64,000 nucleotides of DNA from an uncultured Acidobacteriota bacterium (GTDB taxonomy: Bacteria; Acidobacteriota; Vicinamibacteria; Vicinamibacterales; 2-12-FULL-66-21). The stretch spans positions 120,802 to 184,801 of the forward strand of contig CAWCQS010000011.1 in assembly GCA_963797715.1 (NCBI GenBank), given 5' to 3'. This document shows positions 1 to 64,000 of this stretch, one piece after another; position 1 is the first letter of the stretch; every line of letters begins with the position of its first letter. The translations under genes were made by a program, and so were the position numbers. The notes below the pieces were generated by a model. It ran no database searches. It had not been told where the DNA came from and worked only from the letters and a program-made list of their open reading frames with translations.

Positions 1-179
1 GCAGGCGGTTCATTCGCCACAGGCCGCGCGGCAGGATTGTCTGAGGGACGAAAAGCTTTCCCTACCACGAAAGAGGCGTACGGCTCACCCTCGATCTGGC
101 GATGTGGTTTGCTCCATCGCTCGATACAGTTCTTTTCCTGGCCTAACGAGTGAAGGCCAAGAGCAAGGAGAGGCGCGAC

Positions 180-1006
180 ATGAACACGGTCACCACGAAA
201 GACGGCGTTGAGATCTTCTACAAGGACTGGGGCAAAGGTCAGCCCATCGTGTTCAGCCACGGCTGGCCGCTGTCGGCCGATGACTGGGACACGCAGATGC
301 TGTTCTTCGTCAATCAGGGCTATCGCGTCATCGCCCACGACCGGCGCGGCCACGGACGTTCGACCCAGACGAGTAGCGGCCATGACATGGATCATTACGC
401 CGACGACCTCGCGGCACTGACCGCACATCTCGATCTCAAAGAGGCGGTGCATGTCGGCCACTCGACGGGCGGCGGCGAAGTGGTGCACTACCTGGCACGC
501 CACGGCGAAAGCCGTGTGGCCAAGGCGGCGATCATCAGCGCGGTGCCGCCGTTGATGGTGAAGACGGCGGCCAATCCGGGCGGATTGCCCAAGGAGGTGT
601 TCGACGGCCTTCAGGCGCAGCTCGCCGCCAACCGAGCCTCAGTTCTACTACGACCTGCCTGCGGGACCGTTCTATGGCTTCAACCGGCCTGGTGCGAAAC
701 CCTCTCAGGCCGTGATCTGGAATTGGTGGCGCCAGGGCATGATGGGCGGCGCCAAGGCACACTATGACGGCATTGTCGCTTTCTCCCAGACGGACTTCAG
801 CGAAGACCTGAAGAACATCACCGTGCCGGTCCTCGTGATGCACGGCGATGACGACCAGATCGTTCCGTACGCCGATTCTGGCACCGCTGTCGGCGAAGTT
901 ACTGAAGAACGGCACACTGAAAACCTACAAGGGTTTTCCGCACGGCATGCCCACGACCGAGGCCGACACCATCAACGCCGATCTGCTGGCGTTCCTGAAG
1001 GCGTAA
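180..1006 (+). CDS. cpo: Non-heme chloroperoxidase-like alpha/beta hydrolase (two apparent frameshifts, ~640 and ~880)
   Basis: Motifs [27 protein letters not shown] nucleophile, HGDDDQIVP and GFPHGM across three frames; ends ADLLAFLKA* at TAA 1004-1006; AAGGAG upstream. Confidence 0.9.
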
Positions 1007-1014
1007 CGCTCACC

Positions 1015-1047
1015 GGCCCCTTGACGCATTCGAGATGTCAAGGGGCC
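1015..1047. terminator. Inverted repeat between convergent cpo and secDF (probable bidirectional terminator)
   Basis: GGCCCCTTGAC-11 nt-GTCAAGGGGCC perfect 11-bp stem. Confidence 0.6.
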
Positions 1048-1061
1048 CATGAGTGCCCGCA

Positions 1062-3588
1062 TCATCTCACCGGTAAGATACCTGGCCCGTTGCTCGACGC
1101 GGAGCGCGAACGTTTGCCGAACGCCGTCGACCCACTCAGAAGAATGGCGATCGCCGAGGCGATGAAGACGGTCGAATACGTTCCGGCCGCGACGCCGACG
1201 AGCATCGTGAACGCAAATCCCCGCAGCGCCTCGCCGCCGAAGATGTAGAGTGCGACGACGGAGAGGAACGTCGTCCCGGCGGTGATCACCGTGCGCGACA
1301 GCGTCTGATTCACGCTCAGATTGACGACCGCCTCGAGTCCTTCACCTGGCACCCGCCTCGCATTCTCGCGCACGCGATCGAATATGACGAGGGTGTCGTT
1401 GACCGAGTAGCCGACGATCGTGAGCAGTGCGGCGATGACATTCAGCGACAGGTCGTAACCAGCCAGTGAGACGCAGGCAAGCGTCACGAGCACATCGTGC
1501 AACGTTGCCGCGACCGCACCGGCGGCAAACGCCGCACGGAAACGTATGCCGATATAGACCGCGATAGCGGCAAGGGATGTGCCGACGGCGTATATCCCGC
1601 GGCGCTGCAAGTCGCTGCCGACGGACGCACTGACGAGCTCGCGCTTTTCAACGGAGAACTCGGGAAGGCCTGAAGCCTGCAGCGCCTGCGTCACCCGTCG
1701 AACTGTGCCGTCCAAGCCCTCCGTAGCCAACGGCGCGACCGGTAGCCGAATGAGGAACTGGTGTTCGGCAGGGTCCCCGTACCGTTGTACGACAGCATCA
1801 CCAGGCAATCCCGAGACCGCCGTCCGCACGCGCTCCTCGGTCACTCCGTCTTGTGGAAATTCCACGACTACCATGGTGCCGCCGGAAAAGTCGATGCCCA
1901 GGCTGACGCCCTTGGTGAGCACCGTCGCCAGCCCAGCGCCGACGATGACGAGCGACAGGGCGAGCGCGTGCCAACGCCACCGCGTGAAGTCTGCGCGCGA
2001 GGTGGCGAATAGTTGTGAGCGTCCGACGCCAAGCGTGTGAGACGTGGGACGGCGTCGCAGCGCCACCTCGAACAACGTGCGCGAGACGAACACCGCGGTG
2101 AAGACGTTGGCCAGCAGGCCGATCGCCAGGGTTGTCGCAAAGCCGCGAATCGCCGTGGTGCCAAACTGAAAGAGGAAGGCGGCGGCAATCAACGAGGTGA
2201 CGTGCGTGTCGACAATAGTCAGCCAGACGCGCGTGAAAGCGGCTTTGACCGCGGACCGTGGCCCCTGGGCCGTGGCGAGCTCTTCTCTGAGCCGCTCGAA
2301 GATCAACACGTTCGAATCGACACCCATGCCGATGGTGAGAATCAAGCCAGCGATCCCCGGCAGCGTAAGAGTCACCGGGATGTAGGCCATGATGGCCAGG
2401 AGGATGAGCAGGTTCAAGACGACGGAGATCAACGCGTTGACGCCCGCCAACCGGTAGTACGAGAGCATGAACAGCAAAACGAGCCCGAGGCCGCCGAGCG
2501 ACGCCATCACGCCGTCGCGAACCGACGCGGCACCAAGACTCGCGCCGACCGTGCGCTCCTCGACATACTCGAGATCTGCCGGCAGCGCACCCGAGTTCAG
2601 GTTGATGACTTGCTCGATCATCTCTTCCCGGCTGACGCCAGCGATTTGCCCCTGATCGTTGATGCGGGACTGAATCGTCGCGACCGACATGACGCGGCTG
2701 TCGAGCACCGTCGCGAGCGGGCGATTGATGTTGCGCTCGGTGATGGCGCCAAACCGCCGTGCCGCGTCCGGCTTGAGCGTGAAGCCCACCGCCGGACGGT
2801 TGAATTCGTCGAGCGCGTGCCGCGCGCTTCGAAGGTCGGTGCCCGTAAGCGCCGGCGCCCGCTGGACCACGTAGAAGAGCGTGCTGCCCGGTTCGCCTCG
2901 GTCCGTCTTTCCCGGCAGAATCTCCAGCTCCGACGGCAGCGTGTTGCCATAGGCCAGGAGTGCGGCGTCGCTGCTTGCGAACGGCCCCTGATCGACCAGT
3001 GTCAGCCGGAGCTGCGCCGTTGACTTGATGATCTCTTTGGCACGATCGACATCTGAGACACCTGGCAGCTCCACGAGGATCTGGTCGGCAGCGGTATAGC
3101 GCGCGACCACCGACTCGGCGACGCCCAGTTCGTTGACCCGCCGGTCCACAGTGCGGAGGGCCTGCTCGACAACCTCATCGCGAAGCGCGCTCGCGACGCC
3201 CGCAGGCAGGCGGAACGTATAGGTACCAGTCGATGAGGTGCGTTCGATACGCCGGGGCAGACTCGTCTGCCGCGCGCCTGAGGCCTGACTCATCTTCGAC
3301 GCCGTGAACACGAAACTCCGTTGCACTGACGGCTTCTACCGCGGAGAACGAGACCTGCGCTTCGCTGAGCGTGGTGCGCAGCCGCTCTGCAGCGGCCTGC
3401 GTCTGAATCAACAGCGCATCGTTCGTCTTTACGCGTAAGACGAGCTGCACCCCGCCGTTCAGGTCGAGCCCCAGTTTGAGCGACGTCTGGAGTGGATAGA
3501 TCATCCAGAGCGCTAGTGCGATGACGCCGATGATGGCGAGCACACGATTGCGCGTGCTCGCGCCGACGAACGAGATTTTGGTACGCAT
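1062..3588 (-). CDS. secDF: Fused protein translocase subunit SecDF (apparent frameshift ~3250)
   Basis: LKLGLDLNGG in ORF 3175-3609; RRVNELGVAE, LTLPGIAGLILTIGMGVDSNVLIFER (SecD), LGIDFSGG, GYSVNDTLVIFDRVRE and TLSRT (SecF) in ORF 1062-3326; SD GGAGG upstream of ATG 3588. Confidence 0.95.
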
Positions 3589-3654
3589 GACTGATCCTCC
3601 TGCCCACACGAAGACACACCTGTAGTTGCGTGGCCGCGAAGAAGGGATCGCGGA

Positions 3655-3999
3655 TCAGATCAGGAGGGGCGTGTGTCGGAGGTAGACCGGTCCGGAACGA
3701 ACCGACGGGTGTTGCGGGCCAGACGGGCGTGCCGTCTCAACGGCGCGCGCCGAAAGAACGGCGGCGAGCGCCGCGTGCACCGGCGCGGACTTCCAAACGG
3801 ATTCAGAGACCGCCGCAATCGTGCGACGTTGTGCTTGCCAATGCTGATCAGAATCGCTGTGGCCGTGCGAGCTACCCGCGAGCAGACAAGGGCCGACCGC
3901 GGACATCGTGCTGATGTCGTCGGCCGGCGCGGGCGCCGTGCGAGCGGCGGCCCACAGAAGAGCGGACACGCCGATCGCGAGAAGGATCAAGCGACGCAC
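3655..3999 (-). CDS. 114-aa signal-peptide upstream ORF of secDF; candidate translation-arrest leader (monitoring substrate)
   Basis: GTG start; MRRLILLAIGVSALLWAAA signal-like N-terminus; low-complexity linker; C-terminus RSGPVYLRHTPLLI*; 66 nt upstream of secDF on the same strand. Confidence 0.7.
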   Translation of the reverse strand: MRRLILLAIGVSALLWAAARTAPAPADDISTMSAVGPCLLAGSSHGHSDSDQHWQAQRRTIAAVSESVWKSAPVHAALAAVLSARAVETARPSGPQHPSVRSGPVYLRHTPLLI

Positions 4000-4005
4000 T
4001 CGGCT

Positions 4006-4034
4006 ATTCTGACCTGTGACAGCGATACCGTCAA
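4006..4034 (-). promoter_or_regulatory. sigma70-type promoter for the uORF-secDF unit (probably leaderless transcript)
   Basis: Minus strand TTGACG-N17-CAGAAT; only 6 nt between the -10 box and the GTG at 3999. Confidence 0.65.
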
Positions 4035-4048
4035 ACCGCGGATGCAAC

Positions 4049-6126
4049 CTACGGCGTAACCACGAGTTGTGGGGCATTCGCAGTCTCTCGCGCGCTGAAC
4101 GTGACGTAGGGCAACGTGTCCGCGGCGCCCTTGATCGCAATGGCGACTGAGTTCGTTCCGGCCGCTCGCAAGGCCTGGACCTGCGATGTGATGTTGATTT
4201 CGTACCATTTCGCAGTCGTGCCCGAGACCGTCACCGTTGGCCACGTACCTGGTCCAACAGCGGGCCTGTTGTTCCACGTCACCGCCGTCTCGGTCCAGCC
4301 GTTCGTGGCGACCGGGACGATGGCCGCCATGACGCTCGACACCCGCGTGTCTGAGAGTTTTCCGAACAGCCGCAGGCGGACGGTCTGTCCGGTTTTAACG
4401 GCGCTGATATCCAGCCTCATGTACGATTCGCGCAGGTACGCGGCGTCCGTGCTGTATTTGACGACGAGCTCGGTGCCGTTGCCATAGTTGGTGTTCGCGT
4501 ACTGACCGCCTCGGACGTAGGCATCGGCAACGATGCGGCTCGCATCGCTCGGCGGAGCCGGAGCGCTTCCGGCCGTCGTAAAGGCCCAGATCGAGCCGGC
4601 GATCGATCGAGCCGGTGCGTTCAACGGCCCGCCGCCGTCGCCAATCATGGTCTTGCCACGAACCCTCCAGAGGTACGTCTTGCCAGGGGCGAGCCCTGCA
4701 GGGCACGCGGAGACGAACGGTGCCGGCGGCGCGCACGGATTGAACGATTCTTTGTTCGAGCTGACCCCCGCGGTGGCCGAGCCGGGCATGAAATTCTGCG
4801 CGATGAGCGGCGGTGGGTTGGTCGTGCCGAAGTAGATATCGTATTTGTGCGCCCACCAGCCGCCTTCCCACTTCAGCGTGACGGATGACGCGATGCCGAC
4901 GGCACCGTTTGCCGGCGAGGAGTTCACCGGTGTGTCCGGCAAGCCCGGCGTGTAGTTGACGTATTGCGCTGGAGTGACGGCCGTCCCGTCCGCTCGGGTG
5001 TTGTTCCACTTTCGCAGAAACTGTTCCTTGAGCCAGTCTACGAACCAGGTCTTTCTCGTGAAGTAGTTGTGCTCGCGCTGAATGTCGAGGATGATGACGT
5101 CCAGTTGGACGAACCGAAGATCCCCATGTCCACGCCGTGGAGCACGACCGACTTCTGGTGCATGTCCTGCTCGGTACCGCTGTCTTTCCATTTGATGGGG
5201 ATGCCCGCCAGGTACATCCGGTCGACGTTGTAGGAATGCCAGAAGTACGTCGTATTCCGATACTGCCGCCGGTCGGTGATGAGGCGAACCGGAACTCCCG
5301 CCTTGACGCGACGAATCATTTCGTCGGTAGGCTTGGCGGACGTGATGCGGAACATGACGACGTCGATTTGCTGCGTCTCGTTCTTCATCTGGGCGATGAG
5401 ACGATTCATGGTAGTCCTCGTCTGGCGGAAAGTTCAATTCTGGATCCAAGTCATTCTCCGAATACGTCGGATAGGTTCGCGTCAGCGGACCCGAGATGTT
5501 CGCGAGGTTGCGGTAGTGCGTGGTATTCGTCCAGAGGTCGTCGTACTTGTTCATGAAGGTCTGGACGACTTTTTCATCGGTGGTGAAATAGATCGCCTCG
5601 TCCACGTACTTGAAATATTCTCCGCCCGCTTCCGACGGCGAGTACGAGCCGTTGGCGAAGTTCGCTGCGCTGAAGTGGACGGCGCTCTGTCCTCTGTACA
5701 GCATCATCTTCCAGTGATTGATGCCGTTCGTAAACTTGTGGCGGATCGGTATCCCGGCATCGATGAACGACTGCCTGATGGTCACTGAAGCCGGGTAGAG
5801 CAGTCGGAGCGGAGATCGAGCAGGATCCTCACCGGGACGCCAGCCTTCCACCTCTTGATGATCTCGCTCGAGTAACGCCAATCGGTCATGAACCAGTACC
5901 AGACATCGATTCCGGCCTTCTCGTTCCGGATCATCTGGAGGATTGTGGCGCGGCAGTCCTCGTACGCGTTGTCGCAGAGCCTATCGGCCGGCGCCACCAC
6001 CTGGGCAGGGGATGGCGTTGCAGAGATCAGGATCAGAGTGAGCGCTGTCACCGCGGTAGTGCAGCTGAGCAGCCTTGAGGTGCAATATCCGAGCTGGGGG
6101 ATCACGTTCGGGGTCCTTTCGTGCAT
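4049..6126 (-). CDS. Secreted phospholipase D-like protein (two HxK domains) with FN3-like and C-terminal DNRLRE/CBM96-like domain (several frameshifts)
   Basis: Signal peptide; two repeats of IDV..F.....I..R.KAGVPVR; NHWKMMLY...FSAANF and MHQKSVVL...FGSSNWT; C-terminal ADAYVRGG..ANTNYG...RESYMRLD...WTETAVTWNNRP...FSARE...PQLVV. Confidence 0.8.
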
Positions 6127-6230
6127 GCGAGCGGGTCTCGCGCCGCGCAGCACTACCTTCCTGCATTAATAACGTTCGAAAGGCTCGAGCGAATGCGGCT
6201 GAACGAAAATTGTTCGTACAGTCGGTACTG

Positions 6231-6244
6231 GCAATCACTGTGCC
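6231..6244 (-). promoter_or_regulatory. sigma54 (-24/-12) promoter upstream of the PLD-like gene
   Basis: Minus strand GGCAC-AGTGA-TTGC matches the GGCAC-N5-TTGC consensus, ~105 nt upstream of the start. Confidence 0.6.
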
Positions 6245-6721
6245 CTTTTGCAGCGAGCAAAAGCGGCGCTATTTTCAGAGTCTCGAGGGCGAGACGATAC
6301 GGCCACTATCCTTTAGGTGATAGCGCTCGCCTTTTGGATCGTGCCGCCGGAGGAGGCTTGACTTGTGAATGGGCCGCAGTGCTCGTCATTTACGACGATT
6401 CGACGTCGAAACGCCACCACGAACACGTGCGCGCAAACCCTGGAGATCTTGCACGAGCAACTACGTAATCCCAGAGCTAATCGGAGTATTTTACCATCGT
6501 CAGCTCATCGAGCGATACACACGAACGTCACAGCTGCCTGGCTCACCGCCGGATACGCCTCAGCTGAGCTCTCGAGCCACACGTAGTTCGCGGCTTGGCC
6601 CGCGCGTACGCGAACTGCTCCACAGCGCACGCGTGTACCTCGCGCTCGCACCCATTCGCCCTAGACCAGAAGCCGGAACGACGACGCTACCTGCTGGAAT
6701 AGCCGGGGGGCGACTGGTCAC

Positions 6722-8723
6722 TTACTCCACCCTGAATCGCACGGCGCGGCCGCTCGTGTGCCGATTAGCCGACGCGTCTAGCCTGAGGAGATACTCGCCC
6801 GGCGTGAGCGTCGCGAGCGGCAGGGTGATCACGCAATCCGTCCGGCGACTGGCGAAAGAGGACTCAGGGAACGGCAGCGACTGATCCCGCAGCGCAGTGC
6901 CCTTGGCGTCGAGAATGCGCACGCGCATCACGACTGGCACCAGCGCGTCGGTGCGCTGCGTGCCCTGATAGATCTGAAGCACTCCACGCACGACATCGCT
7001 GCGCTTGAATGCGCGGCGGGTAGTCGGCTTCGCGGCACCCGCATCATTGCTCGCCGTCTCGACGCTCAGCCCGGACAGCGAGAGCGGCGCATTGTCAAAG
7101 TCGGGAACCGTGATGTCCGAGAACACGCTCGCCACTTTGCCCGAGGCCGCGTCCGAGACCGCGACGCGGAGCCCGTAATCGCCAGGCTGTAGTTCGAGGT
7201 GCGATTGTACGTTCACCTCGATTGGCGAACCCGACGTGAGAAGCATCGCCGTGATCGTGGACGTCTGGCGCGCGGAAGCGACAGGTTTGCCAGTTCGGTC
7301 GACGGCAGCAACGGCAACGTCCAGCGGCACGGGGGCGCCATCGCTGCGCGCAAACGCGCCGGCGTCCACGTTTACGCGGACGAGAGGATTGGCCTTCCCG
7401 GCGTTGGAGAATGCGGTGACGCCGAGCGACAGCGGCACACCAGCGTTGGGCAGCAATCCGCTCAGCGCGTCCTCGACGGTCGACGGCGCCCGCGCGTCAT
7501 CGGCCTGAGCGTTGGCTGCCGGCGTTGCCGGGACATACTGCCGTTGCGCGACCACGCGAAGCCCCTTACGACCGACTTTGACCTGGAGCGAGCGCGCGGC
7601 GTCGGGCCGTGCAGACACCGCACGCTCGACACCGATCACGTAGTAGGCGTCGCTCTCACGGAAGATGTCGGGAATTGTCTGCTCGGGGTTGTTATTTCCC
7701 ACCACGACGCGGCCTCCCGTGCGATCGGGCAGAACACTCAGATTCTCGCGGTCGAGTAGCGTGTTGCTCAGGCCGGATTGCAGCGATTGCAACGCAGACG
7801 CCGGCGGGCGGTTCGTCGCTGATGCCTGCGACTGCGGTGCTGCGTTGACGAGGCCCTGTGGATCGATCGAGTGCACGGTCAGGTTCGCTCGGTCGATCGC
7901 CGTGAACATGACGCCCCGAGCATCCTTGAGCCGCGTCTCGCACCCGGGATCCTGATAAGCGGTCGCGATCGGACGGTTCGCTTGCCAGATCATGCTGCTA
8001 CCGATGAAGAGGAGCACCTTTCGCCGCCGCGGCGTGCCCTGCACGGCCTCGGCCACCCGCGTGATCGTCTCGAGCACGCAGAGTCCACACAAGCAGCGAG
8101 AATCGTTCAACGGGTCGATCTTGAACGGCGCCTGCGGCGGATTCATGATCCCCAAGGCGGTCCCAGACATACCCGTGCTCGGATCGGCCGCGTTGATGGC
8201 GTCCAGCAGCCTGGCGCGGTCCACGGTCAGGTTTTGAACCGCGCGCGTCTGCACGGCGCTGTTGTTCGTGGAGACGACGGCCGCCAGGTCGTGAGGGCCC
8301 AACAATTGGACCGCGGTCGTGGCGATCTTGCGCGCAGTCACTGTCGGTTGCTCCTGAGGAATTGTCCGATCCATCAGGATGACGACCAGCCGTCCGTCCT
8401 CTTCGCTTATCTGGTTTGTGACGACGTCGGGAGCAACATCGCCGGCCCAGACTGCCTCGTTCGCGCGCGGCCGCGCCAGCTCGATCGGCGTGAATGCGCG
8501 AATCGGCGTCTCGACGCCGTTGTCGAGTACCGGTGAAGTCCGCGGCGGTAAGGCCGCTCACGGGTTGCCGCTTGCTATCCAGGACGACGACGTCGAGCTG
8601 GAGCAGCTCGACGCCGGCGCGGAATTGCGGGCGTTCGCTCTGCACTTGCGCGAGGAGGCCCGCCGACGAAAGGATGGCGAGGCCACCGAATCCGATAATG
8701 CAGCTGAGTGAGCGCAGACGCAT
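6722..8723 (-). CDS. VWA domain-containing protein, Acidobacterial type (frameshifts near 8380-8530)
   Basis: QFRAGVELLQLDVVVLDSKRQPVSGLTAADF; RRKVLLFIG; ANLTVHSIDPQGL; TGG...YYVIG; C-terminal Ig-like domains. Confidence 0.85.
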
Positions 8724-8818
8724 GGCTACTCCCGGACGGCAGGCTTCGCTCGGGCAGGGTGGCTGGCGCGCCAAGTGTAGCGTCTCACCACGCCCCTCGC
8801 TGCTGAATTCGTCTGGTG

Positions 8819-9307
8819 TTATTTTGGGGGCTGCTGAATGGGTGTTCCCTGTGCAGAGACGATCTGCCATGTGCCGCCGCGACGTACGAAGACATCGGTC
8901 CAGCGAAAACGTCCGCTGATGTCCTGGCCCTTGTACTTCCCTTTGTCGCTCGTCACATACGTCACCACGGCGGAGTCGCCGTAGGCGCGCACCTTCATGT
9001 CGGAGATTTCAGACGACTCCACGACCAGGTCTCCCGATTTCAGGTCGGCGACCAATTGTGACTTCGTCTGCAGCGAACCATCGGGAGTAGTCAAGGCGGC
9101 GTCGTCGGCGAAGACGCGCGCGAACCCGGCAACGTCGTGCTTGAGTAGAGCCGCGAGCGTGTCGTGCTCGAGGTTCATCAGCGTTTGCTCGACGCTTCCG
9201 GCGGCTGGCTTTGGGGTCGGCGGTTTCGGTTTGGTGTCGGGTGCCTGGGCGGAGGCGGCGGGCGCCATCGCCATCACGAGCGCCACGATGAGTGGTGCGA
9301 TCTTCAT
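8819..9307 (-). CDS. Secreted NTF2/SnoaL-like (DUF4440) protein
   Basis: Signal peptide; KVRAYGDSAVV...GRFRWTDVFVRRGGTWQIV pattern. Confidence 0.85.
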   Translation of the reverse strand: MKIAPLIVALVMAMAPAASAQAPDTKPKPPTPKPAAGSVEQTLMNLEHDTLAALLKHDVAGFARVFADDAALTTPDGSLQTKSQLVADLKSGDLVVESSEISDMKVRAYGDSAVVTYVTSDKGKYKGQDISGRFRWTDVFVRRGGTWQIVSAQGTPIQQPPK

Positions 9308-9414
9308 AACGTTCTGCTCCTTGTGCGTTGTGTTGTCCGGGGTGAATGCTCGCAGCGAGCAATGCAGAGTAGCCTAGTTGACGGATGTTTTCACGAAATT
9401 GATGTGGTGCAATC

Positions 9415-10104
9415 ATGACGCTGATTCATACGCGCAGCCTGTCGGAAACGGTCGACGCCGTGAACGAGGCGGCCTTCTATGGCCACGCCATTTCTGCCCC
9501 GGACCGTCGGGAGGTCGCGCGTTGGATTGCGGCGCGTCAGGGTGCGCCGGGCGCGTACGGCCAGCTCTTTGCCGGATTTCCGTCGGAGTCCGCGTCAGGA
9601 ATCCGGTTGTTCACAGGTGAGCGAGTCACGTCGGCATCCGCGCGTCACATCCTCGGGGAAGAATCATGTCGCGCGCTGTTACTGCTCGAGAGCGATGACG
9701 CGATGGCGACAGCCGCGCTCAACCGGGCGATGGCCTGGATCATCGACCGCGTGGAAAAGGCGGCGTCGCATGCGCCCAGGAACAACGCCGGCGTGTTTTG
9801 TTGTGGCAAATGCACGGTTGGCGTCTGGCGGAACATCCTCGCGGGCGGATTCGATCGGCCCGATCAGCGGTTGCGACTTGGGCTGGCGAAGTTGCATTCG
9901 ATGCGTGATGGCAGGGGAGAGTGGCGCGCCTTTCCGTTCTGGTACACGGTGCTCGCCCTGGCCGACATGGATCTCGACGAGGCGCGCGCCGAGTTGCGCT
10001 ACGCCTCGGCGCGCATCAACGCAGAGGCGAAGCGGGCCGCTGGCGCGAGCCCATGTGCGAAACGTCGCAATGCGCTGGCTCGTGCCGCGGTCAAACGACT
10101 CTGA
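9415..10104 (+). CDS. Hypothetical alpha-helical protein with CCxxC motif
   Basis: 229-aa uninterrupted ORF; FCCGKC, WRAFPFWYTVLAL. Confidence 0.7.
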   Translation: MTLIHTRSLSETVDAVNEAAFYGHAISAPDRREVARWIAARQGAPGAYGQLFAGFPSESASGIRLFTGERVTSASARHILGEESCRALLLLESDDAMATAALNRAMAWIIDRVEKAASHAPRNNAGVFCCGKCTVGVWRNILAGGFDRPDQRLRLGLAKLHSMRDGRGEWRAFPFWYTVLALADMDLDEARAELRYASARINAEAKRAAGASPCAKRRNALARAAVKRL

Positions 10105-10276
10105 GGTCCTCGCTCAGCGTCCCTACCGACGACTCGATCTCGCGTTTGAGCTCCGCAAGAGTGCCGGCCCATTGCCTATCTGGATGTCGCTCGATCAGGT
10201 GGTCAAGCAGCTCGAGGGCGGCAACCGAGCCTCCAAGATGGTCGTTCAGGTACGTTGTCAGTGCTTTTGTGGACAT
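10091..10276 (-). pseudogene. Probable truncated remnant of a 'YLNDH' helical hypothetical protein
   Basis: MSTKALTTYLNDHLGGSVAALELLDHL with GGAGAGG RBS; stops after ~61 aa, overlapping the convergent gene. Confidence 0.5.
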
Positions 10277-10416
10277 TCCCCTCTCCATTCGAAGCACACC
10301 CTGCAAAGACGCTGACGCCGGGTGTTGCGCCGTCTACTTGGGCTGCGTTTTGCAGAATCAAAGATGCTTGGGCGCGGCCACCGACGTGAGTGGAAGGGCG
10401 GAGAAGGAGGGGAGAT

Positions 10417-10569
10417 ATGTCACAGCTATACAAGATGTCGCGAAAAGGGCCCAGTTTCGGCAGCTACGCAGTGTCAATCATCGCCGGGGCGGTGCTGGCG
10501 TCGATTGTCGTGTGCGTCGTCGCGAATCTCCGTGACATCAAGCGATATATCCGGATTAGCACGATGTAG
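10417..10569 (+). CDS. Small single-TM membrane protein (DUF6893-like), absent from the ORF track
   Basis: AAGGAGG RBS; MSQLYKMSRKGPSFGSYAVSIIAGAVLASIVVCVVANLRDIKRYIRISTM* (50 aa). Confidence 0.7.
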   Translation: MSQLYKMSRKGPSFGSYAVSIIAGAVLASIVVCVVANLRDIKRYIRISTM

Positions 10570-10633
10570 CTCTGTCTTCGCCTGACGATGTACCTGCCAT
10601 TGGCGGCCCCGCGGTTGAGTTAGAGCACCGGCT

Positions 10634-11830
10634 TCAGTGCTGCAGGCGGCCGCCGACACTCAGCCCGCTTGGCACGCGCTCCGGGACACGTCGATCGAAG
10701 TTCGGATCGTCTAACGCACTCAGGAATGCAATGACGTCCTGCTGACCCCGGCCGCGCATGTTCAACTGACGTGCCAGCGGGTCAATCTGATCGCGGCCCA
10801 CCTGGGCGTTGATCGCACGTGCGCCGCCACCGCCTCGACGTCCCACGCCGCGGCTGATTCGCTGATAGAAGTTGATGACCTCAGGAAGAGTCGCGAATGC
10901 GCCGTTGTGCATGTACGGAGCGGTTGCGCTCAGGTTGCGCAGCGAGGGCGTGCGGAATGCGTATGTCTTGTTCACACCCGAGTCCGATTCCGGCAGCTTT
11001 GCGTTGTCGGGCACTGCGAGCACGTGCGTGGCAAAGTCCGATAGCATCGGTCCGTTGTGACAGTTGACGCATCCTATGGACTGGAAGCGCTCCAAGCCAC
11101 GGACCTGCTCGGCGTTCAGCGCAGTGGTGTCGCCGCGCATGTAGCGGTCGAACGGTGCGTCTGCAGCCACGAGCGTCCGTTGGAACGCCGCGAGCGCGCG
11201 CCCAAGGTTGCGGTCATCCACGGGCCGGTTTCCTCCGAAGGCGCGAGCAAACCTTCGCCGGTACTCCGGGATGGCATTCAGCCGCGAGACGACGGTCGAA
11301 ACGGCGCGGTCCTCGGCATACGTGCCGCCACGCATCTCATCCAGTGCCTTGATCGGCTCGAGCGCCTGCGCTTCCAGACTGCGAACCCTGAGATCCCAGA
11401 ACATCGGTGCTGTGGCTGCGAGCGCCTCGGTCCCGGTCGTCAGTCCATTGAACGCGACGTTCAGGATGGTCTGGCTGTTGCGCTTGACGAGTCGCGGCGC
11501 GTGTCCGCTGACGAACGTCCTTGCCGGGCCAAGTCCGGCGCCGCTGGCGCCGATCGACAGATCGAGCCCGTCGGAATACCCGAACGCGGGATGATGGCAC
11601 GTTGCGCACGCGACGTCCTTCTGGCCCGAGAGAATCGGATCCCAGAACAATAGACGACCCAGCTCAACACGTTCCGGCGTCGATGGATTGTCGGCCGGCG
11701 CGGTTGCTTCGGCCGGAAGGGCAGCGAGACGAGCCTGCGCAGCTGTTGTCGACCGGCTCGCCGAGCCGACGATCACCGTGCCGCAAGCCACCGACACCGA
11801 AACGACCCGCAGTAAGCCCATCCTCCGCAT
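10634..11830 (-). CDS. Di-heme cytochrome c peroxidase / MauG family protein
   Basis: Signal peptide; LGRLLFWDPILS..CATCH; CVNCH; FRTPSLRNLSATAPYMHNG. Confidence 0.92.
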   Translation of the reverse strand: MRRMGLLRVVSVSVACGTVIVGSASRSTTAAQARLAALPAEATAPADNPSTPERVELGRLLFWDPILSGQKDVACATCHHPAFGYSDGLDLSIGASGAGLGPARTFVSGHAPRLVKRNSQTILNVAFNGLTTGTEALAATAPMFWDLRVRSLEAQALEPIKALDEMRGGTYAEDRAVSTVVSRLNAIPEYRRRFARAFGGNRPVDDRNLGRALAAFQRTLVAADAPFDRYMRGDTTALNAEQVRGLERFQSIGCVNCHNGPMLSDFATHVLAVPDNAKLPESDSGVNKTYAFRTPSLRNLSATAPYMHNGAFATLPEVINFYQRISRGVGRRGGGGARAINAQVGRDQIDPLARQLNMRGRGQQDVIAFLSALDDPNFDRRVPERVPSGLSVGGRLQH

Positions 11831-11844
11831 GCGAACTCCGTTCG

Positions 11845-12522
11845 CTAGTCGCGCCACACGACGCCTCGTTGGGCGAGGACGTCGCGCAGGCCGTAAATGT
11901 CCAACCCGAGTTCCCCGGCTTTTAGACGCTCGCGCGTGCGGTTTTCTTTCGCGAGCCGCTGATCGACCGCGGCAACGACAGCTTTGGCCGAGTCGCGCGG
12001 CACCACGACGACGCCATCGGCATCGCCAACGATGACATCACCAGGCGAGACGGAAGCGCCGGCGCAGACGATAGGGACGTTGACACTGCCGGCGTTCGTC
12101 TTCGAGGTGCCTTGTGCCGAGACCGCCTTGGACCAGACGGGGAAGTCGAGGGCAGCGAGCTCGGTCGTGTCGCGTACGCCGGCGTCGATGACCAGCCCAG
12201 TCACTCCATGGGCCAGGCACGATTGCGCCATCAACTCGCCGAACATGCCGTCGGTTGATTCGGAGGACGTCGCGACCACGAGCACATCTCCGGCCTGAAC
12301 CACGGCGAGCGCGGCGTGAATCATCAAGTTGTCGCCGGGAGCACAGAGCACCGTGACGGCGCTGCCGGCGACACGCGCGGCGGCGTAGATCGGCCGCATG
12401 TATGGACGAAGCAGCCCATTCCGCCCTTGTGCTTCGTGGACAGTGGCCACGCCGGCAGAGCCGAGTTGGCTGATATCACTCGGATCGGCGCGGGCGATCG
12501 TTCGAACAATCATCGGCGTCAT
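11845..12522 (-). CDS. galC: 4-carboxy-4-hydroxy-2-oxoadipate aldolase (HMG/CHA aldolase, GalC/LigK, RraA fold)
   Basis: GVATVHEAQGR, PGDNLMIH, GMFGEL, IDAGVRD, PGDVIVGDADGVVVVP, GELGLDIY. Confidence 0.9.
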   Translation of the reverse strand: MTPMIVRTIARADPSDISQLGSAGVATVHEAQGRNGLLRPYMRPIYAAARVAGSAVTVLCAPGDNLMIHAALAVVQAGDVLVVATSSESTDGMFGELMAQSCLAHGVTGLVIDAGVRDTTELAALDFPVWSKAVSAQGTSKTNAGSVNVPIVCAGASVSPGDVIVGDADGVVVVPRDSAKAVVAAVDQRLAKENRTRERLKAGELGLDIYGLRDVLAQRGVVWRD

Positions 12523-13241
12523 GACAGCTCGCTGGTCACGTGTGGAAAGACACGTTGGTATGCCTCGGCGTGCGCGATCCCCTTGCGTCCGGAATTCCGC
12601 ACCGCCTGCGTGCCGCGCCGACGACTGAGGTCGGAGTAGTAGTCGACCAGGTGTCGCTGCGCTTCCATCGATTCCATTGCCTGGCGCTTGCGATCCCAGA
12701 CGGGTGTGATGTCGAGCAGCACGTCAGGTTTGAAATCGCACTGTTCCGGCTGGTGCGGCTCGAACATGAACACCGGCGGTGCGCCCAGCGGCGGTCCCGG
12801 CAACGGGTAGCCTTCGGCCTGCGCGAAGACACGCGTCTGGAGAGAAATCTGATTTGCTGCCGGGTGGTCGGGATTGTAGGGATCGTTGTAGGTGTGCGTC
12901 AGCACGATCGCCGGCCGGCAGGTGCGGTACTCCTGAACCAGCGCGTCGAGCAAGTCGTCGGTTGCGCGCAGCGGATAGTCGCCGGCGTCGAAAAACCGCA
13001 CCTCAGCGCCGAGCAGACCGGCCGCGCGCTCCGACTCGGCGCGGCGAATCTCCTTGACGCGCTCGACGGTCATGCCCGGCTCTTTCCACGCGCCCTGGCT
13101 TTCGCCGCGTTCGCCGAACGACAGGCACAGGATGCGCACGCGATGCCCGCGCGACGCGTAAAGGGCAATGGCGCCGCCGGCACGCCAGACGAAGTCGGCG
13201 GCGTGGGCGCTGAAGACGATGACAGTGGAGGAGTCGTTCAT
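12519..13241 (-). CDS. galB: 4-oxalmesaconate hydratase (PIG-L/LmbE family)
   Basis: SAHAADFVWRAGGAIA, LSFGERGES, DPYNPDHP, FEPHQPEQC; ATGA overlap with galC. Confidence 0.88.
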   Translation of the reverse strand: MNDSSTVIVFSAHAADFVWRAGGAIALYASRGHRVRILCLSFGERGESQGAWKEPGMTVERVKEIRRAESERAAGLLGAEVRFFDAGDYPLRATDDLLDALVQEYRTCRPAIVLTHTYNDPYNPDHPAANQISLQTRVFAQAEGYPLPGPPLGAPPVFMFEPHQPEQCDFKPDVLLDITPVWDRKRQAMESMEAQRHLVDYYSDLSRRRGTQAVRNSGRKGIAHAEAYQRVFPHVTSELS

Positions 13242-13256
13242 GGCGCGACGCGACCG

Positions 13257-13300
13257 ATTATAGGAGCCGATTGAACGCCTGTGCAATCCGGCGGTATGAT
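13257..13300. promoter_or_regulatory. Overlapping divergent sigma70 promoters for galB (-) and tetR (+)
   Basis: Plus: TTGAAC-N18-TATGAT (13271-13300), 7 nt before GTG 13308. Minus: TTGCAC-N18-TATAAT (13286-13257). Confidence 0.6.
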
Positions 13301-13307
13301 GGCGCCC

Positions 13308-14057
13308 GTGACGACGATTCGACGAGCCGCCCAACCGTGGGCGGCCTCCGAGCCACCCGCGTCCGAGACACGTGAGTTGCTCCTGGCCGCGGCCGAACGC
13401 CTGTTCGCCGAGGGCGGTTTCGCCAGGGTGTCGGTGCGGATGATCGCGGCCGAGGCCGGCGTGAATTGGTCGCTCGTCGGCTACCACTTTCGCGGCAAAG
13501 ACGGATTACTCGCCGAAGTGTACCGGCGTCACTGCACGACGTTGAACCGCGAGCGTGTAAGGCTGCTGACGGAAGCCCGGCGCGCTGGCCTGGCGCTCGA
13601 GTCTGTGATCGAAGCGTTCGTCCGGCCCGCCCTCACCGAGATCCGCGGCGGCGATGGCAAAAATCACTACTCACGGTTGCGCGCCATGCTCGCCGCCGAA
13701 GACGCGCCGCTCTTTACGCAACTCGTGACCGAGAATTTTGATCAGTCCAGCCGGACGTTTGTCGCCGCGCTGCGCGAGTGTCTGCCCGGCCTTCCCGCGG
13801 ACGAGGTGCTGTGGCGATTCCATTTCATGCTGGGGACGATCTACTACTCGGCGAGCAGCCCACAGCGCATCAAGGCGTTTTCGCGCGGCCGCTGCGATCC
13901 CAGCGACGTGGAGGCCACGGTGCGGCACCTGGTGCCGTTCCTCGCCGCGGCGTTCCGTTCCGGGGCGGTCGGAAGCCCGGCCACTCGTCGTCGTGGCACA
14001 CGGGCAAAGCGTAGTGGCCCGCACAGCCGCCGGCGCGCCGGTGACGCCAAGGGCTAG
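13308..14057 (+). CDS. TetR/AcrR family transcriptional regulator
   Basis: LLAAAERLFAEGGFARVSVRMIAAEAGVNWSLVGYHFRGKDGL HTH; start could also be ATG 13296/13299. Confidence 0.92.
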   Translation: MTTIRRAAQPWAASEPPASETRELLLAAAERLFAEGGFARVSVRMIAAEAGVNWSLVGYHFRGKDGLLAEVYRRHCTTLNRERVRLLTEARRAGLALESVIEAFVRPALTEIRGGDGKNHYSRLRAMLAAEDAPLFTQLVTENFDQSSRTFVAALRECLPGLPADEVLWRFHFMLGTIYYSASSPQRIKAFSRGRCDPSDVEATVRHLVPFLAAAFRSGAVGSPATRRRGTRAKRSGPHSRRRAGDAKG

Positions 14058-14061
14058 GAAA

Positions 14062-14940
14062 ATGCCGACGCGCGTTCCATGGCGCACGCTCCTCGGCGAC
14101 TATCCGACCACACACGCGTTACGACAAGGCACGCTTGCGTCGCCCGTCGTGGCCCTCGACTTCGCCGACGTGGCGGTGCCGAACAAGGCGTTCAAGCGGG
14201 TGGTTCGCGATCTCGAGTTCGACGTCGCGGAGTTGGCGCTCATGACGTTTCTCATGGCCCGTTCCCGTGGCGTGCCGCTGCGCCTGCTCCCGGTCGTCGT
14301 GTTCAGCCGCAACCCTCTTCCGCATCTCGTCTGCGACGCCGAGCGCCGCCGGATCGCACCAGCCGAGTTGGCCGGATGCCGTATTGGCGTCCGCGCCTAC
14401 ACCACGACGACCGCGGTGTGGGTCCGTGCGCTGATCGGCGATCAGTTCGGCGTGGCGAGTGATGGCGCGGCATGGATAACGCTCGAGGAAGGACACGTTG
14501 CCGGCGTCGTGGATCCGAAGACGGTCAGCCGCGCCGGCCCTGGTGCCGACCTGATGACGATGCTGGGTAATGGCGCCATCGATGTGGCCATCGTCGATCC
14601 GGTGCCGCCGGGACCGCGATTTGCCCCGGTCGTCCCGGACCCGGAAACAACGTTCCGCGCGTGGCAGCACACGCATCACGCAGTCACGCTCAACCACGTG
14701 ATCGTTGTGCGCGAGTCGCTCGCGAGAGACGACGAGGCCATGCAGGAACTGTTCAGGCTCTTTCGAGAAAGCCAGGACATCGCCGGCGATGCGGTCGACC
14801 GCGGCTCGACGCCGCTTGGACTCGAAGCCAACCGCCGCAATCTCGAAGTGGCTATCGCCGTCGCCGATGCGCAAGGTCTGCTGGCGCGTCAGCTCACTGT
14901 CGACGATCTCGTAACGGATGTCGTAGCGTCACTTCAATAG
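14062..14940 (+). CDS. 4,5-dihydroxyphthalate decarboxylase-like protein (PBP2 fold, no signal peptide)
   Basis: LGDYPTTHALRQG, FKRVVRDLEFDVAELAL, RIGVRAYTTTTAVWVR, NHVIVVR, PLGLEANR. Confidence 0.75.
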   Translation: MPTRVPWRTLLGDYPTTHALRQGTLASPVVALDFADVAVPNKAFKRVVRDLEFDVAELALMTFLMARSRGVPLRLLPVVVFSRNPLPHLVCDAERRRIAPAELAGCRIGVRAYTTTTAVWVRALIGDQFGVASDGAAWITLEEGHVAGVVDPKTVSRAGPGADLMTMLGNGAIDVAIVDPVPPGPRFAPVVPDPETTFRAWQHTHHAVTLNHVIVVRESLARDDEAMQELFRLFRESQDIAGDAVDRGSTPLGLEANRRNLEVAIAVADAQGLLARQLTVDDLVTDVVASLQ

Positions 14941-14964
14941 TCACTCGCGAGAGGACCCATAGAG

Positions 14965-15954
14965 ATGACCGGTCTGTCGTCCGCCATTCCATTTCCCCGC
15001 TTTGGCGATGTCGCCCACGTTGGCCACATCGAGCTGTTCACGCCGAAGCCGGATGAGAGCCTGACATTTTTCACGTCGGTGGTCGGACTCCACGAGTCGG
15101 GGCGCGCGGGAGATTCCGTGTACCTCCGAGGCTGGGGCGACTACGAATGGCACACGCTCAAGCTGACGGCGCACACGACGTCCGGCCTGGGCCATCTGGG
15201 CCTGCGCGTCCGCGACGACGCGACGCTTCAGCGTTTCGTTGCGCGGCTCGAGGCGCATCACGTGCCCGGTCGGTGGATAGAAGATGTCGCGCACGGGCCG
15301 GCCTACCGGTGCGCGACGCCGGATGGTCACGCGGTGGAGTTGTACTGGGAGACGCGACGGTTCACGGCAACGCCTGACGTGGCGACGGCATTCAAGAATC
15401 AGCCCCAACGCTACGTGCCACGCGGCATCGCGCCGCGCCGGCTCGACCACCTCAATATCCTCGCGCGGGACGTCTCGTCGACTCGCCGCTTCTTTCACGA
15501 CCTGCTTGGACTGCGGCTGACGGAGCAGATCATCTTCGACGATGGGACGGAGATGGGCGCGTGGCTCTCGGCGACGAACAAGTCGTACGACGTCGCCATC
15601 ACTCACGACCGCAGCGGAGCGTCGGGACGGCTGCACCACATCACTTACGCGATGGACAGTCGCGAGGACGTGCTCCGAGCCGCAGATGTCCTGCGCGATG
15701 CCGATGTGCCGATCGAAACCGGTCCGCACAAGCACTCGATTGGCCAAACGTTTTTCCTGTATTGCTACGAGCCCGGAGGGAACCGGTTCGAAATCGGCGC
15801 GGGCGGTTACTTGATTCTCGATCCGGACTGGAAGCCCGTGGTCTGGACGCAGGCAGAACGCGCCAAGGGACAGGCGTGGGGGCTGCAGACGGTCAGTACG
15901 TTTCACACTCATGGTACGCCTCCGGTGCCAGCCCCCGAACCCAGTGCTCGCTGA
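14965..15954 (+). CDS. Catechol 2,3-dioxygenase-like VOC extradiol dioxygenase
   Basis: AHVGHIEL, VYLRGWGDY; metal-ligand motifs RRLDHLN, RLHHITY and EPGGNRFEIGAGG. Confidence 0.92.
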   Translation: MTGLSSAIPFPRFGDVAHVGHIELFTPKPDESLTFFTSVVGLHESGRAGDSVYLRGWGDYEWHTLKLTAHTTSGLGHLGLRVRDDATLQRFVARLEAHHVPGRWIEDVAHGPAYRCATPDGHAVELYWETRRFTATPDVATAFKNQPQRYVPRGIAPRRLDHLNILARDVSSTRRFFHDLLGLRLTEQIIFDDGTEMGAWLSATNKSYDVAITHDRSGASGRLHHITYAMDSREDVLRAADVLRDADVPIETGPHKHSIGQTFFLYCYEPGGNRFEIGAGGYLILDPDWKPVVWTQAERAKGQAWGLQTVSTFHTHGTPPVPAPEPSAR

Positions 15955-15967
15955 ACGCACCAGCCTC

Positions 15968-17516
15968 ATGCGCCATCGTCTCGCTCGGTTGACGATCGCA
16001 GCGATCGTCACCGCATGTCTCGTCGCGCCATGTGCACAAACGACGACCGTTTCGCCGTCCGTGAGTTGTGAATCGCTGGCGAAAGTGGTGCTAGCGCAGG
16101 CGACGGTTACGAGCGCCGAAGCCCTCGCCGCCGGCTTTACGCCGCCGTCAGGGCGGGGCGGTCGTGGCCGCGGCGGCACAGCGCTTCCGCTCCCGCCGTT
16201 CTGTCGCGTGGCGGCGACGCTCACGCCGACAGCGCAGTCGGACATCAAGGTGGAAGTGTGGCTGCCGCTCGACTGGAACGGTCGTCTACTCGAAGTGGGC
16301 AACGGGGGCTGGGCCGGCTCCATCAATTACGGAGGCATGGGTACGGCGCTGGCGGCCGGCTTCGCGACCGCCAGCACGGATACAGGACACACCGGCGGTA
16401 GCCCGAGTTTCGCGATCGAAAGGCCTGAGGCCGTCATCGACTACGGTTATCGTGCCGTTCACGAGATGACGGTCAAGGTCAAGGCGCTGATTTCGTCGTA
16501 TTACGGACGGCCGGCCCAGGTACTCCTATTGGGACGGTTGTTCTACTGGCGGCAAGCAGGGACTCACGTCCGCGCAACGCTATCCGGAGGACTTCAACGG
16601 CATCGTCGCCGGCGCGCCGGCGAACTACATGATTCATCTGCACGCGGCGCAGACGGCGATCGCGCAGGCGCTCGACCGAACCCCTGGGAGCCGTGTTCCG
16701 GCTGAGAAGTTTCCGATGCTCCATGCGGCGGTCGTGGCCGCTTGTGACGCAAGTGACGGCTTGATGGATGGCGTGATCGATGACCCGCGGAAATGTTCGT
16801 TCGACCCCGGCACTGTGCAGTGCAAGGGTGGTGATGAGCCGACGTGTTTGACCTCCGATCAGGTGGAAACCGTGCGTATGATCTACCGGACGCTTACGCA
16901 CCCGAAGACCGGCGCCGAGATCTTTCCAGGCCTGATGCCAGGATCCGAGGCGCTCTGGCCGACGTCGGTCGCCCAGCCGATTCCGTTTCCAATGCAGACC
17001 TTTCAGTACGTCGTGTTCAAGAACCCGGCGTGGGACTACCACACGTTCAACGTCGCGACGGATGTGGATCTTGCAGACCGGGTCGACGGCGGCGTCAACA
17101 ACGCAATCGATCCGAACCTCGCGCCGTTCTTCAAACGCGGGGGCAAGCTCCTCATCTACCACGGTTGGAGCGACCACCACATTTCGCCGGTCAACAGCAT
17201 CAATTACTACGACAGCGTGCTGAAGGCTGTCCCCGATCCGACGGTGACGTCCTCCTCCATCCGATTGTTCATGGCGCCCGGGATGGCGCACTGCGGCGGC
17301 GGCGATGGTCCCGATACGTTCGATCGTGTCGGAGCGATTCGCGCGTGGGTTGAGAACGGGTCCGCGCCGGATCGGCTGGTGGCGACGAAGGCCTCTGGTG
17401 GGCAGACGACGCGCAGTCGGCCGCTGTGTCCTTACCCGCAGGTCGCTCGCTGGTCCGGTACCGGCAGCATGGACGACGCTGCCAATTTCAGCTGTGTCAT
17501 GCCGACGGCCCGATGA
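15968..17516 (+). CDS. Tannase/feruloyl esterase family hydrolase (apparent frameshift ~16520)
   Basis: Signal peptide; WNGRLLEVGNGG, STDTGH, YWDGCSTGGKQG, YHGWSD, PGMAHCGGG (CS-D-HC motif), RPLCPYP. Confidence 0.92.
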
Positions 17517-17546
17517 ATCCGTTTCACCGAAGTGAGGGTGCTTGTG

Positions 17547-18486
17547 ATGAACCGCAGAGAATTCCTCGAAACAGTCGCTGCCGCCGCCGTCGTTCCGGCG
17601 CTCGCCCGCCAGGGCGCGACATCGAACGAGTGGGGCTCGCCCGTGTTCGACCTGCACTTCCATCTGCGTCCACAACCGGCAGCCAACCTGGCGCATCTCG
17701 ACGGAGCCGGCGTGACCAAGGCAAATCTGCTCACGCGCGGCGCCGCGCTCGAACAGGTGAAGGCGGTGCAGGCCGCAGCGCCTGGCCGATTCACCTGGTT
17801 CAACAGCTACGACGTGACCAAGCCCGATGCCGAACAGGTGCTGACGCAGGCGGTGAAGGATGGCGCGCAGGGCTTCGGCGAATTGAAGTTTCATGTCGCG
17901 GCCGACGGTCCGGAGCTGCGCCGCATCTACGCACTGGCCGCCGATCTGCGGGTGCCGATCCTGATTCACTTTCAGGAAGTGGATCACTTCCCGAACGAAG
18001 GTACGTGGAGCACCGGGTTCGCGAAGACGTTCGATTCGATCCTCAAGGCTTATCCGAAGACCACCTTCATCGGCCACGCGGATGCGTTCTGGGCCAACGT
18101 CAGCGCGGACTACCACAACGAGGCGGCGTATCCTTCTGGTCCAATCGCGCGAGGCGGGCTGACCGACAAGTGGCTGGGCGACCATCCCAATCTCTTCGCC
18201 GACATGTCGGCAAATTCCGGCAACAACGCGATGTCCCGCGATCCGGAATTCACGGCCGACTTCATCAAGCGTCATCAAGACAAGCTGCTCTTCGGTAGCG
18301 ACTGCGCCTGCGTCGACGGCCACGGCGGGGGAGTCAGCCAGAACAACAACCCGGCGGCGGCCCGGATGGTCGGCAAGTGCGTCGCGCGCGAGACTTTGAG
18401 CCTGCTGAAACGTTCCACGTCGCCGCGACGTATTCCAGAAGGTCGTGTGGGGCAACGCGCACAAGCTGCTGCGGATTCCGTCCTAG
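17547..18486 (+). CDS. Tat-exported amidohydrolase_2 family protein (frameshift near C-terminus)
   Basis: MNRREFL Tat motif; DLHFH, GELK, LIH, FIGH, LLFGSD; alternative frame ends GNAHKLLRIPS*. Confidence 0.85.
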
Positions 18487-18502
18487 CGCGGCTCGGAGCG
18501 AA

Positions 18503-18532
18503 TTGCACGCTCGTTCAATCCAGGTGTATGAT
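18503..18532 (+). promoter_or_regulatory. sigma70-type promoter of the carboxylesterase gene
   Basis: TTGCAC-N18-TATGAT. Confidence 0.5.
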
Positions 18533-18573
18533 GCGCGCCGCGTGTTCCCCGTCAGTCATTGGAGAGCAAGCTG

Positions 18574-20316
18574 ATGTCTAAAGAGAACTCCACCGGACAG
18601 CCACGACCAGTCGCAAGCATCGATCGCCGGCGATGGATCACGACGACCGCGGGCCTCGCGGTCGGCGCCGCAACGGCGCCGTTGCTGTCGCGCGGCGTCG
18701 ACGGCGCAGAGCAGGCATCGCCAGCCGCGAAGCCGGCCACGTCGCGCACGGTCGTCGCGCCCAACTCAGGCAACATCGTCGAGACCGAGTGCGGCCGGAT
18801 CCGCGGGTTCTCTCGCAATGGGATCCTCACATTCAAAGGGATCCCGTACGCGGCGTCAACTGCCGGGGCGGGCCGCTACATGGCGCCGGCGAAAGCCACG
18901 CCGTGGACAGGAGTCCGAAGCTCGATGGCGCTCGGCTTTGCGTGTCCGCAGCCGTTTCACGTGCCGGAAGGCCGCCGTGTCGGCTGGTCGCGCGACGAGG
19001 AAGCGTTCATGTTCGAGTGGGACGACGGGGAACCGGGTGAGGATTGCTTGCGGGTCAACGTGTGGACGCCGTCCACGGCTGACGCGACGCGACGGCCGGT
19101 GCTCGTCTGGATCCACGGCGGCGGATACACCTCCGGCTCGTCGAACGAACTGCGGATGTACGACGGCGAAAGCCTCGCGCGGCGCGGCAACGTCGTCGTC
19201 GTGAGCCTCAACCACCGGCTGGGGCCGCTCGGTTACATGAATCTCCAGGACTACGGCGACAAGTGGAGCAACGCCGTCAATCTCGGGCAGCTCGATCTGA
19301 TCGCCGCGCTGGCGTGGGTGCAGGACAACATCGGCCGGTTCGGCGGCGATCCGTCGAAGGTTCTCATCTTTGGCCAGTCGGGAGGCGGAGGCAAGATCTC
19401 GACGCTGATGGGCATGCCGGCCGCCAAGGGGTTGTTCCAGCGCGCGGTCATTCAAAGCGGATCCAGCCTGCGGCAGTTGACGCCGGATCGATCTGCCTCC
19501 CTGTCGGCCGCAACCCTGCAGGAACTTGGGTTGTCGAAGGACACGATCGATCGACTGCAGGAACTTCCGGTCGAGGCGATCATCCAGGCGGGGCTTCGCG
19601 CGCAGCGAAAACTCCAGCCGGTGCCGGCGGCTCCCGGGACGGGCGCCGGGCTGAATTGGGGTCCAACGGTCGACGGCAAGTCGCTTCCGCGTCACGCCTG
19701 GGATCCAAGTGCTCCCGAGTACTCGGCAACTGTGCCGCTGATGGTGGGCAGCGTCCTCAACGAGTTCGGCAACAGCATCCAGGCGGGTGATCCGTCACTC
19801 GACACGATGACCGCGGACGAGATGCGGAAGCGTCTTGGCGATCAGCGGGGCGACAAGGCGGCGGCGCTTCTCGAGGTATTGCAGCGCAAGTTCCCGAAAG
19901 CCACGCCGTACGAACTGCTCTCGCGCTCAACTGGCATGACAGCGCGAATGAACGTGATCAATCAGGCGACTCGGAAGGTGCAACAGAACGGCGCGCCCGC
20001 GTACGTGTATTGGTTCGAGTGGCAGACACCCGTGCTCGATGGCCGGCCGCGCGCCTTCCATTGCGCCGAACTACCGTTCGTGTTCGCGAACACCGATCGG
20101 TGCGCGGCAATGACCGGCGGCGGAGCCGATGCGCGGGCGCTCGCAGGCAAGATGGCTGATGCCTGGGTGGCATTCGCTCGCACCGGTAACCCCAATCACC
20201 CTGGCTTGCCACAGTGGCCGGCATTTTCGGCAGAGCGGTGCGAGACGATGGTCTTTGACACGACCTCCGCCGTGAGGAACAACCCGGATCGTGAGGAGCG
20301 GGCCGCGCTCGCGTGA
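18574..20316 (+). CDS. Type-B carboxylesterase/lipase with Tat-like signal
   Basis: DRRRWI; FKGIPYA, EDCLRVNVWTP, WIHGGG, FGQSGGG, AFHCAELPFVF. Confidence 0.93.
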   Translation: MSKENSTGQPRPVASIDRRRWITTTAGLAVGAATAPLLSRGVDGAEQASPAAKPATSRTVVAPNSGNIVETECGRIRGFSRNGILTFKGIPYAASTAGAGRYMAPAKATPWTGVRSSMALGFACPQPFHVPEGRRVGWSRDEEAFMFEWDDGEPGEDCLRVNVWTPSTADATRRPVLVWIHGGGYTSGSSNELRMYDGESLARRGNVVVVSLNHRLGPLGYMNLQDYGDKWSNAVNLGQLDLIAALAWVQDNIGRFGGDPSKVLIFGQSGGGGKISTLMGMPAAKGLFQRAVIQSGSSLRQLTPDRSASLSAATLQELGLSKDTIDRLQELPVEAIIQAGLRAQRKLQPVPAAPGTGAGLNWGPTVDGKSLPRHAWDPSAPEYSATVPLMVGSVLNEFGNSIQAGDPSLDTMTADEMRKRLGDQRGDKAAALLEVLQRKFPKATPYELLSRSTGMTARMNVINQATRKVQQNGAPAYVYWFEWQTPVLDGRPRAFHCAELPFVFANTDRCAAMTGGGADARALAGKMADAWVAFARTGNPNHPGLPQWPAFSAERCETMVFDTTSAVRNNPDREERAALA

Positions 20317-20735
20317 CCTCCGATGTCGTCGGTACTAATAGAGATGGAAAGGGAGCTTCGTTCGGCGACATGATATTGCCCTGCATGCATAAATGACATG
20401 TCAGTGGCTCTTATATGGGCCGCCATATCCCGCCCGTTGGGGCGCAGTCACTCGCGTTTTGCGCGAATACACCGCGAAATAACAGGTATCTGTAAGGATG
20501 CGGCCGGATCGGCGAGCTGCCGTGTCCTCTCCCGCCGGCTCGCCTTACGATTCCCGTGTTGCATGCAGAAATGAAGCGTGCTACTTTCCGCCAATCCTAT
20601 ACAAGTGTTCAAAAGTTCGTCGCCCCTTGACTCCGCGCGTGAGTTCTTAACAGATTGTGGCCATTGCACATCGCGGTTGGCGCGGTGACAGATTCGGGGC
20701 GTATCGGTTGCCGCGATCGCCGCGGATGAGGTGAC

Positions 20736-22370
20736 ATGAATTTACGCGGGCCAGTGACCCTTCTCCTCGGAGTGTTGTGCGCCAGCATTGGCGCTGCGAC
20801 TGCGGGACAGCAGCAGCCGCCCGCCGGGCAACAACCGCCTGCCGGCTGCACGGGCTCAGCAACCGCCCGGAGGCGCGCGTGGCGGCGGCGGAGGCGGGCG
20901 CGGAAATGCGACGGCCACGCTCTTCGCGAACACCTGCGCGCCCTGTCACGGCACCGACCTCGCCGGCGGCCGCGCGCCAACTCTTTTCTCCGAACGGCTC
21001 CTGGCGTCGAACGACGACGACACCCTCGTCGCGAAGATCAGGGACGGCGTGCCGAACACCGCGATGGTGCCGTTCAAGGGCACGCTCGACGACCAGCAGA
21101 TCTGGCAGCTCGTCGCCTACATCCGCACGCAGGCGGCGAATCTGAAGGACAAGCCGGTCTTCGTCCCCGATCCGAACAATCAGATCATCAAGTCCGAGAA
21201 GCAGACGTTCCGGATCGAAGTCGTCGCGCCGGGGCTCGAGACTCCGTGGGGCCTGGCGTTCCTTCCCGACGGACGCCTGCTGGTGACGGAACGTCCCGGG
21301 CGCCTGCGCATCATCGACAAGGGCAAGCTCCTCGCGGATGCCGGTGCAGGGCACGCCGAAGGTGTGGGAACGGCAGGACGCCGGGATGCTCGACGTCGCG
21401 GTTCATCCGCAGTACGCGAAGAACGGCTGGATCTATCTCGCCTACACCGAGGTGGTGCCGGCTACGTGGCGCCGCCGCCGCGCCGCCCGCGCCGGACGCC
21501 GGACCGGCGGCGGCTGCGACGGGCGCGGCGGGGGAGGGGACGAGGTGGGCCGCCCAGCCCTCCGTCGATGACGGTCTTCGTCCGCGGCAAGATCGACAAG
21601 AACAATCACTGGGTCGAGGAGCAGCTCATTTACCGCGCGCCCTCCGAGCTGTACACGCCCAGCGGCTCGCACTACGGCACCCGGTTCCTGTTCGACAAGG
21701 ACCGGGCACGTCTTCTACAGCCTGGGCGAGCGCGGCGACATGACGAACGCGCAGGATCTGTCGAAGCCGCTCGGCAAGATCCATCGCGTCAACGACGACG
21801 GATCGATTCCCAAGGACAACCCGTTCGTGAACACGCCGAACGCGCTGCCGTCGATCTGGACGTACGGCCATCGCAACCCGCAGGGGCTGGCGTGGGATCC
21901 GGCGCGGCCTGCTGTGGGAATCCGAACACGGTCCGACCGGTGGCGACGAGATCAACATCATCGAGAAGGGCAAGAACTACGGCTGGGGCGTGATCTCGAT
22001 GGGCGTGCAGAACGGGATCACCGAGCGCAGCCACGAAGGCATGGAGCAGCCGATCGTCTACTACACGCCAACGATCGCGCCGAGCGGCATCGGGTTCTAC
22101 ACCGGCGCGAAGTATCCCGGCTGGAAGAACAACCTGTTCGTCGCCGCGCTGGCGGGACAGCAGCTGCGCCGTCTCGAAATCAGCGGACGAAAGGTGACGC
22201 ATCAGGAGGTCGTGTTCGAACAGTTCGGCCGCGTGCGCGCCGTGACGACGGGACCCGATGGTCTGCTCTATGTGCTGCTGCAGAATCCGACCGGGTCGGG
22301 CACCGGACTCGGGCTGGCGGCGTCGACGCCGGGCATGGTCATTCGACTGGTGCCGGCCGGCCAGAAATAG
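20736..22370 (+). CDS. Cytochrome c-fused PQQ-dependent sugar dehydrogenase (glucose/sorbosone type); multiple frameshifts
   Basis: CAPCH; [25 protein letters not shown]; [18 protein letters not shown]; YGHRNPQG; [12 protein letters not shown]. Confidence 0.85.
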
Positions 22371-22408
22371 CAGACGTCACGCTTCCGACGTATTCACTGA
22401 GACAGATC

Positions 22409-25105
22409 ATGAATCGTACACGCATCGTCTTCGCTCTCGCCGCCAGCTGGCGTCGTCGGTCTCGCGGCCGCGATCGCCGGCGCAGGGCACCGCCAAGGCG
22501 CCGGGCAACATCTGGCCGCCCGGCCAAGAAGCAGATGGAGAAGTCCATCGCGTTGTCTCCCGAGGAGGAGATGAAGACCTTCTCCCTGCCGCCGGGATTT
22601 CGCGTCGAGCTCGTCGCCTCGGAACCGATGATCGAGTCGCCGATCCTGATGGACTTCGACGCGGACGGCCGGCTGTGGGTGCTCGAGATGCTGACCTTCC
22701 TGCCGGACACGTCCGGGCGGGACTCGCAGCGAGCCGCTCAATCGCGTCAGCGTGCTCGAGGACACGAACGGCGACGGCAAGATGGACAAGAAGACCGTGT
22801 TCGCCGACAAGCTGGCGATGCCGCGCGCGCTGAAGGTGCTCGATCACGGCGTGCTCATCGGCGAGCCGCCGAACCTGTGGCTGATGAAGGACACCGACGG
22901 CGACCTCAAGGCCGACACCAAGGACCTGGTCGTCAACACCTACGGCAACCCGAACGGCGGCATCGAGCACAACGCCAACAGCCTGTTCTGGGCGATGGAC
23001 AACATCATGTACTCGTCCGAACACGTCTGGGACCTGCGGTGGAAGAACGGCAAGTTCGAATCGCTGCCGGCGCTGAGCCGCGGCCAGTGGCAGATGTCGC
23101 AGGACGACGCGGGCCGCATCTACCGCAACGTGAACGACTCGCCGCTGTTCGTCGACTACACGCCGTCGCGCTACTTCCTCCGCAATCCCAACGGCGCCCG
23201 GACGCGCGGCCTCTACGAGCTGCTGATCGAGCAGACGGATGCCACGGTGTATCCGGTGCGGGACAACCGCGGCGTCAATCGCGGCTATCGCGATCCGTTC
23301 TTCCGCGCCGGACGAGACGTCGATCGTCATTCAGGGCGCCAGCGGGCCGACGATCTATCGCGGCGACGCCTATCCCGAAGGAGCTGCACGGCAACGCGTT
23401 CATCCCCGACTCGCCGACCAATCTCGTGCACCGCATGGTGCGTGACCGACGATGGCTCGGGCCGGCTGACGGCGAAGAACGGCTACGCGCAAGGCGAGTT
23501 CCTCGCCTCATCGGACGAGCGCTTCCGTCCGGTGAGCCTCGTTCGACGGGCCCGACGGCAACATGTACGTCGTCGACATGTACCGCGGCGTCGTGCAGGC
23601 CGGCGGCATCTGGAGCGCCTACCTGACCGACTACATCAAGTCGCACGAGATGGAACTGCCCGTCGGCAGAGGGCCGGATCTGGCGCGTCGTGCACGGTGC
23701 CAGCCCAGGCGCAGCGCCCCGCGGCGCCGGCGCTGTCGAAGGCGACGCCGCAGCAGCTGGTGCAGACGCTGTCGAATCCGAAGGGCTGGTGGCGCGACAC
23801 GGCGCAGCGGCTGCTCGTCGAGCGCGGCGACACGACCGTCGCGCCGGCGCTGAAGACGCTCGCGGCAAGCGCGCCCGACTGGCGCACGCAGCTGCACGCG
23901 CTGTGGACGCTCGACGGGCTCGACGCGATCGAAGTGGCGTCAGGTCCAGAAGGCCCTCGCCGACGCGAACGCCGACGTGCGCGCGTCGGCGGTGCGGCTG
24001 TCGGAGCGCTGGCTCGGCCAGGATCGCGGCGCTCGAGGCGCACGGTGCTGAAGCTGCTGGACGACAAGAACTGGAACGTGCGGCGGCAGGTGGCCGCGTC
24101 GATCGGCGAGATGCCGGCGGCGGACGCGCGTCGATCCCGGCGACGACGCTGCTCACGCGCGACGGCGCGGATCCGATCATCGTCGACGCGACGATCAGCA
24201 GCTTGAAGGGGCTCGAAGCCGACGTGCTGACGCGCGGTGATGCAGGCGAAGACCGCGCGCAGCGTCGCCGACCGAGGCCGTGGCGATGCTGACGGCGGCG
24301 GTGGCCAAGAGCGGCGACGTGGCCGCCGTGCAGCGCGCGATCGACGTCATCGCCGACGCCTCGCAGCCCGGCGTGGCAGCGGCCGGCGCTGTTGCAGGGA
24401 CTCGACGCCGGGTTGCCGGCGCTTGGCGCGCCGGCGGCGGTGGACGTGGCGGGCGCGGCGGCGGTGGTGGCGGCGGTGGCCTGCCCGGGCTGAGCGCGCC
24501 GGGCGGCCGCGTCGCGGTGATGCCGGGCCGCGGCGTCTCGCTGCCGGCCGAGCCGCGGCGCTGACGAAGCTGGCGGCGGGAACGGACGCGATCGCGCTGC
24601 TGGCGAAGAACGTCTCGGCCAAGCTGGATTGGCCGGCCGGCCGGCGCCTGTCGTCACGGCGGCGCCGCTCACCGCCGAGCAGCAGAAGCGCTTCGATGCC
24701 GGCGCCGAGATCTACAAGAACATCTGCGCTGGGCTGTCACCAGGAAGATGGGCGCGGCAAGGAGAAGCTCGGCGCGCAACCTCGTGGATTCGCCGTATGT
24801 GACCGCCGCCGACGCGTCGGCGATGATCCGGATTCTGGTCGGCGGCAAGGAAGGGCCGATCGGTCTGATGCCGCCGCTCGGACCGGCGTTGACCGACGAG
24901 CAGATCGCCGCGGCGCTCACCTACGTCCGGCGCGCGTGGGGCCACACCGGGCTCGGCCGTCGATCCGCTGAACGTGATGGAAGTGCGCGGCCTGTCGAAG
25001 GGCCGGACGAAGCCGTGGACCGATGAGGAACTGAAGGCGGCCGCCGGTCGCGGCGGCCGCGGCGGTGGTGGACATGTGGCGCATGAAGTGCCGCGACTTC
25101 CATGA
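22409..25105 (+). CDS. PVC-type heme-binding membrane dehydrogenase-like protein (beta-propeller + HEAT repeats + cytochrome c); many frameshifts
   Basis: [66 protein letters not shown]-terminal C..CHQEDG and MPP; end approximate. Confidence 0.75.
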
Positions 25106-26464
25106 CTCACGATCAAGACGTGCGGTCGTCGCGGCACTGCTCTGTGCCGTCACACGCAGGCGTCGGCGCAACAACGATCCGCGCAACGTGAACCTCGACT
25201 GGAACGGCCGTCGCAAGAAGGATCAGAACCTGACATCCGTACGGCGCCAGCGTCATGTCGCCAAGGTTCGCGGACCGATCGCACGGTGGCGGATTCCGGC
25301 TCAAGGCGCCAGACGGCAAACGGTTACGAAGACGATGGCCGCATCCTGTCGCGAACGCAAAGGCACGACGCGATGCGATCGCGACGGCCGACCACTGGCA
25401 CAGCCCGATGACGATCGAGGCCATCGCTGCCGGCAAGGACATCTACTGCGAGAAGCCGGTGTCGAACACCGTGGATGCGGCGGTTCGCATGCGCGACGCG
25501 GCGCGGAAGTCGAACCGCATCATCCAGATTGGCACGCAGCAGCGCAGCTGGACGCATTTCGTCGAAGCCGCGCGGCTCTTCCATGACGACTACATCGGCA
25601 GCGTCCGCCAGATCGTGATGAGCCCGCCCGGCGGCGGTGGCGGCGGCGCGGCGCCGACACGCCACAGCTCGACGGCGGCGCAGATGCCACGTCGAACACG
25701 TCCAGCCGGGTTCAACTGGGATCTCTTCAGGGACCGGCACCGCATCGGCCGTTCCTGGCCGCTCGGCGGCAGCTGGCGAGGCTGGTACGCGTACGGCGGT
25801 GGCGGCGTCACCGACTGGGGCGTGCACCTCGTCGACGTCATGGCCTGGTTCATGAAGCTCGACGACAAGGCGCCGCTGCTGACAAGCGCATCGGCGCAGA
25901 ACGTCAATCAGGTACGTGCACCCCGAGCGACGCCGAAACCTACGCCGTGACGTGGCAGATTCGAAAACTTCGTGACGCGACCTTGTCGAACACGATCATT
26001 CCCGGGGTCGAGAAACCCTGAGGAGAATTACGGCAACTGGTTCTTCGCGCAATCGCGGCGTGATGCTCGTCAATCGGTTCGGCTACGACATCGCGCACTC
26101 GTCCTGCAAGTCGGCGGCGGACTGTTGCGGTCGTCGCGGGCGTGGCGATGAGCGCCGGGGACGCGGCGAGGGAGGAGAGCACGCCGGAGTTGCTCCGGCA
26201 CCACCGCCGCCGATCGAGCCAAGAGAGTGTGGGACCTAACTGGTCGTCGGAAGCTCGCGGCACGAGAGTTCGCCTCGCCACCAGACAACACGTCGCAACT
26301 TCCTCGATCAGCGTCAAGTCCCGGCAGAAGCCTGTCTGCGACGTCGACACTGGGTTTGCGGTGACGGTGGTCATGATTGGGGAACGTGGCGCGCCCACCT
26401 CGTCTACATGCTTCCGAAGCTGTGGCGCGCGAAGTCGGCGCAGAAGACTTCGTCGTCCAGGTAG
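25102..26464 (+). CDS. Gfo/Idh/MocA family oxidoreductase (heavily corrupted sequence; boundaries approximate)
   Basis: IATADHWH, AGKDIYCEKP, IQIGTQQRS, WRGWYAYGGGGVTDWGVH. Confidence 0.7.
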
Positions 26465-26490
26465 TTCAGCTCTCAGGAGAAGGAGCACGC

Positions 26491-27400
26491 ATGATGGCTC
26501 GAACGATTTGCGGTAGTGATGCTGGCGGCTGTTGTCAGCGCTGGTGCTGGTCGCGCAGCAACAGCCGCCCGCGGCCGTGCCCTCGGCGGCGCCGACGGTG
26601 CAGGCGGGCGACACGCGTCCCATCACATGTGTACATCCGCGCCGGCCTGAAGTCGCACGGCGAAGGCGCGCACGACTATCCGCAGTTCAGCGCCGACTGG
26701 AGCAAGCTCCTCACCGACAAAGGCGCGCTGGTCGACGGCTCGTTTCACTTTCCGACCGCGCAGGAGCTCGCCAACACCGACGTGATGGTGATGTACAAGG
26801 GGGACGCCGGCTACATGACCGCCTCGGAGCGGCAGGTCATGGAGGACTACCTCAAGAGGGGCGGCGGGCTCGATCAGCATCCACGACACGCTCTGTGGCG
26901 ACGACCCGCAGTACTACTCGACGATTGTCGGTGGGTCCAAGCTGCACGGGGAGCGGAATTTCTCGTCGGGCGCGATCAAATACACCATCGTCGACAAGGC
27001 GTCGCCGATCATGAAGGGCATGTCGGATTTCGAGATCGACGACGAGGCGTTCTTCAAGATCACGTGGGCGAAATCGCCGGAGGTCCACGTCCTGGCCACG
27101 GCGCCGATGCCGGCGGGTGGTGAAGTGGTGCCGCAGATGTGGACCTACGAGCGCACGATCTTCGGCGGCCAGCCGTTCCGGGCGTTCGTGTGGATGCAGG
27201 GACACACCTATACGAACTTCAAGAATCCGCAGGTCGAGGGGATGCTGCTCCGCGCCATCGCCTGGGCCGGCCACTATCCGGTTGATTCGCTCGTGAACGG
27301 CAGCGCGCCCGCCCGTACAGGTGGACGAGGCAGGGGCCGGCAGGGTGGCAGTGGTACCGACGCGCCCGCTGCACCCGGCGGTCGGCGCGGTGGGCAGTGA
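26491..27400 (+). CDS. ThuA-like domain protein (frameshifts)
   Basis: GLKSHGEGAHDYP, YLKRGGG, IMKGMSDFEIDDE, PQMWTYE, WMQGH, RAIAWA; AGGAG RBS. Confidence 0.75.
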
Positions 27401-27420
27401 CGCACCGAAAAGAGGTAGCC

Positions 27421-28696
<1,276 letters not shown>

Positions 28697-28720
28697 ACCT
28701 TGCGGCGGTTTCACCGGCGG

Positions 28721-29221
28721 CTATTTGCGCTGGGCGTTCACCTGAGCGACAAGTTGATCGACCAGTTCAGTGACGTGGCGGCGGATAGTGCTGTCGGCTT
28801 TTGAAAAATCCTCGCTCGGTGGGGGAACGTCGTCCCACTTGATCAAGGTGCCCTTCGGTGCTGGTAAGCGACTGAGATCGCAGCCCAGCGAGATCACGAC
28901 ATCAGCCTTCGCCATGTCGGATGGCGTTGCGAGCCGCGGTTTCTCGGTGGGAACCGGATAACCCTGCTTAGCCAGGTGAGTGGCGACCGCCGGCGCGATC
29001 GCGGGGTCAGGCTCGGTGCCAGCCGACTCGACGATGACATTGAGGCCGCGCTCCTTCGCGAGCTGGCGGAAGTACGTGGAGGCGAGGACGCTCTTGGCCG
29101 CGCCGTGCGGACACATGAAGAGCACGCGCGTGCTGTTCGGCGGCGGCGGTGCCGTCCGCTCGTTCTGCGCCTGGATTGGAAGCGACACGATAAGAAGAGC
29201 CAGGGCCGTCGTCACTCGCAT
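28721..29221 (-). CDS. Exported LMW-PTP/ArsC-fold protein with variant CX5K P-loop
   Basis: Signal peptide MRVTTALALLIVSLPIQA; VLFMCPHGAAKS, SAGTEP, ADVVISLGC, WDDVP; alternative start at 29260. Confidence 0.8.
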   Translation of the reverse strand: MRVTTALALLIVSLPIQAQNERTAPPPPNSTRVLFMCPHGAAKSVLASTYFRQLAKERGLNVIVESAGTEPDPAIAPAVATHLAKQGYPVPTEKPRLATPSDMAKADVVISLGCDLSRLPAPKGTLIKWDDVPPPSEDFSKADSTIRRHVTELVDQLVAQVNAQRK

Positions 29222-29586
29222 CGCGGTCGAACCGTCGCGTTCTCGAAACGTCGGGGTCATGCTCTTTTTCCTCGGTAACGAAGCGAGTTGATGTAACCCA
29301 CTGTACACTCTTCGGCACTCTGTGCGTGCGGCGCGGATTCTCCTCTCGGGATACGGCCGGGAACGGTCTCGAGAACAGAGCCCCTCGTGGTCTCAGATGT
29401 CGGCCTCTTGCTTCACGTGGACAACCCGCCAGGGCTAGCCGGTCGTAGGTCCGATTCACTCCGCAGAGCCTGAAACCTCATCGAAGCCTTACCGCTCCCT
29501 TACTTCTCCACAGATCGCCCGAAGCGGCCGGTCCGTCCAATCCAATCGACGGTAGAAGAATGGTTTGGATTGTGAACGAGGCATCT

Positions 29587-30406
29587 ATGGCAACTGTGGA
29601 ACATGTCAGCGGTACGGCGTTTGTTGTGGCGGAGTTCAGAGCCGAAGAAAACGCCGAAGCGACACCTCTTTATACAGATCCGATCGTTGAGCTCTTTCTG
29701 AACGACGACAGCAAGCGCGCCGCCAGGCGCGTCGCCGGCGACTTTCCCCTCGTCAAGGATCTCGTCAAGATCCGGACGAAGTACTTCGACGACACGCTCG
29801 AGAAGCACCTCCTCGCGGGCGTGCGTCAGGTCGTGATTCTCGGATCGGGCCTCGACACCCGAGCGGTTCGCAAGGCGGCTCCGGGCGTCACCTACTACGA
29901 GATCGACGATGCGGAAACGCTGGACGTCAAGCGCGCTCGCTATGGCGAATTGGGCTTCAGTCCCGATCTGAAGCTGATTCCTGGAAACTATGTCACCGAC
30001 GGGCTGATCGAGTCTGCTCGAGCGGAACCGCTTCGACTTCGACCTGCCAACTTACGTCATCTGGGAGGGCAACACGATGTATCTCCCACTCGACCGGATG
30101 AAATGGGTTCTGACCGAGCTTGCCACTCACGTGATGCGATTTCGTCTCTCGTTCGACTACATGGCGGAAGCGGTCATTTCGAAGACCACGGGCGATCCCG
30201 GCATCACCAAGCTGGTCGAGAGCTTCGCGAACATGGGTGCGCCGTGGCTGTCCGGCATCAGCGACATCGGCCGCCTTGCGTACGCGCACGGCTTCAGCCT
30301 CTTCGAGAATTTCCAGACGGCCGAGCTGTTTCGAACCTACCGTCCCGGACGCCTGATAACGTCCCCGATTTTCAACTTCTACTCCGTCTGCACCCTTGGA
30401 CAGTAG
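29587..30406 (+). CDS. SAM-dependent methyltransferase, LCM/TIGR00027-like (frameshift ~30015)
   Basis: VSGTAFVVA..RA.E, RTKYFDD, QVVILGSGLDTRA, YEID, IWEGNTMYL. Confidence 0.88.
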
Positions 30407-30434
30407 CCTTTTTCGGCGATTACGACTGATTGGA

Positions 30435-30995
30435 ATGGACAACATGAGAAGACAATCTCGGCAGCGAGCGAAGCAACTGATCGCGGCTGGAATCCTGATG
30501 ATTCTGGTGACGCTGGTGAGCGCCGGTTATGCGCAACACCAGGTCCAGGGCGAAGAGATGACGACCACCGAAAAGAACAAGGCGCTCGCGCGCCGCTGGA
30601 GCGAGGAGCTCTGGAGCCGCGGCAATCTTGCCGTGGCCGACGAGATCATTGCAGCCGACTACGTGCGCCATGATCCCGGCGATCCGTTCCCGGCGCACGG
30701 TCCAAACGACGTCAAGCGGATCGTGACGATGCTGCGCACGATGCTGCCAGACTTCCATATCGAGGTCGAAGCCATCATCGCCGAAGGCGACATCGTCGTC
30801 AGCCGCTACACGGCGACGGCGACCGATACCAACGGCTACATGGGAAAGCCGGCGACCGGGAAGACGATCCGGACAACCGCGATGCAGATGTTTCGAGTGG
30901 CGAACGGCAAGATCGTCGAGAGCTGGGCTGTTCGCGACGACCTCGGCACGCTACGACAGCTCGGACATCTGCCTACGACGACGCCGGCTCGCTGA
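30435..30995 (+). CDS. SnoaL-like ester cyclase family protein with N-terminal hydrophobic segment
   Basis: EKNKALARR, PDFHIEVEAIIAEGDIVV, GKPATGK, FRVANGKIVESW..DDLG. Confidence 0.85.
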   Translation: MDNMRRQSRQRAKQLIAAGILMILVTLVSAGYAQHQVQGEEMTTTEKNKALARRWSEELWSRGNLAVADEIIAADYVRHDPGDPFPAHGPNDVKRIVTMLRTMLPDFHIEVEAIIAEGDIVVSRYTATATDTNGYMGKPATGKTIRTTAMQMFRVANGKIVESWAVRDDLGTLRQLGHLPTTTPAR

Positions 30996-31010
30996 GGAGA
31001 GCGCACCCGC

Positions 31011-33427
31011 TCAACGCCCCGAAGGTTTCTGCAGCGCGCGCTGGAAGACCTCGCGGGCGCGCGGGTGGTCGCTGACGTGCGCCGACTTGTCGCTGAGCGC
31101 GATACCCTTCCGGATTGTCGCGAGTGGGCTGGTTGCCCCCGGGTCGCCCAGTGATTCGACGGCCTCGGCGCGGATTCGCTGGCCAGGGTGCGTCTACTGA
31201 AGCTATTCTCTGTGGGCGTTGGTCCGTTCGATCGCTTCGCTGCCGGCAGGGTCCGCGTCCTCGAGGGCCCCTGAGGGTTGCCGAGATTCTCGGTTGGGTC
31301 GGTGTCTCCAGCGTTTCATCGCCTCGCGCCGTCTTCGGCTCCGGATGGCGTGCCAGATCGGGGGGGGCCGCCGCGCGCGTCGCTCAGATCGCCGAGCGTT
31401 TCTACCGCTCGCGCTGGTCTCGACACGGTCTGCCGAGCGATCCGCAGGGCGTTAGAGCTTCGGTCTCGGATTGAGCTCCAAGTGCTTCGACCGCCTCGAG
31501 CCGTGTCGGCGTGTCCTGCTGCGAGCGCGCGAGCGCGACGAGCGCCGTTGCCGCTTCAGGCATTGCGAGATCACCCAAGGCCTCTGCGGCTTCCTGCCGA
31601 ACGCGTCCGGCTCTGTCGGTGCGGGCGGTGCGATGAGCACGTCACCGACCTTGAGATGGGGTGCCACGCGATCCCCTCCGCAGCCTCGGCACGCAGCGCG
31701 TCCGCGTCACCGCTCGCGACGCGCCGCTCGAGCCATGCCACGACCGCATCGGATGCTCGTGCAACTCACAGCGACGATGACGTCGTGCTGGATGTCCTGC
31801 GTGGAGGCTCGCCCGTAGAGGCGATCGAGATATTCGATGCTCTGACCAGCCTCCGCAGATCCGAGCCAGTAGACGGGTAATCCTTGGTGTCGATCGGCAG
31901 TGTCATGTTGCTGACGTGGACGGCGGTGAGGGCTGGTGTTCCTCGTCGCGTGTCGAACGCGAACAGGAGCTTGATCGATCGATCCGCGGCCGGCACCGAG
32001 GCGGCGGCCGGGGAACCTGAGCCCATCGCTGTCGCTGCTCACGAGGTGTCCCCGCAGCTCATGGATTCACCGAACACCACGCTCGAGCGGTCCGAATACA
32101 CGACCGCAGGCAGCGTGCGGACCGGCGAGATGCTGTAGCCAATCGAATACCGCGTCCGCCGCGCCTCCCGCGCTGCGCGCTCGGCTTCAGCCCAACGGGC
32201 GCCGAGCGGCCCGGTGACGTCGGCGGACACGACGACTGAGGATGCGGAACGTCTTGTACGCTGCTCTGTTGGACAGCAGCGCGCGGCTCCGAATGATTCG
32301 ATGCGGGAAGATTGACTTCTTCGAGCACGGGCGCTTCTCTCATGGCAAGTTCTTCTGGCGCGAACGAGGCGCTGGCACCGGCAACGGCGACGACGGTCAG
32401 TGCGATGACGCCGGCTGCGAGAAGGGGTGAGCCCGGCTGTACCTCCGTCTGCAGGAGCAGGCGGCGCGCGCGAGAAAGCAGCGAACCGCCCGTGGCGCCG
32501 AGCGCGAGCGCGCCGGCCGATGTCCTGAGGTCGTCGCTCCTCAGCTCCTCGAGGCCGAGGAGCGCGTGCACGTAGCCGGCGCGGCTGCTGCAGATCGGTG
32601 ACGGCGAGATCGTCGCAGCAGTGCTCGCGTGTCCTCGCGCACCTGGCGCGAACCCACCAGACGGCGGGATGGTAGAAGAGCAGTGTCTCGACCACCGTTT
32701 GCGCGAGGTTGACCAGCTAGTCGTGGCGGCGGACGTGCGCGAGCTCGTGCGCGACGATGGCCTCCAGCTGACTGGCGTTCATGCCGGCGACGACGGCCGC
32801 CGGCAGCACGATGACCGGCTTGAGGTGGCCGAGACGATCGGGACCGTTACGCGGAGAGAGGCGACCATTGTGACCGGTCGCGTGATGCCCAGTCGCGACG
32901 AAAGATTCGCGAGCTGCGTCAGACACGACTCGGGAACTGGCGCGATGCCGACGCGTCGAAGCACGAGCGTCCTCCACCAGCCGCCGACGAGCCTGACAGA
33001 GAGGAACAGAACGCCGACCGCCCAGATGGCAACCACCCATGGCATGGCGACCACGACAATCGCCCGGACCGCCGAAGCGCCCGGACTTGGGGTCTGCTGA
33101 GCGTTGAACGTTTTGCCGACCGTCTGCAGAGCGCTCGAGGTCGTGGCGGCCACCTCGTCCGAAGACGCACGTAGCGGGGAAGTGGCTGCCGCGTCGTCGG
33201 CCGACGGCTGTTTCGCCGATGGTTGGCTCAGCGCTCGTGATCACGGTCACGGCGGTTGCTACCGTTGCCATGAGCATCACGGTCAGAGCAGCGCACGCCA
33301 GCGCGTACCGAAGCGTGGCTTGTGCGGTGGACGTCAGCGCCAGCAGCGAAGCCAGGACGAGCGCGATCGCAGTGCCCTGCCAGACGAAGTGCACCAGCAC
33401 CCAGCCCACGCTCTCGACCATCGTCAT
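31011..33427 (-). CDS. M56 (BlaR1-like) metallopeptidase with C-terminal extracytoplasmic helical/HEAT-like repeats (heavily frameshifted)
   Basis: GWVLVHFVWQG, LRYALA, AHELAHVRRHD (HExxH), LLFYHPAVWW, REHCCDD, ALGATGGSLLSR; ends REVFQRALQKPSGR*. Confidence 0.75.
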
Positions 33428-33803
33428 GACCGGCCTCCTTCGATTTCATCCAGCAGTTCCCTGAGCTTGCGCACGTCTTCTGCAGAGGCCGGCTTGGCGG
33501 ACAACGCCTGCATGACCAGGTTCATCGCCGATCCCTCGAACACGTCATCGAGCAGATCGTTGACGAGCCGCCGCTTCACCTGGTTCTCCGCGACGGCGGC
33601 ACGGAAGACGTGCGGTCGAGTGGACTCGTCGCGCCGCACGAGGCCCTTCTCGAACATGATCTGCAGCAACTTGAGCACTGTCGTGTAGGCGACACGATCG
33701 CCGCGCTTCAGCTCCGGCTGCACCTGGTGGACCGTCGATGGACCGCGACGCCACAAGACGCTGAGGATCTCGAGCTGCTGGCGCTGGGTTTGGGTTTTGC
33801 CAC
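33424..33803 (-). CDS. blaI: BlaI/MecI/CopY family repressor (frameshift near start)
   Basis: LEILSVLWRRGPSTV, AYTTVLKLLQIMFEKGLVRRDES.RPHVF; ATGA-coupled to the M56 gene. Confidence 0.9.
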
Positions 33804-33810
33804 GACGGGG

Positions 33811-33858
33811 ATGCTATTACGAAGCGGTTCGTAATGTCAATACGAAGCGGTTCGTAAT
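33811..33858 (-). promoter_or_regulatory. blaI promoter with two tandem palindromic operators
   Basis: ATTACGAAgcggTTCGTAAT (33816-33835) and AATACGAAgcggTTCGTAAT (33839-33858) straddle TTGACA-N18-TAGCAT on the minus strand. Confidence 0.8.
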
Positions 33859-33938
33859 GACGCGGATGACCTCAGCCGCGGATGACATCCAGTCAGGGAT
33901 GACATTCAGCCACGGGCGTCGTCTACAAGGGCGCCACG

Positions 33939-35159
33939 TCATTTCATCCGGTTGTACTTCTTCAACGTCGCGACGACGCGGTCGCCAGGCAAACCAAAGA
34001 CGCGGATGCCGTCAGCGCCAGTCATCGTCTGTGCCGCGAGCATGGCGTTGACGACCGCTTCCTCGGTGGCATCGATCGTCGCCTGAAAGAGCGGATCGAT
34101 TCGATCGTTCGGCAGCATGGTGAGCGCCGGCGTGCCCTCGGCCTTGGCGGCGCCGGGGTTGGCGGTGGAAAACGCGAGAAACAAATCCCCCGATGAATTG
34201 CCTGCGAAACTGCCCAGTCGTCCGAGCCCAAGGCTCACGCGCCTGGCGATGCGCTCGAGCTGGTGGGGTAGCAGCGGCGCGTTCGTGGCAACGATGACGA
34301 TGATGGATCCGCGGCCTTCGTGATCGGCGATGCTCCCGTCGTCCGCCGCACCTTGTCCTGATGCCGGGCATCGAGGAATGCCGGCCGTCCAGGGTCTGCT
34401 CAATGGTGGCGAGAGTACCGTGCAGGTTCGAAGGTCGGTGATCTCGGAACGAATCGGCACGCCGAGGATTCTGAGGTCGCCGCCGTAATTGCATTGCACG
34501 AGCACGCCGACGATGTAGTCACCCTGAGCAGGCGTCAGCACGCGCGATGCGGTACCGATGCCACCCTTGAATCCGTTACAGCCCATTCCCGTGCCGCCGC
34601 CGACCGCCCCTTCCTGGACCGGTCCGGTTCTCGTGGCATCGAGCGCCGCAAACGCGTGTGCAGCCTTGACGTGCTCGCCGTTGGCATCGTTCAAGAAGTC
34701 AAACGTCTCAGCGACGATCGGATAGGTGAAGATGAACTGGCGGCCGTTCTTGATCTGCCATTGAATCGCCGCGTCGCGCACGGTGCCGACGCTGTGCGTT
34801 CCCGTCAACAGGATCGGTCCCTCGAGAAAACCGGATTCCTTGATCCAGTTGATGCCTGTCATGTCGCCGTTGCCGTTCTGGTTGAACGTCGCGGCAAACA
34901 CGGGATCCCAATTGCCGCGCGGGCGCGGGAGAATCGCTGTGACGCCTGTCCGGATCGGGCCTTTGCCCGGTACGAGTTTGCCCTCGCCTTCGATGAGCGT
35001 CACATGTCCGACCGCGACACCAGGGACATCTGTGATGGCGTTCAGCGGACCAGTCTGGCCAGGAAATGGAATTCCTAGATCGCGACCGCGCGGGCGAGTC
35101 TGTGCCGCGCCCGAGACTGCGGTGACTGCAGCCATTAAGAGCCCGACTACCAGTCGCAT
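33939..35159 (-). CDS. dmpA: P1/S58 family aminopeptidase (DmpA-like), secreted
   Basis: GPLNAITDVPGVAVGH, RTGVTAILP, NGNGDMTG, KGGIGTASR, G|SIIVIVATNAPL autoprocessing site. Confidence 0.9.
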   Translation of the reverse strand: MRLVVGLLMAAVTAVSGAAQTRPRGRDLGIPFPGQTGPLNAITDVPGVAVGHVTLIEGEGKLVPGKGPIRTGVTAILPRPRGNWDPVFAATFNQNGNGDMTGINWIKESGFLEGPILLTGTHSVGTVRDAAIQWQIKNGRQFIFTYPIVAETFDFLNDANGEHVKAAHAFAALDATRTGPVQEGAVGGGTGMGCNGFKGGIGTASRVLTPAQGDYIVGVLVQCNYGGDLRILGVPIRSEITDLRTCTVLSPPLSRPWTAGIPRCPASGQGAADDGSIADHEGRGSIIVIVATNAPLLPHQLERIARRVSLGLGRLGSFAGNSSGDLFLAFSTANPGAAKAEGTPALTMLPNDRIDPLFQATIDATEEAVVNAMLAAQTMTGADGIRVFGLPGDRVVATLKKYNRMK

Positions 35160-35178
35160 GATGGCTGCTCCTTGTCTT

Positions 35179-36042
35179 TTACGGCAGACCCTTTTGATAG
35201 AGCGCGAGCAATCGGCTCCAGGCTTTCTCGGCCTGTGGCTCGTTGTAGACGCCTGAATCGGGTGGGCACCAGCCGTGCGCCGCGCCCTCGTACACTTCGA
35301 TCTCCGCCGGCACATTCGCGCTGGCAAACGTCTCCTTGAGGACATCCTTCTCCTTCGGAGACCGCGCGTCGTCGTTCGCGGCAATCGCGACCAGGAACTG
35401 TGCCTTCGTCTTCGCTGCCAGCAGGTGCGGACTGTTCGGCGTGTCGTTCACGAGGCCGCCGCCATGGAACGACGCGACCGCGCCGACACGGTCGGGCACC
35501 GCCGCCGCGGTACGAAACGCTATCGGGCCGCCCATGCAGTAGCCCTGGGTGCCAACCTTCCGGTTCTTGGCAACCGAGGGCTGCTGATCCAGCCATGCGA
35601 TAAAAGCTTTCGCGTCGGTCATCTGCGTTGTTTCGTTGAGCGCCTGCGCGAGTGGCCGCAGCTCGGGGATCGGCGTTGCCGCGCCCTTCTCCGCGGTTGG
35701 CGCCTTCTTGACGCGATAGAACGGATTCACGACCAGGACCGAATAGCCAGACTCGGCGAGCCGCTTGCCCATCTGGCGGAACGCAGGCCGAAGTCCGAAG
35801 ATGTCCGGCCAGATCAGGACACCTGCTGCCGCGCCCGTCGCCGGGTGCACGAAGTAGCAGTCGGCGGTGCCATCGGGCGTCGTCACGGTCACGTCCGATT
35901 CTGTTACCGCGACCGCATTGGCGACCTGCGGGAGCATCAGGGAGATCCCCGCCCCGACGAGCACGCCGAACTGCCGGCGTGTCACCTGGCCGAGGGCCTC
36001 GAATTGCTTCCGATCGTCCTCAAAATGATCTTGATCGCACAT
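35179..36042 (-). CDS. Dienelactone hydrolase family protein with Tat-like N-terminus
   Basis: TRRQFG; WPDIFGLR, GYCMGG, SFHGG, AAHGWCPPD. Confidence 0.92.
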   Translation of the reverse strand: MCDQDHFEDDRKQFEALGQVTRRQFGVLVGAGISLMLPQVANAVAVTESDVTVTTPDGTADCYFVHPATGAAAGVLIWPDIFGLRPAFRQMGKRLAESGYSVLVVNPFYRVKKAPTAEKGAATPIPELRPLAQALNETTQMTDAKAFIAWLDQQPSVAKNRKVGTQGYCMGGPIAFRTAAAVPDRVGAVASFHGGGLVNDTPNSPHLLAAKTKAQFLVAIAANDDARSPKEKDVLKETFASANVPAEIEVYEGAAHGWCPPDSGVYNEPQAEKAWSRLLALYQKGLP

Positions 36043-36159
36043 GTGCGCTCCTTCTCGCTAGTGATTGCCGTGCAGGCAGAAGTATGCGTCAGGGCGGGCG
36101 GATTCGCCAGCCGGGATGGACCGGGGTTCTTTGACAGGAAGCGAAGAGGACGTCGAGCG

Positions 36160-39075
36160 CTATTGGTCGTCGTCTTTGATCGTGCCAACCGCGACGCCTG
36201 CGGCAATGGTCGCGTTCTGCGGCAACGACAACTGCAGCGTGAACGTTTCCAATGTTTCGCTCAGGTTGTCGCCGACGATCGGCACTTTGATCGTCGCCGT
36301 CCGGCTCCCGCGGGGGATATACAGTGTCCCCGAGGTGGCCACGAAATCCACTCCGCTTATTGCCGAGCCACTCGACGTTTGGTAAGCCACGGACACGGAG
36401 CTTACCGCTGGCGGCGGACAAGGTGACGGTAAAGACGGCATTGAACCGTGTTGTCGGCTTCGGTGACCGTCATATTGGCGATCTCAATGGACGGTGCGGG
36501 GTCGTCGTCGAGTACGGTACCGACGACGGATACAACCTTGATCGTGGCATTGACGGGTTCACTGAGCGCCAGCCCAAACGATTCGTCGGGCTCGTCGGTC
36601 GCGTCAGCGATGACACTTACGGGTACAGACATGCTGGTCACGCCAGGCGCGAACGTCAGCGTGCCGGCTGCAGCGGAATAGTCGATCCCCGCCTTCGCCG
36701 ACTTGTCGAACGTGGCATAGCGCACTGACACGGTCTGGCCCGTCGCCGCACTGAGTTTTACCGTGAACAGGATCGTCGGCGCCGGGCCGGTACCTTCCGT
36801 AATGGTCTTGTTGCCCACGCTCAGCGAAGGCGCTGTTCCCGGGACGAAGACAGCCCGATAGGTCGTCGCCGTTGATGGCGCGGTGACGTTATGACTCTGT
36901 GCGTCGCCGTCCGACCAGCTGCTGAACTTGTAGCTCGTCACCCCGAGCGACTGCGGCGCTGGCGCGCTCAGCGAGTTGCTCGATCCGACGATGACTCGCC
37001 GAGTGAATGGCGCAACTGTCGAATTGGTGCCTACCGCGATCCGTAAACCCGCCGGCGCACTCTCGAACGTCAGATCGACGGTCTTCGGTTGCAGCGTCAC
37101 CATGGTCGTGCCGGTCGCGCCGCCACTGTCTCTGACAGTCAGGCGCAGCTCCAGGTATGACGGATATTCGTGGTCGGGTGCCGTGAACTGTCCGTTCGCG
37201 ACACCATCGAACTCCTGGATGGAGTGCTGATGGCACGTGGACGAACAGTGCTGCATAGTCAACGTCCACGTCATGGCTGAAGCCGGCAGCGGTCCGTCCT
37301 CCGGATCGGTCGCCGTACCGTTGAAGGCGATCACATCGCCAACTTTCCATGTCAGCGTCGAGGACGGATCGACGATGGCGGCAGTCGGACTCGCGTTGTC
37401 GACGGAGATAGTGAGGGTCGCGATGTCGCTCAGTCCATCGCTGTCGGTGACGCGCAATCTCGCCGTGTGGTTGCCAGGCGCGGTGTACGTATAGCCGGCA
37501 GTCGGTTGATTGCCGTCGTCAAACACGACCATCGTCGTCGAGATCCCAGGCGTAAGTAAGCGACGAGTCGTCGGGATCCCCGGAACCCGCGGACGTAAAC
37601 GACACGGTGAGCGGCGCAGGTCCCGATGACGGCGTTGCCGCCGCCACGGCTTTCGGCGCCTTGTACTGCACGCGCATGATGCGCCCGCCCGTCAAGTCGA
37701 CGTAGAAGAGATCGCCCGAAGGCCCAATCGTCAACTGCACGGGGTTCGACGCGCCGGCCACGAACGTCAGTCGACGCGTCGGATCTGGAAGGCCCGAGGC
37801 GCCGGGCAGCATCGCCCAGATGCAGTCGCGGCTGTAGTCGGCGAAGAAGAGCGCGCCGTGATACTGCGACGGGTACGTGCCCTGACCGTAGAAGGCCAAG
37901 CCGGAGATCGACGAGCCTCCGACGGGACAGGTCTCGTTCGCCACCACTGGCTCGCTGTGGCTATAGGTGTAGTACGGCGGCGTCACCGCGGTGAAACCGG
38001 CGCCGGCGTACAGCTTCTCGCAGATATCCAGATTGGCGGCGTCGTAGCCCGACTGGCGGCCGGCTCCCTCGTAACACGGCCAGCCGAAGTTCCTGACCGA
38101 TCCGTCAGTCGGAGAAACGATTCGATTGATCTCTTCCCAGGAACCCTGGCCGACATCGCCGATCCAGATCTCGTGCGTGCCCGGCCGAATCGTGATCCGG
38201 AACGGATTGCGAAGCCCGTAGGCGATGATGCGATCGTCGTCGGTGAAGAGTCCCCCGGCGAGGGGGTTGTTCGGGAGCGCTTCACCAGTAAGGGGATCGA
38301 TGCGCAGCACAGTGCCGCTGAAGCCGGTGGGGTCGCCCGTGACCTCCCGGTCCTGGCTCCGGAGCGCTCCGCCTTCAGCGGAAGGCGGTGTCTGGGTACC
38401 GCCTTCACCGACGGGCGGATCGCCACAGGGGTTGACGGGACCTCCATCCTGACCGTAGTCAACGAAGTTGAAGCTGGCGCCGTCGCCTCCACTGACGTAG
38501 AGCGCGCCGTCGCTGCCGAACGCCAGGCTGCCGATCGAGTGGCTGGGATACTGTTGACACCAATCCTCGAGGAAGATGATCTCCGGACCAACCGCGGCGT
38601 TCCCGGAGGCCGTGAGACGTGACAGCCGCGCGCCGACAACGCATCCGTCCGCGGTGGCACCGGGCGGAGTCGGGCACGGGTCGGTCGTCATGCCAGCGAC
38701 GCCCCATCGCGGCGCGACGCCGCCGATCGGCGCATCCAGGCTATACAAGACGTACACATAAGGTGTGGTGGGGAAGTCGGGGTGCAACTCGAGGCCGAGC
38801 AGGCCGCGATCCCAGAAGTTGTGCACGTTCGTTCGCAGGTCCGCGAAGACGGTCGGCGTCGTATCCGACAGGTTGGCGAAGACTTTGATCAGGCCGCTCT
38901 TCTCGGCGACGAAGACGCGGCCGTCTGGCGCGAACTTGACGGCGGTCGGTTGCGTCAGCCCGGTGAAGACTGCCGTCTGCTGAAAGCCCGCAGGGAGCGT
39001 TTGCGCGTGCACCGTGCGCGGCAGCAACGCGATGGCGATGGACAGCAAGAGAACGACTCGAGACGCAAGTGGCAT
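36160..39075 (-). CDS. Secreted PQQ-dependent sugar dehydrogenase-like beta-propeller with PKD and two Calx-beta domains (frameshifts ~37525, ~36445)
   Basis: FAPDGRVFVAEK, DRGLLGL, AYGLRNPFR, NFGWPCYEG; YAWDLDDDG PKD; GTLTFAPG..DATDEPDESF Calx-beta. Confidence 0.85.
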
Positions 39076-39430
39076 GAAGAAACCCCAGTCGGCCCGTTGA
39101 TAAAATTGCATGCGAGTCGAGCTAGAGTTGTGCCACGTGCGACTTACAGGAATCGCACGAACTCGGTTCAGTTCTGAAAGCTGGTTGTAAACGTCATGTA
39201 GAAGTCAGACAAATGTCTGCGCGTTGGGGGTCTTTATTTCAAAAGCACTGCTGACGCAGATTTTTGGGTTCGGATATGGCTGAGTTCTCTTGTCGAGCAC
39301 GGCAAAAGCATTTTACGCCATCAATAATAGGGAGGGACTTGCAGCGAGACGCCTTGAACCGCCGCCACGTTACTCAACTACCAGACACGACGCTCGATTC
39401 GAGAGCGGCTCTCGAGATCGCACGATGAGG

Positions 39431-41974
39431 ATGGCGCAGGGGACTGTCATCAGCTCGTACGAGGTGGTTGACGTCATCGGCGCGGGAGGCATGGGCGAAG
39501 TCTATCGAGCGCGCGACGTGCGCCTCGGGCGTGATGTCGCGCTCAAGCTTCTCCCCAGCGCTGCCGCGAGCGATGTGGAGCGCTTGCAGCGATTCGAGCA
39601 GGAGGCGCGGGCGACCGCGGCGCTCAACCACCCGAACATCACCGCTATCTACGACGTCGGCACCCACGACGGGCAGCCGTTTGTCGTGTCAGAGCTGCTC
39701 GAGGGCGAACCCCTTCGTGAGGTGCTCGTCCGCGGTCCGCTTCCGGTCCGAATCGCCGTCTCGTATGCGCAACAGATCGCTCGTGGACTGACGGCCGCCC
39801 ATCGCAAGGGTATCGTCCACCGGGATTTGAAGCCGGAGAACCTCTTCGTCACGCGACAAGGCTTCGTCAAGATCCTGGACTTCGGCCTTGCCAAGCTGAC
39901 GGCGCCGCTCGGTCCGTTGAACGCGGACAACGAGACGACCTCACCAGGGTTGATCCTCGGCACCGTCGGGTACATGTCACCCGAACAGGCGCGAGCAGAT
40001 CGTATCGATCATCGTTCCGACATCTTCGCGCTTGGCATCGTCCTCTACGAAATGCTCTCCGGGCGCAAGGCGTTTCACGGCGCATCGGCCGCAGACACGC
40101 TGTCGGCCATTCTGAAAGAGCAGCCGCCGGAGCTCAGTCAGATCGTCAGGGATGTGCCACCTGGCGTCGAGCGAATCGTCACGCGCTGCCTCGAGAAGGA
40201 TCGCGAGGATCGGTTTCAGTCCGCATCCGATCTCAGCTTCGCGCTCGAGGCAGTGTCAGGGTTCTCCACACCACCCGTTGACGTTTATATCCCCAGGAAA
40301 CGGCGGCCGTGGAGGTATGTTGGCGCTGCGATGCTCGCTGCGGTCGCGGTTGCCACGGGGGCGCTCGCCGCGGGCCGCTGGTTAGCGTCGAAGGAGCCGC
40401 CGCAATTCCGGCAGCTGACGTTCCGCCGCGGAACGGTGCAGGCGGCCCGCTTTGCTCCTGATGCCCAGACAATCGTGTACGCTGCCGCGTGGGAGGGCAA
40501 TCCTGCCGAGCTCTTCTCGACACGGCCGGAAGCACCCGAGGCGCGCTCGCTGCAACTGACCTCGGCTGGTTTGTTCGCGCTGTCGTCGAAGGGTGACATG
40601 GCGCTGGCCCTCGAGCCACGCGGGTTTGGCCTCGTCGAAGGCACCCTCGCGAGGGCAGCGCTCGCCGGCGGCGTCCCGCGGCAGCTCGCAAAGAACGTGC
40701 TGGCCGCAGACTGGGCGCCAGATGGTTCCGAACTGGCGGCGGTGCAGTCGATTAAGGGGCACAGCGTTCTGCAGTATCCGATCGGCAAGACCATTCACGA
40801 TCCGGCGCCCGCCAACATCACTCATATCCGGTTCTCGCCATCGGGCGATGCGATCGCGTTCCTCTCTCATCCCGTCGCCGGCGATACCGCAGGATCCGTG
40901 ATGCTCTCGGATCTGGAAGGCAGGACGAAGACGCTGTCGACAGGATGGAACAGCGTTCTCGGACTCGGATGGTCGCCCGACGGGCGTGAAGTGTGGTTCA
41001 CGGGCACCCGATCGGGAGCGGCGCAAGCGCTCTACGCGGTGACGCGAGCGGGTGTCGAACGTCTGCTCGTCGGCGCGCCCGCGACGTTGACGTTGCACGA
41101 CGTCTCGAGCGACGGACGGGTCCTGCTGACGCGGGACGCGTGGGGTGCCGGCGTGATCGCGTTGCCACCAGGCAGCGGCCGCGAGCGAGACCTGTCGTGG
41201 CTCGATGGGTCGACGGCCTGGGATCTCTCCGCTGACGGGGAGACGATGATCCTGGAGGAGTCGTGGGAGGCGGGTGGCGCTGCGCGGGCCATTTACCTGC
41301 GCACCACCGACGGCGCACCCGCGATTCGGCTTGGCGAAGGGGTTCCGCTGGCGCTGTCATTCGACAAGCAATGGGTGATCGCCACCAGCGTCGCCGGCGA
41401 TCGGATGACGCTGCTGCCAACGGGCGTCGGTCAGCAAAAAACATTGGCGCGCGGCGGCATTACGAACTACTTTCCAGCGGCGCGCTGGTTGCCGAACGGC
41501 CGCGAGATCCTGTTGTCGGCGACCGAAGCGGGCAAGCGAAGCCGAATTTATCTGCAGTCGGTCGACGGAGGAGACCCGAGGCCGATCACGCAGGAAGGTG
41601 TTTTCGGACGCATGGCCGTGCTTCCCGACGGCAAGCGGTTCATCACGCGAGGGCTCGATCGAAGGCTCGCCGTGTTCTCGCTGGATGGCGGCGAGGGCAA
41701 ACCGATCGCTGGCGCCGACGCGCGCGATCTGCCGATCGTCATCAGCGCCGACGGCACGTCGCTCTACGTGCACGCGGGTGCTGACATGCCGGCGCAAATT
41801 GCCTCGATAAATCTCCGCACCGGCGAGCGCAACATCGTCCGCACGTTGCTGCCGCCGGACCCGTCTGGCGTCACGAGCATTCTTCGGATCGTCATGACGC
41901 CGGATGCCCGTTCGTACGCGTATACGTACGTTCGGGCGATATCGGCGCTGTACCTGCTTGCGGGAATTCGGTGA
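39431..41974 (+). CDS. Ser/Thr protein kinase with TM segment and PD40/TolB-like beta-propeller
   Basis: [34 protein letters not shown]; repeated WSPDG-like motifs. Confidence 0.95.
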
Positions 41975-41984
41975 CGCAACGCCC

Positions 41985-44418
41985 ATGACGACCATCCTTC
42001 GCGACGCGCGGTTCGGCCTTCGGCTCCTTCGCCGGCATCCCGGCTTCACGACGGTCGCCGTCTTGACCTTGGCGCTCGGCATCGCCGCAACGACGGCCAT
42101 CTTCAGCGTTGTCTACGGTCTCTTCCTGGCGCCGCTGCCGGACCACAAAGCCGACCGCCTCGTCATGGTCTGGGAATATCAGCAGGGCGAGCGCGCAGGC
42201 GCGTCGCCGAAAAGCTTCACGGAATGGAAGCGTGAGGCAACGCCCTTCGCCGACATCAACGCCTGGGGCGGCCGCAGCGTCAACCTCGCGACCGCGGATC
42301 GGCCCGAGAACGTTCCGGCCGGCGTCGCGACGCCAGGCTTTCTCGCCATGCTCGGCTACGGCCATCCGCTCGCGCTCGGCCGTACGTTTCGCGAGGAAGA
42401 GGGCAGACCCGGGCAGGACCGCGTCGTCATCCTGACTTACCGGCTGTGGCAGGACCGCTTCGGCGGCGATCCGCAAATCGTCGGACAGCACGTTCGCGTG
42501 AACGACGAGCCGCACACCGTTGTCGGCGTGCTGGGGGAGGGACCGGCCGACCATCAACAGAACAAGGTGTGGTTGCCACTGGCATTCACCGAGGCGCAGC
42601 GGCAGTCGGACAACACGTCGCTGCTGGTCATGGCCCGACTCAAGGATGACGTCACCGTAGAGCAGGCGAACGCGAGCATGGCGGCTCTCGGCGCACGGCT
42701 GGAGCAAGAACGTCCGCAACGGCGCGAGGGCTGGACGGTACGCGTCCAACAGTTCCGCAACAACTTCGTCCGCGACAGCACCAAACGCGGAATCTGGCTC
42801 CTGCTCGGCGCCGTGATATTCGTCCTGCTCATCGCCTGCGCGAACGTGGCGAACCTGCTCCTGGCGCGAGGCGCTTCGCGTCAGCGCGAACTGGCGATTC
42901 GGGCGGCCATCGGCGCGACGCCCTCATCCATTGTCCGGCAGCTACTCGTCGAGAGCATCGTGCTGGCCCTCGCCGGTGGATTGCTCGGCGCGTTGCTCGC
43001 CTCGTCCATCGTTGACGCAATCGTGGCGCTGATGCCTCCGTTCACGCTCCCCTCCGAGACGGAGATCACGATCAGCATTCCGGTGCTGCTCTTCGCCTTC
43101 GCTGTGTGCACGCTGGCGGGGATCGCCGCCGGCCTCGCTCCGGCGTGGCAGGCATCGCGGGCGAGCGCGGCCGAAACGATGAAGGAAGGCGGCCGCACGA
43201 TCGGCGATCGCCGCTTCGGCCTTCGACGCGCGCTGGTCGTGGTGGAATTCGCGCTGGCCCTGACACTGCTCGCCGGTGGCGGCATGGCCGTCCACGCGAT
43301 GGTGCGGACGATGACGGTCGATCTCGGCTTCACTGCCGATCATCTGACGACGTTCGAACTTCCGGTGCCGCGTGGGCGCCTCACGACGCCAGAGCACGCG
43401 CAAGGCTTTTACGCGTCGCTGTCGGAACGAATTGCGGCGCTCCCGGGCGTGACGTCGGCATCAGTCTCAACTGGCATGCCGGTGCGGGGATCTGGTTTTT
43501 GGCGGCCGGTCGAAGTCGCCGGCGCGCGCGGTCGCGAGTCCCGACGCTCGGCGGTGGATCCCCGTGAACATGGTGACACCGTCCTATCACGCCACCTTCG
43601 GCATCGACATCCGTCGCGGACGCACGTTCACCGAGACCGATGTCGCTGGTGGCCGGCCGGTGGCCATCGTCAACGAATCCTTTGCCAGGCTGTTTCTTGC
43701 CGGACGGGATCCTCTCGGGCAGCGCATCCTGATGTCACCGTTCACGTTCGAGACTCCTGGCGCACCGATGCCCGCGCCGATCGAACGGGAGGTCGTTGGC
43801 GTGCAGGCCGACGCGGCCAACGCCGGGCCAGGCCGTCCCGCCAACCCAGAAGTCGTCGTGCCGTTCGCGCAGAATCCGTGGCCGAACGCACTCGTGGCCG
43901 TGCGGACGGCAGGCGTCGCGGCGCCGCAGACCGCGATTGCCGACATCCTCCGCACTGTGGATCCGACGCTGCCGATGACGCGCGTGCAGACGATCGAACA
44001 GACGTTGAGCGAGTCGACCGCGGCCGATCGTTTCTACACGGTATTCTTTGCCGCGTTTGCCGGCGTCGCGCTGGCGCTCGCGTCGATCGGGATCTACGGC
44101 GTCATGTCCTTCGTGGTCGCACAGCGCACGCACGAGATCGGACTGCGCATGGCGCTCGGCGGCAACACGAGTCAGGTGCTCGCCCAGGTGCTGCGCGAAG
44201 GCATGACGACGGCGCTGGCCGGGTGCGCGCTTGGCGCGATCGGCGCAGGGCTCATTGGACGGATGCTCGAAGGCGCAATCTACGGCGTCGAACCCACGAA
44301 TCCGATCACCTTTGCCGCCGTCGCGGTGACATTGCTGCTGGCGGCATTCGTCGCGTGCGTGGTACCCGCGCGCCGGGCGGCGTCAGTCGACCCGATGGTT
44401 GCGCTGCGCCAGGACTGA
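41985..44418 (+). CDS. ADOP family duplicated ABC permease (MacB/FtsX) (frameshift ~43520-43560)
   Basis: LRDARFGLRLLRRHPGF, LLIACANVANLLLAR, RELAIRAAIGA, QRTHEIGLRMALG, PARRAASVDPMVALR. Confidence 0.92.
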
Positions 44419-44589
44419 CAGTACGCACGCTGCGAGACATTCCCTGTCAAAAGCATTAACGCTGAGGACGCAGAGCCGCAGAGGAAACGCGAAGATCGCT
44501 CGGCCGATTGCGCGTGCGGTGGATGTTGGTCAGGGGAAAGTGGCGATACGAACGCCAGCCGATCGCCGTTATTGATGCACCTGTCGCCT

Positions 44590-44957
44590 CAGCGATACGG
44601 CGCTGGCGGTTTCCTCGCCGCTGACCTCGAGGGGCTCAGCATCATCACGGCGCGCCCGGCCAGACGCTGATGCTGGCCTCCAGTCAGGGCGACTCGAGCT
44701 TTCACTACTACCACGTCGGACCTCACCAGATTCGGCATCTCGGTTCGTTTCTGGTCGAGGGTGTAGGCGAGACCGATGGCGTGCACTACGCGCCCGTGCC
44801 GCTTGGCTCGAAGTATCCTCTCGGACTGCTGGTCGTCCAGAATGGTGATGCTCCGGATCCCGACGACACCAGCCCGATCAATGGCTATGAGTTCGACGGC
44901 GCAACCCAGTTCAAGTACGTCAGTCTGGCAGACACGCTGAAAGCGCTACGCCGCTGA
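44590..44957 (+). pseudogene. C-terminal fragment of a beta-propeller (3-)phytase
   Basis: LAADLEGLSII, LASSQGDSSF, GETDG, PLGSKYPLGLLVVQNG, QFKYV; no space for the N-terminal part after the upstream gene. Confidence 0.7.
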
Positions 44958-45044
44958 CGCGACCCGCTCAAGCCGTCCGAGACTTGCCGGTGACCACGAC
45001 GTCGACTTCAACGAGAATCTGTAACGCCACGCGCCTGGAGACCG

Positions 45045-45929
45045 TCAGCGCGTTGTGACTGCACCACGCATAGGATGAGGCTTCGGATCGGCGTCGGTCA
45101 TTCCAAGCGCCCACCGGATCGCTTCGAAATACATCTGTTGAACGTCGCGGATGTCCCAGATCGAGGATGCGTGGCCGAACGACGAGAAGAAAACCCGCCC
45201 CTTGCCATACGTCTTCGCCCAGGCCAGCGGATAGTCGCCGTTCAGGTGCAGGCTTGGGTTGGGCGGCACATTCGAGAGGTCGAGGCGCAGCAACACGTCG
45301 ATCTTCTCGCGTGAATGGTCCTTCGGCTGGTAGAACTCGTCGTTGAAGGCGAACGACGAGGGAAAGTGACGCGTTGCAGGGAAGTCGGGGTTCTCGTTGA
45401 CGATCGTTCCCGCCCCGACGATCGGATGCTGATCGAAACGGGCGCCAATAAGGTCGAGGAATTCAGGCCAGGATTCGAACGCGGTCAAGGCGACGTGTGC
45501 AGCGATGAAGCCGTGCCCGTCGCGGACGAACTGCAGCAGTTCTTCTTTCTGTGCCGCATCGATCGGAACCTCGCGATGGCCCATGAAGAAAATGGCGTCG
45601 ACGTTGGCCAGGCTCGGCCCGCCGCTGGCAGGTGTACCGTCAGTCTTCTTTGGCGTCTTGGCGATGATGTTCGAGTCGGTGCGAATCAACGTATCCCACA
45701 GCCCCGAGTCATAGCCGAGGCGCTCGATGACCGCCAGCGCGTGACCGACTGACTCGTGCTGCGCCTGTCCGTTGCGCGTGTCGGCCCACGCGAGCACTCG
45801 CTTGCGTGGTGTCCCAAGCGTTGCCCGTGTTCCGGCCGGCGCCTGGGCGCCCCCGCCAGTCTCTGAGAGCACGACACACACCAACACCAGCGCCGTGACG
45901 CCGATCGCGTACTCTCTCATGCCGCTCAT
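45045..45929 (-). CDS. Secreted ThuA domain-containing protein
   Basis: Signal peptide; QHESVGHA, FVRDGHGFIAAH, DEFY, PLAWAKTYGKGRVFFSSFGH. Confidence 0.88.
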   Translation of the reverse strand: MSGMREYAIGVTALVLVCVVLSETGGGAQAPAGTRATLGTPRKRVLAWADTRNGQAQHESVGHALAVIERLGYDSGLWDTLIRTDSNIIAKTPKKTDGTPASGGPSLANVDAIFFMGHREVPIDAAQKEELLQFVRDGHGFIAAHVALTAFESWPEFLDLIGARFDQHPIVGAGTIVNENPDFPATRHFPSSFAFNDEFYQPKDHSREKIDVLLRLDLSNVPPNPSLHLNGDYPLAWAKTYGKGRVFFSSFGHASSIWDIRDVQQMYFEAIRWALGMTDADPKPHPMRGAVTTR

Positions 45930-45934
45930 TGTTA

Positions 45935-46486
45935 TCAAGGCTTTTGCTGACCCTCTCGCGCAATCTCGACGACGGCGCGCAGCGCAGTCGTGTACGAACG
46001 CCAGCCGAGACCCATGACTGTCCCGCGCACGGCTGCTGTGATGATGGAGTCCTGGTGAATCGAGTCTCGCGTCGCGAGGTTGGACATGTGCACTTCGATC
46101 ACCGGAAATGGCATGGCCTTGATCGCGTCGTGGATCGGCACGCTGTGGAAACTCAGGCCAGCCGCGTTGATGATCGCGCCCGCCGCATCGTCCATGTGCT
46201 GCTGCAGCGTATCGACGACCACACCCTCGTGGTTGGTCTGGATCGTCACGAGGGTGACGTTCAGTTCTTTGGCCACCGCCTCGATCTTCGCGTTGACCTG
46301 ATCGAGCGTCATCGAGCCGTAGATCGCCGGCTCGCGGCGGCCGAGCAGGTTCATGTTGGGGCCGTGAATCACCAGGATGGTGAGCCGACGGGCCGGCGCA
46401 CCCTGTTGTGGCACTTGGGTCGCCTGCGCGGCCGAGATGGCAATGCCACACACGCCGAGCAGAAAAGCGATGACGGTCGTCCGCAT
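45935..46486 (-). CDS. aroQ: Type II 3-dehydroquinate dehydratase homolog with N-terminal signal peptide
   Basis: ILVIHGPNMNLLGRREPAIYG, QTNHEG, IINAAG, IEVHMSN; N-terminal MRTTVIAFLLGVCGIAISAAQA. Confidence 0.85.
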   Translation of the reverse strand: MRTTVIAFLLGVCGIAISAAQATQVPQQGAPARRLTILVIHGPNMNLLGRREPAIYGSMTLDQVNAKIEAVAKELNVTLVTIQTNHEGVVVDTLQQHMDDAAGAIINAAGLSFHSVPIHDAIKAMPFPVIEVHMSNLATRDSIHQDSIITAAVRGTVMGLGWRSYTTALRAVVEIAREGQQKP

Positions 46487-46619
46487 TGACGAGTCTCCTG
46501 ACGGAGGATTCTACGCTGTCTGTGGCCGTCGGTGGCCATGCATGATTTTTGCAGTGGCGACGCTTTCGTGAGCGCCAGCGGCCGGATCGGCAATCGAACG
46601 TCACGGGGTAGACATCAGA

Positions 46620-47261
46620 ATGCCCTCATTGCAGAGGTTTGCTGCCCTCTGTGCAGTGGCCGCCATCTGTGCCGGGTGTTCGCGGGAGCTGCCAGCCGCA
46701 CCGCCCGCGACGTCGGCCTCGCCGGCCGACGCGCCGGCGACCAAGCGTGTTGTTGGACCGCTGTCGGAAGCAGACGCGCAGGCGCTGGCGACGATGAACG
46801 ATCGGATCAAGGGCTATCTGGCCCTGCACGACAAGTTGGAGAAGTCCTTGCCGAAGTTGCCGACGGAGGCCACTCCGCAGCAGATCGACAGCAATCAGCG
46901 CCAGCTTGAAAAACTCATGCGGTCGGTGCGGGCCAACGCGAAGCCCGGCGAGATCTTCACTGCCGACGCCCAGCCCGTGATTCGCCGTCTGTTGACCACG
47001 GTGTTTGGCGGACCAGACGGCAAGCAGCTGAAGGCCTCCATCATGGACGAGAACGTGGTGGATCCCGTGCAGCTCAAAGTCCGGGTCAACGCGCGATACC
47101 CGGATAGCGTACCGCTGACGAGCATTCCGCCGCAGGTCCTGCAGACGCTGCCGAAGCTGACCGAGGACCTGGAGTACAGGTTCGTCGGCGATTGGCTGAT
47201 TCTGCTCGACACGCACGCACACATCATTGCCGACTACATCGAGGACGCGCTGCCGAAATAG
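46620..47261 (+). CDS. Hypothetical lipoprotein
   Basis: Lipobox-like CAGC; C-terminal LPKLTEDLEYRFVGDWLILLD. Confidence 0.75.
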   Translation: MPSLQRFAALCAVAAICAGCSRELPAAPPATSASPADAPATKRVVGPLSEADAQALATMNDRIKGYLALHDKLEKSLPKLPTEATPQQIDSNQRQLEKLMRSVRANAKPGEIFTADAQPVIRRLLTTVFGGPDGKQLKASIMDENVVDPVQLKVRVNARYPDSVPLTSIPPQVLQTLPKLTEDLEYRFVGDWLILLDTHAHIIADYIEDALPK

Positions 47262-47271
47262 CGTGATCGCC

Positions 47272-48192
47272 ATGAAGACGCTGCCGAAAGTGTTCGTCGT
47301 AATCGCATGTTCATGCCTGGTGAGCATCGCCGGATGTCGAGGCAACGATGTCGAGGCTACCGCTGTCGCTGCCGAAGCGCAGCCGTCGCAGCCGGCAACG
47401 GCGCTGCCGAACAAGAGTGGATCCCTGAAGTTTGCCGTGCTCGGCGACTTCGGAACCGGCGATCGGACGCAGATGGAACTGGCGCAGCAGATGGCGTCGC
47501 TGCACCAGCGCTTCAAGTATGACTTTGTCGTGCTCGTCGGCGACAACATCTACGGGTCGGAGCGGCCCCAGGATTTCAAGAAGAAGTTCGAAGATCCGTA
47601 CAAGCCGCTGCTCGACGCCGGAGTGAAGTTCTACGCGTCGCTTGGGAACCACGATGCTCGCGAACAGCGGTACTACAAACTGTTCAACATGGAAGGCCGG
47701 CTGTACTACACGTTCAGCCCGAAGTCAGACGTCCGGTTCTTCATCCTCGAGAGCACCTATCCTGAACCCGAACAAATCAAATGGGTGGAGCAGGAGCTTG
47801 CGTCATCGGGCAGCGACTGGAAGATTGCCGTCTTCCATCATCCGCTGTACTCCTCAGGCGACCGTCACGGGTCCGACCTTCGGCTGCGCGACGTTCTCGA
47901 GCCTCTCTTTCTGAAGTACAACGTCAGCGTGGTGCTCACCGGCCACGATCACTTCTACGAGCGAGTAAAGCCTCAGAAGGGCATCGCCTACTTCGTGGTT
48001 GGATCGGGCGGTCAGTTGAGGGAGGGGAACATCGATCGGAGCACCGGCCTCACGGCAGGCGGATTCGACACGGATCTTGTGTTCCTGGCAGCCGAGATCG
48101 ATGGCAACGACATGTATTTCAACGCCATTTCTCGCAAGGGATCTGTCGTCGATTCAGGAATGCTCAGCCGCCGGCAGCCAACGTTGCCCTGA
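47272..48192 (+). CDS. Calcineurin-like metallophosphoesterase (purple acid phosphatase-like) lipoprotein
   Basis: IAGC lipobox; GDFG, GDNIY, GNHD, HHP, GHDH. Confidence 0.92.
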   Translation: MKTLPKVFVVIACSCLVSIAGCRGNDVEATAVAAEAQPSQPATALPNKSGSLKFAVLGDFGTGDRTQMELAQQMASLHQRFKYDFVVLVGDNIYGSERPQDFKKKFEDPYKPLLDAGVKFYASLGNHDAREQRYYKLFNMEGRLYYTFSPKSDVRFFILESTYPEPEQIKWVEQELASSGSDWKIAVFHHPLYSSGDRHGSDLRLRDVLEPLFLKYNVSVVLTGHDHFYERVKPQKGIAYFVVGSGGQLREGNIDRSTGLTAGGFDTDLVFLAAEIDGNDMYFNAISRKGSVVDSGMLSRRQPTLP

Positions 48193-48202
48193 CTCGTCAC
48201 AG

Positions 48203-51190
48203 TCAGGACGATGAGCGCGACCCCGCCGCGAGCGCCAGGACGACAGACACGACGGTGCTGTGGGTGATCGGCTTTGCAACGTGATAGTCGTAGCCTGCGG
48301 CCAGTGCCTTCTTCCGATCCCGGTCGCTGGCGTAGGCGGTCACCGCGGCAGCAGGCAATCGGGCTCCTGTCGGTGCCTCCTGTTTCCGCACTTCTGCGAT
48401 CAGCGCATAACCGTCCTCGCCAGGCATGCCGACGTCGGCGAGCAAGACATCCGGCCGTGTCTGTTCGATGATGCGTAAGGCGGCGGCGGCCGACGCCGCA
48501 GTGTCGACACGCGCGCCGACCTTGGTCAGGATGGCGGCCATCAAGTCCCGCGCATCCTCCTGATCGTCGACGACGAGCACCCGATACCCGTCGAGCGGAC
48601 CGGCCATCGGAGGCTCAACAGCGGGAAGCGCCTGCGGGGCCTCGCTCTCGATTGACGGCAGGCTGACGGTGAAGGTCGAGCCTTGCCCGGGACCCGCGCT
48701 TTCGGCCTGCACGCCGCCGCCGTGAAGTTCGACGAGATGCCGGACAATCGCGAGCCCGAGCCCCAAGCCGCCGTGCAACCGGCTGGCGGAGCCATCGCCC
48801 TGGCGGAATCGCTCGAAGACGTGTGGCAGAAACAGGGGCTCGATGCCGGCTCCGGTGTCGCTGACGCTGACGAGCACGCGTCGGGCGCGATCGTCACGCA
48901 GTTCGATCGTCACGGTTCCACCGGTATCGGTGAACTTGACGGCATTTGAAAGCAGGTTCCAGACAATCTGTTGGAGCCGCTGCGGATCGCCTTGCACCTG
49001 TCGCGCGGAGCCGGCGAGATGGGACACGAGGCGGAGGTTCTTCGCCGCCGCCGCGGGACGGACTGCGTCGAGCGCGGCACCAATCACGGAGGCCATGTCG
49101 ACCGGACGTGGATCGAGCCGCAAGCCACCAGTGATGATCCGCGACACGTCGAGGATATCGGCCACGAGCCTGGCCAGCAATTGCGCGTTGCGATCGATCA
49201 CCTCCAGGGCACGCGTGGTGCTCCGCGGGTCCATCGTGCCATCGAGCAGCAGTCGAGTCCAGCCGACGATGGCGTTGAGGGGCGTCCGCAGTTCGTGCGA
49301 GAGCGTTGCGAGAAACTCATCCTTCGCCCGGTTGGCGGCCTCGGCTTCGGTGCGAGCTCGAGCCTCGCGCGCGAGCAGTTCCTCGCGTTCGTGTTCCGCC
49401 TGCACGCGCGCCGTGAGATCGCGCACGAATCCGGTGAAGAGCGTTGCGTCGCCTTCGGATACCTTGCTGATGGCGACCTCGACCGGAAATTCGTGCCCAT
49501 CAGCGTGGCAGGCGACTGTCTCGACGCGGCGGTCGATGAAAGGCCCAATTCCCGTCGCCAGGTACCGGCTCAGGCCATCGCGGTGCTGCTGGCGTAATCG
49601 AGCCGGGATGATCGTGGCCGCGAGGTCCCGGCCAAGGACGTCGTCGCGGGAACAACCAAACATTCGGACCGCGGCAGGATTGAACTCGGTGATGGTGCCG
49701 GTCTGACTCATCCCGATCACCGCGTCAATGGCCGTGTTCACGATCGCCAACGTCCGTCGCTGTTCTTGCGCGACGGCCTCCTCCTCGCGCTTTCGTCCGA
49801 TGAACTGGCCAACCTGGTTTCCCACGGCCGACATGGTGCGGAGCAAGTCGGCATCCGGAGGCACGATGGTGCGGTGAAAACACTCGATGACCCCGAGCAC
49901 CTCGTCGCCCAGGGAAATCGGCAGGCCGAATGCACCGTGCAGGCCGGCCTCGCGCGCGCCGCCCGCCCGCGGGAAGTTGACATCTTCCACAACGTTTTCA
50001 ATCCACGCCGGTTCGGCGCTCTCGAGCACACGTCCCGGTAGACCAACGCCCGAACGGAACGCCAGCTCGCGTGTCGCCTTTTCGAAGGCGGGAGCGGATA
50101 CCCCGGGTTCGGTCCAACACGCAACCGAGTGCAGTCGTCGATCGGAGGTGTCCAGGAGCCAGAGGGCTCCGGCCTGCCATTCAAGGTTCTCGCAGAGTCC
50201 GCGCAGGATGGCCGGGGCTGCCGTCGTCACGTCTGGCGCTTGCGCGAGCACGTCGCCGACCGCGTGCGCGGCGGCGCGGCGGCGTTCGCCGGTCTTGCGC
50301 TCGGCGATGGCAGCGGCCAGCAGCAGGCCGGTACCGGCAAGCACGGCCATGAACACCTGCAAGAGGATAAGGCTGTCGTGCAGCTCCGCACCGGCGAAGG
50401 GCCCGGCGCCGCGAACGGTGTGCCACAGCGTGACCGCGGACGCCCCGAGCACCACTAACGATGTGGCCGGCTGTCCACGACGCACCGCCGCGGCAATGAC
50501 GAAGGGAAAGATGACGTATTCCAGCGGATGGTGGGCGGCCGCTGGTCCGAACGCCTCGCCGAACACGACATGCAGCGCGAGCACGGCGCCCGCGATCAGT
50601 AGAAGTGTTTCGAGAACCTCAGGTCGTGACCATCGGTGCGCTCGCAGCGTCAGGATCGCCGGCGCAACGATCAGTACGCCGACGGCATCGCCCAGCCACC
50701 AGTCGCGCCACAAACGTCCGAAGCGCTCCAGCGGTTGCACGCCAGCCAGCGCGAGCGTTGTGACACCAACGGTCGCACTAATCGTCGTGCTGGCGACAGC
50801 GCCGAGCGCGACGAGCGCCACGACATCCCGTATGCGTCGAAGGCGGGAGTCGAATCGAACGACCCGGCGCAGGAGCCACGCCGCGGCAACGGCCTCGAGG
50901 GTGTTGCCGGTCGCGACAACACCGGCAGTCCAGATCGGTGCGACGGCGCCGGCGTTCGCGACGAACGCGCCGACCCAAATCGCGGGCCAGAGCGATGGTC
51001 CCCACAGCAGCAGCGCCGCGAGACCGATCCCCGCTGGTGCCCAGACCGTCGTGACCTGCTCGGCGACGAACGCAAACCGGAAGCCGACGAGCGCGGCGGC
51101 GACGTAGGCGACGGCGACGGCCACGCCGGCGCCAATCAATCCTGGTGCAACGTGAGTGCGGTTGGACTGCGCCGAGCGATGATCAGCCAT
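48203..51190 (-). CDS. Hybrid sensor histidine kinase (MASE1-GAF-PAS-HisKA-HATPase-REC)
   Basis: WAPAG..WWLGD MASE1; GVGLPGRV GAF; EFNPAA..EFPVE PAS; LSHELRTPL; NLLSNAVKF; GLGLGL; ADVGMPGEDG. Confidence 0.95.
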   Translation of the reverse strand: MADHRSAQSNRTHVAPGLIGAGVAVAVAYVAAALVGFRFAFVAEQVTTVWAPAGIGLAALLLWGPSLWPAIWVGAFVANAGAVAPIWTAGVVATGNTLEAVAAAWLLRRVVRFDSRLRRIRDVVALVALGAVASTTISATVGVTTLALAGVQPLERFGRLWRDWWLGDAVGVLIVAPAILTLRAHRWSRPEVLETLLLIAGAVLALHVVFGEAFGPAAAHHPLEYVIFPFVIAAAVRRGQPATSLVVLGASAVTLWHTVRGAGPFAGAELHDSLILLQVFMAVLAGTGLLLAAAIAERKTGERRRAAAHAVGDVLAQAPDVTTAAPAILRGLCENLEWQAGALWLLDTSDRRLHSVACWTEPGVSAPAFEKATRELAFRSGVGLPGRVLESAEPAWIENVVEDVNFPRAGGAREAGLHGAFGLPISLGDEVLGVIECFHRTIVPPDADLLRTMSAVGNQVGQFIGRKREEEAVAQEQRRTLAIVNTAIDAVIGMSQTGTITEFNPAAVRMFGCSRDDVLGRDLAATIIPARLRQQHRDGLSRYLATGIGPFIDRRVETVACHADGHEFPVEVAISKVSEGDATLFTGFVRDLTARVQAEHEREELLAREARARTEAEAANRAKDEFLATLSHELRTPLNAIVGWTRLLLDGTMDPRSTTRALEVIDRNAQLLARLVADILDVSRIITGGLRLDPRPVDMASVIGAALDAVRPAAAAKNLRLVSHLAGSARQVQGDPQRLQQIVWNLLSNAVKFTDTGGTVTIELRDDRARRVLVSVSDTGAGIEPLFLPHVFERFRQGDGSASRLHGGLGLGLAIVRHLVELHGGGVQAESAGPGQGSTFTVSLPSIESEAPQALPAVEPPMAGPLDGYRVLVVDDQEDARDLMAAILTKVGARVDTAASAAAALRIIEQTRPDVLLADVGMPGEDGYALIAEVRKQEAPTGARLPAAAVTAYASDRDRKKALAAGYDYHVAKPITHSTVVSVVLALAAGSRSSS

Positions 51191-51336
51191 GGTGACGCGG
51201 AGCGCGCCGACGCCGACGTAACGCTGCAGCCATTCTGCGGCTCCGCATCATACCCGCTGCCACCGGTTCCCACAACGAATCCGATACGTGCTATCACTGA
51301 GAGAGCAATGCCAGCGCGAACGAAGGACATACGCCC

Positions 51337-52311
51337 ATGAACCGATATCTCGCGTCCGCGGCATTGATCGTGTGTGCCCTGATCGCTGTGAGCGCCACGC
51401 AGGAACCCCCGCAGCCGCAGCAGCGGCAACCCGTGTTTCGCGGCGCAAGTGAAGCGGTGCGCGTCTTTGCGACGGTCACGGACCGCGATGGCCGGCTGGC
51501 CACGAACCTGACGCAAACCGACTTCGAGGTACGCGATGAAGGCAAGCCGCAGCCGATCACGCAGTTCGACAACACGCCACAACCGATACGCCTCGTCGTG
51601 ATGCTCGACGTGTCCGGCAGCATGGAAGGCAACATTCCGCTGCTCCGCGCCGCCGGCGCGCAACTCTTCCCGCGGTTATTGAAGGACGACGTCGCGCGGA
51701 TCGGGAGCTTCGGCCACGAGGTGACCATCAGCCCGGCATTTACCAACGACAGCCGCGAGCTGACCGCCGCATTGCCAACCATGATCATGCCAGACGCGCC
51801 CACGCCGCTCTGGCGAGCCATCGATCAGGCGATGGGAGCGTTTGGCACCGAAGACGATCGGCGGAAGGTGATTCTCGTGCTGAGCGACGGCAAGGACAGC
51901 GGCCCCATCAGCTTCCGCGAGCGGCCGTCGAGTCAGGCCGACGCCATCGATCGGGCGCGGCGCGACGACGTGATGATCTACGCGATTGGCATGCGCAGCC
52001 GGCCACGACAGCGCCAGATACCGCCTGGCGGAATGGGCCCCGGCGGGCTGCAGGCCATGCTCGTCGCCGATTTGCCCGACGCGGGCCTCGCTCGGGTCGC
52101 AGAGGAAACCGGCGGCGGCTACATCGAGATCCGCTACGGCCAGGATCTCGGCGCCGCGTTTGCCGGCGTCGCCGACGAACTCCACACGCAGTACTTGCTC
52201 GCATTCACCCCGCCCAAGCGTGATGGCAAAGTGCACGAGGTGAGCGTTCGGGTGACGCCGGGCGGCCTCAAGACACGGGCCAAAAAGACCTACGTCGCTC
52301 CGAAAGATTAG
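51337..52311 (+). CDS. VWA domain-containing protein, Acidobacterial type
   Basis: Signal peptide; MIDAS DVSGS, TPLW, VLSDGKD, AEETGG, ELHTQYLL. Confidence 0.92.
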   Translation: MNRYLASAALIVCALIAVSATQEPPQPQQRQPVFRGASEAVRVFATVTDRDGRLATNLTQTDFEVRDEGKPQPITQFDNTPQPIRLVVMLDVSGSMEGNIPLLRAAGAQLFPRLLKDDVARIGSFGHEVTISPAFTNDSRELTAALPTMIMPDAPTPLWRAIDQAMGAFGTEDDRRKVILVLSDGKDSGPISFRERPSSQADAIDRARRDDVMIYAIGMRSRPRQRQIPPGGMGPGGLQAMLVADLPDAGLARVAEETGGGYIEIRYGQDLGAAFAGVADELHTQYLLAFTPPKRDGKVHEVSVRVTPGGLKTRAKKTYVAPKD

Positions 52312-52314
52312 AGC

Positions 52315-52409
52315 CGCGGATTCCACGGACGGCACCGAGGGACAATGCGCCACGGATGACAGCCACGGATTACACGGATGAGACCGACGGGCACCGGCAC
52401 CGCCACGGA
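52315..52409 (+). repeat. Cluster of short CACGGA direct repeats
   Basis: CACGGA at 52324, 52351, 52364, 52373 and 52404, plus CGCGGA at 52315. Confidence 0.6.
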
Positions 52410-52464
52410 CTCTGACACTTTGCCATGGCACGGAAGGCAGTATGACGTGGCTCCAGGGCGCCGG

Positions 52465-52492
52465 TGAACCCGAAACCCGATGCGTGCCGTCT
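52465..52492 (+). promoter_or_regulatory. Probable ECF-type autoregulatory promoter
   Basis: TGAACC-N17-CGTCT directly upstream of the ECF sigma gene. Confidence 0.5.
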
Positions 52493-52504
52493 TGCGAGTA
52501 GTTG

Positions 52505-53068
52505 ATGCATGAATTCGCCAGCCGGCCACTCGGGACGCTCGTGACGCTCAGCGCCGACCTCGAACAGGAGTTCGAGGACCGGTTACGCGAATCGTCCAGC
52601 TTGGCGGTCCGGGTCGCCTACGGCGTCCTTCGCCACCGCCAGGATGCCGAAGAAGTCGCGCAGGAGGCCTTCGCCAAAGCCCATTCCCGCTTCCTGCAGC
52701 TCCGCGATCGGAACAGCTTTCGGGCGTGGCTGGTTCGGATGACGTGGCGGTTGGCGATCGACCGCTGGCGTTCGGATCGTCGGCGGACCGCTCGTGAGCA
52801 GACGGCGCAGAGCGAGGCGGGAGAGGACACCGCGGAAGGCATGGTCATCGCGCGCGAGCGGGCAGAGCAGCTCTGGCGAGCGATCGAGGATCTGCCCGAC
52901 AAGCTCCGTGAAGCGATTGTGTTGTCGGCGATCCAGGGTTACGACGTGCGCGAAGTCGCGCAGCTCCTCGGCCTGCCTGAAGGCACGGTGAAGTCGAGGT
53001 TGTTCCTGGCCCGGAAGGGCCTGGCTCAGAGGCTCCAATGTCTTGTGAACGACACACAGGCGCGATAG
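52505..53068 (+). CDS. ECF RNA polymerase sigma factor
   Basis: DAEEVAQEAF, FRAWLVR, region 4 EVAQLLGLPEGTVKSRL. Confidence 0.93.
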   Translation: MHEFASRPLGTLVTLSADLEQEFEDRLRESSSLAVRVAYGVLRHRQDAEEVAQEAFAKAHSRFLQLRDRNSFRAWLVRMTWRLAIDRWRSDRRRTAREQTAQSEAGEDTAEGMVIARERAEQLWRAIEDLPDKLREAIVLSAIQGYDVREVAQLLGLPEGTVKSRLFLARKGLAQRLQCLVNDTQAR

Positions 53069-53793
53069 TCGATTACGCGTGCGGCGCGGAGATCGCAGCA
53101 GAGGCCGCCGCGCATTTGCAAACGTGCGCGTCGTGCCAACGCATGTTCGCCGAGCAGCAGCGCTTGGTGGAGGGGATCGATCAAGAGCTGCAGCTGGCGC
53201 TCGAGATCGAGCCGTCGCCGGGGTTCGTGCCCGACGTCCTGGCGCGCGTGCAGCGCCCGGCGTTCCCGTGGCGCACCGTGATGTGGTGGGGCGCCCCGGC
53301 GGCTGCGGCTGCCGCTCTGATTCTCGTCGTGCTTGGCTGGCCGCGAGTGACCGGCAGCAACCTCCCGATCGGCACGATCCTCCGGTGCTGTCGACTGACC
53401 GACTCCACCCGCGCTGGATCCTATGCCGCCGGCGGTGGAACCTGTGCCATCGAAGGTCGTGACGTCGAAGAGTCCCGGAGGGCAGTCGCGCCGCAGAGTG
53501 AGGCGCGAGGCGGCGTTCGCGCCCGCGAGCCGTGGTCGAGCAGCCGATGCATCGTGTCGAAGCCGAGGTCATGGTCCCGCAGGAGCCGGCGCGGGCGGTG
53601 TCGCGTTACTTGACGCTCGTCCGCCGAGGCGCGATCGACACCTCGACGCTCGTGGCTCCGTAGAGGGGTCAGCGTTGACGTCGCACCAACGGAGCTGGCC
53701 ATCTCGCCGATTTCTGTCGACGCGGTCGTGATGACAGATGCAGAGAACAGAATCGGTCCCGGCGGCGATCGACGCGGGCCGGGATTGCGATAA
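53038..53793 (+). CDS. Zinc-finger (ZAS) membrane anti-sigma factor (frameshifts in the C-terminal half)
   Basis: C...HLQTCASC motif followed by a TM segment; overlaps the sigma stop codon. Confidence 0.75.
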
Positions 53794-53805
53794 GGAGTGT
53801 GTGGC

Positions 53806-54411
53806 ATGAGGAAGGTATTCGGTCTGGCAGTGGCAATCGCTGTGGTGGCGATGATGCCCATCGCTGCGCAGGACAAGCCGCAGCCGGCGCCGCCACCGGC
53901 GCAGGCGTCTCCCTCGGGCGGGGGACGTCAGGTGCCCTTGAAGGTTCAGCTCACCCTATCGAAATTCATGGGTGAAAAGAAAATCAGCAGCGTGCCTTAC
54001 ATGATGGGCGTCCTGACGAACGCGCAGAAGACGAGCCTGCGCATGGGTGTGCAGGTGCCGGTCATGCAAACGGTGTTTGGCGCGAAGGGCGACGGCACTG
54101 CCGGCACCGTGCCCCAAAGCAGCTACACCTATCGGGACGTCGGAACGAACATTGACTGTCAGGCATCCGACGTCGGCAACGGCTTGTTCAATCTCGTCTT
54201 CACGATTGACGACTCGACGATCCATTCGGATGCATCGGGCGAGCCGGCCGACCAGAAGAAGATCATGCGCGACGTCCCGGCATTTCGCTCATTCCGTGCC
54301 AGCTTTGCCATGCTTCTGCGGGATGGTCAGTCGATGCAGTACGCGTCAGCGACCGATCCCATCAGTGGCGAGGTCATGAAGATCGACGTGATGGTGTCGC
54401 TGGCCAAGTAG
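53806..54411 (+). CDS. Secreted hypothetical protein with secretin-like beta-domain motif
   Basis: Signal peptide; SLRMGVQVPV...YTYRDVGTNIDC; AAGGAG RBS. Confidence 0.7.
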   Translation: MRKVFGLAVAIAVVAMMPIAAQDKPQPAPPPAQASPSGGGRQVPLKVQLTLSKFMGEKKISSVPYMMGVLTNAQKTSLRMGVQVPVMQTVFGAKGDGTAGTVPQSSYTYRDVGTNIDCQASDVGNGLFNLVFTIDDSTIHSDASGEPADQKKIMRDVPAFRSFRASFAMLLRDGQSMQYASATDPISGEVMKIDVMVSLAK

Positions 54412-54437
54412 CTCCGAGCCAGGGACTGGGAACACAC

Positions 54438-54469
54438 GACGAGTCGCCGGCGGTGGCGGGCGACTCGTC
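54438..54469. terminator. Hairpin between convergent genes
   Basis: GACGAGTCGCC-10 nt-GGCGACTCGTC perfect 11-bp stem. Confidence 0.55.
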
Positions 54470-54514
54470 CTCGAATACGGTTGGAAGGGGACGCGTCTTG
54501 TCCAGAGACTCTGC

Positions 54515-55000
54515 TCATCCGTTTGTGGACGGCACTGCCAAGGCGGTTGAGACGAGATAGTAGATGTCCGTCCGAATCCGAGACGGATCGTTATTCCACT
54601 CGGTTTGCCAGTGACCGTATATCTCCCAACTGGGACCGGCGAGACGGTGATTGTTCTCGACACACCACCGGCGAACAGCATCGTGCGCTGCGCCGAGGCC
54701 GCCGTACGGCCCGTAGTGGGTTGTCGATGCGACGGCACCCGCGGGAGTTGAGGACCTCACGACTTCACCGTCCTCGGCAAACGGTCCGATGAGCTCGACG
54801 CCGACCTCGAGCCGAATGCTGCCATCCCAATAGATAGCGACGTGACGACCGGCCTCGGTCTTTTGCGCACGCACGACGTTCCACACCAGGCCACAGCATT
54901 CAGGTACCACGCGAGCGAGGTCTCGCGCATTCGCCTGTCGCCGAACGACCGCGAGCGGCACACTTTCGAGCTGGTTGAGTTGGACGTCGTAACAAGTCAT
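54515..55000 (-). CDS. GyrI-like small-molecule binding domain protein
   Basis: PAGAVASTTHYGPYGGLGAAHDAV..WC, GPSWEIYGHW, RTDIYY. Confidence 0.85.
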   Translation of the reverse strand: MTCYDVQLNQLESVPLAVVRRQANARDLARVVPECCGLVWNVVRAQKTEAGRHVAIYWDGSIRLEVGVELIGPFAEDGEVVRSSTPAGAVASTTHYGPYGGLGAAHDAVRRWCVENNHRLAGPSWEIYGHWQTEWNNDPSRIRTDIYYLVSTALAVPSTNG

Positions 55001-55040
55001 CACGTTCTTCTCGATGTGCTGAATTGCTGCTGGCACTGGC

Positions 55041-57512
55041 TCATTCTGGACGCAGCGCGCGGATGGGCTCGATGTTAGCTGCACGACGAGCGGGCACGAT
55101 GCACGCCAATCCAGCGGCGAGAGTGAGCACGAGTGGGACAATCACGAACGTCGTGCGATCGAACGGATCGACGCCGTACAGGATGTTCGACAACAACCTG
55201 ACGAGAACCGCGGCGGCGCCGAGTCCAACCGCGAGCCCGGTTGCCGTGATTGCGACGCCTGACCGCAGGACGAGTCCGACGATGTCTGCCGTTTGCGCAC
55301 CGAGCGCGGTCCGGACGCCGATTTCTCGCGTCCGCTGACCGACACTGTACGACAACACGCCAAAGAGTCCGACGATGGCGATCGCCAGCGCGAACGCGGC
55401 AAATCCACCCAGAACGACCGCGTAAGCGCGCGGGCGCGACAGGCTCGACATCAATCGGTCGTCCATCGTCATCACCGAGTCGAGCACGAGGGTGGGTGCC
55501 TCCTCGCGGACGACGGTGCGAACCGATGCGGCGAGAGCCGCCGGGTCCCCTGCCGCACGGGCGATGAAGAAGACGCTGTCAGGACGCATTTCTCCAAACT
55601 GCCGATACGACGAGAACATCTCGGGCTGTGAGGCGTCGGCGGTGCGGATGAAGCCGGCCGTTTCGAGCCCGCCTTGCTTCATGTCGTCGACGACGCCGAC
55701 GATTTCCCAGTCGGCCTTGCGGTACAGAGAGAGCGAGAGACGGCGTCCAATGGGATCGTCACCAAGATACTGATCGGCGAACGATTGATTGACGACGAGG
55801 GCGGGTTGCGACGACTCCGTGTCGCTGTCGGTGAGGAGGCGTCCTGACCGCAGCCGGAGGCCCATCGTCGTGAAGTATCCAGGCGACACCGTGCGATGGA
55901 ATGCCTGCACCTGCGCCATCGTCGAGGGATCGCGCGGGAGGCGTGCGTTGAATCCCGTCATGCCACCGGCCGAGACGAGGGGCAGCGCGTTGCCGAACGA
56001 CGCCGAGGTGACGCCGGGCAGTGCTCGCAGGCGGTCGGCGATGTTCTCCAGCATGCCCGCGCTTTTCGCAAAGGTCGAACCGGCTCGCAACGGCAAGCGA
56101 GCCGTCAGAAGATTACTGGGATCGTACCCTCGGTCGATGTTGATGAGCGATTGCAGGCTACGGCCGAGCAGGCCGGCACCGATCAGGAGAATGCACGCGA
56201 CGGCAATCTGGCCGGCCATGATGGCGGAACGCAGGCGCGTCGCGGGCGTTCGCAGGCCGCCACCGACCGGCGCCAGGTTGTCATCTGCCAGCGACCGCAC
56301 GAGGTCGATGCGGCGCGTTTGCAGTGTCGGGACCAGCCCGCACACGGCGATTGCCGCGAGCGTCGCCGCCGCGGCGGCAAACGCGACGCCCCAGTCGAGC
56401 GCGATGTCGTTCACGCGAGGGAAATCAGCAGGCAGGATCGACGGCAAGGCCGCGATCAGCAGTTTCGCGCACGCGATACCGAGCGCGCCTCCGGCGCCAC
56501 CGATGAGTGAACTCTCGGTGAGCCAGTGTTTCGCCAGCCGCGTGGTGCTCGCGCCGAGCGCCGCTCTGACGGTCATCTCTCGACGTCGCGACGCGGCTCT
56601 GGCGAGCTGCACGGTGGCAACGCTCGCGAGCGCCGTCGTGAAGAGCAAAAGGACCGCAGCCAACAGCACGCGAATCGCCGGGCGAACCTCGGCGATGACG
56701 ACGTCCAGCGCCGGCGCCGCGGTGATGGTTGGCGGCTCGGCGCTGCCAAATAGCGCCAGCGCCGCAGTCCCAGGGTCGCGTGTATCACGAGCGCGACCCG
56801 TACCTTCGGCGGCCACCTGCGCTGGCGTGACGCCCGCGCGCATCCGGGCGATGGCACCAAAGATCTGGAGTGAGATTCGCGAACCGTCGTCGCTGTGGAC
56901 CGGTGCGATGTAGGCCGGAATCCACGCCTGCGTTTCACGATCGGGGAACACGAACTCGGCCGGCATCACTCCGACAACACTATGGGGTTGATAGTCGACA
57001 TCGACGGAGCGGCCCACGATATCAGCAGCGCCGCCGAAGCGGCGTTGCCAGAGCCCGTGCGACAGGATGATGGTGTCGACCTGCCGGGTCCTGGCGTCCC
57101 GGGGCTCGAAGACGCGGCCGAGAAGCGCGTGCGCGTCGAGGACGCTGAATACCGTAGGCGTCAGACGCCCGAGCCGGATCCGTTCAGGTTCGCCGCGATC
57201 GCTCAACGTACTCGAGAGCGACATCCAACCGCCGATCGCGTCGACGGTGGACGACTCGCGCCAGGCGAGGTAGGTTCCGTTCGTGATGGTCCAGGGGATC
57301 CGGCCGCTGCGGCCTCCACGCCTCTCCTCGAGGCGCACCAGACGATCGGGTTGGCGCCAGGGCAGGGGTTTCATCAGCACGCCGTAGGTCACACTAAAGA
57401 GCGTCGTGGTCGCCCCGACTCCGAGCGCGATGGCCAGCACCGCGAGCGCCACGTAGCCCGGCTCGCGGCGCAGCAGGCGGACGGCGTGCCGGAGGTCCTG
57501 AAGCATCGGCAT
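55041..57512 (-). CDS. ADOP family duplicated ABC permease
   Basis: LQDLRHAVRLLRREPG, REMTVRAALGA, QRTREIGVRTALGA, PARRAANIEP. Confidence 0.93.
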   Translation of the reverse strand: MPMLQDLRHAVRLLRREPGYVALAVLAIALGVGATTTLFSVTYGVLMKPLPWRQPDRLVRLEERRGGRSGRIPWTITNGTYLAWRESSTVDAIGGWMSLSSTLSDRGEPERIRLGRLTPTVFSVLDAHALLGRVFEPRDARTRQVDTIILSHGLWQRRFGGAADIVGRSVDVDYQPHSVVGVMPAEFVFPDRETQAWIPAYIAPVHSDDGSRISLQIFGAIARMRAGVTPAQVAAEGTGRARDTRDPGTAALALFGSAEPPTITAAPALDVVIAEVRPAIRVLLAAVLLLFTTALASVATVQLARAASRRREMTVRAALGASTTRLAKHWLTESSLIGGAGGALGIACAKLLIAALPSILPADFPRVNDIALDWGVAFAAAAATLAAIAVCGLVPTLQTRRIDLVRSLADDNLAPVGGGLRTPATRLRSAIMAGQIAVACILLIGAGLLGRSLQSLINIDRGYDPSNLLTARLPLRAGSTFAKSAGMLENIADRLRALPGVTSASFGNALPLVSAGGMTGFNARLPRDPSTMAQVQAFHRTVSPGYFTTMGLRLRSGRLLTDSDTESSQPALVVNQSFADQYLGDDPIGRRLSLSLYRKADWEIVGVVDDMKQGGLETAGFIRTADASQPEMFSSYRQFGEMRPDSVFFIARAAGDPAALAASVRTVVREEAPTLVLDSVMTMDDRLMSSLSRPRAYAVVLGGFAAFALAIAIVGLFGVLSYSVGQRTREIGVRTALGAQTADIVGLVLRSGVAITATGLAVGLGAAAVLVRLLSNILYGVDPFDRTTFVIVPLVLTLAAGLACIVPARRAANIEPIRALRPE

Positions 57513-58099
57513 GGGCTTCACTGTGCCACAATCGCGCCTTCGGTGGCGCGAGATGAGAAACACAGCGCCATGGGCGAAGGAGGAGTCAGCAACCTCGTGC
57601 TTCGCTGGGTTGCGACGGCGTGCAAGGCGAATCGCCTCCGTGCACGAAATCGTGACAATCGCACGCCATCTGCGTCGATAAGAGCTGAGGTGTGGCGATC
57701 GTCCCCGGGCCGCGCAAATTGCCTCTCGAAGGCGTCGCTCGATTAGGTATCGATGTTTAGGTCCGTGCGGTATCCGCACATTCGAAGGATGCGAACACTG
57801 GCATTTATTTCGCACACGCAACGAACATGTTGTTCGTTCGCACCCTATCCAGTCTTGTTGCGCGAGGCCGCCGGCTCGTAACCAGGCGGCCCAAGAGAAT
57901 TCGCATCTCAGCACGTCGAGCCAGGGCTCTGCTGAAAGCGCTGGGAGAAGATCGACGGCAATCAGAGGTGGCGATGTTCCTCCGTGCCATCGCTGGTTAC
58001 CGGCCTACCACCCAGCGTTCTTGAACTGACGGCCGATTGCCGGCGGGCCAGCGGCTCATCAGTTGGAACCAACCTCAGTTGCCTGGCCCCGCTGTCGAG

Positions 58100-58369
58100 T
58101 CAGCGCCAGCCCCTATCGACGAACGCGGCCTTCCAGGTGTCTGACGTGGTGAGGAGCTCGTCGCTCGTACGACAGACGGCCGAGCGACGAAGGTCAGACG
58201 CGTCCACGAACAACAACAGTTCCCATCCGAGATCGTGCTTTCGCAGTTCGCACCACGCCTGGCGGGCGACGCCGCACGATGTTTTGTGAAGGCGCCATGC
58301 TTCGCCCAGATGAACATCGCCACTGCCATTGTTCTTGCGGGCGCGAACCTCGTCAGCCGGTGGCTGCAT
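58100..58369 (-). CDS. Small hypothetical protein
   Basis: 89-aa ORF with protein-like pattern WCELRKHDLGWELLL...SAVCRTSDELL...WKAAFVDRGW. Confidence 0.55.
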   Translation of the reverse strand: MQPPADEVRARKNNGSGDVHLGEAWRLHKTSCGVARQAWCELRKHDLGWELLLFVDASDLRRSAVCRTSDELLTTSDTWKAAFVDRGWR

Positions 58370-58464
58370 GCCGATAGTCTACTGAACGCGCGTGACAGGG
58401 AAGGTCACGGTCCAGGCCGACCGTCCACTTGACATCCCAGTGCAATCGTGACACTTTCACTTGA

Positions 58465-61194
58465 ATGGCAAGTGAAAGAATACGCCGTTTTGTCCTGAGA
58501 CTGCTGTCGCATGTCCAGTCACGACACGCCGAGCGCGAGCTCACACGCGAGATCGACTCGCACCTGCAGCTGCTCGAAGAGACCTTCCTGGCACAGGGCA
58601 TGAGCGGTGTCGAGGCCCGCCAGGCGGCGCGGCGCGCGTTCGGCGGCGTCGATCAGGCGAAAGAGCGGCAGCGGGACGCGCGCTCGTTCCGGTGGCTCAC
58701 CGGCTGGTCGATGGATCTCCGGCTCGGCGTGCGAATGCTGGTCAAGTATCCCGGGCTGACATCCATTGCGGTCGTTGCGCTGGCCATTGCGATCGGCGCC
58801 GGCGCCGCCTACATGGAGTTCGTCACCGACCTCGCCAATCCCACCTTGCCGTTCAAGGATGCAGACCGCCTCGTCGGCATCGTGAACTGGGATCAGGGAA
58901 GTGGCCGGCCGGATAGGCGCGCGCTGCACGATGTCGCACGCTGGCGGCAGGAGCTGAGAACGGTCAGCGATCTCGGCGCTGCCGCCTCGCTGCAGCGCAA
59001 CCTCATCACAGACGATGGGCGATCGGAGCCGGTGCGAGGCGCCGAAGTCAGCGCATCGGTCTTCCGCGTTATCCCGACGGCGCCGCTGATTGGCCGATCG
59101 CTGACCGAGGATGACGAGCGCGCCGCCGCTCCACCCGTCGCCGTAATCGGCGAGCAGCTTTGGCGCACGCGCTTCGACGCCGATTCCCGGATCCTGGGAC
59201 AACGCATCCGGCTGGCACGGACCGCCTACATCGTCGTCGGAGTCATGCCGCGCTCGTTCGGGTTCCCGGTGAACCAGGTGCTCTGGGTACCGCTCCAGGG
59301 CGCTGGACCCAACTTTGAGCGTGGAGAGGGGCCAGACGTCACGGTGTTTGGACGGTTGGCGCCAGGCGTTGGAGTCGAGGCGGCGCAGGCGGAGTTGAAC
59401 GCACTGGCCGGTCGCGTGTCCGTTGAGACACCCGGAGCGCCGCGTCTGCAGCCGGTGATCAAGCCATACGTGGCGTCGATCTGGTCGACGATCGAGGACG
59501 GGAACATACAACGGATCGTGCTGTACTCGGCCAACGTGCTGTTCCTTGCGCTCCTCGGCATCTGCGGAGCCAACGTGGCTACGCTCGTCTTCGCACGCGT
59601 CGTGACGCGCGAGGCGGAGATCACGATGCGCACCGCGCTTGGCGCTAGCCGCGGACGGATCGTCAGCCAACTGTTCGCCGAAGCGCTGGTGCTTGCGACG
59701 GTCGCAATGGCGGCCGGCCTGGCGATCGCGTCGTTCGCCGGGCACTGGGCCAAAGACAAATTCATCGAGGCGGAACGCTCGACTCCTCCGTTCTGGTGGA
59801 GCGATCAGCTCGCACCCGAGACATGGCTGTACGCGGCCGTGCTCGCCGTCATTGCCGCGGCTCTCGTCGGCGTCGTTCCGGCGCTGAAAGCCACAGGACC
59901 GGGGATGCAGGCACGCCTGAAGACGGCCGGTGCTGCCGGTCCGGGCATGCGATTCGGCGGTGTCTGGACGGTGGTGATCGTCGGGCAGGTGGCCGTGACC
60001 GTCATGTTCCTCTTGACGGTGGTTTCCGTCGGGTGGAACGCCGTTGCGAGTCCCTACGCGTCCGGTAACTTCGCGTTTCGTACCGACAAGTACCTCACGG
60101 TTCGGCTCGAGATGGATCGTGATACCCCTGCCAGCGTGTCTTCCGACGCGGCACGAGCGGAGGATCAGACCCGCGTGAACGATACGTACATGGAGCTCGA
60201 GCGCCGTTTGGAGCTCGAGCCAGCGGTTGCAGCGGTGACACACACGACCCGTCTGCCGGGTGGAGGGTGGCAGTTCATCCTGGACATTCCGGACGCCTCG
60301 CTTCCACCGCGCGACGCGGGCAATCCTCTGTGGGTGCGGAGCGCTTACGTCGGTGCTGATTTCTTCGACGCGTTCCACGCGCCCATCGTCGCTGGCCGCG
60401 GGTTTACAGATGGGGACGCGGCGACGGCGCGGCCTGTCGCCATCGTCGATCGCACGTTTGTCAAAGAAGTGCTCGGCGGCCGCGATCCCATCGGCTTGCA
60501 CGTTCGAGAGAAGGAATCGGAGGAGCGTTCGACAACAACCTCTCGGTGGTACGAGATCGTCGGCGTCGTGGCCGACCTCGGCATTCGTCCCGGCAAGATA
60601 TCCGACGACGCGATGATCTATTTCCCGTCCACAGCCGGAGCGCAACAAGGCCTCACGAACGTCGTCGTGCTGGCGCGGGGCGACGCGTCGTCGCTGCCGG
60701 CAACGGTCGCCCGCATTGCCGCTGAGGCCGATCCCACGTTGCGCTTGTACGACGTGATGTCGCTGACTGACTACTACCGTGTCGAGACGATCGGATACGC
60801 GTTCCTGCTGCGTGCGCTTGCCGTCGTCTCGGCGGTCGCCATGCTGCTGTCTCTTGCAGGCGTCTATGCCTTGATGTCGTTTACGCTATCGCGGCGCAGA
60901 CGCGAAATCGGGATCCGGGCAGCGCTTGGCGCCGCGCCACGTCGGATCGTCACCACGATCTTCTCGCGCGCGTTCCGGCAGGTCGCCATCGGGATCGCGG
61001 TCGGGTGTGTGCCGGGGTACCTGCTGCTATCGCACGGCGCGCCCGAGGTGGCGCGCGGCGGCGGCGCCTTCGTGGCGATGGTCGCGACTGCCGGCGTCGT
61101 GGTGTTCATCGCACTCGCGACCGCGGTGGCATGCGCCGTGCCCGCACGACGTGCGCTGCGCATCCAACCGACCGAGGCCCTACGGGCGGAGTGA
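58465..61194 (+). CDS. ADOP family duplicated ABC permease with permease-prefix domain
   Basis: ELTREIDSHL..GMS..EARQAARRAFGG, DLRLGVRML.KYPG, REIGIRAALGA, PARRALRIQP. Confidence 0.93.
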   Translation: MASERIRRFVLRLLSHVQSRHAERELTREIDSHLQLLEETFLAQGMSGVEARQAARRAFGGVDQAKERQRDARSFRWLTGWSMDLRLGVRMLVKYPGLTSIAVVALAIAIGAGAAYMEFVTDLANPTLPFKDADRLVGIVNWDQGSGRPDRRALHDVARWRQELRTVSDLGAAASLQRNLITDDGRSEPVRGAEVSASVFRVIPTAPLIGRSLTEDDERAAAPPVAVIGEQLWRTRFDADSRILGQRIRLARTAYIVVGVMPRSFGFPVNQVLWVPLQGAGPNFERGEGPDVTVFGRLAPGVGVEAAQAELNALAGRVSVETPGAPRLQPVIKPYVASIWSTIEDGNIQRIVLYSANVLFLALLGICGANVATLVFARVVTREAEITMRTALGASRGRIVSQLFAEALVLATVAMAAGLAIASFAGHWAKDKFIEAERSTPPFWWSDQLAPETWLYAAVLAVIAAALVGVVPALKATGPGMQARLKTAGAAGPGMRFGGVWTVVIVGQVAVTVMFLLTVVSVGWNAVASPYASGNFAFRTDKYLTVRLEMDRDTPASVSSDAARAEDQTRVNDTYMELERRLELEPAVAAVTHTTRLPGGGWQFILDIPDASLPPRDAGNPLWVRSAYVGADFFDAFHAPIVAGRGFTDGDAATARPVAIVDRTFVKEVLGGRDPIGLHVREKESEERSTTTSRWYEIVGVVADLGIRPGKISDDAMIYFPSTAGAQQGLTNVVVLARGDASSLPATVARIAAEADPTLRLYDVMSLTDYYRVETIGYAFLLRALAVVSAVAMLLSLAGVYALMSFTLSRRRREIGIRAALGAAPRRIVTTIFSRAFRQVAIGIAVGCVPGYLLLSHGAPEVARGGGAFVAMVATAGVVVFIALATAVACAVPARRALRIQPTEALRAE

Positions 61195-61232
61195 TGGATA
61201 CAGTGATGTGATCTCTCGCCCAAGTTCCGCGT

Positions 61233-62153
61233 TCACTGCTTCAGCCAGATGTTCCTGAAGTTGATCTTCCCGGTCCCGTATTGCTCGATCTGCAACGCGA
61301 TGACGCCTTTCATCTTCCGAGCGTCCGGGTCGTCGTCTATGAGGACCGCCATGACCTGGCCGTTGACGATATGCGTGAGCTGGTTGCCGCGGGCGATGAT
61401 GTGCAGCGCGTTCCAGTCGCCGCTGACGATCTTCTCCATCAACGCGTCACGATCGCCTAGTGAGCCAATGGAGCGCGGTCGCTTCTCTGGCTCCATTCGC
61501 ACGACGTGGCCGCGCCAGACGATTTGGGTCTCGCTGCGCCCGCCCGTGTCCTGGATGTTGCCGTCGTTGTCCCGCGCGTAGTCGAAGTCGAGCGAGTAGC
61601 CGGTCACGTTCCATTTGGCGTCGGCCGGTACAGCGAACGACGGCTGCGGGCGCGGCGGTGTCGCGCCAGCACCGCGGGCGGGGGCGCCCGGTCGCGGGGG
61701 ATTCGGACCGACCTTCCCGCGGTAGAAGACGCCGCTGTGGATGTCTGAGTCGGCCTTGATCTCGAGCTTTAGTTCGAAGTCCGACGGTTCACCACCGCGC
61801 CAGATGATGTAGGTCGTTCCCAGCCGCCGCTCCGCGGTACTTACCGCGGTGATCGCGCCGTCCTCGACCTTCCAGACCTCCGGGTTACCATCCCAGCCGG
61901 CGAGCGACTTGCCGTCGAAGATTTGCGTCCATCCGGTGTAATCCTTCGCATCGATGGGTTCTGGTGCGAACCCGCAGCCGGGGCATGGTGATTGAAGCGG
62001 GTTCCTCGGCGCGATCCCGGCGACGGATCCCGATTGCGACGGCGATGAAGCCTCGGGCGCGAACATCGCGGGTCGTTCGACCCAGAGATTCAGAAGGGCG
62101 GCGGCACAGACAAGGGCGCTCGTTCGAAGCGCGGTGTTCGCGGGACGGGTCAT
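61233..62153 (-). CDS. DUF1080 (3-keto-disaccharide hydrolase-like) secreted protein
   Basis: WTQIFDGKSLAGW, WKVEDGAI, DFELKLE, SGVFYR, WN..HI, GVIALQ, FRNIWLK. Confidence 0.9.
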   Translation of the reverse strand: MTRPANTALRTSALVCAAALLNLWVERPAMFAPEASSPSQSGSVAGIAPRNPLQSPCPGCGFAPEPIDAKDYTGWTQIFDGKSLAGWDGNPEVWKVEDGAITAVSTAERRLGTTYIIWRGGEPSDFELKLEIKADSDIHSGVFYRGKVGPNPPRPGAPARGAGATPPRPQPSFAVPADAKWNVTGYSLDFDYARDNDGNIQDTGGRSETQIVWRGHVVRMEPEKRPRSIGSLGDRDALMEKIVSGDWNALHIIARGNQLTHIVNGQVMAVLIDDDPDARKMKGVIALQIEQYGTGKINFRNIWLKQ

Positions 62154-62192
62154 GAGATTCAGCTCCGCGTGAATGCTAGTCTAGGGAAGCGG

Positions 62193-63203
62193 ATGGGACA
62201 AACTCTCGCGATTCCGCTCGTGTTCGCGGCTCATATCCTCGCCGCGCCGTCCGGGCAAGTGCCGGCGGCGGGACGTCCCGACGTCGCCTATGCGCCGACC
62301 GCTCCGGTTGTCGTCGACGCCATGCTTCAGGCCGCCGGCGTCAACGCCAACGACATCGTCTACGACCTCGGCTCCGGCGACGGCCGGGTCGTGATCATGG
62401 CCGCGAAGAAGTACGGCGCGCGTGGCGTCGGCATCGAGATCGATCCGGCGCTGGTCAAGAGCTCGCGTCAGGCGGCAATTGAGAATGGAGTCGCCGATCG
62501 CGTCACCTTCGTCGAAGGTGACATGTTTAGCGCTGACATCACACCCGCGACGGTCGTCACGCTCTTTTTGTGGCCGAGCGTGAACAACCGCCTGGAGTCG
62601 AAGCTGCGCTTCGAGCTTCGGCCAGGAACGAGAATCGTCTCGAATACGTTTGGCATCGGCCATTGGCGGCCGGACGAGATCACGCGAGGAGTCGCCGGTT
62701 CGGACGTGTTGCTGTGGCGGGTACCCAGGGCGCCCGCTCGCGTTCCTGACGTCGCATTCGAGCCGACGAGCGACGTGGTCGTGCGCGAGATGTTGCGCTT
62801 CGCCGATGTCACGGCTCGCGACGTCGTCTACGATCTCGGTTCGGGAGACGGCCGCGTTGCCATCGTGGCTGCCCAGACGCACGGGGCGAAGAGCGTCGGC
62901 ATCGAGCTGGATCCGCGATTGATCGACATCTCTCGACAGGTCGCAAACGATGTCCAGCTGGGCGACGCCGTCAGGTTCGTCGAGGGCGACCTGTTTGCCG
63001 TCGACATTTCGGATGCCACGGTCGTGACGCTGGCGCTGTCGCCGGCAGTCAACGCGAGGCTCGAGCCGAAGCTGAAAAAAGAGCTGCGGCCGGGTGCACG
63101 AGTGGTGTCTCATCGCGATCCAGTCGGTAGCTGGTCTCCGGATAAAGTAATGAAGGCCAGCGATGGTACCGAGTTGCTGCTGTACATCGTTCGCGAACGG
63201 TAG
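62193..63203 (+). CDS. Tandem two-domain class I SAM-dependent methyltransferase with hydrophobic N-terminus
   Basis: Two copies of PDVA[YF].PT...ML..A.V...D[IV]VYDLGSGDGR...G..GIE[IL]DP...F.EGD.F..DI..ATVVTL...ELRPG.R[IV]VS. Confidence 0.9.
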   Translation: MGQTLAIPLVFAAHILAAPSGQVPAAGRPDVAYAPTAPVVVDAMLQAAGVNANDIVYDLGSGDGRVVIMAAKKYGARGVGIEIDPALVKSSRQAAIENGVADRVTFVEGDMFSADITPATVVTLFLWPSVNNRLESKLRFELRPGTRIVSNTFGIGHWRPDEITRGVAGSDVLLWRVPRAPARVPDVAFEPTSDVVVREMLRFADVTARDVVYDLGSGDGRVAIVAAQTHGAKSVGIELDPRLIDISRQVANDVQLGDAVRFVEGDLFAVDISDATVVTLALSPAVNARLEPKLKKELRPGARVVSHRDPVGSWSPDKVMKASDGTELLLYIVRER

Positions 63204-63314
63204 CGCCGCCACGAACCGGCCTGATTACAGTTCGCGCCGGTGCCTGTCAGACCTGTGATCAGAACACGAAAAAACCCTGGCAAATCACGTCTTCGCGTCG
63301 GTACGGCGCTTGCC

Positions 63315-64000
63315 ATGACGGATCCGTTTGCTCATCGATTTGCCGTACTCCGCGCCTCTGGCCGCGACGGTGGCCCTGGTGCCCGCCGTCCTTCGCTGGT
63401 GGTGGGGGAGGAGCCTCGCTCCGCTCGCCGACGATCCCGCATTCCCCGAGCGGCTCGTCGCTCATCGGATGAGGGGCGGCCGCAGCTTCGGCGTCTCCTG
63501 TGCGTTGCTGCTGGTCCTCTTCACCGACACGCTGCTCTGGTCGCTGCCGCTCCTCATCCTGTCGTGTACAACCGCGAGCTTCCAGTTCCGGCGAGTGATC
63601 TATCAGGAGAGCTGGGGACTCGGCGCATACCTGTCTTTTGTGGTCCGCGCGATCGTTGCCGTGTTCGGCTTCTGGTTGGTGCTGGCGGCGCTGCCGGCGC
63701 TGGCGTCGCTCGCGGCACCGCGTGATTGGCTCGCGGCGCTGCTGCTTGGCGGCGTCCTGGCGCTTTGGAACGCGCGCTACACCGAGACCGTACGGTTTCT
63801 GCTGCGCGCGAAGCCCGTAGACCACCCGGTGCTCGCCGAAAGGTTCGTCGCGCTGGCACAGGCGAGTACTGCGGGGATGCCGCACTTCGAGCAAGTGACG
63901 CTCGGCGGCGGCGCCATTGCCAACGCCATCGCGTTGCCGTCGGTTGCACGTTCCGCCGTGCTCTTCACCGACACGCTCCTCTCACGGCTCGACGAGAACG
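63315..64000 (+). CDS. Probable M48 (HtpX/Ste24) membrane metalloprotease, partial (runs off window; likely frameshift ~63328)
   Basis: Multi-TM open frame LVPAVLRWWWG...; ANAIALPS...AVLFTDTLLSRLDEN, typical of the segment just before the M48 HExxH; the motif itself lies outside the window. Confidence 0.6.

Follow-up and report, generated by a model that had tools for sequence, protein, structure and literature searches.

Among natural cases in which a peptide sequence controls the ribosome in response to force, monitoring substrates are the main ones, and every family added so far has, to our knowledge, brought a different way of disabling the catalytic centre. As described in main-text passages of PMC7897499, VemP-secDF2 in Vibrio and ApdA/ApdP-secDF2 in Actinobacteria and Alphaproteobacteria are systems in which the exported product of an upstream open reading frame (uORF) regulates a secondary SecDF paralog, in genomes that also have a primary SecD/SecF; the secDF Shine-Dalgarno (SD) element is proposed there to be hidden by mRNA structure and exposed by the stalled ribosome. 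Arrest at the termination stage is likewise established upstream of secDF, in uDF_NAP-stop as well as in uDF_DGMK-stop, and the stop-ending uDF peptides need their stop codon, which toeprinting places in the A site (main-text passages of PMC10987492). The in silico screen in the same passages used as criteria a small, unannotated uORF of secA, secDF or yidC, an N-terminal signal or transmembrane segment, a C-terminus that is conserved and a stretch of over 30 residues separating the two, and its named clusters are the RQH family, uA_LPPP, uC_KYxIW, NSP-stop, NAP-stop and DGMK-stop (PMC10987492).

A uORF ahead of secDF and its C-terminal end

The window, by which we mean the whole 64,000-nucleotide stretch of DNA analysed, contains on its minus strand a uORF of 114 codons (3999-3655) that starts with GTG (3999-3997, read as M) and stops with TGA (3657-3655), followed on the same strand, after a gap of 66 nt, by the ATG of secDF (3588). 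A sequence-only reading of this DNA had proposed the 114-aa frame as a monitoring substrate for secDF, and the translation that it gave matches ours exactly. The translation is VRRLILLAIGVSALLWAAA...YLRHTPLLI-stop. The features discussed below are:

1062-3588, minus strand: fused secDF, recognised by Pfam and NCBIfam; second SecDF paralog of the genome
3589-3654, minus strand: 66-nt spacer with a hairpin after the uORF stop, the block ACAGGUGUGUCUUCGUGUGG and the SD CAGGAGG at about 3596-3602
3655-3684, minus strand: candidate arrest element Y-L-R-H-T-P-L-L-I plus TGA, from conservation of the C-terminus and the stop context
3655-3999, minus strand: uORF, a GTG-start frame characterized by homologs, conservation, codon variation and AlphaFold2
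uORF residues ~1-19: candidate N-terminal signal or anchor, followed by a variable spacer
uORF residues 66-80: conserved block ES.WKS..VHA.LA
uORF, between the 66-80 block and the C-terminal YLRHTPLLI: variable linker of 26 residues
4006-4034, minus strand: promoter-like site TTGACG-17 nt-CAGAAT, sigma-70-like, with a -10 that ends 6 nt before the GTG

The GC content of the uORF by codon position (0.71/0.60/0.73, in DNA of 65% GC) is compatible with coding and indecisive, the third-position value of 0.73 being similar in an antisense frame. A chance open frame in a GC-rich genome was thus left undecided by third-position GC and was ruled out by the homologs. When 5.8 billion proteins were searched by a word-indexed method, 136 proteins among 495 candidates matched the uORF at E<=1; among the 120 matches listed, nearly all comprise 107-150 residues, both organism-named homologs carry the label Vicinamibacterales, and 119 end in LRHTPLLI. 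An exhaustive profile search of 1.84 billion representatives identified 89 cluster representatives (50% identity) at E<=0.001, of which 79 end in PLLI, the remaining 10 being truncated entries, matches in other reading frames, or sequences with PLRI, PLLN, PLLL or PLLS. Because homologs are abundant and secDF lies downstream in 43 of 44 loci (see below), we consider the uORF a real, conserved gene. It matched no family in Pfam (E<=0.01) or NCBIfam; a hidden YajC (PF02699) was rejected on the same Pfam result, the true YajC being encoded on contig C13 beside secD and secF.

The homologs collected upstream of secDF share a conserved C-terminus, which supports the general idea of the sequence-only reading. 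The eight residues L107-I114 (L-R-H-T-P-L-L-I) are invariant in 50 of 50 aligned sequences, and the other invariant columns of this alignment are W54, S67, W69, H75, A76 and P98. In a broad alignment of 42 sequences, which takes in a divergent subfamily and spans 14-67% identity to the query, the sole invariant columns are P111, L112, L113 and I114, with R2 and W69 nearly invariant. Of the two arrest signals that had been suggested, the terminal YLxxxxLLI-stop motif is thereby sharpened to LRHTPLLI-stop in the close subfamily and to a P-L-L-I-TGA core in the whole family. The other, RSGP as a RAGP-like motif, falls, since this stretch is variable in the 50-sequence alignment (RSAP, GSAP, ASAP, SPAP and others among homologs); no R/Q/H-A/G-P-P/G (RAPP/RAGP-like) motif was found near the C-terminus in the broad 42-sequence alignment.

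At the nucleotide level, 39 distinct loci were compared. The Pro codon of the conserved end is CCC, CCT, CCG or CCA in 4, 16, 14 and 5 of them, respectively, and Thr is encoded by 4 codons, Arg by 4 and His by 2 with the residues constant; this synonymous variation at fixed residues argues for selection on the peptide. All 39 loci have ATC as the Ile codon, TGA as the stop and a T directly behind it; as the loci are related, these counts are not independent trials. As background, the 22 coding-like ORFs of the window use ATC for 76% of Ile codons and TGA for 14 of 22 stops, with a T after TGA in 2 of 14, and ATC-TGA-T was also seen by eye in 7 divergent loci. The ES.W[KR]S block likewise keeps a largely constant distance from the last residue, namely 49 residues in all 40 loci that bear the motif and in 112 of the 114 proteins from the database, and in the broad set Trp stands at -46 from the C-terminus in 59 of 79. 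The segment between signal and block is more variable (29-60 residues for most), and the length of the uORF is kept at 107-115 residues across the family.

Three observations point to an event at the stop codon or within the last one or two codons: conservation reaches exactly as far as the stop, neither the stop codon nor the nucleotide 3' of it varies, and no residues but the final four are shared by the whole family. Overall, we judge it reasonably probable that in Vicinamibacterales-type Acidobacteriota the uORF encodes a Sec-monitoring regulatory arrest peptide that controls the downstream gene (hereafter secDF2) by stalling at or beside its stop codon; given such an arrest, we put the chance that it occurs at termination proper as about even.

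The N-terminus consists of M-R-R, a hydrophobic run of 13-15 residues and AAA-R, is kept across homologs, and appears to be either a Sec signal or an uncleaved anchor. Its twin Arg varies among homologs (HR and SR variants) and is thus not invariant, which disfavours the Tat route. From residue 20 to residue 106, about 85 residues separate the signal from the C-terminal motif. Set beside the screen in main-text passages of PMC10987492, the uORF is a small upstream frame with a conserved C-terminus more than 30 residues away from its N-terminal element, and that element is a conserved hydrophobic run for which a helix is predicted. AlphaFold2, run with the 50-sequence alignment, returned helices at residues 2-20 and 50-90, an unstructured tail and no globular fold (pTM 0.21).

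The mid-block ES.WKS..HA.LA, which holds the nearly invariant W69, suggests that the mature protein may have a function in itself and in this respect speaks against arrest.

The downstream gene as a second secDF paralog

The gene downstream of the uORF matches the Pfam families SecD_1st, SecDF_P1_head and SecD_SecF_C (in 2 stretches) and the NCBIfam SecDF subfamily model (E 4e-183), and its ATG at 3588 stands behind an AGGAGG SD. Compared with L025, a contig of 99% identity whose frame is intact, the assembly has a single surplus T at ~3247, and this interrupts the frame.

We gathered 45 uORF loci, 6 from related genomes, 31 from metagenome contigs and 8 from genome contigs; one is cut off before the uORF end, leaving 44 for the synteny count. 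The uORF stop is TGA in all 44, and SecD/SecDF sequence lies 58-319 nt past it in 43. In the exception (genome G008), the uORF, the spacer and ~16 SecDF-like codons are fused to an exported protein of 726 residues that has Peptidase_S41 and beta-lactamase-fold domains, and an IS110 transposase adjoins them. This locus looks rearranged, as the cassette has been joined to another exported protein beside the transposase.

That the cassette in G008 precedes a different exported protein also counts against arrest.

A probe spanning the SecD-SecF junction detected a fused, uninterrupted junction in 11 of 112 genomes of the GTDB family, its other matches having a stop codon between SecD and SecF (G071, G076, G103 and G105, flagged as unpublished, are among the unfused rows and were otherwise left out). 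All 11 fused secDF genes are preceded by the uORF, recognised by profile in 4 and by inspection in 7; the inspected uORFs have 107-111 codons, a hydrophobic N-terminus and the end ...[F/Y]PLLI-TGA. G077 also has the uORF followed by SecDF, though below the threshold of the junction probe. In G127 the N-terminal part of the uORF is in another frame, and in G026 the profile matches only the C-terminal half. At the level of the order, a broader profile found the uORF in at least 11 of 401 sampled genomes, from 4 GTDB families (best 11 candidates per genome). The distribution of the uORF is patchy and follows the fused secDF paralog.

The description of the gene as a stand-alone secDF holds only in part. 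The same genome carries yajC, secD (a 540-residue frame) and secF (a 326-residue frame) together on contig C13, and with this housekeeping set elsewhere, the fused secDF of the window is an accessory second paralog. The genomes G001, G002 and G004 of the same genus have unfused secD/secF only and no uORF; G003 has a fused secDF with the uORF in addition to separate secD and secF.

This constant co-occurrence with fused secDF would also be expected if the uORF product were a small exported or membrane-anchored partner of SecDF2 (an accessory subunit, or a periplasmic protein loosely like YajC) encoded as a plain operon partner, with PLLI-COOH serving as a recognition tag, for example for a PDZ-type domain or a tail-specific protease. 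Such a partner would account for the amphipathic-looking block with its nearly invariant Trp, which is predicted to be helical at a pLDDT of about 70, and structure could explain the fixed distance from block to end; the G008 cassette, standing before an S41 (tail-specific-type) peptidase fusion, might even hint at a link with a C-terminal tag, although that locus looks rearranged. Against it, no fold is predicted, the tail is unstructured, almost nothing beyond four residues and one Trp is conserved family-wide, neither YajC nor another Pfam family is matched while the true YajC sits in the housekeeping operon, and a binding tag leaves the fixed TGA, T and ATC and the anti-SD in the last codons unexplained. 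We regard this reading as unlikely as the main explanation; it is compatible with a regulatory role of the uORF as well and hence not exclusive of one.

Promoter, spacer and RNA structure

The site at 4034-4006 is the sole sigma-70-like site in 3400-4300 (1 found; shuffle mean 0.2), and its position relative to the uORF is conserved. Among 29 distinct homologous upstream regions, the GTG start is invariant (29/29), a -10-like xAxxxT hexamer ends 6 nt (28 regions) or 7 nt (1 region) before it, and TTGAC is found 16-19 nt upstream of the -10 in 27, being absent in L028 and L057. The hexamer is CAGAAT in 16 regions, CACAAT in 7 and another sequence in 6. The divergent subfamily has the same layout, TTGAC-18-CATGAT/CATCAT-6-GTG CGG CGN. 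No SD was found before the uORF GTG in the homologous upstream regions. By general promoter geometry, a -10 box 6 nt from a start codon implies a leaderless transcript, so the spacing here implies that the predicted uORF mRNA is leaderless or nearly so. Many database entries have 'GQN' ahead of the start, which is the -10 box read as codons.

Parts of the uORF-secDF locus are contained in metatranscriptome runs from two studies. When contigs of four runs were mapped on 2600-4500, those of all four covered the uORF, and one RNA-library contig (X1, 3330-3792) spans the whole spacer without a break, joining the uORF to secDF. At a depth of 2-4, such contigs cannot show transcript ends, and bins that they leave uncovered are not evidence. 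Contigs of X1 and X2 also reach 4141 and 4057, past the predicted promoter on its upstream side, and DNA carry-over is possible; the RNA-library contigs thus lend weak support to transcription of a uORF-secDF unit, and their coverage of DNA upstream of the promoter leaves the leaderless start a prediction.

Upstream, sequence conservation begins abruptly at the -35 box, and from there it runs through the spacer. This is difficult to reconcile with a conserved hypothetical secreted protein whose position beside secDF is incidental and carries no regulatory link, as is the synteny, which holds in 43 of 44 loci and at 11 of 11 fused secDF genes, down to 14-17% identity. An incidental neighbour would fit with secDF having a strong SD of its own, and we consider it highly improbable.

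The spacer begins with the hairpin CCGCGA...UCGCGG directly 3' of the uORF stop. Its most conserved element, GUGUGUCUUCGUGU, is present in both subfamilies. A GTG in this block was considered as an alternative secDF start and rejected, since its frame relative to the secDF ATG differs among loci; the inconstant frame also leads us to read the block as non-coding. Neither spacer nor leader matched Rfam at E<=1.

GUGUGUCUUCGUGU has no place in the arrest model, and we note it as a further point on the other side.

Within the P-L-L codons CCC CUC CUG lies CCUCCUG, a complement of the secDF SD CAGGAGG. The CCUCCUG:CAGGAGG helix, enclosing two small hairpins, is the minimum-free-energy fold of 3720-3570 (with a z-score of only -0.81), and in 29 loci with spacers of 58-68 nt it is paired in 89% of cells. 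No covariation was found across these 29 loci (0 compensatory pairs), and shuffles match or beat the observed measures. The only helix that RNAalifold returned has 6 pairs and joins the His-Thr codons to the GG.GUGU block, again with 0 compensatory pairs. A three-helix model of an SD-sequestering switch was dropped, having scored no better than shuffles, and so was the His-Thr:GUGUG helix as the reason for conservation of the spacer block, which the divergent subfamily keeps without those codons. In ensemble calculations on 40 distinct leaders, the SD was unpaired with a mean probability of 0.15 in the free leader and of 0.20 both when a ribosome footprint occupied the stop and when the end of the uORF was shuffled; no specific release of the SD was seen. 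In only 17 of the 40 leaders are the last uORF codons the main pairing partner of the SD, and 11 of the 40 have insertions of 20-80 nt, often GC-rich hairpins. A putative SD-sequestering RNA switch is compatible with these data, which give it neither covariation nor thermodynamic support, and this too counts against the arrest model.

The same complementarity could act without any peptide arrest, through ordinary translational coupling or an RNA-level leader in which a ribosome on the last codons opens the anti-SD:SD pairing and the 3' end and spacer are kept by RNA or protein-binding constraint. CTC, CTG, ATC, TGA and T are indeed fixed at the nucleotide level, and the spacer block is common to both subfamilies. 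Yet the Pro, Thr, Arg and His codons differ freely at their third positions while the residues are fixed, which indicates that the peptide is selected; conservation extends to His, Thr/Ile and the upstream Leu, for which pairing offers no evident role; covariation and an Rfam family are lacking; and neither the signal peptide nor the kept length of 107-115 residues would be needed. We therefore think this explanation quite improbable.

Proposed mechanism and comparison with known systems

In the arrest reading, a dedicated promoter, suggested by the conserved -35/-10 position, would fire onto the GTG and yield a leaderless uORF-secDF2 transcript. The nascent N-terminal signal or anchor, judging from its sequence, would engage the Sec translocon, and the last residues, HL[R/L]x[T/I]PLLI, would hinder the final step from within the upper exit tunnel. 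The hindered step would most likely be RF2-dependent release at the invariant UGA, or otherwise the last one or two elongation steps; we infer hindrance at the final step because invariance ends exactly at the stop and the stop-codon context is fixed. A ribosome parked there would cover the P-L-L codons with their anti-SD CCUCCUG and so favour the secDF2 SD 55-60 nt downstream. By analogy with known monitoring substrates, active export would pull the chain and cancel the arrest, and SecDF2 would be made mainly when export is slow. More speculatively, the Trp-containing helix ~46 residues from the C-terminus may lie at the tunnel exit and tune arrest or release.

A more specific version is one that we offer only tentatively and regard as the less probable outcome: PLLI-UGA would be a new termination-stage arrest signal in which an Ile-ending chain blocks RF2 release at an obligatory UGA-U on a leaderless mRNA, the Trp-helix, placed at the tunnel exit some 46 residues away from the peptidyl-transferase centre, would be a force or translocon sensor, and GUGUGUCUUCGUGU would be a second control element of secDF2. 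Ile before a stop is not known to be a poor terminator, unlike the C-terminal Pro of NSP-stop and NAP-stop, and this counts against the arrest reading.

A nascent peptide that inhibits RF2-dependent termination at UGA has a precedent in TnaC, the tryptophanase leader peptide, which also has a conserved Trp at a fixed distance from its C-terminus, 12 residues from the end as against 46 in the uORF. TnaC itself is a peptide of 24 residues that lacks a signal peptide and has Pro as its last residue; it responds to free tryptophan and governs Rho-dependent termination.

If the arrest reading is right, the monitoring-substrate system extends to Acidobacteriota, which are abundant and poorly studied soil bacteria. 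The motif would be very short, with four invariant residues and a fixed UGA-U context and independent of a terminal proline, and an arrest peptide would be linked to a predicted leaderless promoter. Fused SecDF would then be a conditionally expressed paralog, raising the question of which soil condition makes the housekeeping SecD/SecF insufficient. The comparative data single out P111, L112, L113, I114, the stop codon, W69 and the spacer block as targets for mutagenesis.

In full-text literature searches, no paper was found to join Vicinamibacter* with arrest-peptide terms, and 'leaderless' has 0 occurrences in the top-ranked arrest-peptide papers of the full-text search. The string 'Acidobacter' is absent from the main texts of PMC10987492 and PMC7897499, as is 'Acidobacteri' from the LudP preprint; in PMC12992588 the latter occurs once, in a phylum list for motif statistics. 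There is no PLLI-type motif among the clusters named in the main text of PMC10987492, whose supplementary candidate tables may list the family as a candidate, and PLLI-stop is absent from the main-text passages of the arrest-peptide literature compared.

With SecM-secA of E. coli, as presented in passages of the LudP preprint, the uORF shares a predicted signal peptide, a spacer, a C-terminal element and a downstream Sec gene with an SD that could be masked; the SecM motif FxxxxWIxxxxGIRAGP is absent from it, and the RSGP look-alike is not conserved. With VemP and ApdA/ApdP, as described in main-text passages of PMC7897499, it shares the two-paralog setting, standing ahead of the second SecDF. 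Those peptides stall the ribosome while it elongates, at motifs that lie inside the chain only a few codons ahead of the stop (RAPP for ApdA/ApdP; PMC7897499). In the present family, conservation reaches the stop itself, a RAPP-like motif is absent, and the proposed RNA switch is without statistical support.

The closest counterparts are the uDF stop-type peptides in main-text passages of PMC10987492. They come from Bacteroidota and Firmicutes_A/B and do stall, whereas the present family is acidobacterial and is known from sequence alone; their last residue is Pro or Lys rather than Ile, and the sequences are not similar. Like them, the uORF is a small frame ahead of secDF, with a predicted N-terminal localisation signal and a motif that runs up to the stop (PMC10987492). 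Overall, the uORF family has good support as a candidate new sequence family of an already known kind of regulator.

Leader spacer and its insertions

The 66-nt spacer between the stop codon of the upstream ORF (uORF) and the secDF start contains a short block that recurs in the homologous loci.

Window 3603-3622: conserved spacer block ACAGGUGUGUCUUCGUGUGG, present in the homologous spacers of loci L021-L072

Among the non-coding elements of the leader, none is better conserved than this block, which both uORF subfamilies retain, the close one ending in LRHTPLLI and the divergent one ending in PLLI. The reading frame of the block is not constant among the loci, no covariation partner for it was found in the leader comparison, and a search against Rfam returned no match. 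Insertions of 20-80 nt were identified in the spacers of 11 of the 40 distinct leaders (L033, L039, L040, L043, L045, L050-L052, L058, L062 and L063), giving spacers of 88-145 nt. The inserts, which frequently form strong GC-rich hairpins (for example, GCCCCGCC-UCCG-GCGGGGC), lie after the first hairpin and ahead of the conserved GUGUCUUCG block.

Reading frames of secDF and its neighbor

On the minus strand at approximately 3247, secDF carries one T more than the 99%-identical metagenome contig L025, and this extra T splits the gene into ORFs 3175-3609 and 1062-3326; in L025, a single frame contains both SecDF matches. The additional T represents either an indel of the assembly or a frameshift specific to the strain. 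Upstream of the uORF, the neighboring gene also appears to be scattered across several frames (ORFs 4049-5881, 5038-5409 and 5782-6153), which suggests additional indels within it in this assembly.

Window 4049-6153, minus strand: gene encoding PLD-like domains and a C-terminal CBM96

The true start of secDF may differ in position from lineage to lineage. In L024 (G026:C5), the conserved ATGCGTA... begins a 15-codon mini-ORF (MRSDISLNCPEGRRS, then a stop) whose stop codon overlaps, as ATGA, the start ATG of the SecDF frame. The same conserved ATG in L022 opens a long, in-frame N-terminal extension.

Module carriers and an apparently rearranged locus

Two genome bins with the uORF-secDF module, L058 and L061, are titled 'uncultured Acidimicrobiia bacterium'; elsewhere, the module occurs in Vicinamibacterales/Acidobacteriota records. 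These titles could reflect a labeling or binning issue, or transfer.

In the related genome G008, the locus that carries the leader appears rearranged.

L065 (G008:C11:119000-127000), ORF 3388-5568: fusion gene

Here the uORF, the spacer and the first ~16 SecDF-like codons are fused to an exported protein comprising Peptidase_S41 and a beta-lactamase fold, and the fusion gene is followed by an IS110-family transposase. The mid-block of the L065 uORF is decayed (KSFWKSMPAQA) and its LRHTPLLI-TGA end is complete. The locus could offer a naturally occurring 'reporter fusion' for the leader.
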